A stretch of 64,000 bases of DNA from an uncultured Clostridia bacterium. GTDB taxonomy: Bacteria > Bacillota > Clostridia > TANB77 > CAG-508. Of this stretch, positions 1 to 64,000 are shown in pieces (positions within the stretch are counted from its first letter, which is position 1; every line of letters starts with the position of its first letter). Location: contig CAKPOA010000006.1 in NCBI GenBank assembly GCA_934169575.1, positions 457 through 64,456 of the forward strand. The letters run 5' to 3'. The notes under the pieces are model-generated. The model had not been told where the DNA came from. It was given only the letters and a program-made list of their open reading frames with translations, and did not search any database. Both the position numbers and the translations under genes were made by a program.

Positions 1-51
1 TCAGAACTCACAAGTCTAACCGAAGAAGAAATAAATAATATTAAAAAATAA
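1..51 (+). CDS. 3' end of an unidentified CDS entering from the left edge (partial)
   Basis: Frame 1 is open (...SELTSLTEEEINNIKK) to TAA at 49-51 and is followed by a convergent terminator hairpin. Too short to name. Confidence 0.3.
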   Translation, partial: SELTSLTEEEINNIKK

Positions 52-65
52 TTTTTATATTTATA

Positions 66-112
66 AGATACATCTAATTTTATCTATAATTAAGATAAAA
101 TTAGATGTATCT
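66..112. terminator. Bidirectional terminator-like hairpin between convergent genes
   Basis: Perfect 20-bp inverted repeat AGATACATCTAATTTTATCT / AGATAAAATTAGATGTATCT with a 7-nt loop, in an A/T-run context. Confidence 0.6.
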
Positions 113-121
113 ATAAATTTT

Positions 122-3100
122 TTATTCATCAAACAAACTCATTATTTCATCTTTACTAAATTTATTAATAAATGAAGTTTTGGTACTAAGCATATTATCA
201 ACCAAATTAGCCTTTTTTTGTTGCAATTCATAAATTTTTTCTTCAATAGAATTAGAAGTAATCAATTTATAAACTTGAACATTATTTTTTTGACCAATCC
301 TATATGCCCTATCAGTTGCCTGATTTTCTGCAGACTGATTCCACCAAGGATCATAATGAATAACCATATCAGCACCAGTCAAATTAAGACCTGTTCCACC
401 AGCTTTTAAAGAAATCAAAAATACTTTAATATCTGGATTAGTATTAAACTCATCAACAAGAGCTATTCTTTCATCAACTTTTGTATTACCTGTAAGTTTA
501 AAATATTTAATATTCATTGTTCTTAATTGTTTTTCAATAATTTCAAACATTGAAGTATAACCAGAAAACAATAATATTTTATGATTAGACTGAATTGCAT
601 CATCCATTATTTCCATACATTGGCTGAGTTTGCTACTCATTCCTTTATAATCTTTCAAAAATAGTCCTGGGTGGCAACATATTTGTCTAAGTCTTGTAAG
701 ACCTGCAAGTATTTTTATTTGACTTTTTTCAAATCCATTCATATTAATTTCTTCTGCAACTTCTTTTTTTATTTTTGATAGATATGATAAATAAATCAAT
801 TCTTGTTCTTGTTCCATCTGATTATTTACAACTGTTATTGTTTTTTCTGGAAGTTCTGTTAATACATCTGTTTTATTTCTTCTTAATATAAAAGGTTCAA
901 TTAGCATTTTTAATTTTTTCATAGCCTGTTCATCTTGTTCTTTTACAATTGGTGTTTCATAAAGAGACTTAAATTTTTTATATGAAAATAAATAACCCGG
1001 CATAACAAAATCAAATATGGACCATAATTCAGCAAGTGAATTTTCTATAGGTGTTCCTGTTAATGCAAACCTTGTTTCAGCATTAAGTTTTTTTATAGCT
1101 TTTGCATTTTGTGTATTACTATTTTTCATATATTGAGCCTCATCTGCAATTACATATTTAAAACAATAATTTTTTTCATTATATATACTTATATCTCTTT
1201 TTAATAAATCATATGATGTAATTACTATATCATAATTTTCTATATTTGATATAATTTCTTTTCTTTCAACTGCATTTCCTCTTATTACTTGTATCTTTAA
1301 ATCAGGAGCAAATTTTTGTACTTCATTTTTCCAATTTAATGTAAGAGAACTTGGTGAAACAACAATAGTTGTTTTTCTATCTTTACCACTTTTTTGGACA
1401 TAATCTAAAACTATAGAAATAACTTGCAACGTTTTTCCCAGTCCCATATCATCTGCAAGTATTCCACCAAAATGATATGAATCTAAAACTTTAAGCCATC
1501 TAAAACCAATTTTTTGATAATCTCTTAAAATTTTATCCATATTTTCAGGAATAAAAATTTCTTCATTTATATTATCATGTTCCATATTTTCAACAATTTT
1601 TTTAAATTCACTATTTTTTGATACATTACTTATTTCTTGTTTTTTTAATAATTCATTTAAATACAAAGTTCTATTTACAGGTAATCTTATTTCTTCTTTT
1701 TCCAAGTCTGTATAATCTAAATCCATGCCTGTAACTAGTTTATCTAAAAATTCTATATCATGACTTTCTTCTAAATCAATAAAATCGCCATTTTTTAATC
1801 TATAATATTTCTTTTTTAATTTATATTTTTGCATTATATCTTGCAATTCTTGTTTATCAACATTTATTTTACTCAAATCAACAGATAATAAATTGTTTTC
1901 AACTTTTATTCCAATTGTTCCAATTTTTGGTTTTCTAATTTCTTTAGTTTTAAAATTATCTGTTGCTAAAACTTCAAAATTTTTCATATAATATTCAATA
2001 TCACTTGATAAGAAATTATATATATCTTCTTCTTTCGGTAATATAAATCTTTTATTTTCATAATCTGTCATAAAACCTGTTTTCATAAGTATATTTAATT
2101 TTTTATTTTCGTCCATTAAATTTCTTGGAACCTTTATTTGTGCATTTTCATCTAATGGATTAAATTCTTCATCACCATAACAAAATCTAATATCAGAAGT
2201 TATATAATCATTTTTATCATAATCTAAATACATTTTTACACCTAACTTTTTAGGCTTATATTCCTCAACTTCTTTTTCATCAATTCCTTTTAATTTTATG
2301 CAATTATCTACCTGAGGCATCATTACACCATATAATTCTTGTAAATCCTCTTTTTCTAAATCAAGTTCATATACATATTCACTTCTAAAAAGATCTATCA
2401 TTTTTTTTGTAGATTTTTTGAATTTATCACTACATCTATATAAAATATCATCTTCAAAAACATATGTATATTTTTTTCCATCTAAATTATTAATTCCTAA
2501 AACATTTTTATTAGATTTTATTTTATATTTACCAGCTTTTGTTTTTACAAGTTCAAATCTTATATCTGGATCTTCTTCTTTAAATTCTAAAACTGTTATT
2601 TTTCTACCATTTTCAAATGGTATTTTTTTATGTTTTAACATATCAAATATTTCATCAAGTATTGTTGATGTAACAGGTATTGATGTTTGTTTACTTGTTG
2701 ATTCATAATAACTATATCTACTTACATTTTGAGCCATAATAAGCATTTCAGCATATCTTAATATAAATTCTAATACAGGCTGGCTTTCTTCAGTGAAATT
2801 TTCTTTTTTATGTACAAATTCTAATTTATCACCATATTTATAATTTTGTTCATAAATTACATTAGTATAAAATTCTTTCAAATCTTTTAATTTATACATT
2901 CTATTATTACCTATTTTAAATTCCAACCTAAGTTTTCCATCATATTTATCTGCAATTAATCTAGTTTCTATTTTTACTTTATTTTCTAATATTTCATCTT
3001 CCACATTTAACTCATTCATTTGCTCATTATATAATTCATTAACAATTCTTCTAAAATTTGTCATTACATATGGTTTATGTGGTTCTTCATTTTCATCAAT

Positions 3101-3442
3101 AAACACTCCATTATTATTTTCATTATAATTTTTATCCCAATATTTAGGTTGTTTAAACTTCATTAATGTTGCAACAATATGTTTACAAGCACTATATCTT
3201 GAAAAATAATCTTCACATTCACATGACATTACATCTAATTCACCATCATTAATTTCTATTTGTGTAGTATATTGTCCATAATTTCCATCAACAATTCCCG
3301 TTATTGAAAAATTATCTTTATTTTCATATGCTACATTACTTATTTCAACTTTTGCTTTATTTATATATTGTCTTGCTTTTTCAACTCTTTTTTCTCCTGC
3401 ATCTTCACATATTTCTTGAAATATTTGATCATTTATTTGCAT
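122..3442 (-). CDS. SNF2-family helicase with N-terminal SWIM zinc finger (YwqA-like)
   Basis: SWIM-type motif CECEDYFSRYSACKHIVA. SNF2 motifs ILADDMGLGKT, DEAQYMKN, LISLKAGGTGLNL and QATDRAYRIGQ. Start moved from the ORF-track start to ATG 3442 (MQINDQ...), which is preceded by an AGAGGGGAG RBS. Confidence 0.85.
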   Translation of the reverse strand: MQINDQIFQEICEDAGEKRVEKARQYINKAKVEISNVAYENKDNFSITGIVDGNYGQYTTQIEINDGELDVMSCECEDYFSRYSACKHIVATLMKFKQPKYWDKNYNENNNGVFIDENEEPHKPYVMTNFRRIVNELYNEQMNELNVEDEILENKVKIETRLIADKYDGKLRLEFKIGNNRMYKLKDLKEFYTNVIYEQNYKYGDKLEFVHKKENFTEESQPVLEFILRYAEMLIMAQNVSRYSYYESTSKQTSIPVTSTILDEIFDMLKHKKIPFENGRKITVLEFKEEDPDIRFELVKTKAGKYKIKSNKNVLGINNLDGKKYTYVFEDDILYRCSDKFKKSTKKMIDLFRSEYVYELDLEKEDLQELYGVMMPQVDNCIKLKGIDEKEVEEYKPKKLGVKMYLDYDKNDYITSDIRFCYGDEEFNPLDENAQIKVPRNLMDENKKLNILMKTGFMTDYENKRFILPKEEDIYNFLSSDIEYYMKNFEVLATDNFKTKEIRKPKIGTIGIKVENNLLSVDLSKINVDKQELQDIMQKYKLKKKYYRLKNGDFIDLEESHDIEFLDKLVTGMDLDYTDLEKEEIRLPVNRTLYLNELLKKQEISNVSKNSEFKKIVENMEHDNINEEIFIPENMDKILRDYQKIGFRWLKVLDSYHFGGILADDMGLGKTLQVISIVLDYVQKSGKDRKTTIVVSPSSLTLNWKNEVQKFAPDLKIQVIRGNAVERKEIISNIENYDIVITSYDLLKRDISIYNEKNYCFKYVIADEAQYMKNSNTQNAKAIKKLNAETRFALTGTPIENSLAELWSIFDFVMPGYLFSYKKFKSLYETPIVKEQDEQAMKKLKMLIEPFILRRNKTDVLTELPEKTITVVNNQMEQEQELIYLSYLSKIKKEVAEEINMNGFEKSQIKILAGLTRLRQICCHPGLFLKDYKGMSSKLSQCMEIMDDAIQSNHKILLFSGYTSMFEIIEKQLRTMNIKYFKLTGNTKVDERIALVDEFNTNPDIKVFLISLKAGGTGLNLTGADMVIHYDPWWNQSAENQATDRAYRIGQKNNVQVYKLITSNSIEEKIYELQQKKANLVDNMLSTKTSFINKFSKDEIMSLFDE

Positions 3443-3455
3443 TTTTTGCTCCCCT

Positions 3456-4292
3456 CTAGCTTTTTTCTGGCATATAAACAGATTTTGCAACAACATCCAT
3501 TTTCACAACATTCATAGCTGTTAAATTTTCAATTTCTCTAATTGCTTTTTGTTTAAATAATTTTAAACTTTCTACAACATTATATCCATATACAATTTCT
3601 ACTTCCATATATATAATAGGACCTTCAGCAGAATTGTCAACTCTTGTTTTTAAGACTCTATGTATTTCATCTAATTTATTTGCAACATATTCTGCAATTT
3701 GTCTAAACACATTATCTGAAATTGTAAAATTTCCTAAATAACTAAATGTTGGTCTTATTATTGATTTTTCAGATATATATGGTTTTTGTCCATTTCCTTT
3801 TAATTTAAAAATTTGAAGTGGATCTAGCAAATACCCAGAAAAATCTTTTTTTATTTCAAAAGTTGGAACAGGTATAACATGTTTTCCTTCTGTAACTCTT
3901 ATTTTTCTAGCAGTTTCCATTTCTTGTTCTGTCGCTACATCAGTAATATATACAGTCTCAGATATTTTAGGTAATCCAAGATTTTGTGCAATTTTTTCTA
4001 CCATTCCATCTGATGTTCCCAAAATCAAAATACTTCTTGCTTTATATTTGTTTAAAGCTTTTTTTATTGCATTACTTTCACTTTCATTTATAAATAAAGC
4101 TTTTTTTACAGTTTCTATTTTAGTTGATGCCTTTTTTGCAGAGCTTCCTGCAATTACTTGATTATCATATATTAATAATCCATCATCTATTATAAAATGT
4201 ACATTTTTTTCTGCTGCAACCATTTGTGCTCTGTAACTTTTGCCTGTCCCTGATGGACCAACAAAAGCATATACTTTTATTTGACTTAGCAT
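3456..4292 (-). CDS. P-loop NTPase fused to a C-terminal Asp23/Gls24-like domain
   Basis: Walker A GPSGTGKS at residues 12-19. The C-terminal ~100 aa (FTISDNVFRQIAEYVA...IYMEVEIVYGYNVVESLKLFKQKAIREIENLTAMNVVKMDVVAKSV) matches the Asp23 family pattern by eye. TAG stop lies 13 nt before the SNF2 start. Confidence 0.6.
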   Translation of the reverse strand: MLSQIKVYAFVGPSGTGKSYRAQMVAAEKNVHFIIDDGLLIYDNQVIAGSSAKKASTKIETVKKALFINESESNAIKKALNKYKARSILILGTSDGMVEKIAQNLGLPKISETVYITDVATEQEMETARKIRVTEGKHVIPVPTFEIKKDFSGYLLDPLQIFKLKGNGQKPYISEKSIIRPTFSYLGNFTISDNVFRQIAEYVANKLDEIHRVLKTRVDNSAEGPIIYMEVEIVYGYNVVESLKLFKQKAIREIENLTAMNVVKMDVVAKSVYMPEKS

Positions 4293-4349
4293 ATTTCTTC
4301 TCCTTTATTAATAAAGTACCAAAAGGAATCTCTCCTATTGGTACATTTT

Positions 4350-5579
4350 TTAAGCAATCTCTTTTATTTTTATATCTCTAACATGTTCAATTTTTTCCCA
4401 TTTTGTATCTCTTTTAAATAGACACTTGAAATTAATTACAAGCCAAGAGCCGATAAATAATGGATAATATATAAGCCATTTTCTCATAGGTTTTATAGGC
4501 TTTTTCTCTAAATACATTATAAAGACTGCTGTTAATATTGGTAATATAAATGTTGGTATAATATATCTTCCAATATTATATATTAATTCTACTCCAGTCA
4601 TTTCATGAGCAAAATATATTACAAAATTTAATAAAACCAATAAAATTGATGCTACAAACATTGGTATACTTCCGACTATGTATAATAGTCCATCAAAGTT
4701 CATTGCTGTTTTGTTTTTCTTTATTGCTAAAGCAAGGTCTTTTGTATATATTTTCATACATTGAATATGTCCAACTGTCCATCTACTTCTTTGTGACCAA
4801 GATGCTTTAAAATTAACTGGTTGCTCATCATATACTATTGCATCTGTTGCCCAACCTAATTTTCTACCTTTTATTATTCTTTTTAGTGAAAATTCTATAT
4901 CTTCAGTTAATGTTACAGTATCCCATCCTGTATCTTTTACTAAATCAAATTTCACCATAAAACCTGTTCCATTTAACATTGGAGATAATCCAATATTATA
5001 TCTTGCTAAATGATAAAATCTGTGCATTGTCCAATAAAATAATGCATATCCTGCTGTTACCCAACTATCTGTAGGATTTTTTATATCTCTGTAACCTTGA
5101 ACTACTTCTTCACCTTGGCATAATTTTTTATTCATATTTTTTGTAAAGTTTTTATCTACAATATTATCTGCATCAAATATGAAAAACGCATCATAATCAG
5201 CATTTTCTTTTATTTTTTGTTTTAAAAACCAGTCTAATGCATAACCTTTTGTTTTATGTTCTTCATCAAATCTTTCATATACAATTGCTCCATGTTCTTT
5301 CGCAATTTTTGCAGTATTATCTGTACAATTGTCTGCAATTACATATATATCTAATAATTCTTTATCATAATCCTGATTATTTAAACTATCTATTAAATTT
5401 CCTATTACCATTTCTTCATTATGTGCTGGTAATATTGCCATAAATTTATGATTTTTTACTATTTTTAATGGTTTGTCTTTAAATTTTATTAATGAGCATA
5501 AACTAATTGCAAGTTGGTATACCCAAAATACTCCAATTATATATATCAATGCTTGCCTTAATATATAAACATATTCCAT
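4350..5579 (-). CDS. Membrane-embedded family 2 glycosyltransferase (processive synthase type)
   Basis: N-terminal TM, GT2 core (LPAHNEE, DNCTDNT, FDADN), QRSRW (QxxRW) motif, then 3-4 C-terminal TM helices. GGAGAT RBS. TTGCAA-17-TATAAT promoter upstream. Confidence 0.8.
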   Translation of the reverse strand: MEYVYILRQALIYIIGVFWVYQLAISLCSLIKFKDKPLKIVKNHKFMAILPAHNEEMVIGNLIDSLNNQDYDKELLDIYVIADNCTDNTAKIAKEHGAIVYERFDEEHKTKGYALDWFLKQKIKENADYDAFFIFDADNIVDKNFTKNMNKKLCQGEEVVQGYRDIKNPTDSWVTAGYALFYWTMHRFYHLARYNIGLSPMLNGTGFMVKFDLVKDTGWDTVTLTEDIEFSLKRIIKGRKLGWATDAIVYDEQPVNFKASWSQRSRWTVGHIQCMKIYTKDLALAIKKNKTAMNFDGLLYIVGSIPMFVASILLVLLNFVIYFAHEMTGVELIYNIGRYIIPTFILPILTAVFIMYLEKKPIKPMRKWLIYYPLFIGSWLVINFKCLFKRDTKWEKIEHVRDIKIKEIA

Positions 5580-5674
5580 TTTTTATCTCCTTTTCTTAAT
5601 ACATTATATTTAATCACTATTTCTATTATACTATCTTTATGACAATTTTGCAACTTTTTTTCCTCATTTTTCAC

Positions 5675-5705
5675 AAAAAAGTTTGCAAAAAATGCAAACT
5701 TTTTT
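5675..5705 (-). terminator. Intrinsic terminator after the small Cys-rich gene
   Basis: AAAAAAGTTTGCA-AAAAA-TGCAAACTTTTTT hairpin with flanking A/T runs. It could work in both directions. Confidence 0.65.
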
Positions 5706-5717
5706 CTTTTTTAACAA

Positions 5718-5882
5718 TTATTTACAACAATCATAACTTGAGCACATTGATTCATCAGATTTATGAGTATTGCAAGATTTTGTTGGTGTAACATTTATGC
5801 AACATAATTTGCACATATTATTTTGACTATTATGATGTTTACAGCTAGTTACTGTACAATTTATTTGTTGATTTTTTTCCAT
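5718..5882 (-). CDS. Small Cys-rich protein, DUF1540-like (not in supplied ORF track)
   Basis: Hand translation gives MEKNQQINCTVTSCKHHNSQNNMCKLCCINVTPTKSCNTHKSDESMCSSYDCCK (54 aa). The CxVxxCxHH...C...I.V pattern recalls DUF1540. Followed by a clean terminator. Confidence 0.5.
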   Translation of the reverse strand: MEKNQQINCTVTSCKHHNSQNNMCKLCCINVTPTKSCNTHKSDESMCSSYDCCK

Positions 5883-5942
5883 AATATCACAATCCTTTCA
5901 CGAGATTTAATATTAATATGTCACAAAATCAAAAATATATTC

Positions 5943-8453
5943 TTAGTTTTTAAAATTTTCATTATAGATTTTCTTTGCAACATCTTCATCAAAATCAAAA
6001 GCATAAACATATCCTCCTAAGTTTTTAGCCTTTTGTCGTAAATTCTCATTATCTTCATTAACATAAATTTTAGCTTTTCCTTTTCCATTTTTTGCTTCTT
6101 GAATTAAGTTAGAAACAGGAGAATTTCCATCATATGCAATAACAATAGATTTTATTCTTTCAAAAATTTCATAATTAAAACTTTTATATATTCCAGAATC
6201 ATCACTTTCTATAGAAACACACACACCTGTAATATCTGATTGAAGTAATCTTTCTTTTACTTCTTTAGAAATCATTTTAGGAATAATTGCATAAATTTCA
6301 AAATTTTTTCTTGATTTTTTGCAAATTTCTATAATTTCTTTTTCATATCCTTTGATACTATGACCAATAACAAAATATGCTTGTTCTGGGCTTACAAGTT
6401 TTACTAATTTTTCTAATATAATTCTTCCATCTTCTTCAACATGTGTATTTAGCCCCTTAGCATTAAAACTTCCACCAGCAATAATTATAGGTGTTTTGTC
6501 TAAAGGTAAACTATTTACAATTAACTGCCTAAGATATTGTTCAGCTGGAACTTTATCAGTTATTCTCCATTGTATTTTTTGATCTTTATTTTCTTGTTCA
6601 TATTTTTCTTCTAATTCTAAAAGAGCATCTCTTATAGTTCTTCCATTTAAAAATTTTGCAAACTCACAGCTTTTTTCTACAAAATATCCTTTACTGTGTT
6701 TTATTATTTCATCTTCAACATCTCTCATTTTAGCAAATTCTTCATCTTTTACACCTAAAAAATTTTGAAGAGCAAGTTGTTCATCAATAGTATCGATTCC
6801 ATAAAAACCGCAACCATCTGTACCTTGAACACATTTTATTCCATGTCTTAAATATTTTTTTAGAGGATGTTTTGATATCTTACTTAGATTATTTAATCTA
6901 ACATTTGATGTTATTTGGAATTCCATTACAGCACCAGCTTCTTTTATATCTTTAATTAACTGTTCTCCCTCTTTGCTATCTAAATTAGGAGTGTAAAGCC
7001 CATGCCCTATTCTAACACGCGGAAATTCCTGACCTGGTTTTAATGAATTTTTTACACATTTTATTGAATTTGATACATTATCTTTCAAACTATCATTTTC
7101 TCCAGCATGTATTCTTATTGTATATCCTTTATCTTCATTTCCAACATATTGCACAATTTCATTAATTACAGGTTGTAATTCTGAAATATCATTTATCTCT
7201 TCACCAATAAAATCACATCCAACAACATATGGACTTTTTGATACAGTTTTTAATACATTTATATTTTCTCTTAAATAATCTCCATTTGTTATATTATCAT
7301 TTACTATTGTAAGAGGTATTCTTCTTATTGCAACTAAAAATCTAATTTTTACACCTGTTTCCTGCTCAATTTTTGGCATTATTTCATGTACTTCTTCTAA
7401 TAACTCTATTGCTGGTAAACCTTTTTTTGTAAGAGTAGTATCTGCAATTTCAACATATTCTATTCTTTGTTTTTGATATTCTCTTGCTATCCACAATAAT
7501 TTATCTTGTCTTAAATTATTGTCTTTAAAAGGACTATTTTCAGTTAAATCATCTAACATTTTAATTACAATATCTTTTATTTCTTTTACAGGTATATTTC
7601 TTATATTTTCTTTTTCTTGTGTTAAATCTATTTTTTTATCACTTTCTTGTCCTTTTGCAAATATATATCTATATAAATATAACTTTTCTAAATTTGTAAA
7701 TACTGCTTGACCATCTTTTAATATTGCCAAACTTCTTCTTATTTTTTCTAAATTTTCATATGCATTTTCTAAATTGTGTAATATAAAATCTGCAAAATTT
7801 ATAAATGTATTATCATTAATCTTTCTATCTAAATATTTTCCTTCCAATTTTGAGTCTTTAAATTTTTCTTCGACTTTTTTTCTTTGATTATATATAATTT
7901 CTTCTTGATTTTTATTTAATTTTAAATCTAATTTTTTGATATAATATAATGGATATTTTACTTGATGTTTTATTCCAAGTGCTATTAAACAATCAGGTGA
8001 TAAATTGGCATTCATATGTGTATGTAAATCTGTCTTAAATTTTATTTTTTTTAATATATATGATTTTACAATGGTTTTTTCTATAGGCATTTTATAGTCT
8101 TTTGTTTGTGACATCAATGTTTTTGCAATTGCAGGTATTTGTCCATTTAATTGCACACCTTTATCCTTAAAAATATTTGCAATTCTATATCCACCTAATC
8201 TAAATATATATAATTCATTATTTTGTGCATCAATACTTGCTGGTATTTCTCCTGTAATTATTTTCATATCTTTATCATTTTTTACAGTTTCTGTACCACA
8301 TAATTTTGCTAAATTTGTTATCAAATTTCCTGTATTATGGTTTGGTGTTTCTAATATATATGTTAATTCATCTTCTCCTGTTTGATATAAATTTACTACT
8401 ATATCTCTTTCTTTATCTAAATAAAATGTGGTAAAATATTGGTCTTTTTGCAT
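5943..8453 (-). CDS. Multidomain adenosine/AMP-deaminase-superfamily protein with unknown N-domain and SLOG/LOG-like C-domain
   Basis: Metal and catalytic motifs appear in the canonical order: DLHTHMN (HxH), IRIHAGEND, RIGHGLY, QITSNV, QGTDGCG. A long helical insertion follows the HxH motif. The C-terminal ~200 aa alternate beta and alpha elements (PIIIAGGSF, YFVIGHS, EIYAIIP, VIAYDGNSPVSNLIQEA). Start moved to ATG 8453 (MQKDQYF), preceded by an AGGAGA RBS. Confidence 0.7.
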   Translation of the reverse strand: MQKDQYFTTFYLDKERDIVVNLYQTGEDELTYILETPNHNTGNLITNLAKLCGTETVKNDKDMKIITGEIPASIDAQNNELYIFRLGGYRIANIFKDKGVQLNGQIPAIAKTLMSQTKDYKMPIEKTIVKSYILKKIKFKTDLHTHMNANLSPDCLIALGIKHQVKYPLYYIKKLDLKLNKNQEEIIYNQRKKVEEKFKDSKLEGKYLDRKINDNTFINFADFILHNLENAYENLEKIRRSLAILKDGQAVFTNLEKLYLYRYIFAKGQESDKKIDLTQEKENIRNIPVKEIKDIVIKMLDDLTENSPFKDNNLRQDKLLWIAREYQKQRIEYVEIADTTLTKKGLPAIELLEEVHEIMPKIEQETGVKIRFLVAIRRIPLTIVNDNITNGDYLRENINVLKTVSKSPYVVGCDFIGEEINDISELQPVINEIVQYVGNEDKGYTIRIHAGENDSLKDNVSNSIKCVKNSLKPGQEFPRVRIGHGLYTPNLDSKEGEQLIKDIKEAGAVMEFQITSNVRLNNLSKISKHPLKKYLRHGIKCVQGTDGCGFYGIDTIDEQLALQNFLGVKDEEFAKMRDVEDEIIKHSKGYFVEKSCEFAKFLNGRTIRDALLELEEKYEQENKDQKIQWRITDKVPAEQYLRQLIVNSLPLDKTPIIIAGGSFNAKGLNTHVEEDGRIILEKLVKLVSPEQAYFVIGHSIKGYEKEIIEICKKSRKNFEIYAIIPKMISKEVKERLLQSDITGVCVSIESDDSGIYKSFNYEIFERIKSIVIAYDGNSPVSNLIQEAKNGKGKAKIYVNEDNENLRQKAKNLGGYVYAFDFDEDVAKKIYNENFKN

Positions 8454-8589
8454 ATTCTTCTCTCCTTTCCAAATAATTAAATTACGTAGATTTAATTTTA
8501 TCACATTTTTTGTTAAATGTCCAATTTTTCAGAATGCTTTTTAATTATGCTAAGTATAGGTACAAGTCAGCCATTTTTAATTTATAACC

Positions 8590-8740
8590 CAAATATGTGT
8601 ATAGAATTATTTTTTAATACTGCGCAAGCGACCAAACGAACGTAAGTGAGTGCGATTGGAGCAATTTTCATTATACTAATTTTTTAATATGGAAATTGCG
8701 ACTGCAAAATATGTAAAAATAATTCTATACACATATTTTG
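8590..8740 (+). repeat. Copy 1 of a dispersed structured repeat (GC-rich core inside long AT-rich inverted arms)
   Basis: The core CTGCGCAAGCGACCAAACGA...GTGCGATTGGAGCAATTTTCAT...ATGGAAATTGCGACTGCAA is shared with three other loci. The 24-bp arms AAATATGTGTATAGAATTATTTTT and their complement are perfect. Confidence 0.85.
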
Positions 8741-8767
8741 TTCTAAATCACTTTAATAACTAAATAT

Positions 8768-8797
8768 ACTTGAACTTCTACATATAGAAGTTCAAGT
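8768..8797 (-). terminator. Terminator hairpin after pilC
   Basis: ACTTGAACTTCTA-CATA-TAGAAGTTCAAGT, a perfect 13-bp stem 10 nt downstream of the pilC stop. The T-run is weak. Confidence 0.5.
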
Positions 8798-8806
8798 AAT
8801 AAGTTA

Positions 8807-10177
8807 TTATGACCCTGATGGTAAATATAAATCAAACAAGAAGTTACCGAAATATAGTTGAATCATTGGAACAAGTACAACAATTACAAATATAATCAAT
8901 ACTATACCAACAATTGCGTAAAGCACTTGAGGTAAAACTTTTGTAATAGTTTCAATAGTATTATTAATATCAAATTCCATGTAATCAACCAATTTATCCA
9001 TCATTTCTGGTAAATCAGTTTGCATACCTATTTTAAGCATTTCAATACACATAGGTGATGCCAAACCTGAAGTTTCAAAAGGTTCAATCCATTGTTCACC
9101 AATTAAAACATTGTTTATGGCTTTTTCAATAATTGAAAGCATAACATAATTATTTACAACATTTTTACTAATATCTAAAGCCTCTTGAACCCTCATACCA
9201 TTTCTTAAATTAAGTAACAGTGCTTTCATCAATCTTGAAAAATCGATTGAGAAAATAAGTTTTCCAAATAAAGGCATTGTATATTTAAAATAATGATATT
9301 TGTATTTACCTTTTGGAGTTTGAATATAAAGTACAATTGCAGCAATAATTGCTACTAATATTGCTACTGGAATTGGCCAGTAAGTAATTATCGCATTTAT
9401 AACATCTTGGAAAACAAGTGTTGCTTTTGGTATAACTTTATCTGTTTGAGCTCCTAACTCTTCAATTACAGATTCTACTTCTGGAAGAGCATATAATCCA
9501 CCTACAAAAAGCATAATTATTAAAAGTACAAATTGTAATAAATTAGGTATTAATATATTTCTTAATTTTTTACTTAAAAGTGTATTACTATCTAAATATT
9601 CAACTGCTTGTTTTAGTGAATTTTCAAGTGAACCTGAAAGTTCTCCAACTCTTATCATATTAACATATATATATGGAAATACTTCTGGATAATATTCCAT
9701 TGTTTTATACATATAATCTCCAGATTCAACACCTGCTAAAATATCTTCTAATATTCCAACTAAAACCATATTTTCAGTTCCTTCAATTATTGTTGATAAA
9801 GCATGAACATTATTAAAGTTTGCCTTTTTAAGTAAATAGAAATTTTGAGTAAATACAACTAAATCTCTTTGAGATACTTTTGTAGAAAAAGATGTTGAAC
9901 CCAAATATTCTTTCACATTAGAAAATGTAGTATTTTTTCTTTCTGCTCTTTGATTTATTTGTGTTGTATTTAATTGTTTTATTAATTCTTGTGCATTTGT
10001 AGCATTTCTTTTTTTCTTTTTAGCCGTTGTTGTTCTTCTCATTACTGTTGAAATATCTATTGGTGATAAATCATTTGACTTCAACTTTCTAAATAAAGCA
10101 AGTTTACTTGTCTCTTCAACCCTATTTCTAACAATTTTCCCATATTTATCAACAGCTCTATAAGTATATGTTGGCAT
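8807..10177 (-). CDS. pilC: Type IV pilus platform protein PilC (GspF family)
   Basis: Duplicated GspF-type repeats with TM segments. Last gene of the pilB-pilT-pilC block. AGGAGG RBS. Confidence 0.85.
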   Translation of the reverse strand: MPTYTYRAVDKYGKIVRNRVEETSKLALFRKLKSNDLSPIDISTVMRRTTTAKKKKRNATNAQELIKQLNTTQINQRAERKNTTFSNVKEYLGSTSFSTKVSQRDLVVFTQNFYLLKKANFNNVHALSTIIEGTENMVLVGILEDILAGVESGDYMYKTMEYYPEVFPYIYVNMIRVGELSGSLENSLKQAVEYLDSNTLLSKKLRNILIPNLLQFVLLIIMLFVGGLYALPEVESVIEELGAQTDKVIPKATLVFQDVINAIITYWPIPVAILVAIIAAIVLYIQTPKGKYKYHYFKYTMPLFGKLIFSIDFSRLMKALLLNLRNGMRVQEALDISKNVVNNYVMLSIIEKAINNVLIGEQWIEPFETSGLASPMCIEMLKIGMQTDLPEMMDKLVDYMEFDINNTIETITKVLPQVLYAIVGIVLIIFVIVVLVPMIQLYFGNFLFDLYLPSGS

Positions 10178-10189
10178 TTTAACCTCCTA

Positions 10190-11311
10190 CTAATTTTTAT
10201 TTTGGTCATGATCATTTTTTTTAATTTTCATCTGCATTATTGTTCTATTTAATATTGGTAAATTCTTTTCCTCTATTTGTGATTTTGCCTGATCTAAGGT
10301 TAATTTTCCTTCAACAAATAGATTTGCAAGTGAATTTATAAGTCCTATACTTCCGATTTGAGATCCACTTTGTATTGCATCTTCAATTTCAGCTATGCTT
10401 ATTTTATCTTTTCTTATAATTCCCGCAACAACATTATCAACAACCATTACCTCTGGAACCATTATTAATGAATTTCCATCAACACTTGGTAATAATCTTT
10501 GAGATACAACTAATTTTAATAATGAACCTATTAAATATTTAATCTGTGCTTGATCCCTAACTTCATAGAAGTTTATCATTCTATCAATTGTTTCAGCACA
10601 AGATTTTGTATGAAGTGTACCTATTACTAAATGTCCAGATTCAGCCATTTCTATTGCTGCTTCCATTGTTTCTTTATCACGAATTTCTCCTATTACAAGT
10701 ACATCACAATCTTCCCTTAATGAATTTTTTACACCTGCACTATATGTCAAAGAATCTTTTCCTCTTCCTACTTCTTTTTGAACAATTAAACATTTTTTTG
10801 ATGTATGTTTATATTCAACTGGAGATTCAAGAGTAAGGATTTTTTTATTTTGATTTTCATTTATATAATTAATTAAAGCATTTAATGTTGTTGTTTTACC
10901 AGAGTTTGTTTTACCAGTAACTAATATTAGTCCTTGAGTTTGATATGTCATCCTTCTTACAATATCAGGTACTCCTAATTCTTCATATTCAGGTAATTCA
11001 TTTTTTATAATTCTGAGAGTTGCAACAGGCATACTATCAGTATGTGAAATATTAACCCTAAATCTTAATCCTGCATGTTCATATGATGTATCTAATTGTC
11101 TTGTAGTTTTATATATGTCATCTTCATCAATATTTCCTTTTACAAGATAATCATATATTTCTAGCATATCATCTTCTGTTAATTCTCTTGCTTTTTCAAC
11201 AGGAACTAATTTTCTTGCAATTCTAAGTGTTGGTTTATTACCTGGTATAAGATGAATGTCTGATGCATTCATTGCAATTGCATACTCTAAAATCTTATTC
11301 ATATTTAACAT
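10190..11311 (-). CDS. pilT: Type IV pilus retraction ATPase PilT
   Basis: Walker A GKTNSGKTT, VLVIGEIRD, His-box TLHT. Size and lack of a long N-domain fit PilT rather than PilB. Start set to ATG 11311 behind an AGGAG RBS. Confidence 0.8.
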   Translation of the reverse strand: MLNMNKILEYAIAMNASDIHLIPGNKPTLRIARKLVPVEKARELTEDDMLEIYDYLVKGNIDEDDIYKTTRQLDTSYEHAGLRFRVNISHTDSMPVATLRIIKNELPEYEELGVPDIVRRMTYQTQGLILVTGKTNSGKTTTLNALINYINENQNKKILTLESPVEYKHTSKKCLIVQKEVGRGKDSLTYSAGVKNSLREDCDVLVIGEIRDKETMEAAIEMAESGHLVIGTLHTKSCAETIDRMINFYEVRDQAQIKYLIGSLLKLVVSQRLLPSVDGNSLIMVPEVMVVDNVVAGIIRKDKISIAEIEDAIQSGSQIGSIGLINSLANLFVEGKLTLDQAKSQIEEKNLPILNRTIMQMKIKKNDHDQNKN

Positions 11312-11324
11312 AATCTTTACTCCT

Positions 11325-12971
11325 TTATTCATTATTAAAAATTAATAATTTTTTATCTATTTCTTGTAGATTTGTATATCCATTAATTACTTTTTGGATA
11401 CCATCTACAACTAAAGGTTTATATCCTTCTTTTATAGCTTGTTTCCTAATCTCAATACTTGATGCTCCAGACATTATCATTTCTTTTATATTTTCAGTTA
11501 CATTCACAACTTCAAAAATACCTTTTCTTCCATAATATCCTGAATAATTACAATACTCACACCCTACAGCATCATATGTTTTGGAATTTTTAGTATCAAA
11601 TTCACCCCCATATTTTTCACCAATTTTTGCTATTACTTCTTTCTCAAAATCATTAAATGGGCGTTCTTTCATACATTTTGGGCATAGAGTTCTTACTAGT
11701 CTTTGAGATATTGTTGTAGCTAAAGTAGTTGCTATATCATAATCTGCAACTCCCATTTTTCTTAATCTGGTTATTACTTCAATTGCATCAATCGTATGAA
11801 TTGTTGATAATACATAATGTCCTGTTTGGCTAGCTTGTATAGCTATTTCTGCTGTTTCTCTATCACGAATTTCTCCTACAAGAATAACATCTGGATCTTG
11901 TCTTAAAATTGTTCTTAAACTTGCTGAGAAACTAACATTTTTTTCAACCTCGATTTGATTTAACCCAGGTATTCTAATTTCAACTGGATCTTCAATTGTT
12001 GTTATATTTATATCATCACTTTTTAAATAGTCTAAAATACTATATAATGTTGTTGTTTTACCTTCACCTGTTGGAGCTGCAATTATTGTTAAACTATTTT
12101 TCTTATTTATTGATTTATCCAATTCTTTTTCATCATATGGATATCCTAATTCAAAAATACTTTTTACATCAGAATTCTTTTTTAATAATCTTAAAACAAA
12201 TTTTTCACCATATATATTTTTTTGTGATGATACACGAATATTATAATCTGGATATAGCAAAATTCTACCATCTTGTGAATTCTGTTTTTCTTGGAACATA
12301 TTTGATATAGCTTTTAATCTTCCAATTAATTGAGGTTGTTTTTCTTTTTCAATTGTTGTAATTACAAATAAATTACCATCAATTCTAAATCTAACTCTTA
12401 CATTATCTGCTTGTGGTTCAATATGAATATCACTTGCTCTTTTTTCAATTGCAAGTTTTATAATACTATCTAATAATTCTGTAACATTGTCAGATGTATC
12501 AAGATCTTCCATTTTCTTTTTACTGTTTTCTTCATATTTTTCAAGCATTTCTTCAACATTTGTTTGAAATGCTATATATGGGTCAACAACTAATCCTTTA
12601 TTTAACATAAGCATTTTTATGCTTTTAATATTTTCATCTTTATTTGTTATATCTGCAAATGCAACTTTTATTTTTCCAGATTCAATCCCATATGGTATAG
12701 CTAAATTTTTTTTCATTAAATCTATCGGAATATAATTTGTAGGTTCAATTGTTATATCATTTTGTTGTAAATAAACTCCTTTTCTTCCTAAAATATCACT
12801 TATTTCTTCTATTAGAATCTTCGGATCTGTTGCTTTTAAAATATATAATATATCACCGATTTTTCTATTATGATGTTTTTCTTGATATGCTAATGCATTT
12901 TCAATATCTTCTGCAGTAACTACTCTTCTTTTTACTAACTCAATACCTAAAGGTTGTTTTCTTTTATCCAT
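11325..12971 (-). CDS. pilB: Type IV pilus assembly ATPase PilB (GspE family)
   Basis: GspE N-terminal region, Walker A APTGEGKTT, LVGEIRD, TIHT, and a C-terminal tetracysteine CPKC...CEYC. Confidence 0.9.
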   Translation of the reverse strand: MDKRKQPLGIELVKRRVVTAEDIENALAYQEKHHNRKIGDILYILKATDPKILIEEISDILGRKGVYLQQNDITIEPTNYIPIDLMKKNLAIPYGIESGKIKVAFADITNKDENIKSIKMLMLNKGLVVDPYIAFQTNVEEMLEKYEENSKKKMEDLDTSDNVTELLDSIIKLAIEKRASDIHIEPQADNVRVRFRIDGNLFVITTIEKEKQPQLIGRLKAISNMFQEKQNSQDGRILLYPDYNIRVSSQKNIYGEKFVLRLLKKNSDVKSIFELGYPYDEKELDKSINKKNSLTIIAAPTGEGKTTTLYSILDYLKSDDINITTIEDPVEIRIPGLNQIEVEKNVSFSASLRTILRQDPDVILVGEIRDRETAEIAIQASQTGHYVLSTIHTIDAIEVITRLRKMGVADYDIATTLATTISQRLVRTLCPKCMKERPFNDFEKEVIAKIGEKYGGEFDTKNSKTYDAVGCEYCNYSGYYGRKGIFEVVNVTENIKEMIMSGASSIEIRKQAIKEGYKPLVVDGIQKVINGYTNLQEIDKKLLIFNNE

Positions 12972-12986
12972 AATTATTCTTCCTCC

Positions 12987-13247
12987 TTATATTTTAAATT
13001 GATCATTATATGTTATATCATTTATCACAACTGTTATTTTCAAAATCTTATCTGTATCTGAATAATTAAATATACAACTTTTAATACCAGAACATAATTC
13101 GATTTTTTTCTCTACTGTCCCATTTTTGTCTATAACTAAATAAAAAACATTATGATTTTTATTATTATATATATATTGATGTAATTTTTCATTTGAAAAA
13201 TATATGTTTATATATTGTGTATTTTCTGTTTGTCCGTGAATCTGCAC
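12987..13247 (-). CDS. Hypothetical protein. Possibly the 3' portion of a frameshifted minor pilin.
   Basis: ORF with a GTG start that overlaps the preceding pseudopilin ORF by 59 nt in another frame. No independent RBS seen. Confidence 0.3.
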   Translation of the reverse strand: MQIHGQTENTQYINIYFSNEKLHQYIYNNKNHNVFYLVIDKNGTVEKKIELCSGIKSCIFNYSDTDKILKITVVINDITYNDQFKI

Positions 13248-13449
13248 TTAATACATTACTTGAATTAACATCTGTTGTTATATATGATAACATTCTTGAA
13301 TATTGTTCATTTGTATTATTTGATATTATTAATTCATCTGAATTTCTATAAAAATATTTTGTAAATGTTGATATTACCCCTGTGACTATTAATAATACTA
13401 TTACATAAACAAGAAGTGATGTTAATGTTAATCCTTTATTTGATTTCAT
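13189..13449 (-). CDS. Pseudopilin-like protein (class III signal peptide-like N-terminus)
   Basis: MKSNKG/LTLTSLLVYVIVLLIVTGVI: a short basic leader, Gly, then a ~20-aa hydrophobic helix. Lies within the pilus operon. Confidence 0.5.
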   Translation of the reverse strand: MKSNKGLTLTSLLVYVIVLLIVTGVISTFTKYFYRNSDELIISNNTNEQYSRMLSYITTDVNSSNVLSADSRTNRKYTIYKHIFFK

Positions 13450-13462
13450 AATTAACTCCTTT

Positions 13463-13915
13463 TTAACTAATTGCTGTTGATAATTCTATTTTTTGTTCTT
13501 TTCCACCTGATAAATATGTTACAATAACTTTTACTTGTTTTGCCTTATTTTGAGCTACTGTGTCATCTATTTCATTATAGTCCTGAATAGTTATTGTTAA
13601 ATTATAATTGACATCATCTTTTGATATATTTATTATTCCATCTGTTGTATTTGAATTTTGCTGAATTTCGGCGGAATATAAATTTGTTATTTCTTTTTCC
13701 ATATTTTCTAATGTTAAATCTTTCGTACCTATTCCTTTTGCAGTTTCCATTACATTTACAGCAAAATTCAGTGCTTTTGATTTTCTTTCTACATTTTTAT
13801 TTTCTTTATTTATATTGTATATCATTGCAGTTATTGTTGGAATAAATATTAATAAAATTATGATTGCAATTGATGTATCTACACCTACAAATCCCTTATT
13901 ATTTTTTATTTTCAT
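13463..13915 (-). CDS. Minor pilin-like protein
   Basis: MKIKNNKG/FVGVDTSIAIIILLIFIPTI leader plus hydrophobic helix. Start set to ATG 13915 behind a GAAAGGAAA RBS. Confidence 0.55.
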   Translation of the reverse strand: MKIKNNKGFVGVDTSIAIIILLIFIPTITAMIYNINKENKNVERKSKALNFAVNVMETAKGIGTKDLTLENMEKEITNLYSAEIQQNSNTTDGIINISKDDVNYNLTITIQDYNEIDDTVAQNKAKQVKVIVTYLSGGKEQKIELSTAIS

Positions 13916-13932
13916 ATAGTTTCCTTTCAAAT

Positions 13933-14745
13933 TTACTTTATAAACCAATTATTTATAAACATTACCATTATTAGTACAATTACATTTGAAATACCTAATA
14001 AAAATCCTATTGGTAAATTATTGTCTTTATGTTCTTTTTTATTTTTGTTTGATTTTTCTTTTATTTTTTCTATCAAAATATCTGTTACTAATACTAATAG
14101 TGCATATATTAGTGTTAATATTGTCACTCCTTCTCCTGTAAATATCACCATTATTATTACTAACATTAATGTTGATATAAAATAGCTTTCTTTTGCTTTA
14201 TTTTTTAATAATATTGTGTCTATTATTAATAAAATTATTATTGCACTTAGATACATTACATATCTATATATACTAATATTATCTATTATACATAGATATA
14301 TTATGTATATTGCTAATATTCCTAAAGCATAATATATTACACTTTTTTCTATGTGCCTTTTTTCTTTATCTATACCTGCTATTAAAAATATAGCTACTAA
14401 ATACAATACTAAAAAGGCAAATTTTATTATTACATCTATATTAAAATTATATATGTCTATTTTTAGTGAAAGTGCTAATAATACAAATGTTAATCCAGAT
14501 AAAATCTCAAGTATTAAATATCTTGGTCTTATTTTTTGTTTACAATTTTTGCATTTTCCTCCTAAAAATATATAACTCCATATTGGTATTAGTTCAAAAA
14601 ATCCTAATTTATGATTACAATTTGGACAAAATGAATGTGTTTTTACAATATCTATTTTTTCTGGTATTCTATATATTGCTAAAGTATAAAAACTTCCAAA
14701 CAGTGTTCCCATTGTAAAAATTATTATATATAATATTATGTTCAT
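13933..14745 (-). CDS. pilD: Prepilin peptidase (A24 family, PilD-like)
   Basis: Paired CxxC motifs (CPNCNHKL...CKNCKQKI) after the first TM, multiple TM helices, an AGIDKEK Asp motif, and operon position. Confidence 0.75.
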   Translation of the reverse strand: MNIILYIIIFTMGTLFGSFYTLAIYRIPEKIDIVKTHSFCPNCNHKLGFFELIPIWSYIFLGGKCKNCKQKIRPRYLILEILSGLTFVLLALSLKIDIYNFNIDVIIKFAFLVLYLVAIFLIAGIDKEKRHIEKSVIYYALGILAIYIIYLCIIDNISIYRYVMYLSAIIILLIIDTILLKNKAKESYFISTLMLVIIMVIFTGEGVTILTLIYALLVLVTDILIEKIKEKSNKNKKEHKDNNLPIGFLLGISNVIVLIMVMFINNWFIK

Positions 14746-14821
14746 TTTTCTGCCTTTCTCTTATTTTCTTTTTATTTTATTAAAAGCATATGCATATAGC
14801 ATGCATATGCTTTTATATTAA

Positions 14822-15316
14822 TTATTCCCAAGAAATAACTCCATTAGATATAGTTCCTGTTACAGTTGTTCCATCTGAATATTTTAAAACAATTGAACCA
14901 CCAACAGCTTCTGTATCAGAAGTTGCACTTGTTATTGCAGTTCCTGTAGCATTTTTTACAACTAAACCATCTGCTGTATTTCCTAAAATAGTTTCAATTT
15001 CTGATTTTGCACCTAATACTGATTTACGTATTTGTGTGTCTATTTTTGCATTTATTGTAGCAGCACCAGCTCCATTTTCAACATATACATTTTGATATGT
15101 GTCATGAACAGCTTCCGTAGCTAATAATGCGCATTTATCTTTTGCAGCACCTAATTGGTTTGCAGCAGCACCTGCTCCTGCTTTACTTATAATTCCATCT
15201 TGTCCAGATATCATAGCAATTGAGATACCTGCTAATATTATTAATACAATAATTGTGATAACAAGTGCTATTAATGTGATACCACCATTACCTTTTAATT
15301 TTAAACTTTTTTCCAT
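14822..15316 (-). CDS. Type IV pilin paralog 1
   Basis: MEKSLKLKGNGG/ITLIALVITIIVLIILAGISIA class III-like signal. GAGGTGG RBS before ATG 15316. Shares 56 consecutive identical residues with the next gene. Confidence 0.7.
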   Translation of the reverse strand: MEKSLKLKGNGGITLIALVITIIVLIILAGISIAMISGQDGIISKAGAGAAANQLGAAKDKCALLATEAVHDTYQNVYVENGAGAATINAKIDTQIRKSVLGAKSEIETILGNTADGLVVKNATGTAITSATSDTEAVGGSIVLKYSDGTTVTGTISNGVISWE

Positions 15317-15349
15317 TATTCTTTCCACCTCATTATTTTTTAGAAGTTT

Positions 15350-15901
15350 TTATTTTGTTGTGTCTCCATCTTTCCAAGTAATAACTCCATTTGCGATTTC
15401 ACCTGTTACAGTTGTTCCATCTGAATATTTTAAAACAATTTTATCAGCTTTCTTTAGAGCAGCTGTATCTGTTGTTTTAGTTGGAGCATCTGCTGGAACA
15501 GTAGCGCTTGCAACTGCAGCTCCAGTAGCATCATAAACTGTAAGTCCATCAGTTGTGTTGCCCAAAATTTTTTCAATTTCACTTTTTGCTCCAAAAGTTT
15601 TTGCTTCTAATGTAGCATTTATTGTATCAGTTATTTTAGCAGCTACCAATTTATGTTTTACATATACTTGATCATATACATCATTAACTGATTCAGCTGC
15701 TAATAATGTGCATTTATCTTTTGCAGCACCTAATTGGTTTGCAGCAGCACCTGCTCCGGCTTTACTTATGATTCCATCTTGTCCAGATATCATAGCAATT
15801 GAGATACCAGCTAATATTATTAATACGATAATTGTGATAACAAGTGCTATTAATGTGATACCACCATTACCTTTTAATGCTATACTTTTGTTTTCTTTCA
15901 T
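15350..15901 (-). CDS. Type IV pilin paralog 2
   Basis: MKENKSIALKGNGG/ITLIALVITIIVL... GGGGGG RBS before ATG 15901. The N-terminus and the C-terminal VLKYSDGTTVTG.I.NGVI.W are conserved with paralog 1, and the middle is divergent. Confidence 0.7.
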   Translation of the reverse strand: MKENKSIALKGNGGITLIALVITIIVLIILAGISIAMISGQDGIISKAGAGAAANQLGAAKDKCTLLAAESVNDVYDQVYVKHKLVAAKITDTINATLEAKTFGAKSEIEKILGNTTDGLTVYDATGAAVASATVPADAPTKTTDTAALKKADKIVLKYSDGTTVTGEIANGVITWKDGDTTK

Positions 15902-15979
15902 TTTTTTCCCCCCTTTTCTTATTAAATATTTATCATGAGTATATTTATTTTTCAATAAATATAACTTTAATAACTGGGT

Positions 15980-16471
15980 TTATTTTCCGTTTGTATTTTT
16001 ATCTTTTGTACTTTCAAAATTTTTGTCTTTTGCATTTGAATCGTTTTTGTCTTTTGCATTTGAATCGTTTTTGTCTTTTGTATTTGTTGATTTGTTATCT
16101 GTTGTATTATTTGAATTTTCATTAGTAGCTGTTCCACTACCATTACTGCTATTAGTATTAGAATTATTGTCTGTAGCAACTTTTGCAAATGGGTTTGATT
16201 TACCAGGTACATATTCTTTAACACTTTCGTAATTTTTCAAATCTGATTTTGTAACCTCATATTCTCCACCCTCATATGTTAATAATACATCATTATCTGT
16301 ATTATCAATATTATCTGCAAGTAATTCTGTTACTGTATCTGATGCCTTATATGTTGCAACTTCTGGTATTATTTTTCTAGCTGGTAAATAGTTATAAAAT
16401 ATAACTGCTAATAATAACATAGTTATTAAACATACAAGTAATAAAATAATAATTTCCTTTACGACTTTCAA
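15980..16471 (-). CDS. Single-pass membrane protein with low-complexity Asn/Lys/Asp tail (pilus-operon member)
   Basis: N-terminal TM IIILLLVCLITMLLLAVIF. C-terminal tandem KDKNDSNA repeats. No family recognised. Confidence 0.5.
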   Translation of the reverse strand: MKVVKEIIILLLVCLITMLLLAVIFYNYLPARKIIPEVATYKASDTVTELLADNIDNTDNDVLLTYEGGEYEVTKSDLKNYESVKEYVPGKSNPFAKVATDNNSNTNSSNGSGTATNENSNNTTDNKSTNTKDKNDSNAKDKNDSNAKDKNFESTKDKNTNGK

Positions 16472-16513
16472 ATTAATGCACTCCTTTCTTTTTTAGACAA
16501 AACTAATTTGCAT

Positions 16514-17233
16514 TTATTGCGCAATATTGTTATTTTTTGTTGCATTAGTTGTATTTGTATTTCCTGTTGCATTAGTTGTATTTGTATTTCCTGTTGTATT
16601 AGTTGTGTTTGTTGTATTTGAATTATCATCTGCTGTTTGTGATTGAGTTGTTGTTTTAGTTGTAATTTCAATATCTATTTTTATTTCTGTACAACTAAAT
16701 GTTGCTTTTACACCATTTGTATCTGATATCATTTTAAATTTTTCAACTTTAAATCCTAATTTTGAATCATTTTCAATATCGTATATAAATTGAGTAACAT
16801 CTGGATAATCACCTGTTACAGTAAAATTCAAATCATATCTTCCTGAAATTTGACTTGCTGTTACTTCAATTTTTATATCTACATCATTATCTTTCGCATA
16901 ATTTCCAATTTTGGTCCACAAAAATTCTATTTCATATTGTTCAGTTTGCATATGTCTATCTTTATCGCTTAATAACAAAGCTTTATTCTCATATTCTGAT
17001 TTAGTTTTTTGCATTGTTTCTGCTGAGCTTTCTAAAGTTTTTACTGCACTTGGATATTTTGTACCTACAAGATCTGAGAGTTGGGCATTTGACGAATCTA
17101 TTTCTTCATCTTTATTTATTATTTGTTTAACTCCCCAAATATCAATGTTTTTCATTTCAATTCCATTAGAAATTGCAATTCCAGTAAGTACTGTTACTAA
17201 AATTAAAATCAATATAAATAATACTTTTCTCAT
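16514..17233 (-). CDS. PilO-like pilus assembly protein
   Basis: N-terminal TM, a coiled-coil segment, position immediately after pilM/N, and a 4-nt overlap with it. Thr/Asn-rich repeat tail. Confidence 0.5.
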   Translation of the reverse strand: MRKVLFILILILVTVLTGIAISNGIEMKNIDIWGVKQIINKDEEIDSSNAQLSDLVGTKYPSAVKTLESSAETMQKTKSEYENKALLLSDKDRHMQTEQYEIEFLWTKIGNYAKDNDVDIKIEVTASQISGRYDLNFTVTGDYPDVTQFIYDIENDSKLGFKVEKFKMISDTNGVKATFSCTEIKIDIEITTKTTTQSQTADDNSNTTNTTNTTGNTNTTNATGNTNTTNATKNNNIAQ

Positions 17234-18849
17234 GGCAACTCTCCTTCTATTGTAACATTTATTGAATTATCAGTTTTATTTCCACTTGAAGATACAACAT
17301 TATTTAATATACCTTTTGTTTTTAATGTAGCTATAAAATATCCTAATTGTTCATAATCTTCAGATGAAGCTTGAATTCTTACAGATTTTCCTGTAGTATT
17401 TTCTATTGAACTTAATTCAACTTTTTCTGGTATTACAAACATAATTTGATTTAATAAATTTGGTATTAAATTTCTACTTGCTGCAATATCACTTGTTCTT
17501 TTATCTATCTCATCTAAATCACTAATTAATGAGCTGTATTTCTTTGTTTTTGTATCAATTGACGTATTGTCTGAATTCACTGCTGATATTTGACTATTTT
17601 GTGTAGATATTAATCCATCAATTTCGTCTTTTTTATCAATCATACTCTTAGATAATAATATTGAAAATACTGTATAAATTATTAAAATCAAAACTACTGT
17701 AGCAATACCTCTAACAAGCCATCTTTCACTTTTTGATAAATCACCCTTTAAATCAAAGTCTAGATTAAACTTCTTATCTTTTTTATCATTGTTTGCAGTA
17801 TTTTTTGAACCTATATCTGATTTTAATAATCTTTTAAATTTTTCCATTGAATTGGTTTTTTGGAAATTGAATTCTTGTATTCCTTCTCCAATTCCTGTCA
17901 TTGCTAAACCAATTGCTGAATTTACCTCTATATATTCTTTAACATTTTTTGCACTACCTTTAACCATTTTTGGTTTTAATATTTCACATTCTATATCTGG
18001 TAAAAACTCTTGAAAATATAAATCTATATTATTTATTATAGCTAATGTACCAGTTAAATATACCTTTTTTATATCTCTCCATGATTCACTTACCAATTCT
18101 TGTACTCTTTGTGCTACTTTGTAAATTGTTGGAATTATATATTGCAAAAATTCCTCATTTTCGCCTCGTGTATCCATTTCTGCTGTATAAATTGTAGTAT
18201 TTTTGCAAATTTCATAAGCTTTTGCATATGAATTTTCAACAACATTTATACTATCTAAAACTTCTTTACTTCCAACATCCATTGTTTCAACTTCATAAAT
18301 ATTTTGATTTATGATTGTTGTTATCATTGTGCTTTCTTCCATATTTACAATTAATTGGTTTTCTTTTGTATTTACTTTTCCAACATTTGTTATTGCTATT
18401 GGAGTAGGCACAATTTTAGTAAGTCTTACTTTTTCTAATGGTTGTGTTTGTCTGTTTAATTCTATTTTATTGATATAAACATCCATTGCCCTTACTTTTT
18501 CATCTTGCCTTACATCTTCCATTAGAGCAAATCTTGTTTCAAAAGCATTTTTATTATATTTATTTTCTTCGCAATAAGTTTCAAATTCTGTAGCAATTGT
18601 GCTTTCAATATCTTTTTTCTTCAATAATGCAAAAACATCAAAATACAAATATTTTTCATTTGATATATTTACACTTATTGGAGTGTTAAAACTAAATGTT
18701 TCTTCTATTATTTTACTAATTTCTGCACTTAAATTAGTATCAAAAAATCTAACGCCAAAAGATTCAATTTTTACATCTTCATGTTCTTTTGAAACTTTTG
18801 CATATTTAATTATGTTGGTTTCAATATATATACCTAAACATTTTTGCAT
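17230..18849 (-). CDS. pilM: PilM-PilN fusion (actin-like ATPase domain + TM + PilN-like domain)
   Basis: The N-terminal CLGIYIETNIIKYAKV resembles the PilM/FtsA-like fold. A central TM (WLVRGIATVVLILIIYTVFSILL) is followed by a PilN-like C-domain. First gene of the pilus operon. Confidence 0.7.
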   Translation of the reverse strand: MQKCLGIYIETNIIKYAKVSKEHEDVKIESFGVRFFDTNLSAEISKIIEETFSFNTPISVNISNEKYLYFDVFALLKKKDIESTIATEFETYCEENKYNKNAFETRFALMEDVRQDEKVRAMDVYINKIELNRQTQPLEKVRLTKIVPTPIAITNVGKVNTKENQLIVNMEESTMITTIINQNIYEVETMDVGSKEVLDSINVVENSYAKAYEICKNTTIYTAEMDTRGENEEFLQYIIPTIYKVAQRVQELVSESWRDIKKVYLTGTLAIINNIDLYFQEFLPDIECEILKPKMVKGSAKNVKEYIEVNSAIGLAMTGIGEGIQEFNFQKTNSMEKFKRLLKSDIGSKNTANNDKKDKKFNLDFDLKGDLSKSERWLVRGIATVVLILIIYTVFSILLSKSMIDKKDEIDGLISTQNSQISAVNSDNTSIDTKTKKYSSLISDLDEIDKRTSDIAASRNLIPNLLNQIMFVIPEKVELSSIENTTGKSVRIQASSEDYEQLGYFIATLKTKGILNNVVSSSGNKTDNSINVTIEGELP

Positions 18850-18965
18850 CTTTTTTTCTCCTTAGTCATTTTTCATATTTCTATTTTATTTTATATTTTT
18901 TCTTTAAAAAAATCAATAGTTTTAACACAAATGTAATATAATTGTAATATTGTTGTAATATTTTT

Positions 18966-19014
18966 AAAAAAGACTGTAAATTAAAGCTTTTAAGCCCTTA
19001 ATTTTACAGTCTTT
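18966..19014 (-). terminator. Intrinsic terminator after the SGNH/DltD-like gene
   Basis: On the minus strand, AAAGACTGTAAAATTAAGGGC...GCTTTAATTTACAGTCTTT is followed by TTTTTT. Confidence 0.65.
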
Positions 19015-19017
19015 CCG

Positions 19018-20001
19018 TTATTTTTCATTTTGTACAGCTGTCTGGAAATTTTCATATGATTTTGCCCAATTATCATAATTTATATCACCACGATGATCTG
19101 GCAAATCATAATTTTCTTTTAAATATTTATTCAAATATGTTGTAACTTTTTTTGCTCCAAAATAATTTATATGATGACCTTTTACATCTCTTGCATCTGT
19201 ATTCCAGTCAAGTCCAATTTCCTTTGTTAGTAAATTCATATCTATGTATTTTACATTATTTGAATCAGCCCATTGCTGTATTCCATTATGTTTTTTATAA
19301 TTCCAATTTCCAGAGTTTGGTGCTGTTACTAATATTAATTCTATATCATGTGAATCACAATATTGTTTTATCAATTTCAAACAAATTTTATTCAAATTTT
19401 TAATTTTTGTTGTTCCTTTATTTTTTTGCATAAAGTTTTCTTGATAATCTGTTTTTACTTGTTTAATACTTTTACATAAAAATAATCCTTTTGAATCATC
19501 AACATATGTATTTTTAAATTCAAATTTAAAATCATCTGAATTTAATGTTTTCCATCTGTTATGGTATTCTATTACTGGTAAGATTTTATATGAAGTTTCT
19601 GCAAGAGGTCTAGATTTACTATACCATTGATAAATAGAATCAGTTTCAAGCATAACTACTTTTGGATTTTGATTTTTCATTACTTTTATAAAATCATAAT
19701 AACAATCTATTAGTGGTTGTGATGGTACACCATGTGCATATGCTGTAAAACCATAATCTCCCCAGCCATCCATTGGTATATATGCTGAATATGCTTCACT
19801 ATCTCCCATAAAATATACATCAATAGAGTTTTTCTTTTCAGCAAAAACTCCAATTGCAGTTGTTTCTAAATATGGAACACCTGCCTTTTCAGTATTGTCT
19901 TTTGGAAGTGTTATAACAGAACATATCTCTAATAAAATTATTAATATTAGTACAAAAACTACACATCTTAGTATAATTTTATTTAGTTTCATTTTTTTCA
20001 T
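19018..20001 (-). CDS. Extracytoplasmic SGNH/DltD-AlgJ-like acyltransfer partner protein
   Basis: N-terminal membrane anchor, a GDSE block (YFMGDSEAYS), and a late D..GHH block (DARDVKGHHINYFG). Adjacent to the MBOAT gene. An alternative start at ATG 19992 is possible. Confidence 0.6.
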   Translation of the reverse strand: MKKMKLNKIILRCVVFVLILIILLEICSVITLPKDNTEKAGVPYLETTAIGVFAEKKNSIDVYFMGDSEAYSAYIPMDGWGDYGFTAYAHGVPSQPLIDCYYDFIKVMKNQNPKVVMLETDSIYQWYSKSRPLAETSYKILPVIEYHNRWKTLNSDDFKFEFKNTYVDDSKGLFLCKSIKQVKTDYQENFMQKNKGTTKIKNLNKICLKLIKQYCDSHDIELILVTAPNSGNWNYKKHNGIQQWADSNNVKYIDMNLLTKEIGLDWNTDARDVKGHHINYFGAKKVTTYLNKYLKENYDLPDHRGDINYDNWAKSYENFQTAVQNEK

Positions 20002-20014
20002 CCTTCCATTCTAA

Positions 20015-21604
20015 TTAAAAACTTGCATACATAGGATCAACTGGTGTATAACCAACTCCATATGCTCCAAATATAATAATTGATAAAATTAAAGCATAAT
20101 ACAAAGTCCATCTAATTACTATATTTTTGCTTGCTATTTTTTCTCTAATATTTATATTTTTTTCTTTCATTATGCTTGTTATAAATACTATAACAACAAA
20201 TACTGCAACTATTATAAAGTCATGTGCATCTATTCCAAGTTTTAAGAATGTTCCATCTGCAAAAGATGCAAATGTGAAATTAGTAAATATTGTTTTAAGC
20301 ATTATTAAACCAGCTTTTAATCCTTTAGCTCTAAAGAATAATTCGCCAATAAATACTAAACAAGTTGTTCTTACTATTTGGAATATTCTATATGGCCAAC
20401 ACTCTCTATTTATATGTAATTTTTCTGTCACAAATTTCACAACAGGCTCCATTATATTTCCAAGTAATATCAATCCAAAATGATACATTCCAAAGAATAT
20501 AAAGCTCCATGCTGCTCCATGCCATAATCCATTACTTATCCATACACAAAATAGTGCTATTGAACTTGCAAGTAGTGGTCCATAATGTTTTCCTAATTTT
20601 TTTCTTCCTTTAGTTGTTAATTTTTTTAACGGTTCTGATAATGATAATGGGTAGAAAATATAATCTCTAAACCACGCACCTAATGTTATATGCCATCTTG
20701 TCCAGAAATCTGATATTGATTTTGAGAAAAATGGCTGTCTGAAGTTTTCTGGTAGTTTTACTCCAAATATTTGTGCACTTCCTATTACTGTATCCATTGT
20801 ACCTGAAAAATCCATATATAATTGAACTGTATACAATATCATTCCAAGTGCAATTATTCCGCCATCATATTGTGCATAATTTGTAAATACTGTTTTTACT
20901 AATGTATTTAATCTGTCTGCAATTATCATTTTTTTAGCGAATCCCCATAATATACGTTGAATTCCAAATGTTAAATCTTTATATGTTGTTTTCTTTCCTT
21001 CATATAATTGCATTGCAGTATCTGAATATCTGCATATTGGTCCTTCCATTATTTGAGGGAAAAATGCCATAAATAATGCTAACCTTCCAAGATTTCTATC
21101 TGCCTTGATTTTTTCATGATATACATCAAACATATATGATACAGCTTGAAATGTATAAAATGATATTCCTATTGGTAAAGCAAATTTTGCTATTGATAAT
21201 TGTATTGGTAAATGTACAAAATCTAATAAAAGATTTATGTTTGTTCCTAAAAATTTTGAATATTTTAAAACTATCAATAATCCAATATGTAATATTACTG
21301 CAAATAATAATACACTTCTTTGCTTTTTCAAATATTGTTTTCTTATTTCTTTCTTTTTATCTTTTTCCGCTTCTTTTAGTAAATTATTTCTTTCATTTTG
21401 TAATGATGTAAGCCATAATCCAAAATGATGTATTGATAATGTTGATAATAACAAATATATTATTAATTTTCCACTAATTGACCAGAAAAATATATAACTT
21501 GCAATTAATAATACTTTCCATCTATGTTTTTGTGGTACGATATTATAAATTAGTATTGTTAGTGGTAAAAATACTGCTGCATATAATGCATCACAATAAG
21601 TCAT
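20015..21604 (-). CDS. MBOAT-family membrane O-acyltransferase (AlgI/DltB-like)
   Basis: Polytopic membrane protein of 529 aa with conserved His context (FWTRWHITLGAWFRDYIFYPL ... NGLWHGAAW), typical of AlgI/DltB. Confidence 0.85.
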   Translation of the reverse strand: MTYCDALYAAVFLPLTILIYNIVPQKHRWKVLLIASYIFFWSISGKLIIYLLLSTLSIHHFGLWLTSLQNERNNLLKEAEKDKKKEIRKQYLKKQRSVLLFAVILHIGLLIVLKYSKFLGTNINLLLDFVHLPIQLSIAKFALPIGISFYTFQAVSYMFDVYHEKIKADRNLGRLALFMAFFPQIMEGPICRYSDTAMQLYEGKKTTYKDLTFGIQRILWGFAKKMIIADRLNTLVKTVFTNYAQYDGGIIALGMILYTVQLYMDFSGTMDTVIGSAQIFGVKLPENFRQPFFSKSISDFWTRWHITLGAWFRDYIFYPLSLSEPLKKLTTKGRKKLGKHYGPLLASSIALFCVWISNGLWHGAAWSFIFFGMYHFGLILLGNIMEPVVKFVTEKLHINRECWPYRIFQIVRTTCLVFIGELFFRAKGLKAGLIMLKTIFTNFTFASFADGTFLKLGIDAHDFIIVAVFVVIVFITSIMKEKNINIREKIASKNIVIRWTLYYALILSIIIFGAYGVGYTPVDPMYASF

Positions 21605-21638
21605 TTTTTATTTCATTCCTTTCCATATTTTAAAACAC

Positions 21639-21679
21639 ATATCTAATAGGAAAGTTTTTTTAACTTTCCTATTAGATAT
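21639..21679 (-). terminator. Perfect 18-bp hairpin between the carrier-protein gene and the MBOAT gene (intra-operon attenuator or processing site)
   Basis: ATATCTAATAGGAAAGTT-TTTTT-AACTTTCCTATTAGATAT. On the minus strand it is followed by GTGTTTTAAAA. Confidence 0.5.
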
Positions 21680-21694
21680 AAGATTATTTTTCTA

Positions 21695-21925
21695 TTATCC
21701 TTCTTCTTGTAATTTTTGAATCATTTCCCACATTGCTTGTGCAGAATTGAAATTATCAGGTATTATTTCAACTGTTGGAATTACAATATCAAATTCATCT
21801 TCTAATTCTGCAACTAATGAAATTATTGCAAGTGAATCTAAATAATGATCATCAATTAAAGTTGTACATGTTTTGTAATCAACACCATCTTCAATTTCTT
21901 CTAAAATTTCAATTAATCTTTCCAT
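21695..21925 (-). CDS. DltC-like aminoacyl/acyl carrier protein
   Basis: 76 aa with the phosphopantetheine Ser in HYLDSLAIISLVAELEDEF. Start set to ATG 21925 behind an AAGGGAG RBS. Confidence 0.8.
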   Translation of the reverse strand: MERLIEILEEIEDGVDYKTCTTLIDDHYLDSLAIISLVAELEDEFDIVIPTVEIIPDNFNSAQAMWEMIQKLQEEG

Positions 21926-22012
21926 TTTTTTAACTCCCTTCTTCTCCCAAATCAAATCTTATATATTATAGATATTTAAAATATTAATTTGGTTCATTTT
22001 TTATTAATTTTT

Positions 22013-23188
22013 TTAATAACATGGTTTATTTAAATTATAAGTTTCGAATCTTTTTCTTATAATTTCTATTTTTCCATCTTGTTTTAATAATGCTACTTGT
22101 GGTAAATCTCTACTTAAAAATAGTGATATTCCCTCTGTTACAGAATAAGCTCCAGTATTTTCAAAAACAAATACATCACCTATTTTTAAATCAGTTATTG
22201 GCAATTGTTTTACAATAATATCATTTATTGTACATAAAGATCCACATATATTCCATTCTTCTGTTTCTCCACTTTTTTGTGGATACATTTTATACCATGG
22301 ATGTTTCATTGCCATTGTTTGTCCATAATATACTAATTGATGTATTCCTCCATCTACTATAGCATAATTTTGTCCATTATTTGTTTTCATATCAACTACT
22401 TTTGTCATATAACTTCCACAACTTGCAACCATACTTCTTCCAACTTCAAGAGTTATTTGACCTTTAAATTTCATATTATTTAATATTTTTGAAAATTCTT
22501 CAAAAAATGTTTTTTCATCAAATTCTTCACTTTTGAAATAATATACAGGAAAACCTGTTCCAAATTCTATCTCTTTAGTTTCAAATCCATATGTCTCATA
22601 TAGGTATACTACAAAATCATCTACTTTGTCAATCTCTTTTTGCAATCTTTTTAAAGAATGTTTTTGAGTTCCAGAGAAAAACTGAATTCCTGCAATTTCT
22701 ATATTAGGATATTTTTCTTTATTTTTGATAAATTCTTCTATATCTTGTTCATTCATTCCAAATTGATTTCCACTTGTTAATCTTAACAAAACATTTAATT
22801 TTACATTATGTTTTTTTGATAATTTATCTAATAAATAAAATTGTTCAATTGATTCTGCTGTATAATGTCCAATATCTGGAGTGTTTACAATCATTTCTTC
22901 TATAGATTCTGGCGTTTTATTTACTCCTGATATTACAAGTTTGCTTGTTGTAACACCTGTTTCTTTACATATATGATATTCACCAGGTGAACATACTTCA
23001 AATCTATCAACACATTCATTTACTTCTTTTACTATAAAAGAATTTGCCTTTATTGCATAACATAATAAAATTTTTTCTGGTAAACTATTTTTCATATATT
23101 CAATTCTTTGTTTTAATTTAGCTATATCATACACATATATTGGTGTATCATATTTTTTTACAATTTCTGCAATATTTTCATCTTTCAT
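22013..23188 (-). CDS. PLP-dependent fold-type III decarboxylase (Orn/DAP/Arg decarboxylase family)
   Basis: PLP-Lys context CYAIKANSF, EFGTGFP (the GGGF-equivalent), and C-terminal CGSLCTINDII and ENTGAYS motifs. ATGA overlap with the upstream adenylation gene. Confidence 0.75.
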   Translation of the reverse strand: MKDENIAEIVKKYDTPIYVYDIAKLKQRIEYMKNSLPEKILLCYAIKANSFIVKEVNECVDRFEVCSPGEYHICKETGVTTSKLVISGVNKTPESIEEMIVNTPDIGHYTAESIEQFYLLDKLSKKHNVKLNVLLRLTSGNQFGMNEQDIEEFIKNKEKYPNIEIAGIQFFSGTQKHSLKRLQKEIDKVDDFVVYLYETYGFETKEIEFGTGFPVYYFKSEEFDEKTFFEEFSKILNNMKFKGQITLEVGRSMVASCGSYMTKVVDMKTNNGQNYAIVDGGIHQLVYYGQTMAMKHPWYKMYPQKSGETEEWNICGSLCTINDIIVKQLPITDLKIGDVFVFENTGAYSVTEGISLFLSRDLPQVALLKQDGKIEIIRKRFETYNLNKPCY

Positions 23189-24699
23189 TTTTTCTTTCCT
23201 CCAATCATTCCCATTAATTCTTTTCTATCAATCTTTCCATTTTTAGTCATAGGAAATTTTTCAATTTGTTTTATAGAGTTTGGTATCATAAATACTGGTA
23301 AATCTTTTCTTAATTCCTCTAGCACTTGTGCTTTTTCAATATTTCCAACATAAAATCCATATAATCTACCTTTTTGTTCATTAAATATGCAGCAACTTCT
23401 ATCAATTTGTGGAACTTTTTCCATTGCTCTTTCTATTTCTTCTAATTCAATTCTATGTCCCATAAATTTAATTTGAAAATCTTTTCTTCCTGCAAAACAC
23501 ATTTCACCATTTTCATTATAATATGCCAAATCACCTGTTCTATATATGTAATCATTATATTTTGTGTTTAATGGGTTTTGTACAAATCTTGAATCTGTTT
23601 GTTCTCTTGAATTATAATATCCTAATGCTAGAGCAACTCCTCTTACACAAATTTCACCATTTATACCTTTTTCGACAATTTTCTTATTTTGGTCATCTAA
23701 TAAAAATACCTCTTCATTTGGAAATGGTTTTCCCATTGGTAAAGTTTTTTCATATTGTTTATTATTGTCAACAATATAATATGTACAATTACATGTTATT
23801 TCTGTTGGTCCATATAAGTTTACAAACATTGCATTTGGTAAATGTTCAATCCATTGTTTTAAATGTTTTAATGGCATCACTTCACCACTAAATAACACTT
23901 TATTTACTGTTTCAGGTGTTTTATAATCTAAACCGTGAAATGTTGTTATCAAACACAATGCTGATACAGCCCATATCATTGTTGTCACTTTATTTTCACA
24001 AATAAAATCTAACAATTCTGTTGGTAAAGAAAAATATTTTTTAGGAATTATTACAAGTGTTGCACCAGTTTTTAATGCTGAATATATATCTTTTACAGAT
24101 ACATCAAAATCAAATGGTGCTTGATTTCCAATAACATCTTTTTCTGTAATATTAAATATTTCAGTAAAATTATCTATAAAATCCATTACAGAATGATTAC
24201 TTACAACAACACCTTTTGGTATTCCTGTTGATCCAGATGTAAAATTTGCATATAATGGGTCAATATCTAATATATTTTCTCTTATATTTGCTAATAACTC
24301 CTCATCAATCTCACTATTTTTTAAATCTTCAACCAATAATATTTCTTTTTTAAATATTGTTTTTGCAAGTTCTTGATTTTTTTCATCTGTTATTATTATT
24401 TCAGGCTCTAATACCTCTATTATGTGTTCTAGTCTTGTTTGTGGCAAATCAGGATTTAACAAAACATAAAAACAATTTGCATATACTGCTCCTAAAAATG
24501 AATTTAAAGCATTTATTCCTTTTTCCATCAATACAGGCACAGGTCTTTTTGTCTCTATTTTCTTTGCTATTTCACTTCCTATTTTTTTGCTGTTTTCCAT
24601 TAATTCCTTATATGTACATTTTCCATGTTCATCTATTACTGCTATTTTATTTTCATCTCTTTTTTTTGAGTTTTCTAAATATTCTAATATTGTTCTCAT
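23185..24699 (-). CDS. DltA-like amino-acid adenylation enzyme (carrier-protein ligase)
   Basis: 504 aa, the size of DltA. Core motifs FTSGSTGIPKGV, NLYGPTE, YRTGDL, GRKDFQIKFMGHRIELEEIE and GKIDRKEL. Confidence 0.85.
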   Translation of the reverse strand: MRTILEYLENSKKRDENKIAVIDEHGKCTYKELMENSKKIGSEIAKKIETKRPVPVLMEKGINALNSFLGAVYANCFYVLLNPDLPQTRLEHIIEVLEPEIIITDEKNQELAKTIFKKEILLVEDLKNSEIDEELLANIRENILDIDPLYANFTSGSTGIPKGVVVSNHSVMDFIDNFTEIFNITEKDVIGNQAPFDFDVSVKDIYSALKTGATLVIIPKKYFSLPTELLDFICENKVTTMIWAVSALCLITTFHGLDYKTPETVNKVLFSGEVMPLKHLKQWIEHLPNAMFVNLYGPTEITCNCTYYIVDNNKQYEKTLPMGKPFPNEEVFLLDDQNKKIVEKGINGEICVRGVALALGYYNSREQTDSRFVQNPLNTKYNDYIYRTGDLAYYNENGEMCFAGRKDFQIKFMGHRIELEEIERAMEKVPQIDRSCCIFNEQKGRLYGFYVGNIEKAQVLEELRKDLPVFMIPNSIKQIEKFPMTKNGKIDRKELMGMIGGKKK

Positions 24700-24770
24700 T
24701 TTTCCACTTCCTTTTTACATTCCCTATTATACCAACTTTGCAAATAAAATTCAAGCTTTTTTATAATTTT

Positions 24771-24799
24771 GAATAATTTTATTTTTTTTGCACATAATA
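24771..24799 (+). promoter_or_regulatory. Forespore sigma-G/sigma-F-type promoter for spoVA
   Basis: GAATA-17 nt-CATAATA, located ~35 nt upstream of the spoVAC start. Matches the GnATR-N17/18-CATnnTA consensus known for Bacillus and Clostridium forespore promoters. Confidence 0.55.
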
Positions 24800-24833
24800 A
24801 CAGCAATATTTTATAAAAAGAAAGGACTTTACT

Positions 24834-25298
24834 ATGGAAAATCCATTAAACACAAAAAAAGAATATAAAGAATATGTTGAACAAAAATCACCAAATTCTC
24901 CAATATTAAAAAATTGTTTTAATGCATTCTGGGTTGGAGGTTTAATATGTTCAATAGGTCAAATAATATTAAGCTATTGTTTATATAAGGGAATTGATAA
25001 AGAAATAGCTGGAACAATTGTATCAATAGTTTTAATTGCCATTAGTGCATTTCTAACAGCTTTAAATTTATTTAATAAAATAGGAAAATTCGCAGGTGCA
25101 GGTTCTTTAATTCCAATAACTGGATTTGCAAATTCTATTGTTGCACCATCTATGGAATATAAGTCTGAAGGATATGTTATGGGAGTTGGATCTAAAATGT
25201 TTACTGTTGCAGGACCAGTTTTAGTTTTTGGAATATGTAGTGCAATTATAGTAGGAATTGTATTTTTAATATTTAATACACCTGCAACATTAGTTTAA
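24834..25298 (+). CDS. spoVAC: Stage V sporulation protein AC
   Basis: 154-aa four-TM protein with the characteristic NAFWVGGLICSIGQ and ITGFANS segments. Followed by spoVAD and spoVAE. Confidence 0.9.
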   Translation: MENPLNTKKEYKEYVEQKSPNSPILKNCFNAFWVGGLICSIGQIILSYCLYKGIDKEIAGTIVSIVLIAISAFLTALNLFNKIGKFAGAGSLIPITGFANSIVAPSMEYKSEGYVMGVGSKMFTVAGPVLVFGICSAIIVGIVFLIFNTPATLV

Positions 25299-25329
25299 TA
25301 TCAAAATTTAAATAGCCTTAAAATATTAA

Positions 25330-25467
25330 TATATATTGTATTATTTTATGAATACCGCGTAAGCGACCAAACGAGCATAGCGAGTGCGATTGGAGCAATT
25401 TTCATTATATTGATTTTTGAAAAGAAAATTGCGACTGCAAGGTATGAAAAAAATAATACAATATATA
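25330..25467 (+). repeat. Copy 2 of the dispersed structured repeat, inside the spoVAC-spoVAD spacer
   Basis: Core CGCGTAAGCGACCAAACGAGCATAGCGAGTGCGATTGGAGCAATTTTC...GAAAATTGCGACTGCAAGGTAT. Arms TATATATTGTATTATTTT and their complement. Confidence 0.85.
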
Positions 25468-25507
25468 AATTAAATTTATAATCAATTTATATGAAAGGAA
25501 TTGAAAA

Positions 25508-26509
25508 ATGCAAAAATTAGGAAAACAAACTATAAAATTTAATAATCCACCCACAATTGTTGATTGTGCATGTATTGTCGGACCAAAAGAAGCAGATGGT
25601 CCACTAGCAAAATATTTTGACAAATGTTTAGACAATGAAATGTGGGGCGAAAAAACTTGGGAAAAAGCAGAAAGTAAAATCATAAAAGAAACTGTAAATA
25701 CTGCAATATCTAAATCAGGTGTTGCAACTGATGATATTGAATACTGTTTTGCAGGAGATTTACTTAATCAATGTATTTCATCAAGTTTCGGTTTAAGAGA
25801 ATTAAACATTCCATTTTTTGGAATATTTGGTGCATGCTCAACATTTGTAGAAGGTTTATCACTCGCCTCTGTTTTTGTAGAAAATGGTATAAATTATGCA
25901 ATTTGTGCATCATCAAGTCATTTTTGTAGTTCAGAAAAACAATTTAGATTTCCATTAGAACTTGGAAATCAAAGACCACCAACAGCACAATGGACAGTTA
26001 CTGGTGCTGGTTCAGCAATTATTTCAAGAACTGGACAAGGTCCTTTTGTAACACATATTACTTCTGGAAAAATTGTTGATATGGGAATTAAAGATGGAAA
26101 TAATATGGGGGCAGCTATGGCACCAGCGGCATTTGATACTATTATAGCTCATTTTCAAGATACAGGTAGAACACCAGATTATTATGATGCTATTTTTACA
26201 GGTGATTTAGGATATATTGGAAAAGATATTTTGATTGATTTATGTAAAAATGCTGGATATGATATTTCATCAATTTATGATGATTGTGGAGTTTTAATTT
26301 TTGATAGAAAAAAACAAGACACTCATTCTGGTGGAAGTGGTTGTGGATGTTGTGCAAGTGTTTTTTCAGGTTATTTATTCAAACAATTAAAAGAACAAAA
26401 TTTAAAACACATATTATTAATTGCCACTGGTGCACTTATGAACTCAACAAGTTCTCAACAAGGTGAATCAATTCCAGGAATTGCCCACGCAGTTAGTATT
26501 GAAATTTAG
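25508..26509 (+). CDS. spoVAD: Stage V sporulation protein AD (thiolase-fold)
   Basis: 333 aa with typical SpoVAD segments (GPKEADGPL, GACSTFVEGL, GGSGCGCCA). Operon context. Confidence 0.9.
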   Translation: MQKLGKQTIKFNNPPTIVDCACIVGPKEADGPLAKYFDKCLDNEMWGEKTWEKAESKIIKETVNTAISKSGVATDDIEYCFAGDLLNQCISSSFGLRELNIPFFGIFGACSTFVEGLSLASVFVENGINYAICASSSHFCSSEKQFRFPLELGNQRPPTAQWTVTGAGSAIISRTGQGPFVTHITSGKIVDMGIKDGNNMGAAMAPAAFDTIIAHFQDTGRTPDYYDAIFTGDLGYIGKDILIDLCKNAGYDISSIYDDCGVLIFDRKKQDTHSGGSGCGCCASVFSGYLFKQLKEQNLKHILLIATGALMNSTSSQQGESIPGIAHAVSIEI

Positions 26510-26525
26510 GAGGATATGATTAATT

Positions 26526-26912
26526 ATGGAATTTTTTAATGGTTTTGATTGGATGCAATTATTCAGATGTTTTATTGTTGGAGGAATTTTATGTATTATT
26601 GGTCAAATATTAATTGATAAAACAAAACTTACTCCTGCAAGGATTTTAGTTATATATGTTACAGCTGGTGTTATATTAGGCGGACTTGGTATTTATCAAT
26701 ATTTAGTTGATTTTGCTGGAGCAGGTGCAACAGTTCCGCTTACAGGTTTTGGCTATAACTTAGCAAAAGGTACAATAGAAACTGTAAAACAAACAGGCTT
26801 AATTGGTGCATTTACAGGAGGACTTAAAGCAAGTGCTGGAGGTATTGCTGCTGCAGTATTTTTTGGATATATAGCATCTCTTATTTCTAAACCTAAAATG
26901 AAAAAACAATAG
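26526..26912 (+). CDS. spoVAE: Stage V sporulation protein AE (SpoVAEb-type)
   Basis: 128-aa membrane protein homologous by eye to SpoVAC (FIVGGILCIIGQ, LTGFGYN). GGAGG RBS. Confidence 0.85.
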   Translation: MEFFNGFDWMQLFRCFIVGGILCIIGQILIDKTKLTPARILVIYVTAGVILGGLGIYQYLVDFAGAGATVPLTGFGYNLAKGTIETVKQTGLIGAFTGGLKASAGGIAAAVFFGYIASLISKPKMKKQ

Positions 26913-26939
26913 GATGGCTTGAAATTAAGCCATTCTATT
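26908..26939. terminator. Bidirectional terminator between spoVAE and ftsZ
   Basis: AATAGGATGGCTT-GAAATT-AAGCCATTCTATT followed by GTTTTTAT. Confidence 0.65.
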
Positions 26940-26943
26940 GTTT

Positions 26944-28068
26944 TTATAATCCTTTATTTTTATTTTTTCTAAGGAATGATGGTATATCCAAATCATTTTG
27001 AGAATTGCCAAGATCTTGACTTGATGGTATAGAATTTATTTTCTTTTCCCATGTTTTTGGAGCACTTTTATCTCCTCTTAAACTATTTGTTTGTTCTGAT
27101 GTGTCATCAAAACCTGTTGCAATAACTGTTATTTGAATCTCATCATTCATTGTTTCATCAATTACTGTACCAAATATAATATTTGCTTCTGGGTCAACAC
27201 TGCGTTGAACAAGTTCAGCAGCTGTATTTACTTCTTGAAGACCTAAATCTTCTCCACCAGTAATATTTATAATTACACCTCTAGCACCTTCTATTGTAGT
27301 TTCAAGTAATGGACTTTGAATAGCTTGTTTTGCAGCATCTTCAGCTTTATTTTCTCCAGAGGCTCTACCAATTCCCATATGTGCCATACCTGTATTTAAC
27401 ATTATTGTTTTAACATCTGCAAAATCTAGGTTTACAGTACCTGTAACAGTTATTAAATCTGATATACCTTGAACACCTTGTCTTAAAATATCATCTGCCA
27501 TCATAAAAGCTTCTGTCATTGAAGTTTTTCTATCAATTACTTGAAGTAATTTATCATTTGGAATTACAATTAAAGTATCAACTTTTCCTTTTAGACTTTC
27601 AATTCCTCTTTCAGCTTGTGCTAAACGTTTTTTTCCTTCAAATGTAAATGGTTTTGTAACAACACCTATTGTTAATATTCCCATTTCTTTTGCAATACCT
27701 GCTACTGTTGGTGCAGCACCTGTTCCAGTTCCTCCACCCATTCCTGCAGTAACAAATACCATGTCTGCTCCGCGTAAAATTTCTGTTAATTCTGTTTTGC
27801 TTTCTTCTGCTGATTGTGCTCCAATATCTGGATTAGCACCAGCTCCTAAACCTCTAGTTATTTTTTCACCTATTTGAATTTTTGTATTTGCTTTTGATTT
27901 TTGTAGAGCTTGTCTATCTGTATTTACAGCTATGAATTCTACATTTTTTATTCCTAATTCTAGCATTCTGTTAACTGCATTATTTCCAGCTCCACCTACT
28001 CCTATTACTTTTATTGTTGCTGTTCCATCTTTCATTGTTATGTTATCATCTTCAAAATCCATCATCAC
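26944..28068 (-). CDS. ftsZ: Cell division GTPase FtsZ
   Basis: Tubulin signature [10 protein letters not shown], and NTD...A and VIATG segments. Exact start among GTG/ATG/ATG is uncertain. Confidence 0.97.
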
Positions 28069-28139
28069 TTAATTTTCCTCCCTTTCATCTAAGCCCCTTA
28101 GATTAAACTTAAATATGTATTTTATAAAATTTAATTATT

Positions 28140-29369
28140 TTAACTGTAAAAAAATTCTTTTATTCTTGTAATTGCTATTTTTAGAATACTTTCTTTAGAA
28201 TTTGTATCAATTCTACTTGAAACATTTTTAGTATATGGTCTTGCTGCTATATATCTAATTAATGCATAACAAGTTCTATATTCAGGTTTTACAGAGCTTA
28301 TAGCTCTACCTGTAGAAATTTTTACTGGTATATTTAATGCAATTTTTCCAGCCACATCACTTTTTATTATATTTGTTATTCCCTGACCTGTTAATATTAC
28401 ATTATTAATTCTTGATTTAACTCCTTGGTTTGTTACATTTTTATTTACTAAAGAAAATATTTCTTCAATCCTTGCTTCCATTATTTCTATTAGTTCTGAA
28501 CTTTTTATAACCTTGTTTTTTCTTTCATTTTTACATGTATTTAGCATTATTTCATTATCATTATCAATAAATGATTTTAATGCAAATCCATATTGTCTTT
28601 TTAATTTATCTGCTTCTTCTTCAGAAATTGCAAGTACTAATGCTATATCATTTGTGATATTGTCACCTCCTAATGGTATAGTATCTGTATATATAAATTT
28701 ATTTCCTTCAAATACACCTATATCAGTATTTCCTGCTCCAACATCTAATAACATTATATTATCATGTAGTTCATTTTTGTCTAACATTAAATTTCTTTCT
28801 GCAAGTGTTACTGGAACTAATCCATCTATTTCTATTCCAGTTTTTTTCAATATTCCTGTTAATCTTTTTACATATTCTTTTTCAGCTAGTATAACTTGTG
28901 CATTTACAGTAAAGCTAGAACTTAGATTTCCAATTGGATCTGTTGTGACTTTGCCATCATCTAATACAATTTCATCTACAACCACATCAACTATCGTTTG
29001 CTGTTCTGGTACTTCAATATCTTTAACTTGTAAAAGTGCATTTTGTAAATCTTTTTGTGTTATACCTGTAAATTTATCTTTAACTTCTTTTAATATACTA
29101 TTTTGTACTATTGTTACATATTTACCAGGAATAGTTAAATATGCTGAATTTATTTTAAAGCCTACTTCATCTTCTGCTTCTTTTATAGTTTCTGAAATAC
29201 TTGTACATATTGCTTCTTCATTAACTATCTTTCCTTTTTTCAATCCGTTACATTTACAAGTGGTAGTGCATAAGATTTCTATCTGACCAAAATTGTTTAC
29301 TTCCCCGAGTATTGTACAAACTTTTGATGTTCCTATGTCAATACCAACTATGACATCACCCACTGCCAA
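28140..29369 (-). CDS. ftsA: Cell division protein FtsA
   Basis: Actin-like motifs (VGIDIGTSKV, LDVGAGNTDIGVF). TTG start 7 nt after GGAGG. TTGACA-17-TATAAA promoter upstream. Confidence 0.9.
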   Translation of the reverse strand: MAVGDVIVGIDIGTSKVCTILGEVNNFGQIEILCTTTCKCNGLKKGKIVNEEAICTSISETIKEAEDEVGFKINSAYLTIPGKYVTIVQNSILKEVKDKFTGITQKDLQNALLQVKDIEVPEQQTIVDVVVDEIVLDDGKVTTDPIGNLSSSFTVNAQVILAEKEYVKRLTGILKKTGIEIDGLVPVTLAERNLMLDKNELHDNIMLLDVGAGNTDIGVFEGNKFIYTDTIPLGGDNITNDIALVLAISEEEADKLKRQYGFALKSFIDNDNEIMLNTCKNERKNKVIKSSELIEIMEARIEEIFSLVNKNVTNQGVKSRINNVILTGQGITNIIKSDVAGKIALNIPVKISTGRAISSVKPEYRTCYALIRYIAARPYTKNVSSRIDTNSKESILKIAITRIKEFFYS

Positions 29370-29547
29370 GATAATTCCTCCATTTTTTTTGATTTTTGTT
29401 ATTATTTTTATATTACATTTTTAGACAATTGTCAATAGTTTTTGTAATATTTTTGAAATATTTTTGACATATTATTGTAATATTATTTCAATCTATTTTG
29501 TTTTATTTTTTAAAACTGTTTACCACCATTGATTTTCAAGATGTATT

Positions 29548-29931
29548 TTACATAACTTGTTCTTTTTTCTTTTTCTTTCTTTCTTCAATTTTTTGTGACC
29601 ATTTATCTATATAATATTTTCTAATAATTGTCAAGTTTATAAACATTCTTCCTACAAATACAACTATTGCTGCTAAATATATATCAACATCAAGTTTATT
29701 TCCCAAATAAGTCAATAATATAGATAATATTGCATTACAGAAAAAACCTGATATAAATACTTTTAAATTAAATTCACCTTTTAAAACTCCTGTAATTCCA
29801 CCAAATACAGAATCTAAAGCTGCAATTATTGCTATTGCCAAATAACTTGAATATGAATATGAAATTATAGGCAAATTAATTCCAACTAAAGCTCCTAAAA
29901 TACAACCAATTAATATAGCTATAAATGCCAT
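29548..29931 (-). CDS. sbp: Small basic membrane protein Sbp (DUF1290)
   Basis: Four hydrophobic segments plus a very basic tail (EERKKKKKEQ). Canonical position between the DUF881 genes and ftsA. Confidence 0.7.
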   Translation of the reverse strand: MAFIAILIGCILGALVGINLPIISYSYSSYLAIAIIAALDSVFGGITGVLKGEFNLKVFISGFFCNAILSILLTYLGNKLDVDIYLAAIVVFVGRMFINLTIIRKYYIDKWSQKIEERKKKKKEQVM

Positions 29932-29945
29932 TTTAATCACCCTTT

Positions 29946-30644
29946 CTAATTTTCTTCAATATATTTTGTTGTTATTTCTTCATCATATTTTTGAATGTTA
30001 ACTTTCTTTTTTTCCTCTATTTTTATTTGTTGTCCTAAACTAGTTATTTTCTCAGCATATCCACCATTTCCAATTAATGAGCTTTTTAGATATTCAGAAT
30101 TTCCTATAGCCTTTATTTCATATGGTGAAGTTACCCTCTGACTATTGACTTTGATAAATGAATTATTTATTAATGTAATATATGTATTATTTATTACTCT
30201 TTGATTATTTATAGAAATTGCTTCTGCTCCAGCATCTCTTAAATAATTTACTATTATCATTAATTCTTCTGCACTTATTTTTTGTTCTGAATTATCATTA
30301 TCTTGTAGAGTTATAATAACTCCTTGTCCTTCAACATCAGTTTTTCCCAGCATTAAATTTAAATTTGCAAGTTCATCTTCAAGATTTTGTTTTGTTTGAC
30401 TATCTGATGAAGATTGCTCTTTATATTTATTTAAAGTTTGTTCTGTCTCTTGATATTTCTGCTCTGTTTCTTCATATTTTGCTTTCCAGTTTGCAAGTTC
30501 TTGTTTTAAATCTTCTTCTCTCATTGTTTCAATTGATGATATATCTGTTTCATATACAATTTTAAATTGCATAAACATTATCATAACAAGAATAAAACAT
30601 GCTATTCCAGCAGTAATTATTATTGAAATCTTTCCTTTCTTCAT
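29946..30644 (-). CDS. DUF881 protein (YlxW-like division-cluster protein)
   Basis: N-terminal TM, coiled coil, and C-terminal GxG...ITL...AGAEAISIN...R pattern. Paralogous to the upstream gene. Confidence 0.75.
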   Translation of the reverse strand: MKKGKISIIITAGIACFILVMIMFMQFKIVYETDISSIETMREEDLKQELANWKAKYEETEQKYQETEQTLNKYKEQSSSDSQTKQNLEDELANLNLMLGKTDVEGQGVIITLQDNDNSEQKISAEELMIIVNYLRDAGAEAISINNQRVINNTYITLINNSFIKVNSQRVTSPYEIKAIGNSEYLKSSLIGNGGYAEKITSLGQQIKIEEKKKVNIQKYDEEITTKYIEEN

Positions 30645-30659
30645 AGTTTTCCCTCATTT

Positions 30660-31370
30660 CTATAATACAGATTTTGCATATTTAAAACTCATAATTCCAG
30701 TATATTTTGGAATACTAATTTTATCTCTTTTTTTAAATTCAGTTTTGACATTATAATCACCTAAAATGCTTAAATATCCACCTGCTCTATTTAAAGTTGA
30801 TAAAAGTTCCGGATAACCTATAGCATTTATTGTAAATGGTGATGTTACTTTTTCTCCATTTACAGTTATAACATTACCATCACAATTTATGGCAGTTGTT
30901 CCTACAATTCTTTTTCCATTTATTTCAATTGCTTCTGCTCCAGCATTTTTAAGTTCATTTACAACATTTAATAAATCTGTATTATGTATTAGTAAATCTT
31001 CAACTTTTAATGTACTTGAAGATGCGACACCATCTGCTAAAGTTATTGATGCACCAGTTCCTTTTACATCTGTTAGTCCAAGTAAAACATTTGCTTCTTT
31101 TATCTGTTTTTCTAAATTTTTAAGTTCTTCATTATTATTTGTAGCATTTTCTCTTGTCTTTTCCAACTCACTTTCAGTTTTTTGTAATTTTTCATAAGAA
31201 TTCTCATATTTTTCTTTCATCTTCAATACTTGTGTTTTAAGCTCGCTTTCTTCTTGTTTAACTCCAACTGTTGTACCATTATTATTAACAGTTTTAATTT
31301 GAACAACTATTCCTATTGTTAATATAAAGCACATTATCCCTATAATTACATATTGCATTTTTTTACTCAT
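30660..31370 (-). CDS. DUF881 protein (second paralog)
   Basis: Same architecture (GLTDVKGTGASITL...NAGAEAIEINGKRIV). Start set to ATG 31370 behind an AAAGGAGAG RBS. Confidence 0.75.
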   Translation of the reverse strand: MSKKMQYVIIGIMCFILTIGIVVQIKTVNNNGTTVGVKQEESELKTQVLKMKEKYENSYEKLQKTESELEKTRENATNNNEELKNLEKQIKEANVLLGLTDVKGTGASITLADGVASSSTLKVEDLLIHNTDLLNVVNELKNAGAEAIEINGKRIVGTTAINCDGNVITVNGEKVTSPFTINAIGYPELLSTLNRAGGYLSILGDYNVKTEFKKRDKISIPKYTGIMSFKYAKSVL

Positions 31371-31386
31371 AAAACTCTCCTTTCTA

Positions 31387-32430
31387 TCATTCTTCTCTAA
31401 AATACGCCTTAAATCCATTATTAAAATCACCATTTACAAATATTTTCCCGCTTTTTTCTTTTTCACTTTTTAATATTGTTTGAACATATAGCATTTTATT
31501 TGTGATATTACTACTATCTCCTAAAAATACTTGTTTTTTTTGATTTTCCATTTCTAATACATATTCTTCATTTTCAATTTTTATTTTTGTTATTTCATCA
31601 TATAAACTTAATTTTTTTGCACTATCTATTATTTTTAAAATTGCATTAATATTCTCAATATCATCATTAGAAATTCTTTTATCATTTAATAAATTTTCTT
31701 GCTCTGTTTTAAGTCCTTCTATTAATGGAACATTTGCTTTTTGGCTTGACTTTTCTAATATATATCCCTGATAATCTAGATATACATAACTATCTATTAC
31801 TTGAATTTGATATGCAACACTTCTTTCTTCAATATCTATTTCTATTGTTGTTGGAAGTTTTCTTTTAATTACAACACTGTTTATATATGGGTTGGTTTTT
31901 ATTTTTTCAGCAATATCTTTTTTATTATTTTTAAATATATTATTTTCCATCTTTAATTCTGACAAACTAATTATTGTTTCAGTTTCTATTTTTTTATTTC
32001 CTTCTACAACTATTTCATTTATATTAAATATTGGTGATACAAATGCAAATATAATTGTTGCAATTATTATCAAAAGCAAAAGCAATATTTTTATAAATTT
32101 ACTACTTTTTTTCTTTCTCTTCTTTTTATTTTGATTTTTGTAATTATTATTTTTTTTCTTACTTTTGTTTGCTTTTTTAGGCATTTCTGAATTTGAATTT
32201 TGTTTTATTGGATCTTTTACAACTTTTATTTTATCTAAACCTAATATCATATAATCTTTTTCATCATTCTGTTTTTGTTTTTTATTTAATGTATTTGTTT
32301 CTTTTTTATCACTTACTTTATTTCTTGTTGTTTTCCCATTTATCCTTTTTGTGACAAAAACTTGCTTGCCGTTTGCACTCATCTCACTTGTATCGTCTTC
32401 TTCAAAATATAAAAAATCATCTTTTTTCAT
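31387..32430 (-). CDS. divIB: Cell division protein DivIB/FtsQ
   Basis: Basic cytoplasmic N-tail, a single TM, POTRA-like FNINEIVVEGNKKIETETII, and its location in the division cluster. Confidence 0.75.
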   Translation of the reverse strand: MKKDDFLYFEEDDTSEMSANGKQVFVTKRINGKTTRNKVSDKKETNTLNKKQKQNDEKDYMILGLDKIKVVKDPIKQNSNSEMPKKANKSKKKNNNYKNQNKKKRKKKSSKFIKILLLLLIIIATIIFAFVSPIFNINEIVVEGNKKIETETIISLSELKMENNIFKNNKKDIAEKIKTNPYINSVVIKRKLPTTIEIDIEERSVAYQIQVIDSYVYLDYQGYILEKSSQKANVPLIEGLKTEQENLLNDKRISNDDIENINAILKIIDSAKKLSLYDEITKIKIENEEYVLEMENQKKQVFLGDSSNITNKMLYVQTILKSEKEKSGKIFVNGDFNNGFKAYFREE

Positions 32431-32450
32431 CAAATTCACCACCTTTATTT

Positions 32451-33362
32451 TTATTGTAATACTGCCCCTATTATTCCAGCATCATTTTCAAATTTTGCTA
32501 TTTCAATTTTAGGAATATATGATTTATAAAATGCATATTTTTTCTTTTCCATTTTATTTACAAGACTTTCATACATCCATTGTTTAAAATATGAAAAACT
32601 TCCACCAATACAAATTGCTTCTGGCAAAAATAAATCTATTAAATTTGAAAAACCAATTACTAGATTATCTGTAAATTCATCCATTGCTTTTTGTATATTT
32701 TTGTTATCAATATTTTCTTTAACCAAATCACTAAAATATTTTTTCTCTAATATATTTTCATCATTGTAAATATTCTCTAATTCCTTAATAACTTTGTTTT
32801 TTAAAGCACTCATTGCAGCATATTTTTCAAAGCATCCTTTTTTCCCACAGTTACACAATATTCCATTTTTTTCAATTACCATATGCCCTATTTCAAACCC
32901 TAAACCATTTCTTGCAGCTAATAATTTATTATCTAAAAATACAGCACCACCAACTCCTGTACCTAAACATAAAAATATACAATCTTTATAATTTTTTAAT
33001 GAACCATATTTTTTTTCTGCAAGTGCTGCAGCATTTCCATCATTTATAGCTTTTACTTTTGTTTTAAAAAATTTTTCCAAACTTGAAAAATCAATTTCTT
33101 TTATACCTAAATTATCTAATTTCATAGATTTCGTACCATATGCAATTCCAGGTACACTTATTCCAATTAATTCAATATGTTCTTTATATTTATTTACTAA
33201 TTCACCTATATTTTCTTCTAATAACCTAATGATTTTTTCTGTTTTTTCATCTTCTTTTTTATTTATTGTTTGTATTAATATTTCTTTTTTTTCTGCTATT
33301 TTTCCATTATTTACAAGTCCTATTCCTATATGACTTCCACCTATATCTACTCCTATTTTCAT
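32451..33362 (-). CDS. ROK-family sugar kinase (glucokinase-like)
   Basis: ATP motif GVDIGGSHIG. ROK Zn motif GHM...CNCGKKGCFE. Confidence 0.8.
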   Translation of the reverse strand: MKIGVDIGGSHIGIGLVNNGKIAEKKEILIQTINKKEDEKTEKIIRLLEENIGELVNKYKEHIELIGISVPGIAYGTKSMKLDNLGIKEIDFSSLEKFFKTKVKAINDGNAAALAEKKYGSLKNYKDCIFLCLGTGVGGAVFLDNKLLAARNGLGFEIGHMVIEKNGILCNCGKKGCFEKYAAMSALKNKVIKELENIYNDENILEKKYFSDLVKENIDNKNIQKAMDEFTDNLVIGFSNLIDLFLPEAICIGGSFSYFKQWMYESLVNKMEKKKYAFYKSYIPKIEIAKFENDAGIIGAVLQ

Positions 33363-33475
33363 ATTTATTAACATTCCTCCATTAAGCCTTAAATTATATG
33401 TCCATATTATACCACTTTATCATTCATCTTGTAAATATTTTTTTTACTTTTTTCTTCATATTATTTATTTTTTAT

Positions 33476-33503
33476 ACAAAAAAAATCGGCATTTCCGCCG
33501 ATT
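33476..33503 (-). terminator. Intrinsic terminator after the CAT-anticodon tRNA
   Basis: On the minus strand, AATCGGC-GGAAAT-GCCGATT is followed by an 8-nt T run. Confidence 0.8.
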
Positions 33504-33508
33504 AAGTT

Positions 33509-33585
33509 TGGTGCTCCCTCAAGGATTTGAACCTTGGACCCACCGGTTATGAGCCGGTTGCTCTGACCAACTGAGCTAAGGGAGC
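33509..33585 (-). tRNA. tRNA with CAT anticodon (Met, or lysidine-modified Ile2)
   Basis: Cloverleaf folds by hand: acceptor GCTCCCT/AGGGAGC, D arm GCTC/GAGC, anticodon stem ACCGG/CCGGT with loop CTCATAA, T arm CAAGG-TTCAAAT-CCTTG, encoded CCA. G1-C72 is paired, so it is not an initiator. The D and anticodon arms resemble Bacillus tRNA-Ile2. Confidence 0.9.
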
Positions 33586-33602
33586 TTTTTGCTACGTTTT
33601 TT

Positions 33603-33631
33603 AGTATACATTACTTTTTTATATTTGTCAA
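33603..33631 (-). promoter_or_regulatory. Sigma-A promoter for the CAT-anticodon tRNA
   Basis: TTGACA-17 nt-TATACT on the minus strand, with an A-rich upstream tract, ~18 nt before the tRNA 5' end. Confidence 0.7.
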
Positions 33632-33671
33632 TAGTTTTTTTATATTTTTTTCAAAAATTTTTCGCTACTTA

Positions 33672-33700
33672 TTGCAAATTTTTTCGCTTTATTGTATAAT
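33672..33700 (+). promoter_or_regulatory. Sigma-A promoter for tRNA-Gly
   Basis: TTGCAA-17 nt-TATAAT with TG immediately upstream of the -10, ending 16 nt before the tRNA 5' end. Confidence 0.75.
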
Positions 33701-33716
33701 TAATTTATAAATTTTT

Positions 33717-33791
<75 letters not shown>

Positions 33792-33827
33792 TGACGAATC
33801 TGTTCGAACTTTTTGAATAGAGATACA

Positions 33828-33860
33828 AATATCATTCTGAAAAGGATGGTATTTTTTTTT
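33828..33860 (+). terminator. Intrinsic terminator after tRNA-Gly (first of two tandem hairpins)
   Basis: AATATCATTC-TGAAAA-GGATGGTATT (two G.U pairs valid only on the + strand) followed by a T run. Confidence 0.75.
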
Positions 33861-33865
33861 GCCAA

Positions 33866-33895
33866 AATATCATCCGATGGAAAGGATGGTGTTTT
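33866..33895 (+). terminator. Second, duplicated terminator-like hairpin
   Basis: AATATCATCC-GATGGAAA-GGATGGTGTT then TTT. A sequence-related duplicate of the previous hairpin. Confidence 0.5.
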
Positions 33896-33995
33896 AAAAT
33901 GAAGATAATTAAAGAAGAATTACAATTGTAAAAGTCAATACAAAATTGATAAAAAAATTTAAAATTAAATTGATAAAAAAATTACAATATTCGCC

Positions 33996-34024
33996 TTGCT
34001 TTTTTGTGTAAAACAGAGTATAAT
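33996..34024 (+). promoter_or_regulatory. Sigma-A promoter for the 35-codon gene
   Basis: TTGCTT-17 nt-TATAAT, ~50 nt upstream of the ATG. Confidence 0.6.
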
Positions 34025-34073
34025 TTAAACATCCTTTTCATAAAGGAAATCTTTTTGAAGGGGGTGATGCTAT

Positions 34074-34181
34074 ATGACCAATGCAGAACTAATCTTAAAA
34101 TTAGTTGAAATGCTTATTGAATCTGAAAAGAAACAACAAGCAGAAAAAGCTAATGGACAGAATGGTCAGAACAGGGATTAG
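34074..34181 (+). CDS. Small hypothetical protein, 35 aa (not in ORF track)
   Basis: MTNAELILKLVEMLIESEKKQQAEKANGQNGQNRD. GAAGGGGGTGA RBS 6-7 nt before the ATG, with its own promoter and its own terminator. Confidence 0.5.
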   Translation: MTNAELILKLVEMLIESEKKQQAEKANGQNGQNRD

Positions 34182-34196
34182 TACATAACTAATCAT

Positions 34197-34235
34197 AAAG
34201 GGATAGTAACTTCCATTTGCTATTCCTTTATTTTT
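34197..34235 (+). terminator. Intrinsic terminator of the 35-codon gene
   Basis: AAAGGGATAG-13 nt-CTATTCCTTT (a G.U pair valid on the + strand) followed by ATTTTT. Confidence 0.65.
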
Positions 34236-34245
34236 ATACAAAACA

Positions 34246-34276
34246 AAAGAGATGCCTTCTTCCATTGCACCTCTTT
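34246..34276 (-). terminator. Convergent intrinsic terminator for the minus-strand small gene
   Basis: On the minus strand, AAAGAGGTGC-11 nt-GCATCTCTTT then TGTTTTGT. The G.U pair is only valid on the minus strand. Confidence 0.55.
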
Positions 34277-34386
34277 CTAACTATATGACTTCTGCAGAAC
34301 TTTAGTCAAATTTTAAGCTATTTATATTTTACTACGAAAAAATGAATTTGTCAAACGATTTTCAAACTTTTTTTCAATTTCTATAT

Positions 34387-34572
34387 TTATTCTGCACTTT
34401 TTAATTTCTTTATCTTTTTCTCATTTTCTTTGATAACTCCATCACAATATTTTTCAAGCATTCTCAATCTATCAACCGATAATAACTTTAAAGCTTCTAC
34501 ATTTCCATCTATTTCTTCAAGAAAATTCTTTTTATTTATAACATTATCAATATCAGCAGAATCCACTTTCAA
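34387..34572 (-). CDS. Small helical hypothetical protein. The reading frame continues upstream through an in-frame TGA to an RBS-equipped ATG at 34653.
   Basis: The ORF track gives a TTG start at 34572. The same frame upstream reads ATG(34653) MDEKKGIQIKYKKTL-TGA(34608-34606)-HSTSPKNFFEDL..., and a GAGGTGGTGA RBS precedes ATG 34653. Confidence 0.4.
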   Translation of the reverse strand: MKVDSADIDNVINKKNFLEEIDGNVEALKLLSVDRLRMLEKYCDGVIKENEKKIKKLKSAE

Positions 34573-34721
34573 ATCTTCAAAGAAGTTTTTTGGTGATGTA
34601 CTATGTCATAATGTTTTCTTGTATTTGATTTGTATTCCTTTTTTCTCATCCATGTTTTTTCACCACCTCTCTTTAGTAAAATATTTAATGCAATTCTATC
34701 ATTTATTCTATTTTTTCAATA

Positions 34722-37310
34722 CTACTTCAACACTTTTTTGCAAAATCGAATAATTACACCATATATCATCATAAGTAGTATCATAAAACCACCATACTGA
34801 ATTGGTAATTTGCTCAAATCAAATATAACAGCAATATCAGTAAAAGAAATAATTAATGTAATTAGTACAATTGTTAATGTTGAAATAACTAATTGTTTAG
34901 ATGGCCAACTTGTTACAAATGGTATTTTAGATGTTCTAATAAGATGTATGATTAAAGTTTGTGAAATTATTCCAAATGCAAACCAGCCAGTTTGAAATAA
35001 AACAGCCTTTTCAAATGTATTAAAATTAAAAATATTCCACAATATTAAAAAACATAAAATATCTAGAAATGTACTTGCTGTTCCTAAAACAAACATATTT
35101 CTTTTAAGCCACTTTGTATCCCATTTTCGTGGTTTTTGCAAATATTCATTATCAACATTATCAAAAGGCATTCCTATTTGAGCAAAATCATTTAGCAAAT
35201 TTTGTATTAAAATATGGACAGGTAATAATGGTAAAAAAGGTAAAAATATACTTGCGATTATAATTGATAACATATTACCAAAATTCCCACTTGTTGCCAT
35301 TTTTAAATATTTCAAAATATTTGTAAATGTTTTTCTTCCTGTAATAACTCCTTGTTCTAATACATTTAAATCTTTTTCTAAAAGAATTATATCTGCAGTT
35401 TCTTTAGCAATATCAACACCTGTATCAACTGAAATTCCTACATCAGCTTGTTTTAAAGGAGGACTATCATTTATTCCGTCACCCATATATCCTACAGTAT
35501 TTCCTTGTTCCTGATAAATTTTAACTATTCTTTGTTTTTGAATTGGTGATAACTTAGAATACAAATGACATATTTTTGATCTTTCTTTTAATTCAGTATC
35601 ATCCATATTTTCAATCTGCTTTCCAGTTAAAGAATTTTTAGTAGAAATTCCTACTTTGTTACATACATTTATAGCAACACCCTCACTATCTCCTGTTAAA
35701 ACCACTGTATCAACACCATGTTTCTTTAAAGCTATAATAGCTTGTTTTGCACTTTTTTTTGGTGGATCTAAAAATCCTACAAATCCTATTAAAACCATAT
35801 CTTTTTCATCATTTACTCCAAATGTTTCGATTCCATGTATATGATTTTTTTGAGCTACTGCTACAATTCTCAACCCCTTATGATTATATTTTTCATAAAC
35901 TTCATATACTTTACTTTTTAATTTATCAGAAAAATTTATAGCCTCTCCATTAATATCTATATATGAACAAATTGATACAACTTCATCAACAGCTCCTTTT
36001 GTTATTAGTTGTCTTTTTCCATATTCATCCCTTAAAACCACACTCATTCTTCTCCTTGAAAAATCAAATGGTATCTCATCTTCTCTTATATATTTTTCTT
36101 TTAATATATTCATCTTTTCTTTCTCAGCTCTTGATATAATTGCAATATCAATTAAATTTTTTAATCCTGTTTGAAAAAAACTATTTAAAAAAGCATGTTT
36201 TAAAACTCTTGTACTTTCATTTCCATTAATATCCATATATTTTTCTAAAATGATTTCATCTTCTGTTAATGTTCCAGTTTTGTCAGTACATAAAATATTC
36301 ATTTCTCCAAATGTTTGTATACTACTTAATCTTTTTACAATTGTTTTCTTTTTAGACATATCAATTGCACCTTTTGCAAGTGTAGATGTCATAATAACAG
36401 GTAACATTTCTGGTGTCAAACCAACTGCAATTGTTATTGCAAAAATTAATGAATTCCACCAATCCCCTTTTGTAAAAAAATTAATAATAAATATAATTGG
36501 TATCATAACTGCAATAAATTTTATTAATAATTTGCTAACACTATCTATTCCCTTTTCAAAACTATTTTTCTCATTTACACTATATAAAGATTTTGCCATA
36601 CTTCCAAAATATGTTTGATTTCCTGTCCCAATAATTACTGCTTTTGCACTCCCACTTACTACATTTGTTCCCATAAATCCAATATTTGATAAATCAGTCA
36701 AAGATTCTTTTTCACCTTTTAATTTTGAAAATTTTTCAACAGGATTAGATTCACCTGTTAAAGATGCTTGGTCTAAAAATAAATCTTTTGTTTCCAAAAA
36801 TCTTACATCACCAGGTAACATATCTCCAGATGATAATTTTACAATATCACCTAATACTATTTCCTCATCATCTATACTTTCTTCATTTCCATTTCTTATT
36901 ACATATATCTTGTTTGATATCATTTTCTTTAATTTTTGTACTGCTTTGTCAGAACTGGCTTGTTGAAAAAAAGAAATTAAAGATGAAATAATTATTGTAC
37001 TTATAATTATTGTAAATGTTAAATAATCTTTTTTCTCTTGAATTACAACATCTGTAAAAAAAGTAACAACTGCAACCAAAATTAATACAATATTAAATGG
37101 ATTTATAATTGCTTCTTTTAATCTATTTAATAGTGTTTTATTATTTTTTACATCTATAATGTTTTTTCCATATTTTTCTTGTCTTTCAATTATTTTTTCA
37201 TAACTCAATCCATTAATTGATGTATTTAAATTTCCTAATATTTCTTCTTTTTCTAATATCGAAAATTCTTTTATTCCTAATATTATGTCATTATTTTCCT
37301 CTATTTTCAT
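34722..37310 (-). CDS. mgtA: Magnesium-translocating P-type ATPase (MgtA-like)
   Basis: P-type motifs LTGES, CTDKTGTLT, VLTGDS and GDGINDSPPLKQADVGISV. The N-terminal NPFNIVLILVAVV segment and the ~860-aa size are typical of MgtA/MgtB. Confidence 0.75.
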   Translation of the reverse strand: MKIEENNDIILGIKEFSILEKEEILGNLNTSINGLSYEKIIERQEKYGKNIIDVKNNKTLLNRLKEAIINPFNIVLILVAVVTFFTDVVIQEKKDYLTFTIIISTIIISSLISFFQQASSDKAVQKLKKMISNKIYVIRNGNEESIDDEEIVLGDIVKLSSGDMLPGDVRFLETKDLFLDQASLTGESNPVEKFSKLKGEKESLTDLSNIGFMGTNVVSGSAKAVIIGTGNQTYFGSMAKSLYSVNEKNSFEKGIDSVSKLLIKFIAVMIPIIFIINFFTKGDWWNSLIFAITIAVGLTPEMLPVIMTSTLAKGAIDMSKKKTIVKRLSSIQTFGEMNILCTDKTGTLTEDEIILEKYMDINGNESTRVLKHAFLNSFFQTGLKNLIDIAIISRAEKEKMNILKEKYIREDEIPFDFSRRRMSVVLRDEYGKRQLITKGAVDEVVSICSYIDINGEAINFSDKLKSKVYEVYEKYNHKGLRIVAVAQKNHIHGIETFGVNDEKDMVLIGFVGFLDPPKKSAKQAIIALKKHGVDTVVLTGDSEGVAINVCNKVGISTKNSLTGKQIENMDDTELKERSKICHLYSKLSPIQKQRIVKIYQEQGNTVGYMGDGINDSPPLKQADVGISVDTGVDIAKETADIILLEKDLNVLEQGVITGRKTFTNILKYLKMATSGNFGNMLSIIIASIFLPFLPLLPVHILIQNLLNDFAQIGMPFDNVDNEYLQKPRKWDTKWLKRNMFVLGTASTFLDILCFLILWNIFNFNTFEKAVLFQTGWFAFGIISQTLIIHLIRTSKIPFVTSWPSKQLVISTLTIVLITLIISFTDIAVIFDLSKLPIQYGGFMILLMMIYGVIIRFCKKVLK

Positions 37311-37329
37311 TTGAACCTCCTACATAAAT

Positions 37330-38574
37330 TTACTCTATTGTTTTCATTTCTTTTATCATTAAATCTCCAAAAACAGCATAACCTTTAGTTGGATCATTAA
37401 CTAAAACATTTGTTACAGCACCAATAAACTTTCCATTTTGGATTACAGGACATCCACTCATTCCCTGTATGATTCCACCTGTTTTATCAATTAAATTTTC
37501 ATCTACAACTTTTATTAGCATACTTTTATTATCATAATCATTATTCAAAAAAATCTTCTCTATTTCAATATTATATTCTTTAGGTGTTTCACCATCTAAA
37601 GAACATAAAATCTTAGCATTTCCTAAACATATCTCATTTTTAGTTGCAACTTCCATTTTTCTGCTTAAATCAATATTATTTCCATTTAAATTTTCAATAG
37701 AACCATATATTCCCAAATTAGTATTTTTAAAAATTGTTCCAATTTTTGTTTGATCATCAATAGTTCCTTGAATTTTACCTGGATTGCCTTGTTTTCCTTT
37801 TATAATAGATATAACTTTTGTAGTTATAAATTCTCCATTAGCAATATCTAATAATTCTCCAGTATCTACATCTGTAATTCCATGTCCTAATGCTGCAAAA
37901 CTATTTGATGAAGGCTCATAATATGTCATAGTTCCAATTCCAGCTGCACTATCTCTAACCCATAATCCTAATTTATATTGTTTTCCACTTGTTTTTATAG
38001 GACTAATACTACATTCCATATTTTCACCATTTCTCATATATTTTATATCTAAACTTTTTCCTTTAGATTTATTTACGAGCTCAACTAATTTATTCGTATC
38101 TGTAACTAATGTATTTTCAACTTCGATTATCATATCTCCCTCTTGAATCCCTGAATTTTCATATGGTTTATATTTTTGATTATCTTCCCCCTTAATTTCA
38201 GACATTCCAACAACCAAAACACCACTTGTATATATTTTTAACCCAGCAATATTTCCTGTAGGAATAACTTTTGTTCTTTCAATTATACTAACTCCAACTT
38301 CTTTTACAGTAAACTTATCAAATAATTTCACATTTACTGTATTTGTCCCAATTTCCATATCTTTTTGTTGTAATATATTTGAAGTTGCTACAGATTTATT
38401 TTCATTTTCTAAACTTAAACCAAATATAGTTTTAATATCTAAACTTTCATCTTTAAATAATATGGTACTTTTAGGAATTGCATCAATAGCACATATATAA
38501 ATATATATAATACACAAAATCAATAATAAAAAAGCAACTAATAAAATTTTGCGAAATTTTTTCATTTTCATCAC
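37330..38574 (-). CDS. spoIVB: SpoIVB peptidase (S55) with PDZ domain
   Basis: Signal anchor, PDZ-like IQEGDMIIEV, GTMTYYEP...ALGHGITD, and catalytic Ser context GMSGCPV. Confidence 0.85.
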   Translation of the reverse strand: MMKMKKFRKILLVAFLLLILCIIYIYICAIDAIPKSTILFKDESLDIKTIFGLSLENENKSVATSNILQQKDMEIGTNTVNVKLFDKFTVKEVGVSIIERTKVIPTGNIAGLKIYTSGVLVVGMSEIKGEDNQKYKPYENSGIQEGDMIIEVENTLVTDTNKLVELVNKSKGKSLDIKYMRNGENMECSISPIKTSGKQYKLGLWVRDSAAGIGTMTYYEPSSNSFAALGHGITDVDTGELLDIANGEFITTKVISIIKGKQGNPGKIQGTIDDQTKIGTIFKNTNLGIYGSIENLNGNNIDLSRKMEVATKNEICLGNAKILCSLDGETPKEYNIEIEKIFLNNDYDNKSMLIKVVDENLIDKTGGIIQGMSGCPVIQNGKFIGAVTNVLVNDPTKGYAVFGDLMIKEMKTIE

Positions 38575-38617
38575 CTAATTTTATTATTGCTTTTTTATTA
38601 ATTTTTATAATATTTTT

Positions 38618-39634
38618 TTAAATTTGTTTTCTTGCTTTTTCATCTAATGTGTCTAATGTGTCTAACGCTTTTCCAGTTCCTAATGCAACACATGATACAG
38701 CATCTTGTGCAATCATAACATTTATACCTGTTTTTTCTTGAATTAATTTGTCTAATCCATCAATTAAAGCTCCTCCACCTGTCATATAAATTCCTCTATC
38801 ACTTATATCTGCGGCAAGTTCTGGAGGCGTTTTTTCTAATACAGAATGTACTGCATCAACAATCATTGTGGCAGGTTCAGCTAAAGCTTCTAACATTTCA
38901 TTTGAATGTACTGTAATTGTTGCAGGTAAACCAGTAATTAAATCTCTACCTCTTATATCCATTTCAACATCTTGAATTTTAGGATATACACAACCTATTT
39001 GCTCTTTTAAATCTTCAGCAGTTCTTTCCCCAATCATGACATTATGTTTTTTCTTAATATATTTTACAACATATTCATCAAATTTATCTCCTGCTATTTT
39101 TAAAGATGTACTTACTACAGAACCACCTAATGATATTACTGCAATATCTGTAGTTCCACCACCAATATCTACAACCATATTTCCACATGGTTTTGATATA
39201 TCTATTCCAGCTCCTATTGCAGCAGCTATTGGTTCTTCAATTAAATATACTTTTCTTGCACCAGCTTGTGTTGCTGCATCAATTACTGCTTTTTTTTCAA
39301 CTTCTGTAACTCTTGATGGAATACATATCATAATTCTAGGTGAAAATACACTTTTTCCACCAACTTTTTTTATAAAATATTTTAACATTTTTTCAGTTAC
39401 AGTATAATCTGAAATCACTCCATCTCTTAAAGGTCTTGTAGCTACTATATTTCCTGGAGTTCTGCCTAGCATTCTTCTTGCCTCTCCCCCAACAGCTACA
39501 ACATCTCCTGTTGTATTATCAATAGCTACAACAGATGGTTCTCTTAATACAATCCCTTTTCCTTTTACATATGCAATTACTGTTGCAGTACCTAAATCTA
39601 TTCCAATATCTTGTCCAAACCCAAATTTAAACAT
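38618..39634 (-). CDS. mreB: Rod-shape protein MreB/Mbl
   Basis: Actin-like motifs GIDLGTATV, VVDIGGGTTD and MTGGGALI. 338 aa. Confidence 0.92.
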   Translation of the reverse strand: MFKFGFGQDIGIDLGTATVIAYVKGKGIVLREPSVVAIDNTTGDVVAVGGEARRMLGRTPGNIVATRPLRDGVISDYTVTEKMLKYFIKKVGGKSVFSPRIMICIPSRVTEVEKKAVIDAATQAGARKVYLIEEPIAAAIGAGIDISKPCGNMVVDIGGGTTDIAVISLGGSVVSTSLKIAGDKFDEYVVKYIKKKHNVMIGERTAEDLKEQIGCVYPKIQDVEMDIRGRDLITGLPATITVHSNEMLEALAEPATMIVDAVHSVLEKTPPELAADISDRGIYMTGGGALIDGLDKLIQEKTGINVMIAQDAVSCVALGTGKALDTLDTLDEKARKQI

Positions 39635-39805
39635 GCCTTAATCTCCTTTGCTTTATTTATTTATTTATATTATATTATTTACTAATTTACATTATTATTA
39701 CAATTTTATTACAATTATATTACATTTATTTTAATTTATCAATACATTTTGCTAAATTTATGAAATTATTTTTTTGTTTTTTACCTCATTTTATTAAATT
39801 TGCCA

Positions 39806-39834
39806 TTGACTATTAACATAATATGTGATATAAT
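39806..39834 (+). promoter_or_regulatory. Strong sigma-A promoter (extended -10) for the coiled-coil gene
   Basis: TTGACT-17 nt-TATAAT with TGA immediately upstream (TGnTATAAT). Confidence 0.7.
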
Positions 39835-39876
39835 TCCAATTATGTTAATGCTAATAGCTAATTATGGAGGTACAAA

Positions 39877-40713
39877 ATGATACGCATAGAAAGTGGAGAC
39901 ATAATACGGAAGGTCCAAGATCACTGGACAACCAAACAGATCTTAGATTATTTTCAAATGGACGAAAGTACATTTAAAAATAATCTTCAAAAATCTCTTA
40001 ATCCTAAAGCATATAATGGATTAATGAGAGAACTTAAAAGAAATGATAAACTTGGAGGTAAATCAAAAAAATATACTCAAAAGAAGTGTATTGAAATACC
40101 TATTGCAAATGTTAATAATGCTATTCTGGTAAAAGACTCAAAAGAAGAGGCTAAAGAAATAGAAAAAAATTTTTCAACAATTCAGGTTATTAAAAATAAA
40201 ATTAGTACACTGAATTCTCTGATTAGTCAGCTTTCTAAAATTTCTTCAGAATATGAAGAAAGTATAACTGATTTAAAATCTTCTATTGAAGACAATAAGA
40301 AGTCTATTGATAAGTTGGAAAAAGAAAATGCAGAATTTACTGCAAAACTTGATGAAATTTATCAGGAGCAAAAAAAGCATGATCTGCTATTGACAGAAAA
40401 ACAGGAAGAATTAAAAAAACTTGAGCAAGAGATTGAACAGCTAAAAACAATCAATATTTTTTTCCATGAAAATGGAGAAATTGAGATTGAAGACCCAGAA
40501 AAGGCTGAAAAAAAGCCTATCACTGTTTCTACAAATAGTGATACATTAAGTTTGTTACTAAGATATTCAGAACTTGAAAATTTCACCTTAAAAACTTTGA
40601 AATCTTTAGCCAACCTTATTGGCTATGTAAAAAAGCTGAAAATTCTTAACGAAAAGTTTGAGGTAATTTTTGAAGATGAAATTCTTGAAAAGATTTTCCA
40701 TGAGTTGTCATAA
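39877..40713 (+). CDS. Coiled-coil hypothetical protein, compositionally atypical
   Basis: GGAGG RBS. ~60-aa N-domain (WTTKQILDYFQMDESTFKNNLQK), then a long heptad-like K/E-rich region. Visibly more G/C and more CAG/CTG/AAG codons than its neighbours. Confidence 0.6.
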   Translation: MIRIESGDIIRKVQDHWTTKQILDYFQMDESTFKNNLQKSLNPKAYNGLMRELKRNDKLGGKSKKYTQKKCIEIPIANVNNAILVKDSKEEAKEIEKNFSTIQVIKNKISTLNSLISQLSKISSEYEESITDLKSSIEDNKKSIDKLEKENAEFTAKLDEIYQEQKKHDLLLTEKQEELKKLEQEIEQLKTINIFFHENGEIEIEDPEKAEKKPITVSTNSDTLSLLLRYSELENFTLKTLKSLANLIGYVKKLKILNEKFEVIFEDEILEKIFHELS

Positions 40714-40727
40714 TAATTGAAAACCTC

Positions 40728-40758
40728 AATAGAGAAGAGCTTTTTGCTCTTCTCTATT
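40728..40758. terminator. Bidirectional terminator between the coiled-coil gene and pflA
   Basis: AATAGAGAAGAGC-TTTTT-GCTCTTCTCTATT, a perfect 13-bp GC-containing stem. Confidence 0.8.
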
Positions 40759-40759
40759 T

Positions 40760-41485
40760 CTATATTCCTAAAATCTGTTTTGCTCTTTTTACATCATCAT
40801 CATTTGCTTGTCTTACATTTTCAAATTCATATTTAAATCCAAGTTTTTTCCATTTATATTCTCCCATATTATGATATGGCAAAATTTCCACTCTATCAAC
40901 ATTTTTTAAAGTTGATAAAAAATGTTTTAATTTTAATAAATCCTTTTCATTATCTGTATACCCAGGAACTAAAACTTGTCTAATCCACATATGTTTACCA
41001 TTTTCACTTAAATATCTTGCAAATTCCAATTCATATTCATTTGAAACCCCTACAAGTTCTTTACATTTTATTTGGTCTATATGTTTTATATCAAGTAAAA
41101 ACAAATCTGTTAAATCAATTAATTCCTTAATTTTATCTGTTATTTTAACCATTCCTGATGTATCTATACAGGTATGAATATTTTCTTTTTTTAGTTTTTT
41201 AAATAGTTCAATCAAAAATTCAAACTGTATTAGGGGTTCTCCACCACTAATTGTAACACCACCATTTTTATATATATAATTTTTGTACCTTAAAATCTTT
41301 TGAAAAATTTCATCTAAAGATTTAAATTCACCCGCATGGATATCCCAAGTATCTCTATTTTGACAATATTTGCATTTTAAGTTGCATCCTTGTAAAAACA
41401 ATACAAATCTTATACCTGGGCCATCAACTGTGCCAAAAGATTCAACAGAATGTACTTTAGCATAATATTCTATTTTATCACTCAT
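40760..41485 (-). CDS. pflA: Pyruvate formate-lyase activating enzyme (radical SAM)
   Basis: CNLKCKYCQN radical-SAM cluster motif, GGVTISGGEP, directly downstream of pflB. Confidence 0.9.
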   Translation of the reverse strand: MSDKIEYYAKVHSVESFGTVDGPGIRFVLFLQGCNLKCKYCQNRDTWDIHAGEFKSLDEIFQKILRYKNYIYKNGGVTISGGEPLIQFEFLIELFKKLKKENIHTCIDTSGMVKITDKIKELIDLTDLFLLDIKHIDQIKCKELVGVSNEYELEFARYLSENGKHMWIRQVLVPGYTDNEKDLLKLKHFLSTLKNVDRVEILPYHNMGEYKWKKLGFKYEFENVRQANDDDVKRAKQILGI

Positions 41486-41502
41486 AAAATTCCTCATTTC
41501 AA

Positions 41503-43737
41503 CTAGATTTTTTCATGAATAGTTCTATTTATAACATCTAATTGTTGTTCACGAGTAAGACTTGTAAATTTAACAGCATAACCTGAAACACGAATTGTAA
41601 GTTGTGGATATTTTTCTGGATGTTCCATTGCATCAAGTAAAAGTTCTCTATGAAATACATTTACATTTATATGATGTCCAGATTGAGCAAAATATCCATC
41701 AAGCATATTAACTAAATTAGTTACTTTTTCTTCATCAGTTTTGCCTAATGTGTCTGGTGTTATTGCAAAAGTAAATGATATTCCATCTTCTGCACTATCA
41801 AAAGGTAATTTTGCAATTGAATTCATTACAGCTAAAGCACCATTTGTATCTCTTCCATGTAATGGGTTTGCACCAGGTCCAAATGGTGCACCTTGTCTAC
41901 GTCCATCAGGAGTATTTCCTGTTGCTTTTCCATAAACAACATTTGAAGTTATTGTTAATATTGATAATGTTTGTTTTGCATTTTTATATGATTTATATTT
42001 TCTTAATTTTTCATCAAAATTTCTAACAAGATCTACTGCAATTTTATCAACTCTATCATCATCATTTCCAAATTTAGGGAAATCACCTTCAATTTGATAA
42101 TCTACAGCCAATCCTTGTTCATTTCTTATAACTTTAACTTTAGCATATTTTATAGCTGAAAGAGAATCTGCTGCAACTGAAAGTCCTGCAATTCCACAAG
42201 CCATAGTTCTAAAAACATCTTTATCATGTAAAGCCATTTCTAAGGCCTCATATGAATATTTATCATGCATAAAGTGAATACAATTTAATGCTTTAATATA
42301 TATTTTAGCAACATAATCCATCATTTGATCATATTTTGACATAACTTCATCATAATCTAAATATTCAGTTGTAATTGGTTCAAACATAGGAGCAACTTGT
42401 TTTCCAGATACTTCATCTTTCCCACCATTTATGGCATATAGCAAAGTTTTAGCAAGATTTGCTCTAGCACCGAAAAATTGCATTTGTTTTCCGATCTTCA
42501 TTGGAGATACACAACAAGCTATTCCATAATCATCACCTAAAGTAATTCTCATTAAATCATCATTTTCATACTGAATTGCAGATGTTTTTATAGATAATCC
42601 TGTAGCAAATTTTTTAAATTCTTCTGGTAATCTAGTTGACCATAAAACTGTTAAGTTTGGCTCTGGAGCAGGTCCTAAATTCTGCAAAGTATGCAAAATT
42701 CTAAAAGAATTTTTAGTAACTAATGTTCTTCCATCAATTCCCATTCCACCAATACTTTCTGTTACCCAAACAGGATCTCCACTAAATAATTCGTTATATT
42801 CAGGTGTTCTTAAAAATCTAACTAATCTTAATTTCATTACAAAATGGTCAATTAATTCTTGAGCTTTTTCTTCTGTTAATACTCCATTTTCTATATCTCT
42901 TTGAATATATATATCTAAAAATGTTGATGTTCTTCCTAAACTCATTGCTGCACCATTTTGATCTTTTATAGCTCCTAAATATCCAAAATATAACCATTGT
43001 ATAGCTTCTTTTGCATTTTTAGCAGGTACAGATATATCAAATCCATATTTACTAGCCATTGATTTTAAGCTATTTAAAGCTTTTATTTGTTCACTTATTT
43101 CTTCTCTTAATTCAATTATATCTGAAGTTAAATCATCTTCATCTATTTCTTCTAATTGATGTTTTTTATCTTCTATTAATACATCTACACCATAAAGTGC
43201 AACTCTTCTATAATCACCTATAATTCTTCCTCTACCATATCCATCTGGTAAACCTGTTAATAATTTATTTGATCTTGCTCTTCTAACATCTGGAGTATAT
43301 ACATCAAAAACACCATCATTATGTGTTTTTCTTATTCCATGAAATATTTTTTCAATTTCAGGATCTACTTTTCTTCCATATGCCTCACATGATTTTTCAA
43401 CAATTTTTATACCTCCAAATGGCATTATTGCTCTTTTTAATGGTGCATCAGTTTGTAACCCTACAATTTCTTCAATATCTTTATCAATATATCCTGCATC
43501 ATAAGCATCTACCATTGATGGAGTTTTTGTATCTATATCTAAAACTCCTCCAGCCTCTTTTTCTTTTTTATATAATTCTAATATTTCGTTCCATAATTTT
43601 TTGGTTTTTTCTGTTGGATCTGACAAAAATTCACTTCCACCTTCATATGGTGTATAATTATGTTGGATAAAATCTCTAACATTTATTTCAGATTGCCAAT
43701 CCCCACTTTTAAATTCTTTCCATTGTTCAAAATCCAT
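41503..43737 (-). CDS. pflB: Formate C-acetyltransferase (pyruvate formate-lyase)
   Basis: Glycyl-radical motif RVSGYAV near the C-terminus, the catalytic Cys pair in GIACCVSP, and 744 aa. Confidence 0.95.
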
Positions 43738-43836
43738 AAATATTCCTCCTTATTTTATATATCTTTTTTAGTATTTACAATTTTCTGCTAAATATTAGAA
43801 TATCACAAAACATTTTTTGTGTCAATGAATATTTTG

Positions 43837-43870
43837 AAAAAAACTAGTGCAAAAAATGCACTAGTTTTTT
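43837..43870. terminator. Terminator after the surface-protein gene
   Basis: AAAAAACTAGTGCA-AAAAA-TGCACTAGTTTTTT. Confidence 0.75.
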
Positions 43871-43871
43871 A

Positions 43872-45230
43872 TCATTTAAATCTTTTACCTCTTGGTTTAT
43901 TTTTTATAAACTCATCATCATTTTCATCTGAATTTTGTTCATCAAATTCCAAAGTTGAAATATTTTCAACCTCATCTTCTTGTTTTTTCTGAATTCTATA
44001 TTTTTCAATTAAAAATATAATTATAAGTATAATAATAATTCCAACTGTAGCTCCTAAAATACAATTAAATTTTAATTGAGTTTTTTTAGCTTGTTCAATA
44101 GCATTATTCATTTCAGATAAATCAATTCCTGCTGTTTCACCTTTATTTGCTATAATTTGATATGTAGTTGTAGTATCATTAGATGGATTATATACCAAAA
44201 TAGTTATAACATTTTCACCATCTTTTAAATCTTCATTTCCGACTATTTCAACTTTCATATTATCATTTGCAGGTTTAGCATCTAAATCAAGTTTTGAAAC
44301 ATCACTATTAATATTAACCTTATATTCATAAACATCATTACTAAATTTTGGTTCTAAATTATAATTATTTATACTCAACTCTGTTAGCCCTTCTGTCACA
44401 GCCTTTTCTGTTTCTGTATTTTCATCTAAATTTGTTGTTTCAACATTTTCTTCCTCATCTTTGTTTTCTGTTGTAGTATCATCTTTTGTTGAAGTTTCAG
44501 TTTTAGTACTTTCTCTTGTAATTACTAATGTATATTTCTTTGTAGTTTTTTTATCTTCTGAAGTTACTTTTACAGTAAAACTATTTTTTCCCTCTTTTAA
44601 TTTTTTTGAACCTGTTCCACTTACTGTAGCATTTTTATCTGTTGCAGTTGCATAAATTTTTATAGTATCAACATCACTTGGAACTTTAACATTATAACTT
44701 GTTGTTCCAGATTTAAAATTTGAAAAATCATATTTTTTAGGTGTTATTCCCAAATCCTTTAATGTTGCAACACTAGATTTCTTTGAAGAAGATGAACTTG
44801 AAGAACTTGAGCTACTTGATGAACTACTTGAAGAACTTCCACTTTCTGAATTACTACTCTGTGCTTCAGAAACTTTTATTGTAACAGAATCTGATACATT
44901 TTGAGGTATACCTGTTGATCCATCTGAAATATCTCCACTAAGTTTTATAGTATATGTTCCCTCTTTACTTGTTTTAAAGCTTAAAGAAAAACTCTTTCTA
45001 GTATTTTCACCATCATCAGTAACATCTGCATAACTTTTACTTATAGGACCTGAAACATGTAAATTCCATGCTGCAGCATTTACTGAAATAGTAATATTTG
45101 CTGTTTCTCCTGTACTTATTGAAGTTTTATTTGATGATATACCTGCAGATGCAGCATTTACAACAGAATATCCTGATATCATAATCAAACAAAATATTGT
45201 TAATATTATAATTTTTCTTATCTTATTCAT
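43872..45230 (-). CDS. Membrane-anchored surface protein with Ig-like N-domain, poly-Ser linker and two cadherin-like beta-sandwich domains
   Basis: Signal peptide, a run of ~20 Ser, two LxxLxI...Y.Y.V.V...V.L.A....A.V...G...L..G.N...I.V repeats, and a C-terminal TM plus acidic tail. Confidence 0.6.
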   Translation of the reverse strand: MNKIRKIIILTIFCLIMISGYSVVNAASAGISSNKTSISTGETANITISVNAAAWNLHVSGPISKSYADVTDDGENTRKSFSLSFKTSKEGTYTIKLSGDISDGSTGIPQNVSDSVTIKVSEAQSSNSESGSSSSSSSSSSSSSSSSSSKKSSVATLKDLGITPKKYDFSNFKSGTTSYNVKVPSDVDTIKIYATATDKNATVSGTGSKKLKEGKNSFTVKVTSEDKKTTKKYTLVITRESTKTETSTKDDTTTENKDEEENVETTNLDENTETEKAVTEGLTELSINNYNLEPKFSNDVYEYKVNINSDVSKLDLDAKPANDNMKVEIVGNEDLKDGENVITILVYNPSNDTTTTYQIIANKGETAGIDLSEMNNAIEQAKKTQLKFNCILGATVGIIIILIIIFLIEKYRIQKKQEDEVENISTLEFDEQNSDENDDEFIKNKPRGKRFK

Positions 45231-45244
45231 AAATTTTATCCTTT

Positions 45245-46477
45245 CTAATTTGTAATTCTATATGTTCCTAGCAAATGTTTTTTGATTAATAGTAAATCTC
45301 CTGAATTTATATTACCATCTTTATTAACATCCATTGCCAGTAAATTATTTTTATCTGTTACAACTCTTGTACCTAATAAATGTTTTTTTACTACTAATAA
45401 ATCACCTGAATTAATTTCACCATCATTATTTGCATCACCTAATTTATATGAAGTTGTTGTAGTTCTTGATGGAACTTTGCAAGCACTACTTGGCATATTT
45501 TCATATAGTGGAATAATAAATGTATAATCTCCATCTAATGCTCCAACATTTATTAATCCTCTTCTAAGTTTAGTTCCCTCATTTTGTGCTCCAAGTACAT
45601 TTTGCATATATTGATGTGTATAATGATCATATTTTGTACTTGATACATTAAATTTTTCAAAATACATTGTATTTTGACCATATTTTATGTAATTATTTGC
45701 AATTAATGAAACGCCACCTTTTATTGATTTTAAAGGAGTATTCCAACCCTGTTTTTTAGCATATTTATATCCATTTGTTAATATTGCAGCTTTATCTTTT
45801 CCATATGCTTTAACATTGAAAAAATTATAATATCCTGAATATGTTACACCATCATTTCCTTTATATTCTTTACCTGTTGCAAGTACACCTGTACCTTTTC
45901 CTTGTTCTTGGATTATTTTTGCCACAATAAAATAGGGATTTACATCATAATCTTTTCCAATTTCAATTATAGATTTTAATAAATCATCATCATTTAAATA
46001 ATCACAATTTTTCACCATTGGTTTTAAATCTTTATATGAACAATCCATATATGATAATTGTAAAAATTGGAAAATATCAACTGAATTTAATGAATTTCTT
46101 GGATCAATCATATATTCTAATGCTTGTTCTGATGCACATCTCCATGACCCACTATCATATTCTTTGTCTTTACAATATGAACAAACCCAATCTCCAGTAT
46201 AAAAATTTTTTGGAACTAAATTAGACCCATGTGTTTTATGTTCAGCACGTATTACATCATCCCAATCTAATCCTGTATAAAATACTTTTATATTCCAATT
46301 TGGGTGTTCTTTTTCTACTCGTTTTATCATGGATTTTATACCTGGATATTTATCCTCATCTATGCCATTAATATTTGAACTTGTATATTGACCAGCATAT
46401 GATTTATTTTGAAATATTCCAAATATTCCTATTAGTATTACATTTATAATTAAAATTATTGCTATAGTTCTTTTCAT
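45245..46477 (-). CDS. Secreted GH73-like peptidoglycan glucosaminidase-like protein with C-terminal type I dockerin
   Basis: Signal peptide. IVAKIIQEQGKGTG...YYNFFNVKAYG region. Two Ca-binding dockerin repeats (GDANNDGEINSGDLLVVKKHLLG and DVNKDGNINSGDLLLIKKHLLG). Start set to ATG 46477 behind an AAGAGGTGA RBS. Confidence 0.6.
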   Translation of the reverse strand: MKRTIAIILIINVILIGIFGIFQNKSYAGQYTSSNINGIDEDKYPGIKSMIKRVEKEHPNWNIKVFYTGLDWDDVIRAEHKTHGSNLVPKNFYTGDWVCSYCKDKEYDSGSWRCASEQALEYMIDPRNSLNSVDIFQFLQLSYMDCSYKDLKPMVKNCDYLNDDDLLKSIIEIGKDYDVNPYFIVAKIIQEQGKGTGVLATGKEYKGNDGVTYSGYYNFFNVKAYGKDKAAILTNGYKYAKKQGWNTPLKSIKGGVSLIANNYIKYGQNTMYFEKFNVSSTKYDHYTHQYMQNVLGAQNEGTKLRRGLINVGALDGDYTFIIPLYENMPSSACKVPSRTTTTSYKLGDANNDGEINSGDLLVVKKHLLGTRVVTDKNNLLAMDVNKDGNINSGDLLLIKKHLLGTYRITN

Positions 46478-46594
46478 ATTATCACCTCTTATGTACATTT
46501 TTTATTTCATATATAGTATATCGTTTATCCAAACATAAGTCAACAAAATTCGCCAAGTTTTTTTATAATATTATTAATTCTTTTTATTTGATAT

Positions 46595-46744
46595 TTAGGT
46601 ATTTTCATTGAATCATTTTTTTAATACTGCGCAAGCGACCAAACGAGCACAGCGAGTGCGATTGGAGCAATTTTCATTTATTTAATCTTAGATATGGAAA
46701 TTGCAACTGCAAAGTATTAAAAATAATTCAATGAAAATACCTAA
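46595..46744 (+). repeat. Copy 3 of the dispersed structured repeat
   Basis: Best-preserved copy. The arms TTAGGTATTTTCATTGAATCATTTTT...AATACT pair with AGTATTAAAAATAATTCAATGAAAATACCTAA. The core is identical in layout to the other copies. Confidence 0.9.
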
Positions 46745-46756
46745 GCTTAATAAATA

Positions 46757-47848
46757 TTAAACATTAAATTTAAATAATACAATATCTCCATCTTTCATTA
46801 TATATTCTTTACCTTCTGAGCGTACAAGACCTTTTTCTTTTGCAGCATTTAAAGAACCTTCTCTTATTAAATCATCATAAGACACAACTTCTGCTTTAAT
46901 AAAACCTCTTTCAATATCAGAGTGAATTTTTCCAGCCGCCTCAGGAGCTTTTGTTCCTTTTTTTATTGTCCAAGCTCTAACCTCTGGTTCACCAGCAGTC
47001 AAGAAAGACATTAAACCTAATAAATCATAACTCTTTTTAATTAATTTATCTAATCCAGATTCCTCAAGTCCAATTGCCTCTAACATTTCTTTTTTATCCT
47101 CATCATCTAATGTTGATATTTCTTCTTCAATTTTAACACAAAGTGGAACAATTTCCGAATTCTCTTTTTCTGCATATTGTTTAACTTTTAAAACATTTTC
47201 ATCATTTTCCCAATTTCCAATTTGTTCTTCAGAAATATTTGCAACATAAATTATAGGTTTTATAGTTAAAAGAAAAATATCTTTTAAAATTTCTCTTTCA
47301 TCATCACTATAATCTAAACTTCTTGCAGAAACACCATTTTCTAAATTCTGTTTAATTTTCTTTAATAAATCTATTTCTGCCTGATATTTTTTATCTGATT
47401 TTAACATTTTTACAGCTTTTTCTAACCTTTTATCAACAGTTTCAATATCTGCAAAAATCAATTCTAGATTAATTGTTTCAATATCTCTTATTGGATCAAT
47501 TTTTCCATCAACATGTGTTACATTAGAATTTTCAAAACATCTTACAACTTCACATATTGCATCTGTTTCTCTAATATGTGACAAAAATTTATTTCCTAAA
47601 CCTTCTCCTTTGCTTGCACCCCTTACTAATCCTGCTATATCTACAAATTCTACTATTGCATGAGTTACTTTTTGTGGATTATACATTTTAGCTAAATTAT
47701 CTAATCTCTCATCAGGTACAGCTACAATTCCAACATTTGGTTCTATAGTGCAAAAAGGATAATTTGCACATTCTGCACCTGCTTTTGTTATACTATTAAA
47801 TAATGTACTTTTTCCTACATTTGGTAATCCAACTATTCCAATTTTCAT
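46757..47848 (-). CDS. ychF: Ribosome-binding ATPase YchF
   Basis: GLPNVGKST G1 motif, DIAGLV, and the C-terminal TGS-like IERGFIKAEV. Confidence 0.95.
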   Translation of the reverse strand: MKIGIVGLPNVGKSTLFNSITKAGAECANYPFCTIEPNVGIVAVPDERLDNLAKMYNPQKVTHAIVEFVDIAGLVRGASKGEGLGNKFLSHIRETDAICEVVRCFENSNVTHVDGKIDPIRDIETINLELIFADIETVDKRLEKAVKMLKSDKKYQAEIDLLKKIKQNLENGVSARSLDYSDDEREILKDIFLLTIKPIIYVANISEEQIGNWENDENVLKVKQYAEKENSEIVPLCVKIEEEISTLDDEDKKEMLEAIGLEESGLDKLIKKSYDLLGLMSFLTAGEPEVRAWTIKKGTKAPEAAGKIHSDIERGFIKAEVVSYDDLIREGSLNAAKEKGLVRSEGKEYIMKDGDIVLFKFNV

Positions 47849-47973
47849 TTATATCATTCCTTCCTAATTTCATATATATTTTAAAATATTCACTAAAAAA
47901 AGTCAAGAGACAAGTTGATTTTTTCATATAATAGTGATATATTTATATCAGATTTTTTGAAAGGAAGTTACAT

Positions 47974-48846
47974 ATGGAAGACACTCGCTTTAATAAAACG
48001 AAAAAAGTTGGAATTTTAGGAATTATTGGAAATCTCTTCTTGCTATTTATAAAAGCTCTAATGGGTTTTTCAACACATAGTCAAGCAATGATTGCAGATG
48101 CTTTTAATAGTGGAGGAGATATTTTTGCATCACTTATGACTTTTATCGGAAATAAAATCTCCAGTGTGCCACATGATGATGACCATAATTTTGGACATGG
48201 AAAAGCAGAATATATTTTTTCTATGTTTATTGGAATTTCAATGCTGCTTGTTACTTTTAAATTATTATCAAATGCAATAAATTCTTTAATATATGGTAGT
48301 ACATTAAAATTCTCTTGGGGATTAATCATAGTTTGTATAATTACAATTCTAACAAAATTTTGTCTATTTTTATATACAAATCATGTATCCAAAAAAATAG
48401 ACAATATCCTTTTAAAAGCAAATGTAGTAGATCATAGAAATGATTGTATAGTTACAACTTTTACTTTAATTTCTACTTTACTTAGTTTAAAAGGTATTTA
48501 TGTTTTTGACAGTATTGTTGGAATTGGAATTTCCTTATGGATTGGTTATACAGGATTTAAAATTTTTCTTGAAAGTTATAATGTTTTGATGGATGTTTCT
48601 GTTGATGAAGAAACTAAAAATACTATTCTTACAATCGCAAATAAATATGATGATATTCAAAAAGTAATTAATATTTCATCATCACCTGTAGGATATAAAT
48701 ATATGATTTTTATAACAATAGGTGTTGATGGAAATATGACTACAACAAATAGTCATAAACTTGCAGATACTCTTGAAAAAGATGTTTCAACTTTAACTAA
48801 TGTTTACACTACTATCGTACATGTAGAACCTATTATCAAAAAATAA
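47974..48846 (+). CDS. Cation diffusion facilitator family transporter
   Basis: Six TM segments, SQAMIADAFNSGGD and HRNDC motifs, and a C-terminal cytoplasmic domain. Confidence 0.8.
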   Translation: MEDTRFNKTKKVGILGIIGNLFLLFIKALMGFSTHSQAMIADAFNSGGDIFASLMTFIGNKISSVPHDDDHNFGHGKAEYIFSMFIGISMLLVTFKLLSNAINSLIYGSTLKFSWGLIIVCIITILTKFCLFLYTNHVSKKIDNILLKANVVDHRNDCIVTTFTLISTLLSLKGIYVFDSIVGIGISLWIGYTGFKIFLESYNVLMDVSVDEETKNTILTIANKYDDIQKVINISSSPVGYKYMIFITIGVDGNMTTTNSHKLADTLEKDVSTLTNVYTTIVHVEPIIKK

Positions 48847-48878
48847 CCGTGATTTTTTTAATCACGGCTATTTTTTAT
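48847..48878. terminator. Bidirectional terminator overlapping the 3' end of the flavoprotein gene
   Basis: CCGTGATT-TTTTT-AATCACGG followed by CTATTTTTTAT. Confidence 0.65.
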
Positions 48879-49736
48879 TTTCTTAATTATTTCAAGACCA
48901 GCTACAGTCCCTTGATAAACAGCTTTTGAAATTTGCAAAATTCCGCCAGTGCAATCACCACAAGCATAAATATTTGGCACATTAGTTTCCATTTTATCAT
49001 TTACAACAATATAATCTTCTATAATTTTTGCACCTATTTTTTTTGCAAAATCTACACTACTTGCTGTCCCTTCTGCAATAAATACACCATCAATATTTTT
49101 TGATGTCCCATCTTCAAATACAATTTTCTCTATGTTTTTTTCTCCATCAAATTCTTTTATTTTTTTTGTATTTATCTCAATATCTTTCCTATTTTCTATA
49201 GCATTTTTTCCATTTGTAAGCATAGTTATATTAGATGTAACATTAGATAAATTATCAATTTCTTCAATTGCATAATATCCATTTCCAAGAACTGCTACAT
49301 TTTTATTTTTATAAAACATAGCATCACAAATTGCACAATAACTTATACCTTTTCCTTCAAATTCTGCTATTCCCTTTATGTTAGGCTTCTTTCTATTTAT
49401 TCCTGTTGCTAGGATTACTGTTTTTGTAATAAATTTTTCATCAATCCCTTGGTTTGCAATAATTATTTCATAACAATTATTTTCTGCATATTTAATTCCT
49501 ACAACTTCTTTTTTTAAGAAATTTACACCTAATCTTTTTGCCTGATTAATACCATTTTGCATTAATTTTTCACCAGAAATAGGTTCATCAAATCCATAAT
49601 AATTTTCAATTATTTCAGCTTTTTTTGCTATACTTTTATTTTCTGATATTACCAATATTTTTAAACCAGCTCTTACCATATATATACTTGCAGATATACC
49701 TGCTGGACCAGAGCCTATTATTATACAATCATACAT
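48858..49736 (-). CDS. Thioredoxin-reductase-like flavoprotein lacking the canonical NADPH HRRxxxR motif
   Basis: FAD motif GSGPAG, redox CAIC, second dinucleotide motif GNGYYAIEE, and GDCTGG. No HRR motif follows the second Rossmann strand. Directly downstream of trxA. Confidence 0.7.
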   Translation of the reverse strand: MYDCIIIGSGPAGISASIYMVRAGLKILVISENKSIAKKAEIIENYYGFDEPISGEKLMQNGINQAKRLGVNFLKKEVVGIKYAENNCYEIIIANQGIDEKFITKTVILATGINRKKPNIKGIAEFEGKGISYCAICDAMFYKNKNVAVLGNGYYAIEEIDNLSNVTSNITMLTNGKNAIENRKDIEINTKKIKEFDGEKNIEKIVFEDGTSKNIDGVFIAEGTASSVDFAKKIGAKIIEDYIVVNDKMETNVPNIYACGDCTGGILQISKAVYQGTVAGLEIIKKIKNSRD

Positions 49737-49744
49737 ACATACTC

Positions 49745-50053
49745 CTATTTTACTAATTCTAACATTTCAGACTTATCTATAAGTCCAACACTTCTATTTA
49801 CTTCTTCACCATTTTTTATAACAACTAATGTTGGTATTGACATCACACCATACTTTACAGCTAAATCAGGTAATTCATCTACATTTATTTTTACAACTTT
49901 TACTTTTTCATTTTCTTTTGCAAATTGTTCAATTATCGGTGACAACATTTTACATGGTCCACACCAATCAGCGAAAAAATCTATTAATACTGTTTTTTCA
50001 CTTTCTAAAACTTCTTTTTCAAAATTATCATCATTGATTTTTAATATTTCCAT
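49745..50053 (-). CDS. trxA: Thioredoxin
   Basis: WCGPCK active site. ~102 aa. Start set to ATG 50053. Confidence 0.93.
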   Translation of the reverse strand: MEILKINDDNFEKEVLESEKTVLIDFFADWCGPCKMLSPIIEQFAKENEKVKVVKINVDELPDLAVKYGVMSIPTLVVIKNGEEVNRSVGLIDKSEMLELVK

Positions 50054-50104
50054 AATAACTATCAATCCTTTCTTTTATATTATATCACTAAATTACTTTT
50101 TTAT

Positions 50105-51082
50105 TTAAACTATTTTGTTATACAAATATTGCATATATTTATATACTCCATTTGCCCAATTTTTATCAGATGCATATCTCTTATTTACACTTGTTAATGT
50201 ATTTCCACTATAATAACTACCTTTAGCTTTTTGTCCATCATATATACTTGTACCAGCTGGATTCAAATAATATTTCACAAAAACTCTTGCAATTAAATCA
50301 ATTGATTCTGCATAGTTTTCAAAAGAATATGCTCCATTATATGGATTTGAATCATATGCTCCATATCCAAATAAATTATATTTATTTCTTGCAATTTTTG
50401 ATGTTCCCCATGCACTTTCATGTATTCCAACAGCTGCAACAAATAATCCATTAATATTATATTGTTCTTCTATATAATAAAAATATTTTGCATTATCTTG
50501 AAAAATATTATTTTTATCTTTATCATCTGTTAAAGCTTTTGTAAATTGTTCTAAACTATATCCACTTGGCTTATTTAATGCAATATTAAAATCTAAAGTA
50601 TTATCTGTTTTTTTAGTTTCTGGTTTTACATACTTTTTTGTTCCAATTTGAATAATTTTATTTATTGATGATTTTACTACAACTGCAGATACTTGTTCTT
50701 CTTTTATTAGCTCTCCATTTTCATCATATACTCTTTTAGTTGTTATTGCTTGAACGCCATTTCTTCCTTCTTGTGATACTCTGGTTTCTCCAATATATAT
50801 TTCATCACTATTTTGATATTTTGTTATATATTCTAATTCTTCTTCTTGTACGGTTATTTCTTCTCTATATCCTATTTTATTCGAATTTTCTTTTATTATT
50901 TCATCTAAATCTACTTTTTGTGCAGTACTTATTTGTACATTTTTTTCTGTTTCAAATTCTTTTGCATAAGTATTTTTTTCTGATTTATTTATAACACAAA
51001 TAAAAGCTATACAAATTAATAATAATATTACAATTATTACTATTTTTTTATTTATTTTTTCTTTTGAGATCATTTTCATCAC
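50105..51082 (-). CDS. G5-domain peptidoglycan N-acetylglucosaminidase (GH73)
   Basis: Signal anchor, G5 domain (ETRVSQEGRNGVQAITTKRVYDENGELI), and GH73 core GIHESAWGTSKIA...NLFGYGAY. Exact start (51082, 51079 or 51073) is uncertain. TTGACA-17-TACAAT promoter upstream. Confidence 0.8.
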   Translation of the reverse strand: MMKMISKEKINKKIVIIVILLLICIAFICVINKSEKNTYAKEFETEKNVQISTAQKVDLDEIIKENSNKIGYREEITVQEEELEYITKYQNSDEIYIGETRVSQEGRNGVQAITTKRVYDENGELIKEEQVSAVVVKSSINKIIQIGTKKYVKPETKKTDNTLDFNIALNKPSGYSLEQFTKALTDDKDKNNIFQDNAKYFYYIEEQYNINGLFVAAVGIHESAWGTSKIARNKYNLFGYGAYDSNPYNGAYSFENYAESIDLIARVFVKYYLNPAGTSIYDGQKAKGSYYSGNTLTSVNKRYASDKNWANGVYKYMQYLYNKIV

Positions 51083-51180
51083 CTAATTTTATTGTAATAT
51101 TTATGACCATTTTTGTCAATATAAATTTTAAAAGAGACAATTATTATGGTTGCAAATCAGCCTAAAATTAATTCAAACTT

Positions 51181-51328
51181 GATATTTATATTGTATTATT
51201 TTTTTCATACTTTGCAGTCGCAATTTCCATATTTAAAAATTAATTAAATGAAAATTGCTCCAATCGCACTCGCTTTGCTCGTTTGATCGCTTACGCAGTA
51301 TTTAAAAAATAATACAATATAAATATTC
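51181..51328 (-). repeat. Copy 4 of the dispersed structured repeat (inverted orientation)
   Basis: The reverse complement reads AATACTGCGTAAGCGATCAAACGAGCAAAGCGAGTGCGATTGGAGCAATTTTCAT...ATGGAAATTGCGACTGCAAAGTAT. The 23-bp arms ATATTTATATTGTATTATTTTTT and their complement are perfect. Confidence 0.85.
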
Positions 51329-51379
51329 AAATCACAGATTTTAATTTGCTTGCTTATACATAATATAGTCTCTTAAATT

Positions 51380-52195
51380 TTATTGTGTTACTTGACTTGA
51401 AAGTCCATAATAATTATATAACCATGTCATATAATCAAAAGGTTTCATTGTTTCAGGCATACCATAATCAACTCCAAAAGTATCAACAGAAACTGATGAA
51501 ATTTTTACATCCTGAACAGGTGTTGATTTTTCAGAAGAACTTGATGAATCAGAACTATTATCATCTGAATCAGATTTTACTTCAACTTCTGCAATTTTTT
51601 TAACAACATCCATTCCCTCAATTACTTTACCAAAACCAGCATAATATCCACTTAAAGAAGTATAATTATTTGTTGTCATGATAAAAAATTGTGTTCCTGC
51701 AGAATTATAAGATTCTTCAGCTAATGTTGATGAATACTGAGTATAATCTCCTCTTGCCATAGCAATAACACCTTCTGTTAAATTTAAATCATTTTGTTCA
51801 AATTTATTTGCAGCCATTTCTCCTTTTATACAATATTCTGTTTGATCATCATTTCCATTTAAATTTCCAAGTTTTGCACTACCTTTTCCAGTTCCTTCAG
51901 AATCTCCACCTTGTATCATAAAATCTTTTATAACTCTATGAAATTTTAATCCATTATAAAATCCATTATTTGCAAGTTTTACAAAATTCTTAACAGTATT
52001 TGGTGCTTTATCTGGATATAATTCAATTTTAATAGTACCAAAATTTTCAACTTCCATTGTTACAATAGGATTACTTATATTTAAAGTTTTCTTTTTATAA
52101 TATCCCACAAACAAATATGAAAGTATAGCAATTATTAATATAAATGCAATACATGTTATTATAATATTTATTTTTTTATTTTTCTTTTCTTCCAT
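51380..52195 (-). CDS. Membrane-anchored cyclophilin-type peptidyl-prolyl isomerase
   Basis: FHRVIKDFMIQGGD and GTQFFI motifs, with an N-terminal TM. Start set to ATG 52195 behind a GGAGGA RBS. Confidence 0.88.
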   Translation of the reverse strand: MEEKKNKKINIIITCIAFILIIAILSYLFVGYYKKKTLNISNPIVTMEVENFGTIKIELYPDKAPNTVKNFVKLANNGFYNGLKFHRVIKDFMIQGGDSEGTGKGSAKLGNLNGNDDQTEYCIKGEMAANKFEQNDLNLTEGVIAMARGDYTQYSSTLAEESYNSAGTQFFIMTTNNYTSLSGYYAGFGKVIEGMDVVKKIAEVEVKSDSDDNSSDSSSSSEKSTPVQDVKISSVSVDTFGVDYGMPETMKPFDYMTWLYNYYGLSSQVTQ

Positions 52196-52261
52196 CTTTA
52201 ATTCCTCCAAACTTGTTTTGCTTTTTCTATATTACAATATTTTTCTTAGTATGTCAATAAT

Positions 52262-54010
52262 TTATTGATATTTTTCTCTCTTTGAATATTTCGTATGTAA
52301 AAGTTCATGCGAAATTTCACTATTAGGGTATTTTAAATATTCATTATAAATATTTTTTACAATAGGATTTTGGTGTGATTTTCTCATAAATTTCTTTTCA
52401 TCAATATTATAAATAGCATTAGCTCTTAATTTTTGAACATCAACTTCTCTTCTAATCTTAGAAGTTTTTATTGGTTGTCCACCACCCATTATACAGCCAC
52501 CTGGACAAGCCATAATTTCAATAAAATCATAAGAAGCTTTACCAGACTTAATTTCTTCAATAATTTTTCTAGCATTTCCTAAACCATTTGCTACAGCAAT
52601 TTTAAAATCTTTATCATTTATACTTACAATAGCCTTTTTGATACCTTTTTGTCCACGGACTTCTTCAAATTCTATTTCTTCTAAATCTTTTCCTGTAAGT
52701 AAATCTTGTGCTGTTCTAAGTGCCGCTTCCATAACACCGCCAGTAGTCCCAAATATTGCTCCAGCACCACTTGCTTCCCCCATAGGGTTATCAAATTCCG
52801 TATCTTTTAATATTTTAAAATCAATATTTGCCTGTCTAATCATTTTAGCTAGTTCACGTGTTGTAATAACTGCATCTACATTATATAGATCATTATTTTT
52901 CATTTCTGGTCTTTGTCTTTCAAATTTTTTCGCAACACATGGCATAACAGAAACAACATAAATCTTTTCTGGATTTATTCCAATTTTGTTAGCATAATAA
53001 GTTTTTAAAATAGCTCCAAACATTTCGTGTGGAGATTTACATGTTGATAAATATTTTATCATTTCTGGATATTCCATCTCCATAAATCTTACCCAAGCAG
53101 GACAACAAGATGTAATTATAGGTAAATCTTTGCCATTTTTCACCCTATTTATAAATTCAGTAGTTTCTTCCATTATAGTAAAATCTGCTCCTGTATTTGT
53201 ATCAAAAACTTTATCAAATCCTAATCTCTTTAATGCAGTTATCATTTTTCCTTCAACATTTGTTCCTATTTCCATTCCAAATTCTTCACCAAGAGCCACT
53301 CTTACAGCTGGTGCAGTTTGCACAACAACAAAATAATTTTCATCTTTTAATTTTTCATAAACTTCATCTATATTTTCTTTTTCATGTAAACCTGCTGTAG
53401 GGCAATTTTGTATACATTGTCCACAAAATGTACAATTCACATCATCTAAAGATTTATGTTCAAATGTTGATATAGTTGAATCATATCCTCTATTTACACA
53501 ATCTATAGCTCCAATTTCTTGAATATTTTTGCATGTAGATACACATCTTCTACATAATACACATTTTGATGTATCTCTTACAACTGCAACAGATTTCTCA
53601 TCAAATACTCTTGTAGGCAGTTCTCCTTCAAATTCAATATCAGTAATTCCAAATTTTAAAGCTAATTTCTGTAATTCACAATTTCCATGCCTTATACAGC
53701 TCAAACATTTTTTATCATGACTAGATAAAATTAGTTTAAGCACATTTTTCCTCGCTTCATTTACTTGGTCAGTATTTGTTTTTATAACCATTCCCTGTTC
53801 AACTTTTTGCATACAAGCTGTTACAAAACCTCTTGCACCTTGAACCTCAACTAAACAAATCCTACAATCCCCAATTTCATTTATATCTTTTAAAAAGCAC
53901 AATGTTGGTATATCAATTCCAACTTCTTTTGCAGCTTCTAAAATAGTTGTTCCATTTTTTACATTAACTTCTATTCCATCAATTGTTGCAGATATTATTC
54001 CATCTTCCAT
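52262..54010 (-). CDS. hydA: [FeFe]-hydrogenase catalytic subunit HydA
   Basis: H-cluster motifs TSCCPAW, MPCVAKKFE and EIMACPGGCIMGGGQP. N-terminal 2Fe-2S and 4Fe-4S Cys clusters. Start set to ATG 54010. Confidence 0.92.
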   Translation of the reverse strand: MEDGIISATIDGIEVNVKNGTTILEAAKEVGIDIPTLCFLKDINEIGDCRICLVEVQGARGFVTACMQKVEQGMVIKTNTDQVNEARKNVLKLILSSHDKKCLSCIRHGNCELQKLALKFGITDIEFEGELPTRVFDEKSVAVVRDTSKCVLCRRCVSTCKNIQEIGAIDCVNRGYDSTISTFEHKSLDDVNCTFCGQCIQNCPTAGLHEKENIDEVYEKLKDENYFVVVQTAPAVRVALGEEFGMEIGTNVEGKMITALKRLGFDKVFDTNTGADFTIMEETTEFINRVKNGKDLPIITSCCPAWVRFMEMEYPEMIKYLSTCKSPHEMFGAILKTYYANKIGINPEKIYVVSVMPCVAKKFERQRPEMKNNDLYNVDAVITTRELAKMIRQANIDFKILKDTEFDNPMGEASGAGAIFGTTGGVMEAALRTAQDLLTGKDLEEIEFEEVRGQKGIKKAIVSINDKDFKIAVANGLGNARKIIEEIKSGKASYDFIEIMACPGGCIMGGGQPIKTSKIRREVDVQKLRANAIYNIDEKKFMRKSHQNPIVKNIYNEYLKYPNSEISHELLHTKYSKREKYQ

Positions 54011-54093
54011 TTCTATTCCTCCATACTTTGTATATGTAATCACATTTTGAATTAAAGTTGACGCAGTCCAAAATTGTAATTATTTTTCAACCA

Positions 54094-55863
54094 CTATTCA
54101 ATAGCCTTAAAAGGACACTTATATAAACAAGTCCTACATTTAATACATTTCTCTGTATCAATCTTTCTTACCTCTCTATTTTCTCCAATAATAGCACCAA
54201 CAGGACAATTTTTCTGACAAATTCCACATCCTTTGCATTTATTTTCATCAATAGATATTTTGATTAACTCTTTACATTCATTTGCCTCACACTTTTTATT
54301 AACACAATGTTCAATATATTCATTTTTAAAAAATCTCAATGTACTAATCACTGGATTAGGTGCACTTTGCCCAAGACCACAAACACTTGATTTTGCTACA
54401 GTTTCAGCAAGTTTCTCAAGTTTACTTATATCTTCTATTTCACCATTTCCAGATGTTATTTTTTCTAAAATTTCATACATTCTTTTTGTACCAATTCTAC
54501 ATGGATTACATTTTCCACAGCTCTCACTAACTGTAAAACCAAGATAAAATTTAGCTAAATTTACCATACATTTTGAATCATCCATTACAATAAGTCCACC
54601 AGACCCCATCATAGAACCTATTTGTTTTAAAGATTCATAATCAATTGGTGTATCAAGATATTGTTCAGGAATACATCCACCTGATGGCCCACCTGTTTGA
54701 GCAGCTTTAAAATTCCTATTATTAGAAATCCCACCACCTATATCAAAAATAATCTCTCTTAAGGTTGTCCCCATTGGAACTTCTACAAGTCCAATATTTT
54801 TTACATCTCCACCAAGTGCAAAAACTTTTGTTCCTTTAGAAGTTTCTGTTCCTATAGAATTATACCAATCAGCTCCATTTAAAATAATCCTTGTGATATT
54901 TGCAAATGTTTCCACATTATTTATAACTGTTGGGCATTGTAACAAACCTTTATTAGCTGGGAAAGGTGGTTTAAGTCTAGGTTGTCCTCTTTTTCCTTCT
55001 ACAGATTCTAATAATGCAGTTTCTTCTCCACAAACAAAAGCACCTGCACCTAAACGAATTTCTAAATGAAACTCAAACTCAGTTCCAAAGATTTTTTTAT
55101 CCAAAAATCCATTTTCTTTAGCTTGATTAATTGCAATCTGAAATCTATGTACTGCAATTGGATACTCAGCTCTTACATATATATACCCCTTATTCGCACC
55201 TACTGCATATCCAGCAATCATCATTGCTTCAACTACAGAATGTGGATCTCCTTCTAAAATACTTCTATCCATAAAAGCACCTGGATCACCTTCATCTGCA
55301 TTACAAACTACGTATTTTTGTGCACCCTCAGCATTTTTCGTAAAACTCCATTTCTTACCAGTCGGAAATCCTGCTCCACCACGTCCACGTAAACCAGATT
55401 TTGTTATTTCTTCAATAACCTCATCTTGAGTCATTGTTTTTACAACTTTTTCAATTGCTTTATATCCGCCAACTTTAATATAGTCATCTATATTTTCTGG
55501 ATCAATATTTCCACAATTTTTCAACACTATTCTTTTTTGTTTTTTATAAAAATCCAATTCATCTAATTTTGTAACAATATTTCCATCAATATTTTTACAT
55601 AATAATCTTTGAACAATTTCTCCATCTATTATATGTTTTTGAATAATTTCTTCACAATCTTCTACATTTACTTTTGCATAAAAAACATTTTCCGGTTTTA
55701 TAATAACTATTGGGCCTTTTGCACATAATCCAAAACATCCAGTTTGAATAATATTTACATTTAATAATTCTTTTTCTTGTACAATCTCTCTAAATTTTTC
55801 TAAAATTTTATCTGATTTTGATGATGTACAACCTGTACCATGACATACCATTATTTCTTTCAT
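54094..55863 (-). CDS. hydB: NuoF-like flavoprotein subunit HydB of a bifurcating hydrogenase
   Basis: GLRGRGGAGFPTG FMN/NADH motif, CGKCNPCR cluster, and two C-terminal ferredoxin CxxCxxCxxxCP motifs. Confidence 0.9.
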   Translation of the reverse strand: MKEIMVCHGTGCTSSKSDKILEKFREIVQEKELLNVNIIQTGCFGLCAKGPIVIIKPENVFYAKVNVEDCEEIIQKHIIDGEIVQRLLCKNIDGNIVTKLDELDFYKKQKRIVLKNCGNIDPENIDDYIKVGGYKAIEKVVKTMTQDEVIEEITKSGLRGRGGAGFPTGKKWSFTKNAEGAQKYVVCNADEGDPGAFMDRSILEGDPHSVVEAMMIAGYAVGANKGYIYVRAEYPIAVHRFQIAINQAKENGFLDKKIFGTEFEFHLEIRLGAGAFVCGEETALLESVEGKRGQPRLKPPFPANKGLLQCPTVINNVETFANITRIILNGADWYNSIGTETSKGTKVFALGGDVKNIGLVEVPMGTTLREIIFDIGGGISNNRNFKAAQTGGPSGGCIPEQYLDTPIDYESLKQIGSMMGSGGLIVMDDSKCMVNLAKFYLGFTVSESCGKCNPCRIGTKRMYEILEKITSGNGEIEDISKLEKLAETVAKSSVCGLGQSAPNPVISTLRFFKNEYIEHCVNKKCEANECKELIKISIDENKCKGCGICQKNCPVGAIIGENREVRKIDTEKCIKCRTCLYKCPFKAIE

Positions 55864-55875
55864 ACTATCAATCCT

Positions 55876-56361
55876 TTATTTTAATATTTCATCTATTACC
55901 TCATCTAATTTTTGTACTGTTGCATTTCCATAAACTTCTCCATTTACAGTAAATACAGGTGCTAAACCACATGCTCCCACACATCTTGTTTCTTCTAATG
56001 AAAACATACCATCTTTTGTAGTTTCTCCTGGTTCTATTTTTAGCCTTTCTTTTGCTCTATCCATTATTTTTTCAGAACCTTTTACAAAACATGCAGTACC
56101 TAAACATATAGCAATATTATATTTACCTTTAGGTTTTAATGTAAATCTCGAATAAAATGTTATTACACCATATATTTCTGCCATTGAAATTTTTAAATAT
56201 TCTGATATCTTTTTTTGTGATTTTTCTGGTATATATCCATAATACTCTTGTACATTATTTAATATTTGTATTAAATTTTCTTTACTATGACTATATTTTT
56301 TTAATAATTCATCTGTAAATTCTTCTTTATTTTTGCATTCACAATTACAACTATTTTCCAT
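55876..56361 (-). CDS. hydC: NuoE-like 2Fe-2S subunit HydC
   Basis: Thioredoxin-like 2Fe-2S pattern CLGTAC...CVGACGLAP. First gene of the hyd operon. Confidence 0.88.
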   Translation of the reverse strand: MENSCNCECKNKEEFTDELLKKYSHSKENLIQILNNVQEYYGYIPEKSQKKISEYLKISMAEIYGVITFYSRFTLKPKGKYNIAICLGTACFVKGSEKIMDRAKERLKIEPGETTKDGMFSLEETRCVGACGLAPVFTVNGEVYGNATVQKLDEVIDEILK

Positions 56362-56391
56362 CTTTTATTCCTTCCTTTTTCTTTTATACAA

Positions 56392-56420
56392 ATTATATTA
56401 TTTATATTTTTTTCTGTCAA
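56392..56420 (-). promoter_or_regulatory. Sigma-A promoter for hydCBA
   Basis: TTGACA-17 nt-TATAAT on the minus strand, ~30 nt upstream of the hydC ATG. Confidence 0.65.
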
Positions 56421-56431
56421 TAACTTTAATC

Positions 56432-56481
56432 AAAAAACCTTATATAATATTGAAAATAAATCCAATATTATACAAGGTTTT
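56432..56481 (-). terminator. Intrinsic terminator of ssrA
   Basis: On the minus strand, AAAACCTTGTATAATATTG-10 nt-CAATATTATATAAGGTTTT then TTGA. The one G.U pair is valid only on the minus strand. Confidence 0.75.
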
Positions 56482-56488
56482 TATAATA

Positions 56489-56843
56489 TGGTGGAGGTGA
56501 GGAGAGTTGAACTCCTGTCCACTATATAATCCATATAAATTTCTCCGAGTGCAGTTTGTTTTTTATATTCATTTTTTTAACAAGAACAAACACCTTTTAA
56601 AAAAATATATCTTCTAAATACCCTTTACTTCCAAAGAAAAAAAGTAAATTTGTTTTCCCACTAGATGACACCTAATATAAATATGTGGGAATATTTATAC
56701 TGGTGAGCTACTAAGCAGCAGCTAATGCATAATCTTCATTATTTGCATTTATTATTAAATTCGCTTTTTTATAGTGGCCAAAGCGACCATCCACTACTCG
56801 CTAATCATATTTCATATATAATGTCGAAACCAATTACACCCCC
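56489..56843 (-). ncRNA. ssrA: tmRNA (SsrA)
   Basis: 5' GGGGGTGTAATTGGTTTCGAC pairs with the 3' ...CACCTCCACCA tRNA-like end (with a G3.U pair) and the T-arm GGAGTTCAACTCTCC. Tag reading frame GCAAATAATGAAGATTATGCATTAGCTGCTGCTTAG = ANNEDYALAAA*. TTGATA-17-TATAAT promoter upstream. Confidence 0.95.
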
Positions 56844-56925
56844 GCTTCTCTTTATTTATTATATAATATTTTAGCTGAAATATCAATAGATAAATCAGCT
56901 ATTTTAAAAATATTACACACAAAAA

Positions 56926-57870
56926 CTAATTAATAAATAATATCCCCATATATGCTAAATACATAAAAAAATAAATTATTCCATTTGCTCTACTCATTTT
57001 ATTTTTAGGTGGTATAATTGGAAATAATGCTAAAACAATTGTAGCAATAAGTAAAATGCTCAAATCAAGATTATATGAAAAATTATAAGTTATAGGTTGG
57101 ATAACAGATGCAACACCAATTATAAATAACATATTAAAAATATTTGAACCAATAATATTTCCTATTGCAATATCAGAATTTCCTTTTATTGCAGCTGTAA
57201 CACTTGTAACTAATTCAGGTAAACTTGTACCAATAGCAAGAATTGTTAAACTAATTATTTTTTCACTTACATTAAAGAAATTAGCAACTTTAACTGCATT
57301 ATTAACAGCTAAATCTCCACCTATTTTTAATCCGATTACACCTAAAATTATAAATAAAATATCCTTCAAAATATTACCCTTTGGTATTTCACCTTTTTCT
57401 TCACCTGCTGTTTTACTTTCTCTTTTTGCCATAAATATTGTATAACCTATAAATCCAATAAATAAAATTAGTAAAATTATTGCTTCTAACCTTGTTATTT
57501 TTCCACCAGTATTACATAATAATATAAAAATAACTGTAATTGCCAAACACATTGGAATTTCAATAAACATTGTTTCCTTTTTAAATTTTACAGGTTTAAT
57601 TATTGTTGAAATACCTAAAATAAGTAAAAAATTACATAAATTACTTCCAATAACATTCCCTAAAGCCATATCTGAAAATCCATCTAAAGAAGATGTTGTA
57701 CTTACAAAAAGTTCAGGCATTGATGTTCCAATAGATACTATTGTAAGCCCAATTATTATTTCAGGAATGTGAAATCTTTTTGCTACATTACTTGATCCAT
57801 CTACAAGTATATCTGCTCCTACAATTAGTAATGCAAATCCTATTATTATTAAAAAAATTGCTAATACCAT
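56926..57870 (-). CDS. CaCA-family sodium/calcium antiporter (YrbG-like)
   Basis: Two alpha-repeats (GTSMPELF...GNVIGSN and GTSLPELV...GNIIGSN) and ~10 TM segments. Confidence 0.85.
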   Translation of the reverse strand: MVLAIFLIIIGFALLIVGADILVDGSSNVAKRFHIPEIIIGLTIVSIGTSMPELFVSTTSSLDGFSDMALGNVIGSNLCNFLLILGISTIIKPVKFKKETMFIEIPMCLAITVIFILLCNTGGKITRLEAIILLILFIGFIGYTIFMAKRESKTAGEEKGEIPKGNILKDILFIILGVIGLKIGGDLAVNNAVKVANFFNVSEKIISLTILAIGTSLPELVTSVTAAIKGNSDIAIGNIIGSNIFNMLFIIGVASVIQPITYNFSYNLDLSILLIATIVLALFPIIPPKNKMSRANGIIYFFMYLAYMGILFIN

Positions 57871-57907
57871 TTTGAATCCTTTCATTTAATGTGATTATTA
57901 AAATTGC

Positions 57908-58387
57908 TTATAATATTTTATATTGGTTTTTATCAGCTCTTTCATCATATTGTCTCTCATATTTCTTATTTTTAAAAAACCAATCTGTTTTATTATCTGA
58001 ATAATTTTTCTTTTTAGCTCTTTCAATTAGCATATCAAATAATTCAAAAAAGCCTAATAAAATTCCAATTATAGCCACAGCCATGTTTTGAACAACAGCC
58101 ATATCAAATTGCTCACTCATTAGAGCCGGAATGCCTGTCAAAAATATGTATTTTCCAAAATAGAAACCATATCCAACTAGATATATAATTATTCCACTTA
58201 ATTTTCTTTTAAATATTAATATAAAACATAATAAACTTACAAATAGTAAAATTATTTCTAAAGTTTTATTAAATACTATAAATCCTCCAAAAGACTCTCC
58301 ATATTGTCCTGATATTGTTACTGCAATTCTGAATCCCCAGAAAAAAACTAACCAAATAGCTATAAACCAACTCATTAAATTTTTCAA
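57908..58387 (-). CDS. Hypothetical polytopic membrane protein
   Basis: Four hydrophobic segments and a basic C-tail. TTG start 6 nt after GGGGGT. No family recognised. Confidence 0.5.
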   Translation of the reverse strand: MKNLMSWFIAIWLVFFWGFRIAVTISGQYGESFGGFIVFNKTLEIILLFVSLLCFILIFKRKLSGIIIYLVGYGFYFGKYIFLTGIPALMSEQFDMAVVQNMAVAIIGILLGFFELFDMLIERAKKKNYSDNKTDWFFKNKKYERQYDERADKNQYKIL

Positions 58388-58470
58388 TTAAAAACCCCCA
58401 TTTTTATCAAGTATTGAATAAATATATTCCCTCTTACACTAAATAGTGCCTGATACAAGGCACTATTTAA

Positions 58471-58773
58471 TTAATCTTCATCTATAAAATCAAATTCATC
58501 TTTAAATTTGTCTTTGAATATATTAAATACTTCCATTAATATATCTTCATCTTCAACACTTACATATGATTCTTCTTCTGCATCTTCATCTGTATCTTCT
58601 AAACGTAAAATTACAACTTCCCCGTCATCATCTTCTTCGCTATCCATTGGTAATAATACAACATATTCCTCATCATTATATTCAATTAAATCTAAAAATT
58701 CAAATTTAACCTCATTTCCATTTTCATCATTTAAAGTAATTATATTATCTAATTCCTCCATATTTTCATCCAT
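58471..58773 (-). CDS. DUF1292 acidic protein (YrzB-like)
   Basis: LNDENGNEVKFEFLDLIEYNDEEYVVLLP pattern. Conserved position after ruvX. Confidence 0.8.
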   Translation of the reverse strand: MDENMEELDNIITLNDENGNEVKFEFLDLIEYNDEEYVVLLPMDSEEDDDGEVVILRLEDTDEDAEEESYVSVEDEDILMEVFNIFKDKFKDEFDFIDED

Positions 58774-58832
58774 TTTTTAATTTCTCCTTTCATTATTAGA
58801 CTTTGTCTATTTTAAAATTTTAATAACTAAAT

Positions 58833-59255
58833 TTAAGAATTTTTTAATTTGTTAATATATGTTTCTAAAATATATATTGCAGATATAGTATCTACTATAT
58901 TTCTTTTTTTATGTTTATTAACATCTAAAAAATTCATTGTTTTGTGTGCTGCAACAGTTGTTAATCTTTCATCAATATAATCAATTTTTAATTTATTATA
59001 TTTACATTTTAATTTATGATAAAATTTTTCTGTTTTCTCAGTCCTAGGAGATTTAGAACCATCAAGAGAATATGGCATTCCAATTACAATAGTATCAATA
59101 TCATAGATTTCTAAATATTCATCTATCTTTTTTAATATTATTTTATCATTGCCATCTGTTTTTAATGTTTCTAAACCTTGAACTGTTATATTTAATTTAT
59201 CAGTTATTGCAAAACCTGTTCTTGCATCACCATAATCTATTCCTAAGACCCTCAT
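58833..59255 (-). CDS. ruvX: Holliday-junction resolvase-like nuclease RuvX (YqgF)
   Basis: [15 protein letters not shown]-terminus, 140 aa, 4-nt overlap with ireB. Confidence 0.9.
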
Positions 59256-59512
59256 TTTTCATCTTCTATTCCTATATAATATTTAACAAGTTTTTCTAAA
59301 AGTTCATCTCTTTCAATAGATCTTATTTTATTTCTTGCATCATTGTGACTTGTTATATATGTTGGGTCACCAGATAAAATATATCCTACTAATTGATTTA
59401 TTGGATTATATCCTTTTTCAACTAATGCTTGATATACTTGTTTTAATATTTCTTGTGCATCAATATCTTGATCTCTTTCTAATTTAAAATTCATTGTTTT
59501 ATCAAAATTCAT
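59252..59512 (-). CDS. ireB: IreB-family regulatory phosphoprotein (UPF0297)
   Basis: [28 protein letters not shown] signature. 86 aa. Confidence 0.88.
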
Positions 59513-59524
59513 AACTACTCCTCC

Positions 59525-60661
59525 TTAGATATTATTAATCTCATGTTGAGCTACACTTCCATCATCTATGTAATTTTCTAGTTTTCTAAGAACAGCTTCT
59601 ATTCCTGTTCCTTTATAATATGTAGAAATTACAAAATTAAGTGTTGGTGAAACTTCAACTTTTAATTTTTTAACATTTGTTTTCTTTGATTTTCTATTTT
59701 CAATTTCTTCTGTTGTAAAATTTTCATCATCTAAACTTATTTTTAAATTTTCAGTTGATGATTTCAAATCATTTATAAAATCTAGAGCACTATTTGTATC
59801 AACTCCACAAAATACAATTACAAATTTTGGTCCCATATATCTTACAAACAAATATGAATCACTCATACTTTGTTTTATATGTTTACTTATTTCTGTAATT
59901 ACCTTATTTCCAAGTTGTCTTGATATTTTATTAATTTCTTCTATATTTGAAATTTTAAACATACATATAGCAGAATTATCATATTTATCAATGATTTTTT
60001 TGCCATCACCATATAAATATTCTGCAGTATTTAGTCCTGAAAATAAATCTTTTCTAACTATGTTTTCTAAGATTCTTTGATAACTTACAGCTTTTAATAC
60101 TGATATAATATTATCTTTTGCAACTTCAAAAATTGTAATATCTATATTATCAAAATCATGTGGTATTCCACTTTCTATTAGCCAATACCCTATATATACA
60201 TTATCTATATATAATGGACTAAAAATAGCAGATTTTGCTCTTCCAAATTCTTGTTGTTGATATGGTAATTTTTCATTTTCATTATTTACAGTAATGTATT
60301 TTGGGCTTGTTGTTGAAATACTATCTCTAAAAATATCTAAATCTTGAAGATTAGAAAGAGTATCCCAGTGCTTTTTATCTACATTTGTTGCTTTTATAAT
60401 ATAATCAATTCCATCAAATATAACTATTGTAGAATATTTAATTTCATATTTTTCTATTATTACATTATTTATTGCTTTTATTTTATCATCTACAGTCATG
60501 TCATTTCCAGTAATATTTACAAAATCTTGGATAATATTCAAATTTGTAAATTTTTTATCTAAGTTTTTAAAATCTTGAATTTTTTTATTTATTGACATAT
60601 TGTATATAGTTAATATTGCAATAATTAAAACCAATATTATTACTATTATTACTGCCCCCAT
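59525..60661 (-). CDS. Membrane-anchored sensor-like protein with degenerate GGDEF domain
   Basis: N-terminal TM, a GAF-like middle region, and a C-domain with DLFSGLNTAEY...FVRYMGPKFVIVF, where YMGPKF replaces the GGDEF active site. Confidence 0.6.
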   Translation of the reverse strand: MGAVIIVIILVLIIAILTIYNMSINKKIQDFKNLDKKFTNLNIIQDFVNITGNDMTVDDKIKAINNVIIEKYEIKYSTIVIFDGIDYIIKATNVDKKHWDTLSNLQDLDIFRDSISTTSPKYITVNNENEKLPYQQQEFGRAKSAIFSPLYIDNVYIGYWLIESGIPHDFDNIDITIFEVAKDNIISVLKAVSYQRILENIVRKDLFSGLNTAEYLYGDGKKIIDKYDNSAICMFKISNIEEINKISRQLGNKVITEISKHIKQSMSDSYLFVRYMGPKFVIVFCGVDTNSALDFINDLKSSTENLKISLDDENFTTEEIENRKSKKTNVKKLKVEVSPTLNFVISTYYKGTGIEAVLRKLENYIDDGSVAQHEINNI

Positions 60662-60685
60662 AAAGCTACATTACCTCCACTATTT

Positions 60686-63439
60686 TTAATATTTCTTTTT
60701 CATGTTATTTAAAGTATTGTTTACACTATCTGAAAAACCATTATTAGCAAATGTTGTTGCTGAATATTGATAACCTTTTTTAGCCTTTTCTTTTGTCTTT
60801 TTTGCTGGTAATAAAGGATATACTACACAAGCAAGATTTTTCAATATATTTACAAAATCTTTTGGATACCTATCAGTAGATATTTCACATTCAATTAAAC
60901 CTTCCAAATAATTTTGATATACAACTGGATCAAATGGTATATCTATTGGTACAATTGAATTTCTGTCAAATAGCTCTGTCATAAAAGACATTTCTGGATC
61001 ATTATAATATGCCATTCCTCCAACTATTGTTTTTGATGATACTCCTTTTATTTTTACAGTTTTATTTATTATAATTTTTAATTTATGTTCATCAAGCATA
61101 TTTTTAGATTTTAGCTCCCTTAAAAATGCTGTGAAAGGTTGTATTGTAAGGACATCCATACTTTGTATAAGATATAATTCTTGTGCATTTTTAAAATATT
61201 CCATAGGTGTATTAAAATCGCAATCTATTAAAACTGCTGAATGTTGTTTTATAATATTTTCAAGTATTGGACCTACATGAATTATATTATTTTCTTTATT
61301 TGGAAGTTCTGTATAAACTGTTAAATTTTGCTTTACCCTAACACCTTCAGGATTTCCATTAATTAAACTAGGTAAGCTTCTTGCCGCTTTTTGCCTTAAA
61401 TCTTCATCATTTTTTGTATAAATATAATATGCATTTTTATTTTGTGTAGCATCTAAAATTGCTGTATCAATCCCACTATCAGATAAAACTTTAGCAATAT
61501 TATTTACCATAAATGAAGTTCCATTTTTACTTGTCCCAACAAAAACCATAACTTTTTTTGTACTTGACAATAAACTATTATATTCTGAATAATCATAATC
61601 ATCATAATATTTTTGTTCTTCTTCAAGATATTTTTTTCTATTTTGATTAAATCCTGTATTTTCAGTATTATCATGATTTTTTGTTGATGTAGTAGGCACA
61701 TAATCCTCTTCATCTTCATAATCATCTTCAAAACCTGGTAAAGTGTTATTTTGAAAATCCTCTAAGCTATTAGTTTCTTCTGATTTAGCAACTGCCTTAT
61801 TATTATCATTTTGACTTTGTTGAATTGTATTTACATTTTCATCAATATTCTCTTTTTGTTGCTTACTTTTTTCTTCATTTTCAATATCATCATCTTGAAA
61901 TTTAAAATCACCATTTTCTAAATCATCTAATTCAGGTAAATCATCATCAAAATATCCATCATCATCATAATAATCTTCTTCAAAACCAGGTAATCTATTA
62001 TCATCAACATCATCTAATTCATCTAAATCATTTTTAGGTGTGTTTTGTTTTTCGTTTTCAACTTTTTCTTCTACATTTTCTGTAAATTTTTTAGGTTCTA
62101 TTTTTGGTTCAACTTCTGGCTCATCTTCTAAATCTTCAAACCCAGGTAAAATATTATTTTCTTTTTTAGGCTCCTCTACAACTGGTTTTTCTACTTCTTC
62201 AACAGCTTTTTTTGGTCTTCCCCTTTTCTTTGCAGGAGTTTCTTGCAACATTTCTGGTTCTGGATTTTTTCTTGGTCTTCCTCTTTTCTTTTTAGCCACA
62301 GGTTGCTCTACTATTTCTGGCTGAGTTTCTGTTTTCGGAAGATTTTCTTCTTTACTTTCATTTTTTTCTTCTATTTCTTTAATTTTAGGTGTTGTAGATA
62401 TTTCATCTAAGTCATTTTCTAAATCAAATTCATCATAATAACTATCTTCTTTATCTTTTAAATCTATTTTTTCATTTTTAGGTCTTACTTTTCTTGGCTC
62501 TCTTGGTAATTTTTGAATCTTATCTACATCTTTAAAATCATCTTCCATATCAAAATCATCATAATATTCTGGCTTGACTTTAATATTTGCTTTTACTGGT
62601 TCAATTTCTTTTACCAATGTTTTTTCTAATTTTGATGGTACAATTATAGGTCTTCCAACATTTGGTTTTTGATTTAATAATAATTTTTCACTTGTACCTT
62701 CTAATTTTCTGTTTTTAGCATAATTATTTATACTTCTTTTTCCTGATGTTGTTACCAATTTTTGATATTCAGGTGAATTTTCTTCTAATATTACTTTTAC
62801 ATTTGCTGGTAATATAGATATTATTATTTTTAATTGTTTTTCATTATATTGTGATACTATATTTTTAAATCCATCAACATATTTTTGTTCATTTTTACCT
62901 AATTTTTTGAAATAACTTAATATATGTTGCATTTCTTCTTCACTAACATCATCCATTCTTTCAGGTTGATATCCTGCTTCATCTGAATCTATCCTATAAT
63001 ATGCTTTTGCTTCTTTTTTTGAACGTGGCTTTTTTATTAACCTACATACTTCGTCTGTGCTTCTGTCATTTCCTACGATTGCATTATATATTCCTATTCC
63101 AAATAATTTTATCAAAAATTCTTCAGACTTTGTTCTTCTTTCTGAACATATTAAAATTATTGGTATATCATTACTATTTGAATCTGTTGCTTCATCTGTT
63201 ATATTATCTAATTTTTCAAATATAAATTTATCTTTTTGTTCAAAACTTGAACTTGAAAATTCTTCTAAATCCTCATCTATTATTATCCTATTATATGATT
63301 TATCTCTTTGTAGCTCTTTCAAAATTGCATTAAAATAATACACATTTTTATATGATATTATTTCTTTGTATTCCTTTTGATATTTTTTTACTATAGATGA
63401 CGAAATTTTTTCATCATGTACTGCAAACAAAACTTTCAT
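60686..63439 (-). CDS. Receiver-like N-domain + ~450-aa acidic disordered region with two AT-hooks + degenerate ParA/MinD-like C-domain (TadZ/CpaE-like layout)
   Basis: MKVLFAVHDE...IIIDEDLE...IILICSE receiver-like fold. KKKRGRPRK and AKKRGRPKK AT-hooks. Three LPGFE[DE] motifs. C-domain VMVFVGTSKNGTSFMVNNIAKVLSDSGIDTAILD and VLIDCD. Confidence 0.6.
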   Translation of the reverse strand: MKVLFAVHDEKISSSIVKKYQKEYKEIISYKNVYYFNAILKELQRDKSYNRIIIDEDLEEFSSSSFEQKDKFIFEKLDNITDEATDSNSNDIPIILICSERRTKSEEFLIKLFGIGIYNAIVGNDRSTDEVCRLIKKPRSKKEAKAYYRIDSDEAGYQPERMDDVSEEEMQHILSYFKKLGKNEQKYVDGFKNIVSQYNEKQLKIIISILPANVKVILEENSPEYQKLVTTSGKRSINNYAKNRKLEGTSEKLLLNQKPNVGRPIIVPSKLEKTLVKEIEPVKANIKVKPEYYDDFDMEDDFKDVDKIQKLPREPRKVRPKNEKIDLKDKEDSYYDEFDLENDLDEISTTPKIKEIEEKNESKEENLPKTETQPEIVEQPVAKKKRGRPRKNPEPEMLQETPAKKRGRPKKAVEEVEKPVVEEPKKENNILPGFEDLEDEPEVEPKIEPKKFTENVEEKVENEKQNTPKNDLDELDDVDDNRLPGFEEDYYDDDGYFDDDLPELDDLENGDFKFQDDDIENEEKSKQQKENIDENVNTIQQSQNDNNKAVAKSEETNSLEDFQNNTLPGFEDDYEDEEDYVPTTSTKNHDNTENTGFNQNRKKYLEEEQKYYDDYDYSEYNSLLSSTKKVMVFVGTSKNGTSFMVNNIAKVLSDSGIDTAILDATQNKNAYYIYTKNDEDLRQKAARSLPSLINGNPEGVRVKQNLTVYTELPNKENNIIHVGPILENIIKQHSAVLIDCDFNTPMEYFKNAQELYLIQSMDVLTIQPFTAFLRELKSKNMLDEHKLKIIINKTVKIKGVSSKTIVGGMAYYNDPEMSFMTELFDRNSIVPIDIPFDPVVYQNYLEGLIECEISTDRYPKDFVNILKNLACVVYPLLPAKKTKEKAKKGYQYSATTFANNGFSDSVNNTLNNMKKKY

Positions 63440-63445
63440 TTGTTA

Positions 63446-63856
63446 TTACTCCTTCCCTAATTTTATAACTAGCGCAAATATTAATGGTAATACTTGACAA
63501 ATTATAGTTATAGTTATAATCGCTATACTCATTCCTAAACCTTTTTCTGCATTTTCTAAGTTTCTTGTACCTATTATTACTTTATATAATACACTTATTA
63601 CTATTCCTAAAAAGCAAAATGGTATACTATATATTTGTACTACATGTAATATATATGCAGTTAGTCCATATGCATCATTACCATATTTTTCTTTATATTC
63701 CTCCAAACTTTTTGCATGTGATTCTTTTATTTGTAGCAATTGTCCTTGAGATTTTATATCTGTTGCTTCAAGTGCATATACCTCTTTTGGAAATATGCTT
63801 GTTCCAGCTATAAATAATATTATTAAAACACTTATTGTTACTAATATTCTTTTCAT
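63446..63856 (-). CDS. Small membrane protein (signal/anchor + two further TM helices)
   Basis: Start set to ATG 63856 (MKRILVTISVLIILF) behind an AGGAGGG RBS. Stop lies 6 nt before the 917-aa gene start. No family recognised. Confidence 0.5.
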   Translation of the reverse strand: MKRILVTISVLIILFIAGTSIFPKEVYALEATDIKSQGQLLQIKESHAKSLEEYKEKYGNDAYGLTAYILHVVQIYSIPFCFLGIVISVLYKVIIGTRNLENAEKGLGMSIAIITITIICQVLPLIFALVIKLGKE

Positions 63857-64000
63857 TTTTTCCCTCCTCTTACATTCTTCATTTCTCATAACTTTTACCC
63901 TTATATCATACAATATTATTTGAAAAATAGCAAGGTTTATTTTTAATTTTTTGATTTTTTTTTTAATACTGGTCAGCCTTAAAGTAATTTAAACCTAAAT

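Follow-up and report, generated by a model that had tools for sequence, protein, structure and literature searches.

Three-domain proteins of gut Clostridia with an adenosine-deaminase-type barrel and a predicted SLOG-fold domain: candidates for a role in purine nucleotide turnover

The window considered here, a stretch of 64,000 nucleotides from an uncultured Clostridia bacterium, contains a gene whose product combines a family-specific N-terminal domain, a barrel of the adenosine deaminase type and a C-terminal domain with a predicted SLOG fold (Table 1). The product is 100% identical to protein P0001 of the public data. Our best guess is that it is a housekeeping purine-nucleotide deaminase, either bifunctional or allosteric. 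Tentatively, and with somewhat less than even confidence, we regard it as an enzyme of purine nucleotide turnover that is housekeeping in type, encoded on the chromosome and inherited vertically, and not as an immune effector. The first-pass annotation had described a three-part layout of an undescribed kind, with an unrecognised N-terminal domain, an adenosine deaminase fold bearing extra sequence and a SLOG-like C-terminal domain. Indeed, neither a name nor a description for this layout was found in databases or in the literature, and to our knowledge the joining of a SLOG or LOG domain to a deaminase has not been described.

Table 1. Features of the deaminase–SLOG gene, its product and its flanks (window coordinates)
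Feature	Coordinates	Strand	Evidence or remark
Whole gene, 836-aa three-domain protein	5943..8453	minus	ATG 8453, stop 5945-5943; uninterrupted ORF and translation
Family-specific beta-rich N-domain, aa 1-137	8043..8453	minus	AF2 model, invariant columns
Adenosine-deaminase-type (amidohydrolase TIM-barrel) domain, aa 138-600	6654..8042	minus	Pfam PF00962, TIGR01430, PDB profile search
HxH metal-binding motif, H144-T-H146	8016..8024	minus	motif search; no variation in 21 sequences, the most distant at 52% identity
Extra sequence in deaminase domain, aa about 170-322	7488..7946	minus	PF00962 match picks up again at aa 323, profile position 78; motif spacing
HAGE motif, H449 metal ligand and E452 catalytic	7098..7109	minus	invariant; aligns with HAGE of Plasmodium ADA
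GHG motif, H484	6999..7007	minus	motif search, invariant columns, PDB alignment
T-D546-G547	6813..6821	minus	metal-binding Asp kept; second Asp of TDD(P) replaced by invariant Gly
Helical linker, aa 601-645	6519..6653	minus	conservation 0.61, lowest in the protein
Predicted SLOG-fold Rossmannoid domain, aa 646-836	5946..6518	minus	AF2 model and Foldseek PDB
RBS GGAAAGGAGAG	8460..8470	minus	6 nt 5' of ATG; sequence read
Best promoter-like site, TGGACA-17-TAAAAT with TG extension	8495..8523	minus	consensus match only
Terminator-like hairpin closing the upstream type IV pilus operon	8767..8798	minus	parts the pilus operon from the deaminase–SLOG gene
Downstream DUF1540 ORF, 54 aa	5718..5882	minus	Pfam PF07561 2.7e-7

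The central domain matches PF00962 with E=2.7e-20 (73.2 bits; cut-off 27), in agreement with the adenosine deaminase fold proposed earlier, and by its sequence it can be counted as a member of the Adenosine/AMP deaminase superfamily. The best sequence matches of the family profile in PDB are classic ADAs, at 6e-11. The motif set of these enzymes had been described as complete and in order, and all the quoted motifs were located: DLHTHMN starts at aa 142, IRIHAGEND at 446, RIGHGLY at 481, QITSNV at 513 and QGTDGCG at 543. The residues H144, H146, H449, E452, H484 and D546 are invariant in 21 sequences and aligned to those of the PDB ADAs; in mouse ADA their counterparts are H15, H17, H214, E217, H238 and D295. 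A 48%-identical relative from a 55%-GC organism retains the same catalytic residues and the TDG triplet as well. The central module is thus predicted to be a metal-dependent barrel deaminating the adenine ring, with every catalytic residue intact.

Classical ADAs (PF00962, COG1816; the Plasmodium structures 2pgf, 3ewc and 6ii7 and the Vibrio and Salmonella structures 6n91 and 6n9m) have the TIM-barrel and the order of HxH, HAGE, GHG and the metal Asp in common with the deaminase–SLOG protein. However, the latter is 2.5 times longer, with its additional N-terminal beta-rich and C-terminal SLOG domains, has Asn for the Asp that follows HxH (HxHLDG), and has TDG for TDD. At this last site 'qGtdGcGfyG' is aligned against 'vnsdDpGmfl' of the PDB ADAs. 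The missing second Asp, D296 of mouse ADA, a residue contacting purine N7, suggests a mode of substrate binding unlike that of the classical enzyme. The TIGR01430 match (2e-16) scores 60 bits, far under the equivalog cut-off of 216.55; by this score and the loss of the second Asp of TDD(P), the protein was rejected as an adenosine deaminase proper (the Add equivalog, TIGR01430 / NF0068xx).

An insertion of about 250 aa had been reported after the HxH motif. Extra sequence is indeed present there, but it is smaller: HxH and HAGE are separated by 303 aa, compared to 197 in mouse ADA, and the net excess is about 105-120 aa. It contains an invariant block, K246-DGQAVFTNLEK-257 / Y261-R262, and the conserved pattern DGQAVFTNLEK..Y.YRY looks like the FLxKF lid motif of ADA.

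The C-terminal domain is joined to the barrel by a linker whose AF2 model has a helix at model residues 8-22 and a low-confidence stretch after it. The domain itself was modelled with pLDDT 83 and pTM 0.77 as six beta-alpha units, the motifs PIIIAGGSF, YFVIGHS and VIAYDGNSPVSNLIQEA starting at aa 655, 693 and 771, respectively. Its Foldseek matches in PDB (E 6e-5 to 4e-3, prob 1.0) are almost exclusively members of the SLOG superfamily. They include the MHR1/2 regions of TRPM8/2/3/4, with TRPM8 (9b6e, 6.3e-5) the best of all, and the LOG proteins 1ydh, 5ajt, 5its, 5zbl, 1t35, 2a33 and 7w2i (E 8e-5 to 4e-3, with target-length TM values up to 0.65). The others are the MoCo carrier protein 2iz5 and DprA (4ljr, 5mll). 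This agrees with the SLOG/LOG-type Rossmannoid proposed from the sequence. The predicted fold and the Gly-rich loop after strand 1 place the domain in the SLOG superfamily, to which it would add a new sequence family: the Pfam SLOG/LOG models, PF03641 included, have no match in the query and 21 members even at E=10, and one of the 21 has a negligible ThsA_Macro match (0.083).

The invariant residues of this domain are A659-G-G-S-F-N664, G697, Y703-E704, P725, G754-IYKSFNYE-762, F764-E765-R766, G776-N-S-P779, N782-L783 and Q785-EAKNGK-791; H698, in the pocket motif, is almost invariant. The pattern is similar to that of LOG proteins and PpnN (1ydh, 2a33, 5its, 5zbl, 1t35, 6gfl). The Rossmannoid fold is common to them, the LOG domain of PpnN is likewise fused, and in both cases strand 1 leads into a Gly-rich loop, strand 3 is followed by a conserved Pro, and an Arg helix precedes a strand-loop-helix with an invariant Glu. 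The elements of the LOG domain of E. coli PpnN follow in the same order, WGGHSIN / TGCGPGAME / EKR / FPGGVGTAEE. On the other hand, the LOG motif PGGxGTxxE is not kept, and DGNSPVSNLxQE stands in its place; given this and the lack of any profile match at E<=10, membership in the LOG family proper (PF03641) was rejected. In CgLOG catalysis proceeds via Arg99 and Glu122, and the Gly-rich motif binds phosphate (PMC4979012). As far as motif order and predicted topology can tell, R766 and E786 may be the positional counterparts of these two residues. Both are invariant, and they are retained in the 48% relative (FKRR...NLIQEAKN).

The N-terminal module had been said to resemble nothing recognisable, and the searches agree. 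It has no sequence match in Pfam, NCBIfam or PDB and no structural match in PDB or BFVD (best E 0.2 and 0.14), and a profile search against 1.84 billion representatives retrieved relatives exclusively from the deaminase–SLOG family. The AF2 model (pLDDT 78) consists of seven strands and three helices, apparently in a new fold. The invariant polar residues include D13, E15, D17, T36-P37-H39, N43, N47, K64 and Q116-T117-K118. We assume that the domain is a regulatory, ligand-binding or oligomerisation module.

The protein had been taken for an orphan, which it is not: hundreds of full-length homologues exist. They form more than 120 clusters at 90% and occur in at least 44 GTDB species, plus the 55%-GC relative, and their lengths are 817-853 aa across 120 clusters. 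Each of the 44 species, all of them gut Clostridia, has one full-length copy. Pairwise identities follow those of EngA, an essential GTPase (r=0.96 over 55 pairs; 0.83 for dCMP deaminase), and the protein is better conserved than the neighbouring HtrA and membrane proteins. The pilus operon upstream is retained in an 84% relative, where the flanking genes have diverged to a similar extent (72-91%), and gene order is kept among close relatives only. No copy of the family was found in IMG/VR, 50,697 phage records or 72,556 plasmids. Inheritance looks vertical, core-like and chromosomal, in low-GC gut Clostridia and in relatives from other Clostridia.

The neighbourhoods of the family are housekeeping ones. 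Homologues lie directly downstream of pyrC-pyrF-pyrK-pyrD, or in the context of ribosomal proteins, pgi and holB, of serS and a P-type ATPase, or of ffh-rpsP-trmD. In 16 of the 44 species the gene directly upstream is co-oriented and belongs to nucleotide metabolism, encoding a CDA-fold nucleoside/base deaminase in 6 species, a YjbM-type alarmone synthetase and/or an HD hydrolase in 7 and an NrnA-like DHH protein in 3. It had been stated beforehand that finding a housekeeping gene of purine salvage in synteny across Clostridia would speak against a role in defence. Inheritance and context largely conform to this description, strict synteny does not, and the link to purine salvage is something we infer.

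The joint action of the two domains in a bifunctional enzyme may be sketched as follows, where both the substrate and the sequence of steps are guesses. The LOG-like domain would bind a purine nucleoside 5'-monophosphate, AMP or N6-modified AMP, via the Gly-rich loops AGGSFN and DGNSP, and R766 and E786 would cut the N-glycosidic bond to yield ribose-5-phosphate and the base. The deaminase barrel would then convert the adenine-type base to hypoxanthine and ammonia, or, alternatively, it might act first, on the nucleotide. Hypoxanthine would be salvaged to IMP and GMP. If this scheme is true, it constitutes an undescribed route from adenine nucleotides to hypoxanthine and ribose-5-phosphate within one polypeptide, and since the family occurs in abundant uncultured gut Clostridia, it would be relevant to the purine economy of the gut.

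Another, somewhat less likely possibility is an allosteric housekeeping deaminase, in which a non-catalytic SLOG domain, perhaps with the N-domain, responds to a nucleotide ligand (for instance (p)ppGpp, pAp, ADP-ribose or a nucleotide of adenine or guanine) and switches the barrel on or off, balancing purine pools or serving the starvation response. Nucleotide regulation is known for eukaryotic AMP deaminase. The TRPM MHR1/2 domains (LSDAT-type SLOG) match the C-domain as well as the LOG enzymes do; they bind ligands and do not catalyse, showing that the same fold can be purely a sensor of ADP-ribose-type ligands, and thus a sensor role fits it equally. However, they and the ThsA-type sensors act in eukaryotic channel or Thoeris contexts and have no sequence-level relationship to the family. 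The loss of the canonical LOG catalytic motif and the alarmone-related genes upstream also favour a sensor, and PpnN, a LOG-domain protein, is under (p)ppGpp regulation (10.1101/2025.04.13.648610). Core-like vertical inheritance fits this explanation as well as it fits the bifunctional scheme. On the other hand, a sensor would not need the extreme invariance of Arg and Glu at LOG-catalytic-like positions, and the alarmone synthetases are adjacent in one sub-clade only. It is also conceivable, but unlikely, that the substrate of the barrel is a modified purine or some similar amino-heterocycle and that the protein is an enzyme of detoxification or recycling. Such a substrate might be a cofactor intermediate, or an N6-methyl- or N6-isopentenyl-adenine nucleotide arising when RNA is turned over. 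ADAL-type enzymes are known to deaminate N6-methyl-AMP. The invariant Gly at the N7-contacting position and HTHMNA for HxHLDG point to a remodelled substrate pocket, the score against the ADA equivalog is low (60 vs 216 bits), and the weak PDB matches of the family profile include 8qch, an ADA-like protein; N6-substituted AMPs are the physiological substrates of LOG (PMC4979012). However, nucleotide substrates (ATP/AMP) fit the same residue changes equally, and this explanation is a sub-variant of purine turnover rather than an exclusive alternative to it.

The first-pass annotation had favoured a stand-alone sensor-effector of the defence type. In such a protein the SLOG domain and/or the N-domain would sense an infection nucleotide, and deamination of ATP or dATP would arrest growth. 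We consider such a self-contained anti-phage or conflict effector very unlikely. The analogy is with RdrB of RADAR (PMC9994260), a large (about 800-900 aa) ADA-fold protein with additions to the barrel, and with Cad1/CAAD (PMC11645235, PMC12669630, PMC12993439), which combines the ADA fold with a Rossmann-like domain for nucleotide binding; both are defence effectors, and SLOG domains have been proposed as sensors of conflict systems (PMC6459960). The sole PADLOC match of the protein is to the CARF_ADA model (1.4e-8), but it is limited to the deaminase core (aa 315-550; profile positions 332-544) and covers no CARF. The RdrB and Cad1 structures do not match the family profile at E<=1. In Cad1 the CARF domain is N-terminal, whereas here a SLOG domain is C-terminal, the context lacks CRISPR-Cas and inheritance is vertical; the N-domain model is beta-rich with no CARF structure match, and there is no association with type III CRISPR-Cas, so identity with Cad1 was rejected. 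So was identity with RADAR, as PADLOC gave no RdrA or RdrB match for the protein or its neighbours, no RdrB structure was matched, no RdrA AAA+ partner occurs in the window or beside homologues, and the distribution is not that of mobile defence. The absence of an RdrA-like ATPase, CARF, CRISPR and CBASS nearby, reported earlier, was confirmed in the window, where the neighbours include no RdrA, cas, CRISPR or CBASS genes and no PADLOC model matches the AAA-like ORF of 278 aa at 3456-4292. An SNF2 helicase 2.4 kb downstream matches the helicase-core models of DpdE and ZorD, but it has an ordinary SNF2_assoc domain and no Dpd or Zorya partners, and it is not conserved beside homologues. Among 148 neighbours in 44 species no coherent recurring defence system was found; the only Cas-model matches are to Cas3 models (PDLC00940 in 5 members, PDLC01254 in 2), and in the recurrent upstream HD-domain protein, the one neighbour looked at in this respect, the match falls on the generic HD domain. 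Between species, neither a patchy or mobile distribution nor enrichment in defence islands, as expected of a generic anti-phage gene, was observed. Thus the large full-length family with one copy per genome, the co-divergence with EngA, core flanks kept among close relatives, housekeeping contexts, normal GC and the lack of a defence or mobile signal do not support a role in defence. Quite unlikely, too, is an intermediate: a lineage-fixed, constitutive, signal-gated purine deaminase in which the new N-fold and the new SLOG family would be dual sensors (e.g. of alarmones or ADP-ribose-type ligands) switching an ATP/AMP-directed deaminase, a 'domesticated' relative of Cad1 or RdrB in stress growth control or immunity. 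A housekeeping enzyme of purine nucleotide turnover remains the explanation we prefer, and it cautions that fusions of a large insertion-bearing ADA fold with a nucleotide-binding Rossmannoid are not necessarily defence effectors.

The strand, left out of the first-pass annotation, is minus. The gene was correctly said to have its own RBS. The promoter-like site is weak evidence, because such sites are just as numerous in the region as expected from shuffled sequence. The gene had been considered monocistronic and the DUF1540 ORF provided with its own terminator. The sole terminator-like hairpin is indeed 3' of DUF1540 (5675-5705), but none was found in the 61-nt gap between the two, and thus monocistronic transcription is doubtful: the DUF1540 ORF is possibly co-transcribed with the deaminase–SLOG gene. 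It is absent from the homologue neighbourhoods. No riboswitch or other regulatory RNA was found upstream of the gene, which is neutral with respect to allosteric control of the protein. The GC content of the gene is the same as that of its flanks. The structured repeat noted upstream is an inverted-repeat element at 8591-8738, and three further copies of it are present in the window.

The deaminase-SLOG protein represents a well-defined, abundant and uncharacterised family that contains one apparently new domain. Its gene is a single unbroken ORF on the minus strand (5943-8453; ORF listing and translation). The longest form of the ORF starts with GTG at 8504 and gives 853 aa; the ATG at 8453, preceded by GGAAAGGAGAG at proper spacing, yields the 836-aa protein, and all the motifs quoted in the first-pass annotation occur in its translation in the order listed there. 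The GC content of the gene is the same as that of its flanks. No riboswitch or leader was found upstream in an Rfam scan of 5400-9000 (E<=1). The gene had been described as monocistronic and followed by a DUF1540 mini-gene carrying its own terminator. The terminator after DUF1540 is indeed present; monocistronic status is not established, because the gap between the deaminase-SLOG gene and the DUF1540 ORF contains no terminator.

Features of the deaminase-SLOG protein and of its locus in the window
Feature	Position	Strand	Remark
DLHTHMN	aa 142		deaminase-SLOG protein
IRIHAGEND	aa 446		deaminase-SLOG protein
RIGHGLY	aa 481		deaminase-SLOG protein
QITSNV	aa 513		deaminase-SLOG protein
QGTDGCG	aa 543		deaminase-SLOG protein
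PIIIAGGSF	aa 655		deaminase-SLOG protein
YFVIGHS	aa 693		deaminase-SLOG protein
VIAYDGNSPVSNLIQEA	aa 771		deaminase-SLOG protein
Type IV pilus operon			upstream; prepilin peptidase, two T2SSE ATPases, T2SSF
Strong hairpin	8798-8767		ends the pilus operon
Promoter-like site	8523-8495		
DUF1540 ORF	5882-5718		54 aa; downstream of the deaminase-SLOG gene
Terminator	5675-5705		sole terminator of this stretch; after DUF1540
Weakly AAA/ABC-like ORF	3456-4292	-	278 aa; overlaps the SNF2 gene by 41 nt; no PADLOC match
SNF2_assoc + SNF2 helicase	122-3496	-	1124 aa; 2.4 kb downstream of the deaminase-SLOG gene

The protein had been considered an orphan. However, the first homologue search produced more than 120 clusters with at least 68% identity, every one of 817-853 aa, and full-length copies with 54-66% identity are present in 44 GTDB species (one genome per species). 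The hosts are gut 'Clostridia' MAGs from human, chicken, rabbit, goat and sheep, among them Clostridium sp. CAG:575, CAG:343 and CAG:492 and Candidatus Scatovivens. A divergent branch comes from organisms labelled Lachnospiraceae, Butyrivibrio or Eubacterium; one of its members, full-length and with 48% identity, lies on a contig of 55% GC, and fragments from this clade are named just 'adenosine deaminase, partial'. No source name is attached to the homologues held at NCBI.

The gene is inherited vertically, without trace in mobile elements. Identity between family members rises and falls with that of EngA, an essential GTPase (r=0.96, 55 species pairs), and with that of a dCMP deaminase (0.83 across species pairs), and the protein is conserved as much as, or more than, the adjoining HtrA, M23 and membrane proteins. 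The pilus operon is also found upstream of the gene in a relative at 84% identity, where the flanking proteins are 72-91% identical; none of the window neighbours is conserved beside the gene in the 44 species. The family was not found in IMG/VR, 50,697 phage records and 72,556 plasmids, where tblastn against the phage and plasmid sets gave weak matches to ordinary add genes only.

The adenosine-deaminase fold assigned to the central domain was confirmed by a match to Pfam PF00962 (2.7e-20, best stretch aa 323-576) and by the recovery of classical ADAs in PDB at 6e-11 to 4e-6 with a profile of 21 family members; the same profile retrieved no RdrB or Cad1 entry in PDB at E<=1. The protein shares the superfamily with Add/ADA but is not an Add equivalog, the NCBIfam ADA equivalogs scoring far under the cut-off (60 vs 216 bits). 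The deaminase site is intact in the family. Residues H144, H146, H449, E452, H484 and D546 do not vary among members down to 52% identity and are retained in the 48%-identical homologue too. The metal-binding Asp is followed by an invariant Gly (TDG, aligned to SDD of Plasmodium ADA), and the classical HxHLDG is replaced by HTHMNA, invariant in the family. Instead of the helical insertion of ~250 aa proposed to follow HxH, motif spacing gives a surplus of ~105-120 aa up to HAGE: the two motifs are 303 aa apart, against 197 aa in mouse ADA (mouse numbering). The middle of the surplus is occupied by an invariant block, DGQAVFTNLEK..Y.YRY, which to judge by its sequence may resemble the 'FLxKF' lid segment of ADA.

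The C-terminal domain (aa 646-836) has no sequence match in Pfam, NCBIfam or PDB. Its AlphaFold2 model, built with good confidence from the 21-sequence alignment (pLDDT 83, pTM 0.77), contains six beta-alpha units. Nearly all Foldseek matches in PDB belong to the SLOG superfamily (probability 1.0, E 6e-5 to 4e-3), namely TRPM8/2/3/4 MHR1/2, plant, fungal and bacterial LOG, B. subtilis YvdD, the Chlamydomonas MoCo carrier protein and DprA. Therefore the SLOG/LOG-type assignment made earlier is supported at the fold level. The domain is a member of the SLOG superfamily by fold and lies outside the described SLOG sequence families: Pfam at E<=10 gave no SLOG family for the 21 C-domains, its noise consisting of Tox-REase-5 in nine of them (at least 0.05) and ThsA_Macro in one (0.083). 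Profiles of the C-domain and N-domain had only chance-level matches to PDB sequences (IMPDH 0.09, uL22 0.42), and the isolated N-domain, insertion and C-domain nothing credible in Pfam/NCBIfam (Spc29 0.013, DUF7596 0.013, LysJ 0.16).

In LOG proper, PGGxGTxxE provides phosphate binding and the catalytic Glu (PMC4979012). The C-domain has DGNSPVSNLxQE instead and so is not a strict LOG member. Its conserved elements are a Gly loop AGGSFN after strand 1, G...GYE after strand 2, a Pro after strand 3, an E-R-R helix, and a strand, loop and helix ending in an invariant Q-E. This order is shared with the LOG domain of E. coli PpnN (WGGHSIN / TGCGPGAME / EKR / FPGGVGTAEE), and from it we propose R766 and E786 as candidate equivalents of the catalytic Arg and Glu of LOG. 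Both are kept in the 48%-identical relative, where H698 and E765 are lost. Two alignments did not make the proposed equivalence objective: the global pairwise one of the C-domain with PpnN gave z=0.1 against shuffles, and hhalign of the C-domain profile with the PpnN LOG domain a probability of 0.2%. A tblastn of the latter against 875 kb of homologue loci revealed no canonical LOG that could serve as a bridge.

The N-terminal module had been said to resemble nothing recognised, and it remains so. In a model of moderate confidence (pLDDT 78), aa 1-137 form a beta structure of seven strands and three helices, which has no structural neighbour in PDB or BFVD (Foldseek, best E 0.2 and 0.14, TM<=0.37). 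A profile of this domain found 185 proteins among 1.84 billion cluster representatives. Three are full-length (836, 831 and 834 aa). Eight shorter ones were inspected, and all eight are fragments, frameshifted calls or chimeras of the deaminase-SLOG family in which the N-domain is followed by the deaminase start; the other short matches, judged by length and match position, are as expected for N-terminal fragments. Thus the N-domain is confined to this architecture. So many of its polar residues are invariant that a role in ligand binding or catalysis is favoured over that of a passive spacer.

Short 'proteins' among the matches of the cluster-representative search and of a second homologue search were ruled out as alternative architectures, being chimeras, frameshifted calls or fragments at contig ends. 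One homologue with 58% identity (locus L054, 8001-10503; contig of 129 kb and 26% GC) is divided into three gene calls with at least one frameshift near 9270, and genes adjoining homologues in such contigs are fragmented as well. Therefore many of the short 'adenosine deaminase, partial' entries are assembly or gene-calling artefacts and not truncated architectures.

The genomic context is not one of defence. Among 148 neighbouring proteins (two genes each side in the 44 species), the commonest Pfam families are the CDA-fold deaminases and Peptidase M23 (8 members each), PDZ (6, HtrA-type proteases, four of them with Trypsin_2), RelA_SpoT and HD (5 each) and DHH (3). PADLOC revealed no recurring defence system over the same proteins. 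Its recurring matches mirror generic domains found by Pfam/NCBIfam, where comparable: the 'dCTPase' model hit eight neighbours, the same number as the CDA-fold family, and in the one HD neighbour inspected the cas3_HD match ran through the HD domain only. The immediate co-oriented upstream gene belongs to nucleotide metabolism in 16 of the 44 species, encoding a TadA/GuaD-like nucleoside/base deaminase in six, a YjbM-type alarmone synthetase and/or HD hydrolase in seven, and an NrnA-like DHH phosphoesterase in three. Other relatives are situated among ribosomal protein genes, pgi, holB and a DHH protein, near serS, or beside ffh-rpsP-trmD.

The seven cases with the small alarmone synthetase and/or the HD-domain protein (263 aa) belong to one sub-clade (L015:8262-9808, with equivalents in L016, L018, L022, L025, L026 and L043), and this adjacency may reflect an operon that ties (p)ppGpp metabolism to the deaminase-SLOG protein. 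In close relatives the gene comes after the pyrimidine biosynthesis genes pyrC-pyrF-pyrK-pyrD; in one of 78% identity (L048:5948-9896) it follows them directly and in the same orientation, with a ParE/Phd toxin-antitoxin pair just upstream of the pyr genes.

The protein is likely to be a housekeeping enzyme rather than a defence effector. The stand-alone immune effector suggested by the first-pass annotation would have to reconcile its role with vertical inheritance, a non-defence context and absence from mobile elements, and seems quite improbable. The SNF2 helicase of the window is a strong match (4.8e-147) to the helicase-core models of DpdE and ZorD in PADLOC. Since the window has no further component of Dpd or Zorya, the helicase is probably a bacterial SNF2 protein of the ordinary kind. 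The annotation was correct that no RdrA-like ATPase, CARF domain or CRISPR is nearby: Cad1 is defined by CARF and a CRISPR context and RADAR by its RdrA partner, and the deaminase-SLOG protein has none of these. It was also correct that the layout is not known to be described, as we found no paper on an ADA-SLOG fusion.

The reading that we prefer, although tentatively, is that the housekeeping enzyme is a bifunctional purine-nucleotide enzyme. In this scheme, for which we infer the substrates, the SLOG catalysis, the reaction order and the role of the N-domain, the LOG-like domain would cleave a purine NMP to the base and ribose-5-phosphate, the ADA-type barrel would deaminate the adenine ring, and hypoxanthine would be passed into salvage. 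A modified purine as the substrate is a compatible sub-variant. In the main rival reading, which we rate only a little less probable, the SLOG domain would instead be an allosteric nucleotide sensor in an otherwise housekeeping enzyme; the SLOG fold itself does not tell catalysis from sensing, because TRPM MHR1/2 and LOG score alike.

The structured repeat reported upstream of the gene is real. The inverted-repeat copy at 8591-8738 has 36-nt arms that are 86% complementary and flank a core richer in GC. The element is ~115-150 nt long and occurs four times in all in the window, with 80-88% identity (other copies at 25334-25489, 46607-46732 and 51182-51327). It is missing from the loci of other species and looks like a genome-specific MITE/REP-like repeat.

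The full-length 48%-identical homologue (L052:7944-10460; ENA ERZ27234649, contig k141_229653, 149 kb, 55% GC) contains in-frame TAG codons, its identity of 48% being observed in one reading frame. At five of the TAG positions, 48-50 of 50 aligned family sequences have Glu (E15, E335, E365, E419 and E511 of the query). Either TAG is read as Glu, or this is a systematic GAG-to-TAG artefact; to our knowledge, a TAG-to-Glu reading has not been described in bacteria. The adjoining core genes ffh, trmD and ABC transporters are split at TAG also, and the pattern is seen in the same gene in a second assembly (L053, ERZ27234650).

Follow-up and report, generated by a model that had tools for sequence, protein, structure and literature searches.

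The stretch of DNA analysed here (the window, 64,000 nucleotides from an uncultured Clostridia bacterium) carries several copies of a repeat with a G+C-rich centre, one of which (c3) lies just before the stop codon of ychF at 46757. This locus raises the question of whether such a repeat is a mobile element, a structured RNA or a combination of both. The explanation that best accounts for the data is a palindromic, non-coding and non-autonomous MITE-like insertion family of about 195–235 bp with a strand-specific structured core, to which we assign a probability somewhat above one half (about 0.55).

Copies, extent and distribution of the element

The preliminary description of this DNA reported a dispersed repeat in four copies, and the repeat is real. 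The 24-mer GAGTGCGATTGGAGCAATTTTCAT gave exact matches at 8648 (+), 25382 (+), 46654 (+) and 51248 (−), with none expected from 100 shuffles, although the copies are mutually related and the shuffle and Wilcoxon statistics therefore overstate their independence. The four regions could be aligned across approximately 150 nt, and the covariance model R1 recovered exactly these four copies in the window (122–128 bits), with the same result when the filters were off. However, a fifth copy starting at about 63950 had been missed. The window thus holds four full copies and one truncated by its end, for a chance expectation of 0, and in the strain contig L063 the latter is a complete element of 235 bp (1755–1990, core at 1815–1926). 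The extent also had to be corrected, since the alignable 150 nt are only a part of an element of about 195–235 bp, in which an asymmetric G+C-rich core of about 95–105 nt lies between AT-rich arms, each about 60 nt long and ending in a terminal inverted repeat of 14 nt (Table 1). The right outer arm of c1 is decayed, and on the left of c3 a decayed outer arm may extend to about 46557.

Table 1. Coordinates in the window of the five copies (c1 to c5) and of the structural parts of c3.
Feature	Position	Strand	Remarks
c1	8559–8769	+	Left terminal repeat GGTACAAGTCAGCC at 8559–8572; core 8609–8722; inner arms 8591–8626/8703–8738
c2	25299–25492	+	194-bp insertion filling the spoVAC–spoVAD spacer; core 25344–25455; inner arms 25330–25356/25441–25467
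c3, inner inverted-repeat arms and core	46595–46744	+	Alignment, arm pairing and fold; inner arms 46595–46620/46719–46744
c3, core	46616–46727	+	R1 match (covariance model, 124.8 bits)
c3, P1 5' strand AAUACU	46623–46628	+	Pairs with AGUAUU 46713–46718
c3, H1 (GC-GCAA-GC)	46629–46636	+	Mini-hairpin in the 24-copy alignment
c3, P3	46639–46665	+	CCAA 46639–46642 with UUGG 46662–46665; encloses AC-GA-GC-ACA-GC-GA-GU (46643–46657; tandem G.A pairs, covarying tip) and a GCGA bulge (46658–46661)
c3, P4 (GCAAUUUUCAU / AUGGAAAUUGC)	46667–46704	+	11 bp, one U.G pair
c3, joiner (G/A)AC-UG-CAA	46705–46712	+	Single-stranded, P4 to P1
c4	51149–51356	−	Core 51197–51309; degenerate terminal repeat GGCTGATTTGCAAC at 51149–51162; inner arms 51182–51211/51297–51326
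c5	63950–64000	−	Truncated by the window end; outer arm with terminal repeat ACTGGTCAGCC at 63968–63978 only

The four full copies are all placed between called ORFs, in agreement with the intergenic location first attributed to them, and the genes flanking the copies are all housekeeping. The orientation of the core was also found to be independent of that of the flanking genes, as had been proposed, with about 10 copies in the same and 12 in the opposite direction (~50:50). The family comprises 24 known copies, in related MAGs and metagenome contigs from rabbit and human gut, and its carriers so far belong to only one clade of uncultured spore-forming gut Clostridia with a G+C content of roughly 26%. 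The statement that no Rfam family matches the element was confirmed by a search of Rfam release 15, in which no family reached the gathering threshold and the window yielded only a tmRNA and two tRNAs; at E-values up to 10, the only matches to the element were generic long hairpins of the miRNA-precursor type, far below threshold. Blastn against PLSDB produced a single spurious match of 50 bits and against INPHARED none, and a scan of IMG/VR with a 19-mer gave no match; on the basis of these searches a plasmid, phage or viral origin was rejected. In addition, 15-mers of the core were absent from the papers covered by a full-text literature search. The family is previously undescribed, and its carriers are uncultured gut Clostridia.

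Two further candidates were considered at this point. An intrinsic terminator was rejected, as no terminator-like site exists in any copy and the one at 8767–8798 near c1 belongs to the upstream gene. The core might also encode a small hydrophobic antisense peptide (for instance MKIAPIALAVLVWSLAQY in c3), since c2 and c3 have, across their most conserved segment, an antisense frame that begins with ATG. However, this frame, the sole ORF-like one in the element, is broken by 1–2-nt changes of hairpin-loop length in c1, L017, L028 and L015, and a common C/U polymorphism gives a TGA stop in c4, L001, L016 and others. An upstream ribosome-binding site is absent and the substitutions are compensatory, not synonymous. 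As the frame is not conserved, this proposal is effectively refuted and its probability is negligible.

Arms, insertion and inversion

Both ends of L016 and of c5 (in L063) carry the terminal inverted repeat GTTACTRGTCAGCC / GGCTGACYAGTAAC. In L005, L018, L013 and c1 it was seen at a single end, and c4 has a degenerate version of it. In the loci examined the repeat always adjoined a core and was never alone. Arm sequences were likewise found only beside cores, with the exception of one tandem partial arm in L016, and for this reason the idea that the arms constitute an independent repeat family was discarded. The long stem proposed to close the element was located as inverted arms in all four copies, and the c3 fold reached −54.5 kcal/mol (z = −10.8). 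Near-perfect complementarity is confined to the inner 20–35 bp of the arms: within a copy, complementarity over the inner 20 nt is 93%, versus an identity of about 76% between copies, and values further out are near baseline. The mismatches of the arms had no strand bias (20 G.T versus 16 A.C). The arms behave as DNA-level repeats, and their complementarity would be maintained at the DNA level, through recombination between arms or template switching, and not by selection on RNA.

Mobility, which had been proposed in the preliminary description, was corroborated at the spoVAC–spoVAD site. The gap between these genes measures 209 bp with c2 and 15–16 bp in the sister species L045, L046 and L047, which lack c2 and whose SpoVAD proteins show 85–87% identity. 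This comparison of filled and empty states at one site demonstrates that the element is an insertion in which arms and core came together; because the empty sites contain no arms, the insertion of cores into pre-existing palindromes was rejected. The dispersed copies are non-coding and shorter than 300 bp, they share terminal repeats and, at this one site, they are polymorphic for presence or absence, all of which are features of MITEs. No direct repeat indicative of a target-site duplication was visible at L016, c5 or c2, both ends being intact in only two copies. Neither a transposase, a recombinase, a reverse transcriptase nor an invertase was found among the window ORFs, and no autonomous parent element was found. 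With no target duplication defined and no parent found, "MITE" is therefore a description and not a demonstrated mechanism. A possible autonomous version between two copies in L005 was discarded, as the ORF there resembles a prepilin-type protein at its N-terminus (as read from the translation) and matched nothing in Pfam. A search for further empty sites at c3 and c4 yielded no comparison, because trxB synteny is not conserved in the nearest relatives. Transposition would need an enzyme acting in trans, probably through recognition of the terminal repeats. After insertion the outer arms would decay while the inner stem and the core are retained, and the retained unit is therefore probably read as a single strand.

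The core of c2 was exactly reverse-complemented, with unchanged flanks, in L039, L042 and L043, and forward in L035–38, L040–41 and L056–59. The inverted allele was found in a single strain lineage only, with 4 SNPs separating L039 from L042 over 4.5 kb. For c1 (8 contigs), c3 (4) and c4 (1) the orientation of the window was the only one found, in a thin sample in which similar places had been collapsed. Given an inverted allele from one lineage and the single orientation of c1 and c3, inversion may be an infrequent event and not a switch. In L005, at 216–327, P4 (the hairpin described below) was itself flipped, as a nested inversion. These sequences show that the core can be inverted in place, through exchange within the perfect inner arms, and its inversion between its own arms at least partly produces the independence of orientation mentioned above.

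The inversion brings the element close to invertons (such as fimS, the Bacteroides capsule promoters, and cwpV and flgB of C. difficile), in which 100–200 bp between inverted repeats occur in both orientations, as c2 does. The core would then carry the −35 box (TTGCGA) of an outward-facing promoter and the inner arm its −10 box (AATAAT, TAATAT or TAAAAT), and an invertase flip would switch the neighbouring gene. In c1, c2 and c4 the core indeed has TTGCGA-N16-17-AATAAT at its 3' end, and similar boxes with a spacing of 16–18 nt were seen by eye in most other copies. Moreover, the c2 inversion polymorphism is genuine, a gene starts on one side of each window copy, and inverton families with homologous repeats are documented, including in groups of gut Clostridia (PMC11892184). 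However, promoter-like matches occurred at the frequency of shuffled sequences (2–6 found versus 2.4–3.2 expected), c3 failed the scan (TTGCAA, spacer of 15) and the copy at 7171–7275 of L003 is located between convergent genes. A promoter also leaves unexplained the covarying hairpins, the tandem G.A pairs and roughly 80 other conserved positions of the core, whereas the payload of invertons is a promoter or a coding segment and not a covarying folded core. Furthermore, unlike invertons, the element is itself an insertion bounded by terminal repeats. Invertons depend on an invertase, absent among the window ORFs, and the single inversion event documented for the element comes from a single lineage. 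Altogether, we consider it quite unlikely that the element is an inverton.

Fold of the core and its strand

On one strand, the core folds into a four-helix junction consisting of P1, the mini-hairpin H1 (GC-GNRA/GNA-GC), the YYAA/UUGG helix P3 with its GCGA bulge, and the 11-bp hairpin P4. In the alignment of 24 copies, 97.2% of the cells were paired and 10 pairs had changed on both sides, versus 29–38% pairing in slid controls. An independent MAFFT alignment gave similar figures (96.8% paired, 7 pairs with changes on both sides), and RNAalifold recovered P1, H1, the tandem-G.A hairpin and P4. The covariation anticipated from the window copies therefore survives in the larger alignment, where both the fold and its compensatory changes hold. 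Three of the features read previously in the four copies also stood in the 24, namely the mini-hairpin with its GNRA loop, the YYAA/UUGG helix and the U.G-containing GCAAUUUUCAU/AUGGAAAUUGC hairpin. By contrast, the inner hairpin GCAC-AGCGA-GUGC proposed together with them was paired in just 35–67% of the sequences, with zero compensatory change, and was ruled out by these pair counts. The pairing supported instead within P3 is AC-[G.A/A.G]-NN-loop-N'N'-[G.A/A.G]-GU, whose tandem G.A pairs are invariant and whose two tip pairs occur in at least five compensated combinations (G-C/C-G, A-U/C-G, A-U/U-A, G-C/U-A and G-C/A-U).

The remaining helices differ in how much they vary. P1 covaries between copies (AUACC/GGUAU, GUGAC/GUCAC, UAAUGC/GCAUUA, AUAUU/AAUAU). 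Most copies have a GYAA loop in H1, for which the L003/L006 subfamily has GCA, and both stem pairs of H1 are invariant, so that H1 has no proof by covariation; an extension of P1 in its place is possible in 12–15 of 17 copies, but weaker. P4 has a loop of 16 nt in c3, variable in length and sequence between copies, and most of its stem positions never vary. The joiner between P4 and P1 reads GACACACAA or GACAGCAA in other subfamilies.

These data bear on the possibility that the element is neutral selfish DNA, whose structure and conservation would come from recent amplification of a few master copies and from gene conversion between copies and between arms, the fold having no function. The chimeric arms of L017 and L013 show recombination between copies, the arms lack strand bias and, as most stem positions of P4 are invariant, much of the "pairing" is simply sequence identity. 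However, different MAG species share 46 invariant core columns, while loops and outer arms have diverged to baseline, and the compensated tip pairs also speak against such an origin. The invariant tandem G.A is not Watson–Crick, and "correction" by template switching would have erased it. In addition, substitution is asymmetric, C-to-U being tolerated and G-to-A not. A neutral origin of the fold is thus very unlikely.

This asymmetry concerns P3, where C-to-U changes giving U.G were found in 8 copies and G-to-A changes on the partner strand in none. The folding energy of the core was −23.0 kcal/mol for the sense and −17.1 kcal/mol for the antisense strand, and lower for the sense in 17 of 17 copies. 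Both results uphold the strand specificity originally claimed for the fold. The wobble bias on which that claim was based is also real (31 G.U versus 7 A.C cells in the core), but more modest than implied, as 17 of the G.U correspond to one inherited pair. The folded strand may act as RNA or as single-stranded DNA.

If it acts as DNA, the core would be a cis-acting single-stranded or cruciform recognition module serving only the element's own mobility or recombination, with no RNA and no benefit for the host; the arms would snap into a long hairpin presenting the junction to a structure-specific enzyme, for instance an HUH-type or tyrosine recombinase. GCGNAGC and GCGNNAGC are reportedly (Hirao and colleagues) very stable DNA mini-hairpins, and H1 alternates between GC-GYAA-GC and GC-GCA-GC, forms which, like the tip GCGAAAGC found once, we take to be extraordinarily stable as DNA. 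This stability, together with the triloops on very short (2-bp) stems that are common across the family, is compatible with single-stranded DNA no less than with RNA. The random orientation relative to transcription and the DNA-level flips of the core and of P4 point in the same direction, as do the lack of a visible target-site duplication at L016 and c5, typical of single-strand or site-specific mechanisms, and the strongly non-random fold of c3 with DNA parameters (z = −8.3). However, cleavage must take place at the element ends, about 60 bp from the core, and copies with decayed terminal repeats (c2, the right end of c1) retain a consensus core, which points to selection after insertion and not for transposition. 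Conserved U.G pairs are also more typical of RNA, three + versus two − copies under a uniformly negative GC skew reveal no bias for the lagging-strand template, and the window contains no HUH or recombinase gene. We consider this DNA-level explanation possible but doubtful.

Our preferred reading is that the core would be read as RNA within read-through transcripts. The arms would pair over about 30 bp in whichever orientation, giving an RNase III-type substrate, and the four-way junction would form only upon transcription of the sense strand, so that inversion would toggle it. About half of the copies are antisense to their flanking genes, so that without a promoter of its own the element could act as RNA in only half of its copies. 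It is unlikely, though worth stating, that the core is a functional RNA module (e.g. a self-cleaving or protein-recruiting four-way junction) on a flippable DNA cassette, or the RNA or single-stranded DNA partner of a structure-guided recombinase that moves the element. In the former case, arm exchange would decide between an active sense fold and an inert complement in the transcripts of neighbouring operons, and the family would be a dispersed set of phase-variable post-transcriptional switches.

Comparison with known repeats and significance

Among published repeats, bcr1 of the Bacillus cereus group comes closest, an intergenic repeat of about 150 bp with a patchy distribution between related strains, whose cruciform-like structure is maintained by compensatory changes (PMC3184786). 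Both are intergenic repeats of Firmicutes with strain-variable distribution and compensated secondary structure. However, they share no sequence similarity, and bcr1 ends in 5-bp direct repeats and forms two independent stem-loops, whereas arms of about 60 nt, a four-helix junction containing GNRA and tandem G.A motifs, in-place inversion of the core and the lack of a visible target duplication are found only in the element described here. Transcription is documented for bcr1, while the present element is known from its sequence. Classical MITEs (Correia/CREE of Neisseria, RUP of S. pneumoniae, ERIC) are also short, non-coding, multi-copy and intergenic with terminal inverted repeats, and show presence/absence differences and possible long hairpins in transcripts (PMC3184786). 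Their termini, however, are the best conserved part and are flanked by a TA or similar duplication. In our element conservation is much higher in the centre than in the arms, pairing persists only in the inner arm, no duplication was seen and a parent IS was not found.

Among the extragenic palindromic repeats that are associated with RAYT transposases, REPINs are inverted REP doublets forming long hairpins, and BIME-1/RIB are inverted REPs around a conserved asymmetric central motif. REPs themselves are G+C-rich sequences of 20–40 nt with a GTAG or CGTC tag (PMC3733652). The element has neither such a palindrome nor such a tag; its arms are AT-rich, about 60 nt long and end in GTTACTRGTCAGCC, and its centre is a structured core of 100 nt. 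It also differs by its long symmetric inverted arms and single central core from palindromes derived from IS200/IS605, which lack terminal inverted repeats, have unlike subterminal hairpins at their left and right ends and insert strand-specifically 3' of a short target. Structural analogies can be drawn with the parvovirus ITR, a long stem capped by small asymmetric hairpins and existing in two inverted configurations (flip/flop), and with integron attC sites, whose strand-specifically folded single strand is recognised via structure rather than sequence. Neither of them is related in sequence to the element. Their context, a linear viral end or a cassette array beside an integrase, is entirely different, and attC sites have conserved ends around a variable centre, opposite to the arrangement found here.

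Small palindromic repeats are common in bacteria and in most families their ends are the conserved part, but in this one it is a central junction of about 100 nt with GNRA/GNA and tandem G.A motifs, kept even where the transposon ends have decayed and invertible in place. If the junction acts as RNA, it would represent a new class of structured RNA spread by a mobile element through uncultured Clostridia of the human and rabbit gut, with copies sitting within operons such as spoVA; if it acts as single-stranded DNA, it would point to an unrecognised structure-dependent system of mobilisation. Finally, because many copies lie at contig ends, these repeats break metagenome assemblies of the carrier clade, and the covariance model R1 could be used for annotating copies of the family.

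Copies of the element and their distribution

Alignment of the four regions over approximately 150 nt gave a mean column identity of 82%, and the 24-mer GAGTGCGATTGGAGCAATTTTCAT was present exactly four times in the window (8648+, 25382+, 46654+ and 51248-), its chance expectation being 0 in 100 shuffles. The repeat is real and non-random, and both results bear out the dispersed four-copy element of the preliminary description. Its core is conspicuous because the window has only about 26% G+C. As had been claimed, all copies were located between ORFs, and each of the four was flanked by inverted arms of 26–36 nt, which correspond to the long closing stem then proposed. The predicted fold of the c3 element had an energy of -54.5 kcal/mol (z = -10.8). 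In addition, a fifth copy, c5, was cut by the window end, its outer arm making up the last 50 bases (63950–64000). Its full version was found in the strain contig L063 (1755–1990); it was 235 bp long and had kept both terminal repeats intact, and its consensus core (128.9 bits) lay on the minus strand of the window just beyond position 64000. Several copies extended about 60 nt past the inner arms, so that the size originally given was too small. The terminal repeat GTTACTRGTCAGCC was identified on both sides in the related contig L016 and on one side in L005, L018, L013 and c1.

A covariance model of the core (R1), built from 17 copies with a structure set by hand, recovered 24 distinct copies with scores of 61–130 bits; a scan of the window with R1, filters off, revealed no additional copy. 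When species-representative genomes were scanned for an exact 19-mer, all real copies detected were in MAGs of uncultured Clostridia of low G+C (Lapin-025 bin43 and Lapin-015 bin83 from rabbit, UMGS1229 from human, and UBA7001), and a metagenome scan gave a dozen further copies, many of them at contig ends. In one degenerate copy (L012 2264–2357) the right arm and all of the P3 hairpin were missing, and direct repeats AGCGA...AGCGA bounded the deletion.

In the whole window, Rfam 15 matched only the tmRNA and two tRNAs at gathering thresholds; under permissive filters, the only matches of the element were to plant miRNA precursors and other generic long hairpins of that kind, with scores far short of the threshold. 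The earlier failure to assign an Rfam family was thus confirmed. No real match to the element was obtained by blastn against plasmids and phages or by a viral-contig scan, nor to the core sequence by a full-text literature search.

Element copies, core helices and other annotated features
Feature	Position or size	Strand	Detail
c1	8559–8769	+	element copy
c2	25299–25492	+	element copy
c3	46595–46744	+	element copy
c4	51149–51356	-	element copy
c5	from 63950	-	element copy, cut by window end
P1	5–7 bp	sense	covarying: AAUACU/AGUAUU, AUACC/GGUAU, AUAUU/AAUAU, GUGAC/GUCAC, UAAUGC/GCAUUA
H1		sense	GC-GYAA-GC; GC-GCA-GC in one subfamily
P3		sense	YYAA/UUGG; encloses AC, tandem G.A/A.G, two covarying tip pairs
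P3 interior after tip pairs		sense	3–6-nt loop, then GAGU, then GCGA bulge
P4		sense	GCAAUUUUCAU/AUGGAAAUUGC; loop length and sequence free
Joiner		sense	GAC-(UG/ACA/AG)-CAA
tmRNA gene	56489–56843	-	Rfam match, 162 bits
tRNA gene	33512–33585	-	Rfam match
tRNA gene	33717–33787	+	Rfam match
Split gene calls	L035 4437–5558; L068 5225–7248; L072 1999–4515		strain contigs

Fold of the core and strand specificity

Covariation supports a conserved core fold on one strand. In a MAFFT alignment of 17 copies, 96.8% of the cells were paired and 7 pairs had changed on both sides; a model-fitted alignment of 24 copies, which is biased toward the model's own structure, gave 97.2% and 10 pairs, and slid controls of both alignments only 29–38%. 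RNAalifold independently returned P1, H1, the tandem-G.A hairpin and P4. The pairing of H1 is plausible rather than proven, since this helix never varies, and in 12–15 of the 17 copies P1 could instead be lengthened by two pairs. The inner hairpin first proposed (GCAC-AGCGA-GUGC) can form in c2, c3 and c4 but was paired in only 35–67% of the sequences, and it showed no compensatory change among copies. The initial interpretation was essentially right, one hairpin having been misdrawn and the size underestimated.

The sense core folded better than its complement in all 17 copies (mean -23.0 versus -17.1 kcal/mol). The core helices contained 31 G.U cells versus 7 A.C cells, in the direction of the strand-specific wobble bias noted previously; a single inherited P4 pair accounts for 17 of the G.U cells, and the copies, being related, are not independent trials. 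The cleanest strand signal came from P3, where C-to-U changes gave U.G in 8 copies from several subfamilies while the UUGG partner was invariant. The relatedness of the copies notwithstanding, the direction is consistent: it is one strand that is read. As the folded molecule, RNA is slightly ahead of single-stranded DNA: the conserved U.G pairs and the GNRA and tandem G.A motifs favour RNA, and the random orientation with respect to transcription and the GCGNAGC/GCGNNAGC mini-hairpins, which are unusually stable in DNA, favour DNA. A far more interesting possibility, though an improbable one, is a flippable cassette whose core serves as a novel functional RNA or as the partner of a recombinase. 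Breaks in the frame, together with an in-frame stop that is common among the copies, rule out an antisense peptide encoded by the core.

Insertion, inversion and behaviour of the arms

The c2 copy occupies the spoVAC-spoVAD spacer, which measured 209 bp in all strains of the same species. In relatives whose SpoVAD is 85–87% identical, this gap was only 15–16 bp and held no trace of arm or core, although the pilus and secretion genes upstream were ordered as in the window. Therefore, the whole unit, arms included, was inserted at c2, and the mobility suggested at the outset was substantiated. No direct target duplication was visible at c2, L016 or c5. All these results define a multi-copy palindromic insertion element with terminal repeats.

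The core also inverts in place. In three contigs from different samples (L039, L042 and the truncated L043) the c2 core was the exact reverse complement with unchanged flanks, and the exchange fell within a perfect inner repeat of 16–18 bp. An assembly artefact is unlikely, because the k = 141 used to assemble L039 exceeds the length of this repeat. L039 and L042, which differ by 4 SNPs in 4.5 kb, are each closest to the other, so that a single inversion event suffices. For c1, c3 and c4, the few strain contigs listed all had the core oriented as in the window. A nested inversion within the element was found at L005 216–327 (minus strand), where only P4 was reverse-complemented (GCAATTTCCAT...ATGAAAATTGC), converting the conserved U.G pair to C.A, and the rest of the core kept its orientation. 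With respect to the flanking genes, about 10 of 23 copies had the same orientation and about 12 the opposite one, as expected from the independence claimed earlier. An inverton-type promoter switch is a minor rival: c1, c2 and c4 carry an outward promoter-like TTGCGA-N16-17-AATAAT, but this occurs only at background frequency.

Unlike the core, the arms behave as DNA-level inverted repeats. Their complementarity was kept only over the inner 20 nt or so (93% within a copy versus about 76% between-copy identity), the outer parts being near the AT-rich baseline; their mismatches showed no strand bias (20 G.T versus 16 A.C); and at L017 887–999 and L013 744–855, flanks included, the left and right arms belonged to different subtypes (AAATATGTGTATA... 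versus ...TATATTGTATTATTTT), which suggests recombination between different copies via the shared core. A complete copy in L016 was immediately preceded, in tandem, by an extra partial left arm (GTTACTGACAAGCC...AAATATGTGTATAAAATCATTTTT; ~3650–3712); no other arm was seen to lack a core of its own.

The element would be mobilised in trans, given that it is non-coding and that no gene for a partner was detected. Selection may act on it after insertion, since the core stays at consensus, and the inner stem perfect, in copies whose ends have decayed. Arm complementarity could be upheld by arm-to-arm recombination or template switching, given the lack of wobble bias in the arms, both kinds of flip and the chimeric arms.

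Known systems and genomic surroundings

The element is a structured palindromic mobile repeat belonging to no Rfam 15 family. Among published repeats, bcr1 from the Bacillus cereus group comes closest to it: a transcribed mobile intergenic repeat of about 155 bp whose cruciform-like RNA structure is preserved by compensatory changes (PMC3184786). However, the two have no sequence in common, and the present element differs in a centre far better conserved than its ends, the four-helix junction there, the lack of visible target duplication and the in-place inversion of the core. It has the descriptive features of a MITE, of which target duplication and a parent IS may or may not be shared, and fits neither REP/REPIN nor IS200/IS605-derived elements. 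With invertons, of which homologous families are documented in gut Clostridia (PMC11892184), it shares only the bare fact of inversion.

The genes flanking the copies were all housekeeping (among them spoVA, ychF, peptidyl-prolyl isomerase, glucosaminidases, T2SS-F, DNA polymerase III alpha, IF-3 and seryl-tRNA synthetase), as were the remaining scanned ORFs of the window, none of which encoded a transposase, recombinase or reverse transcriptase. Between two element copies, L005 contained a 611-aa ORF (524–2359) whose N-terminus is of the prepilin type (KGITLIALIITIIVLIILAG) and for which Pfam gave no match.

The strain contigs L056 and L057 agreed with the window (99.6%) as far as position 33787, where the plus-strand tRNA gene ends; past the divergence (from ~18300) they encoded a resolvase, a Mob_Pre relaxase and a Bro-N protein, suggesting that a strain-specific mobilisable element has integrated at the 3' end of this tRNA gene. 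In some strain contigs ftsZ or an 836-aa adenosine-deaminase-like gene was called in two or three pieces, which are frameshifts, pseudogenes or assembly errors. Within the type IV pilus/T2SS cluster, the adjacent ORFs 14822–15328 and 15350–15955 have 270 nt in common at 87% identity and are thus tandem paralogues. Finally, a 39-nt motif with three TATTACA repeats spaced 10–11 nt apart was present in inverted orientation at two intergenic sites (18922–18960 and 39696–39734, 87% match), both times upstream of a gene start in the same relative orientation (17230–18849, minus; 39877–40713, plus), and may be a shared operator.
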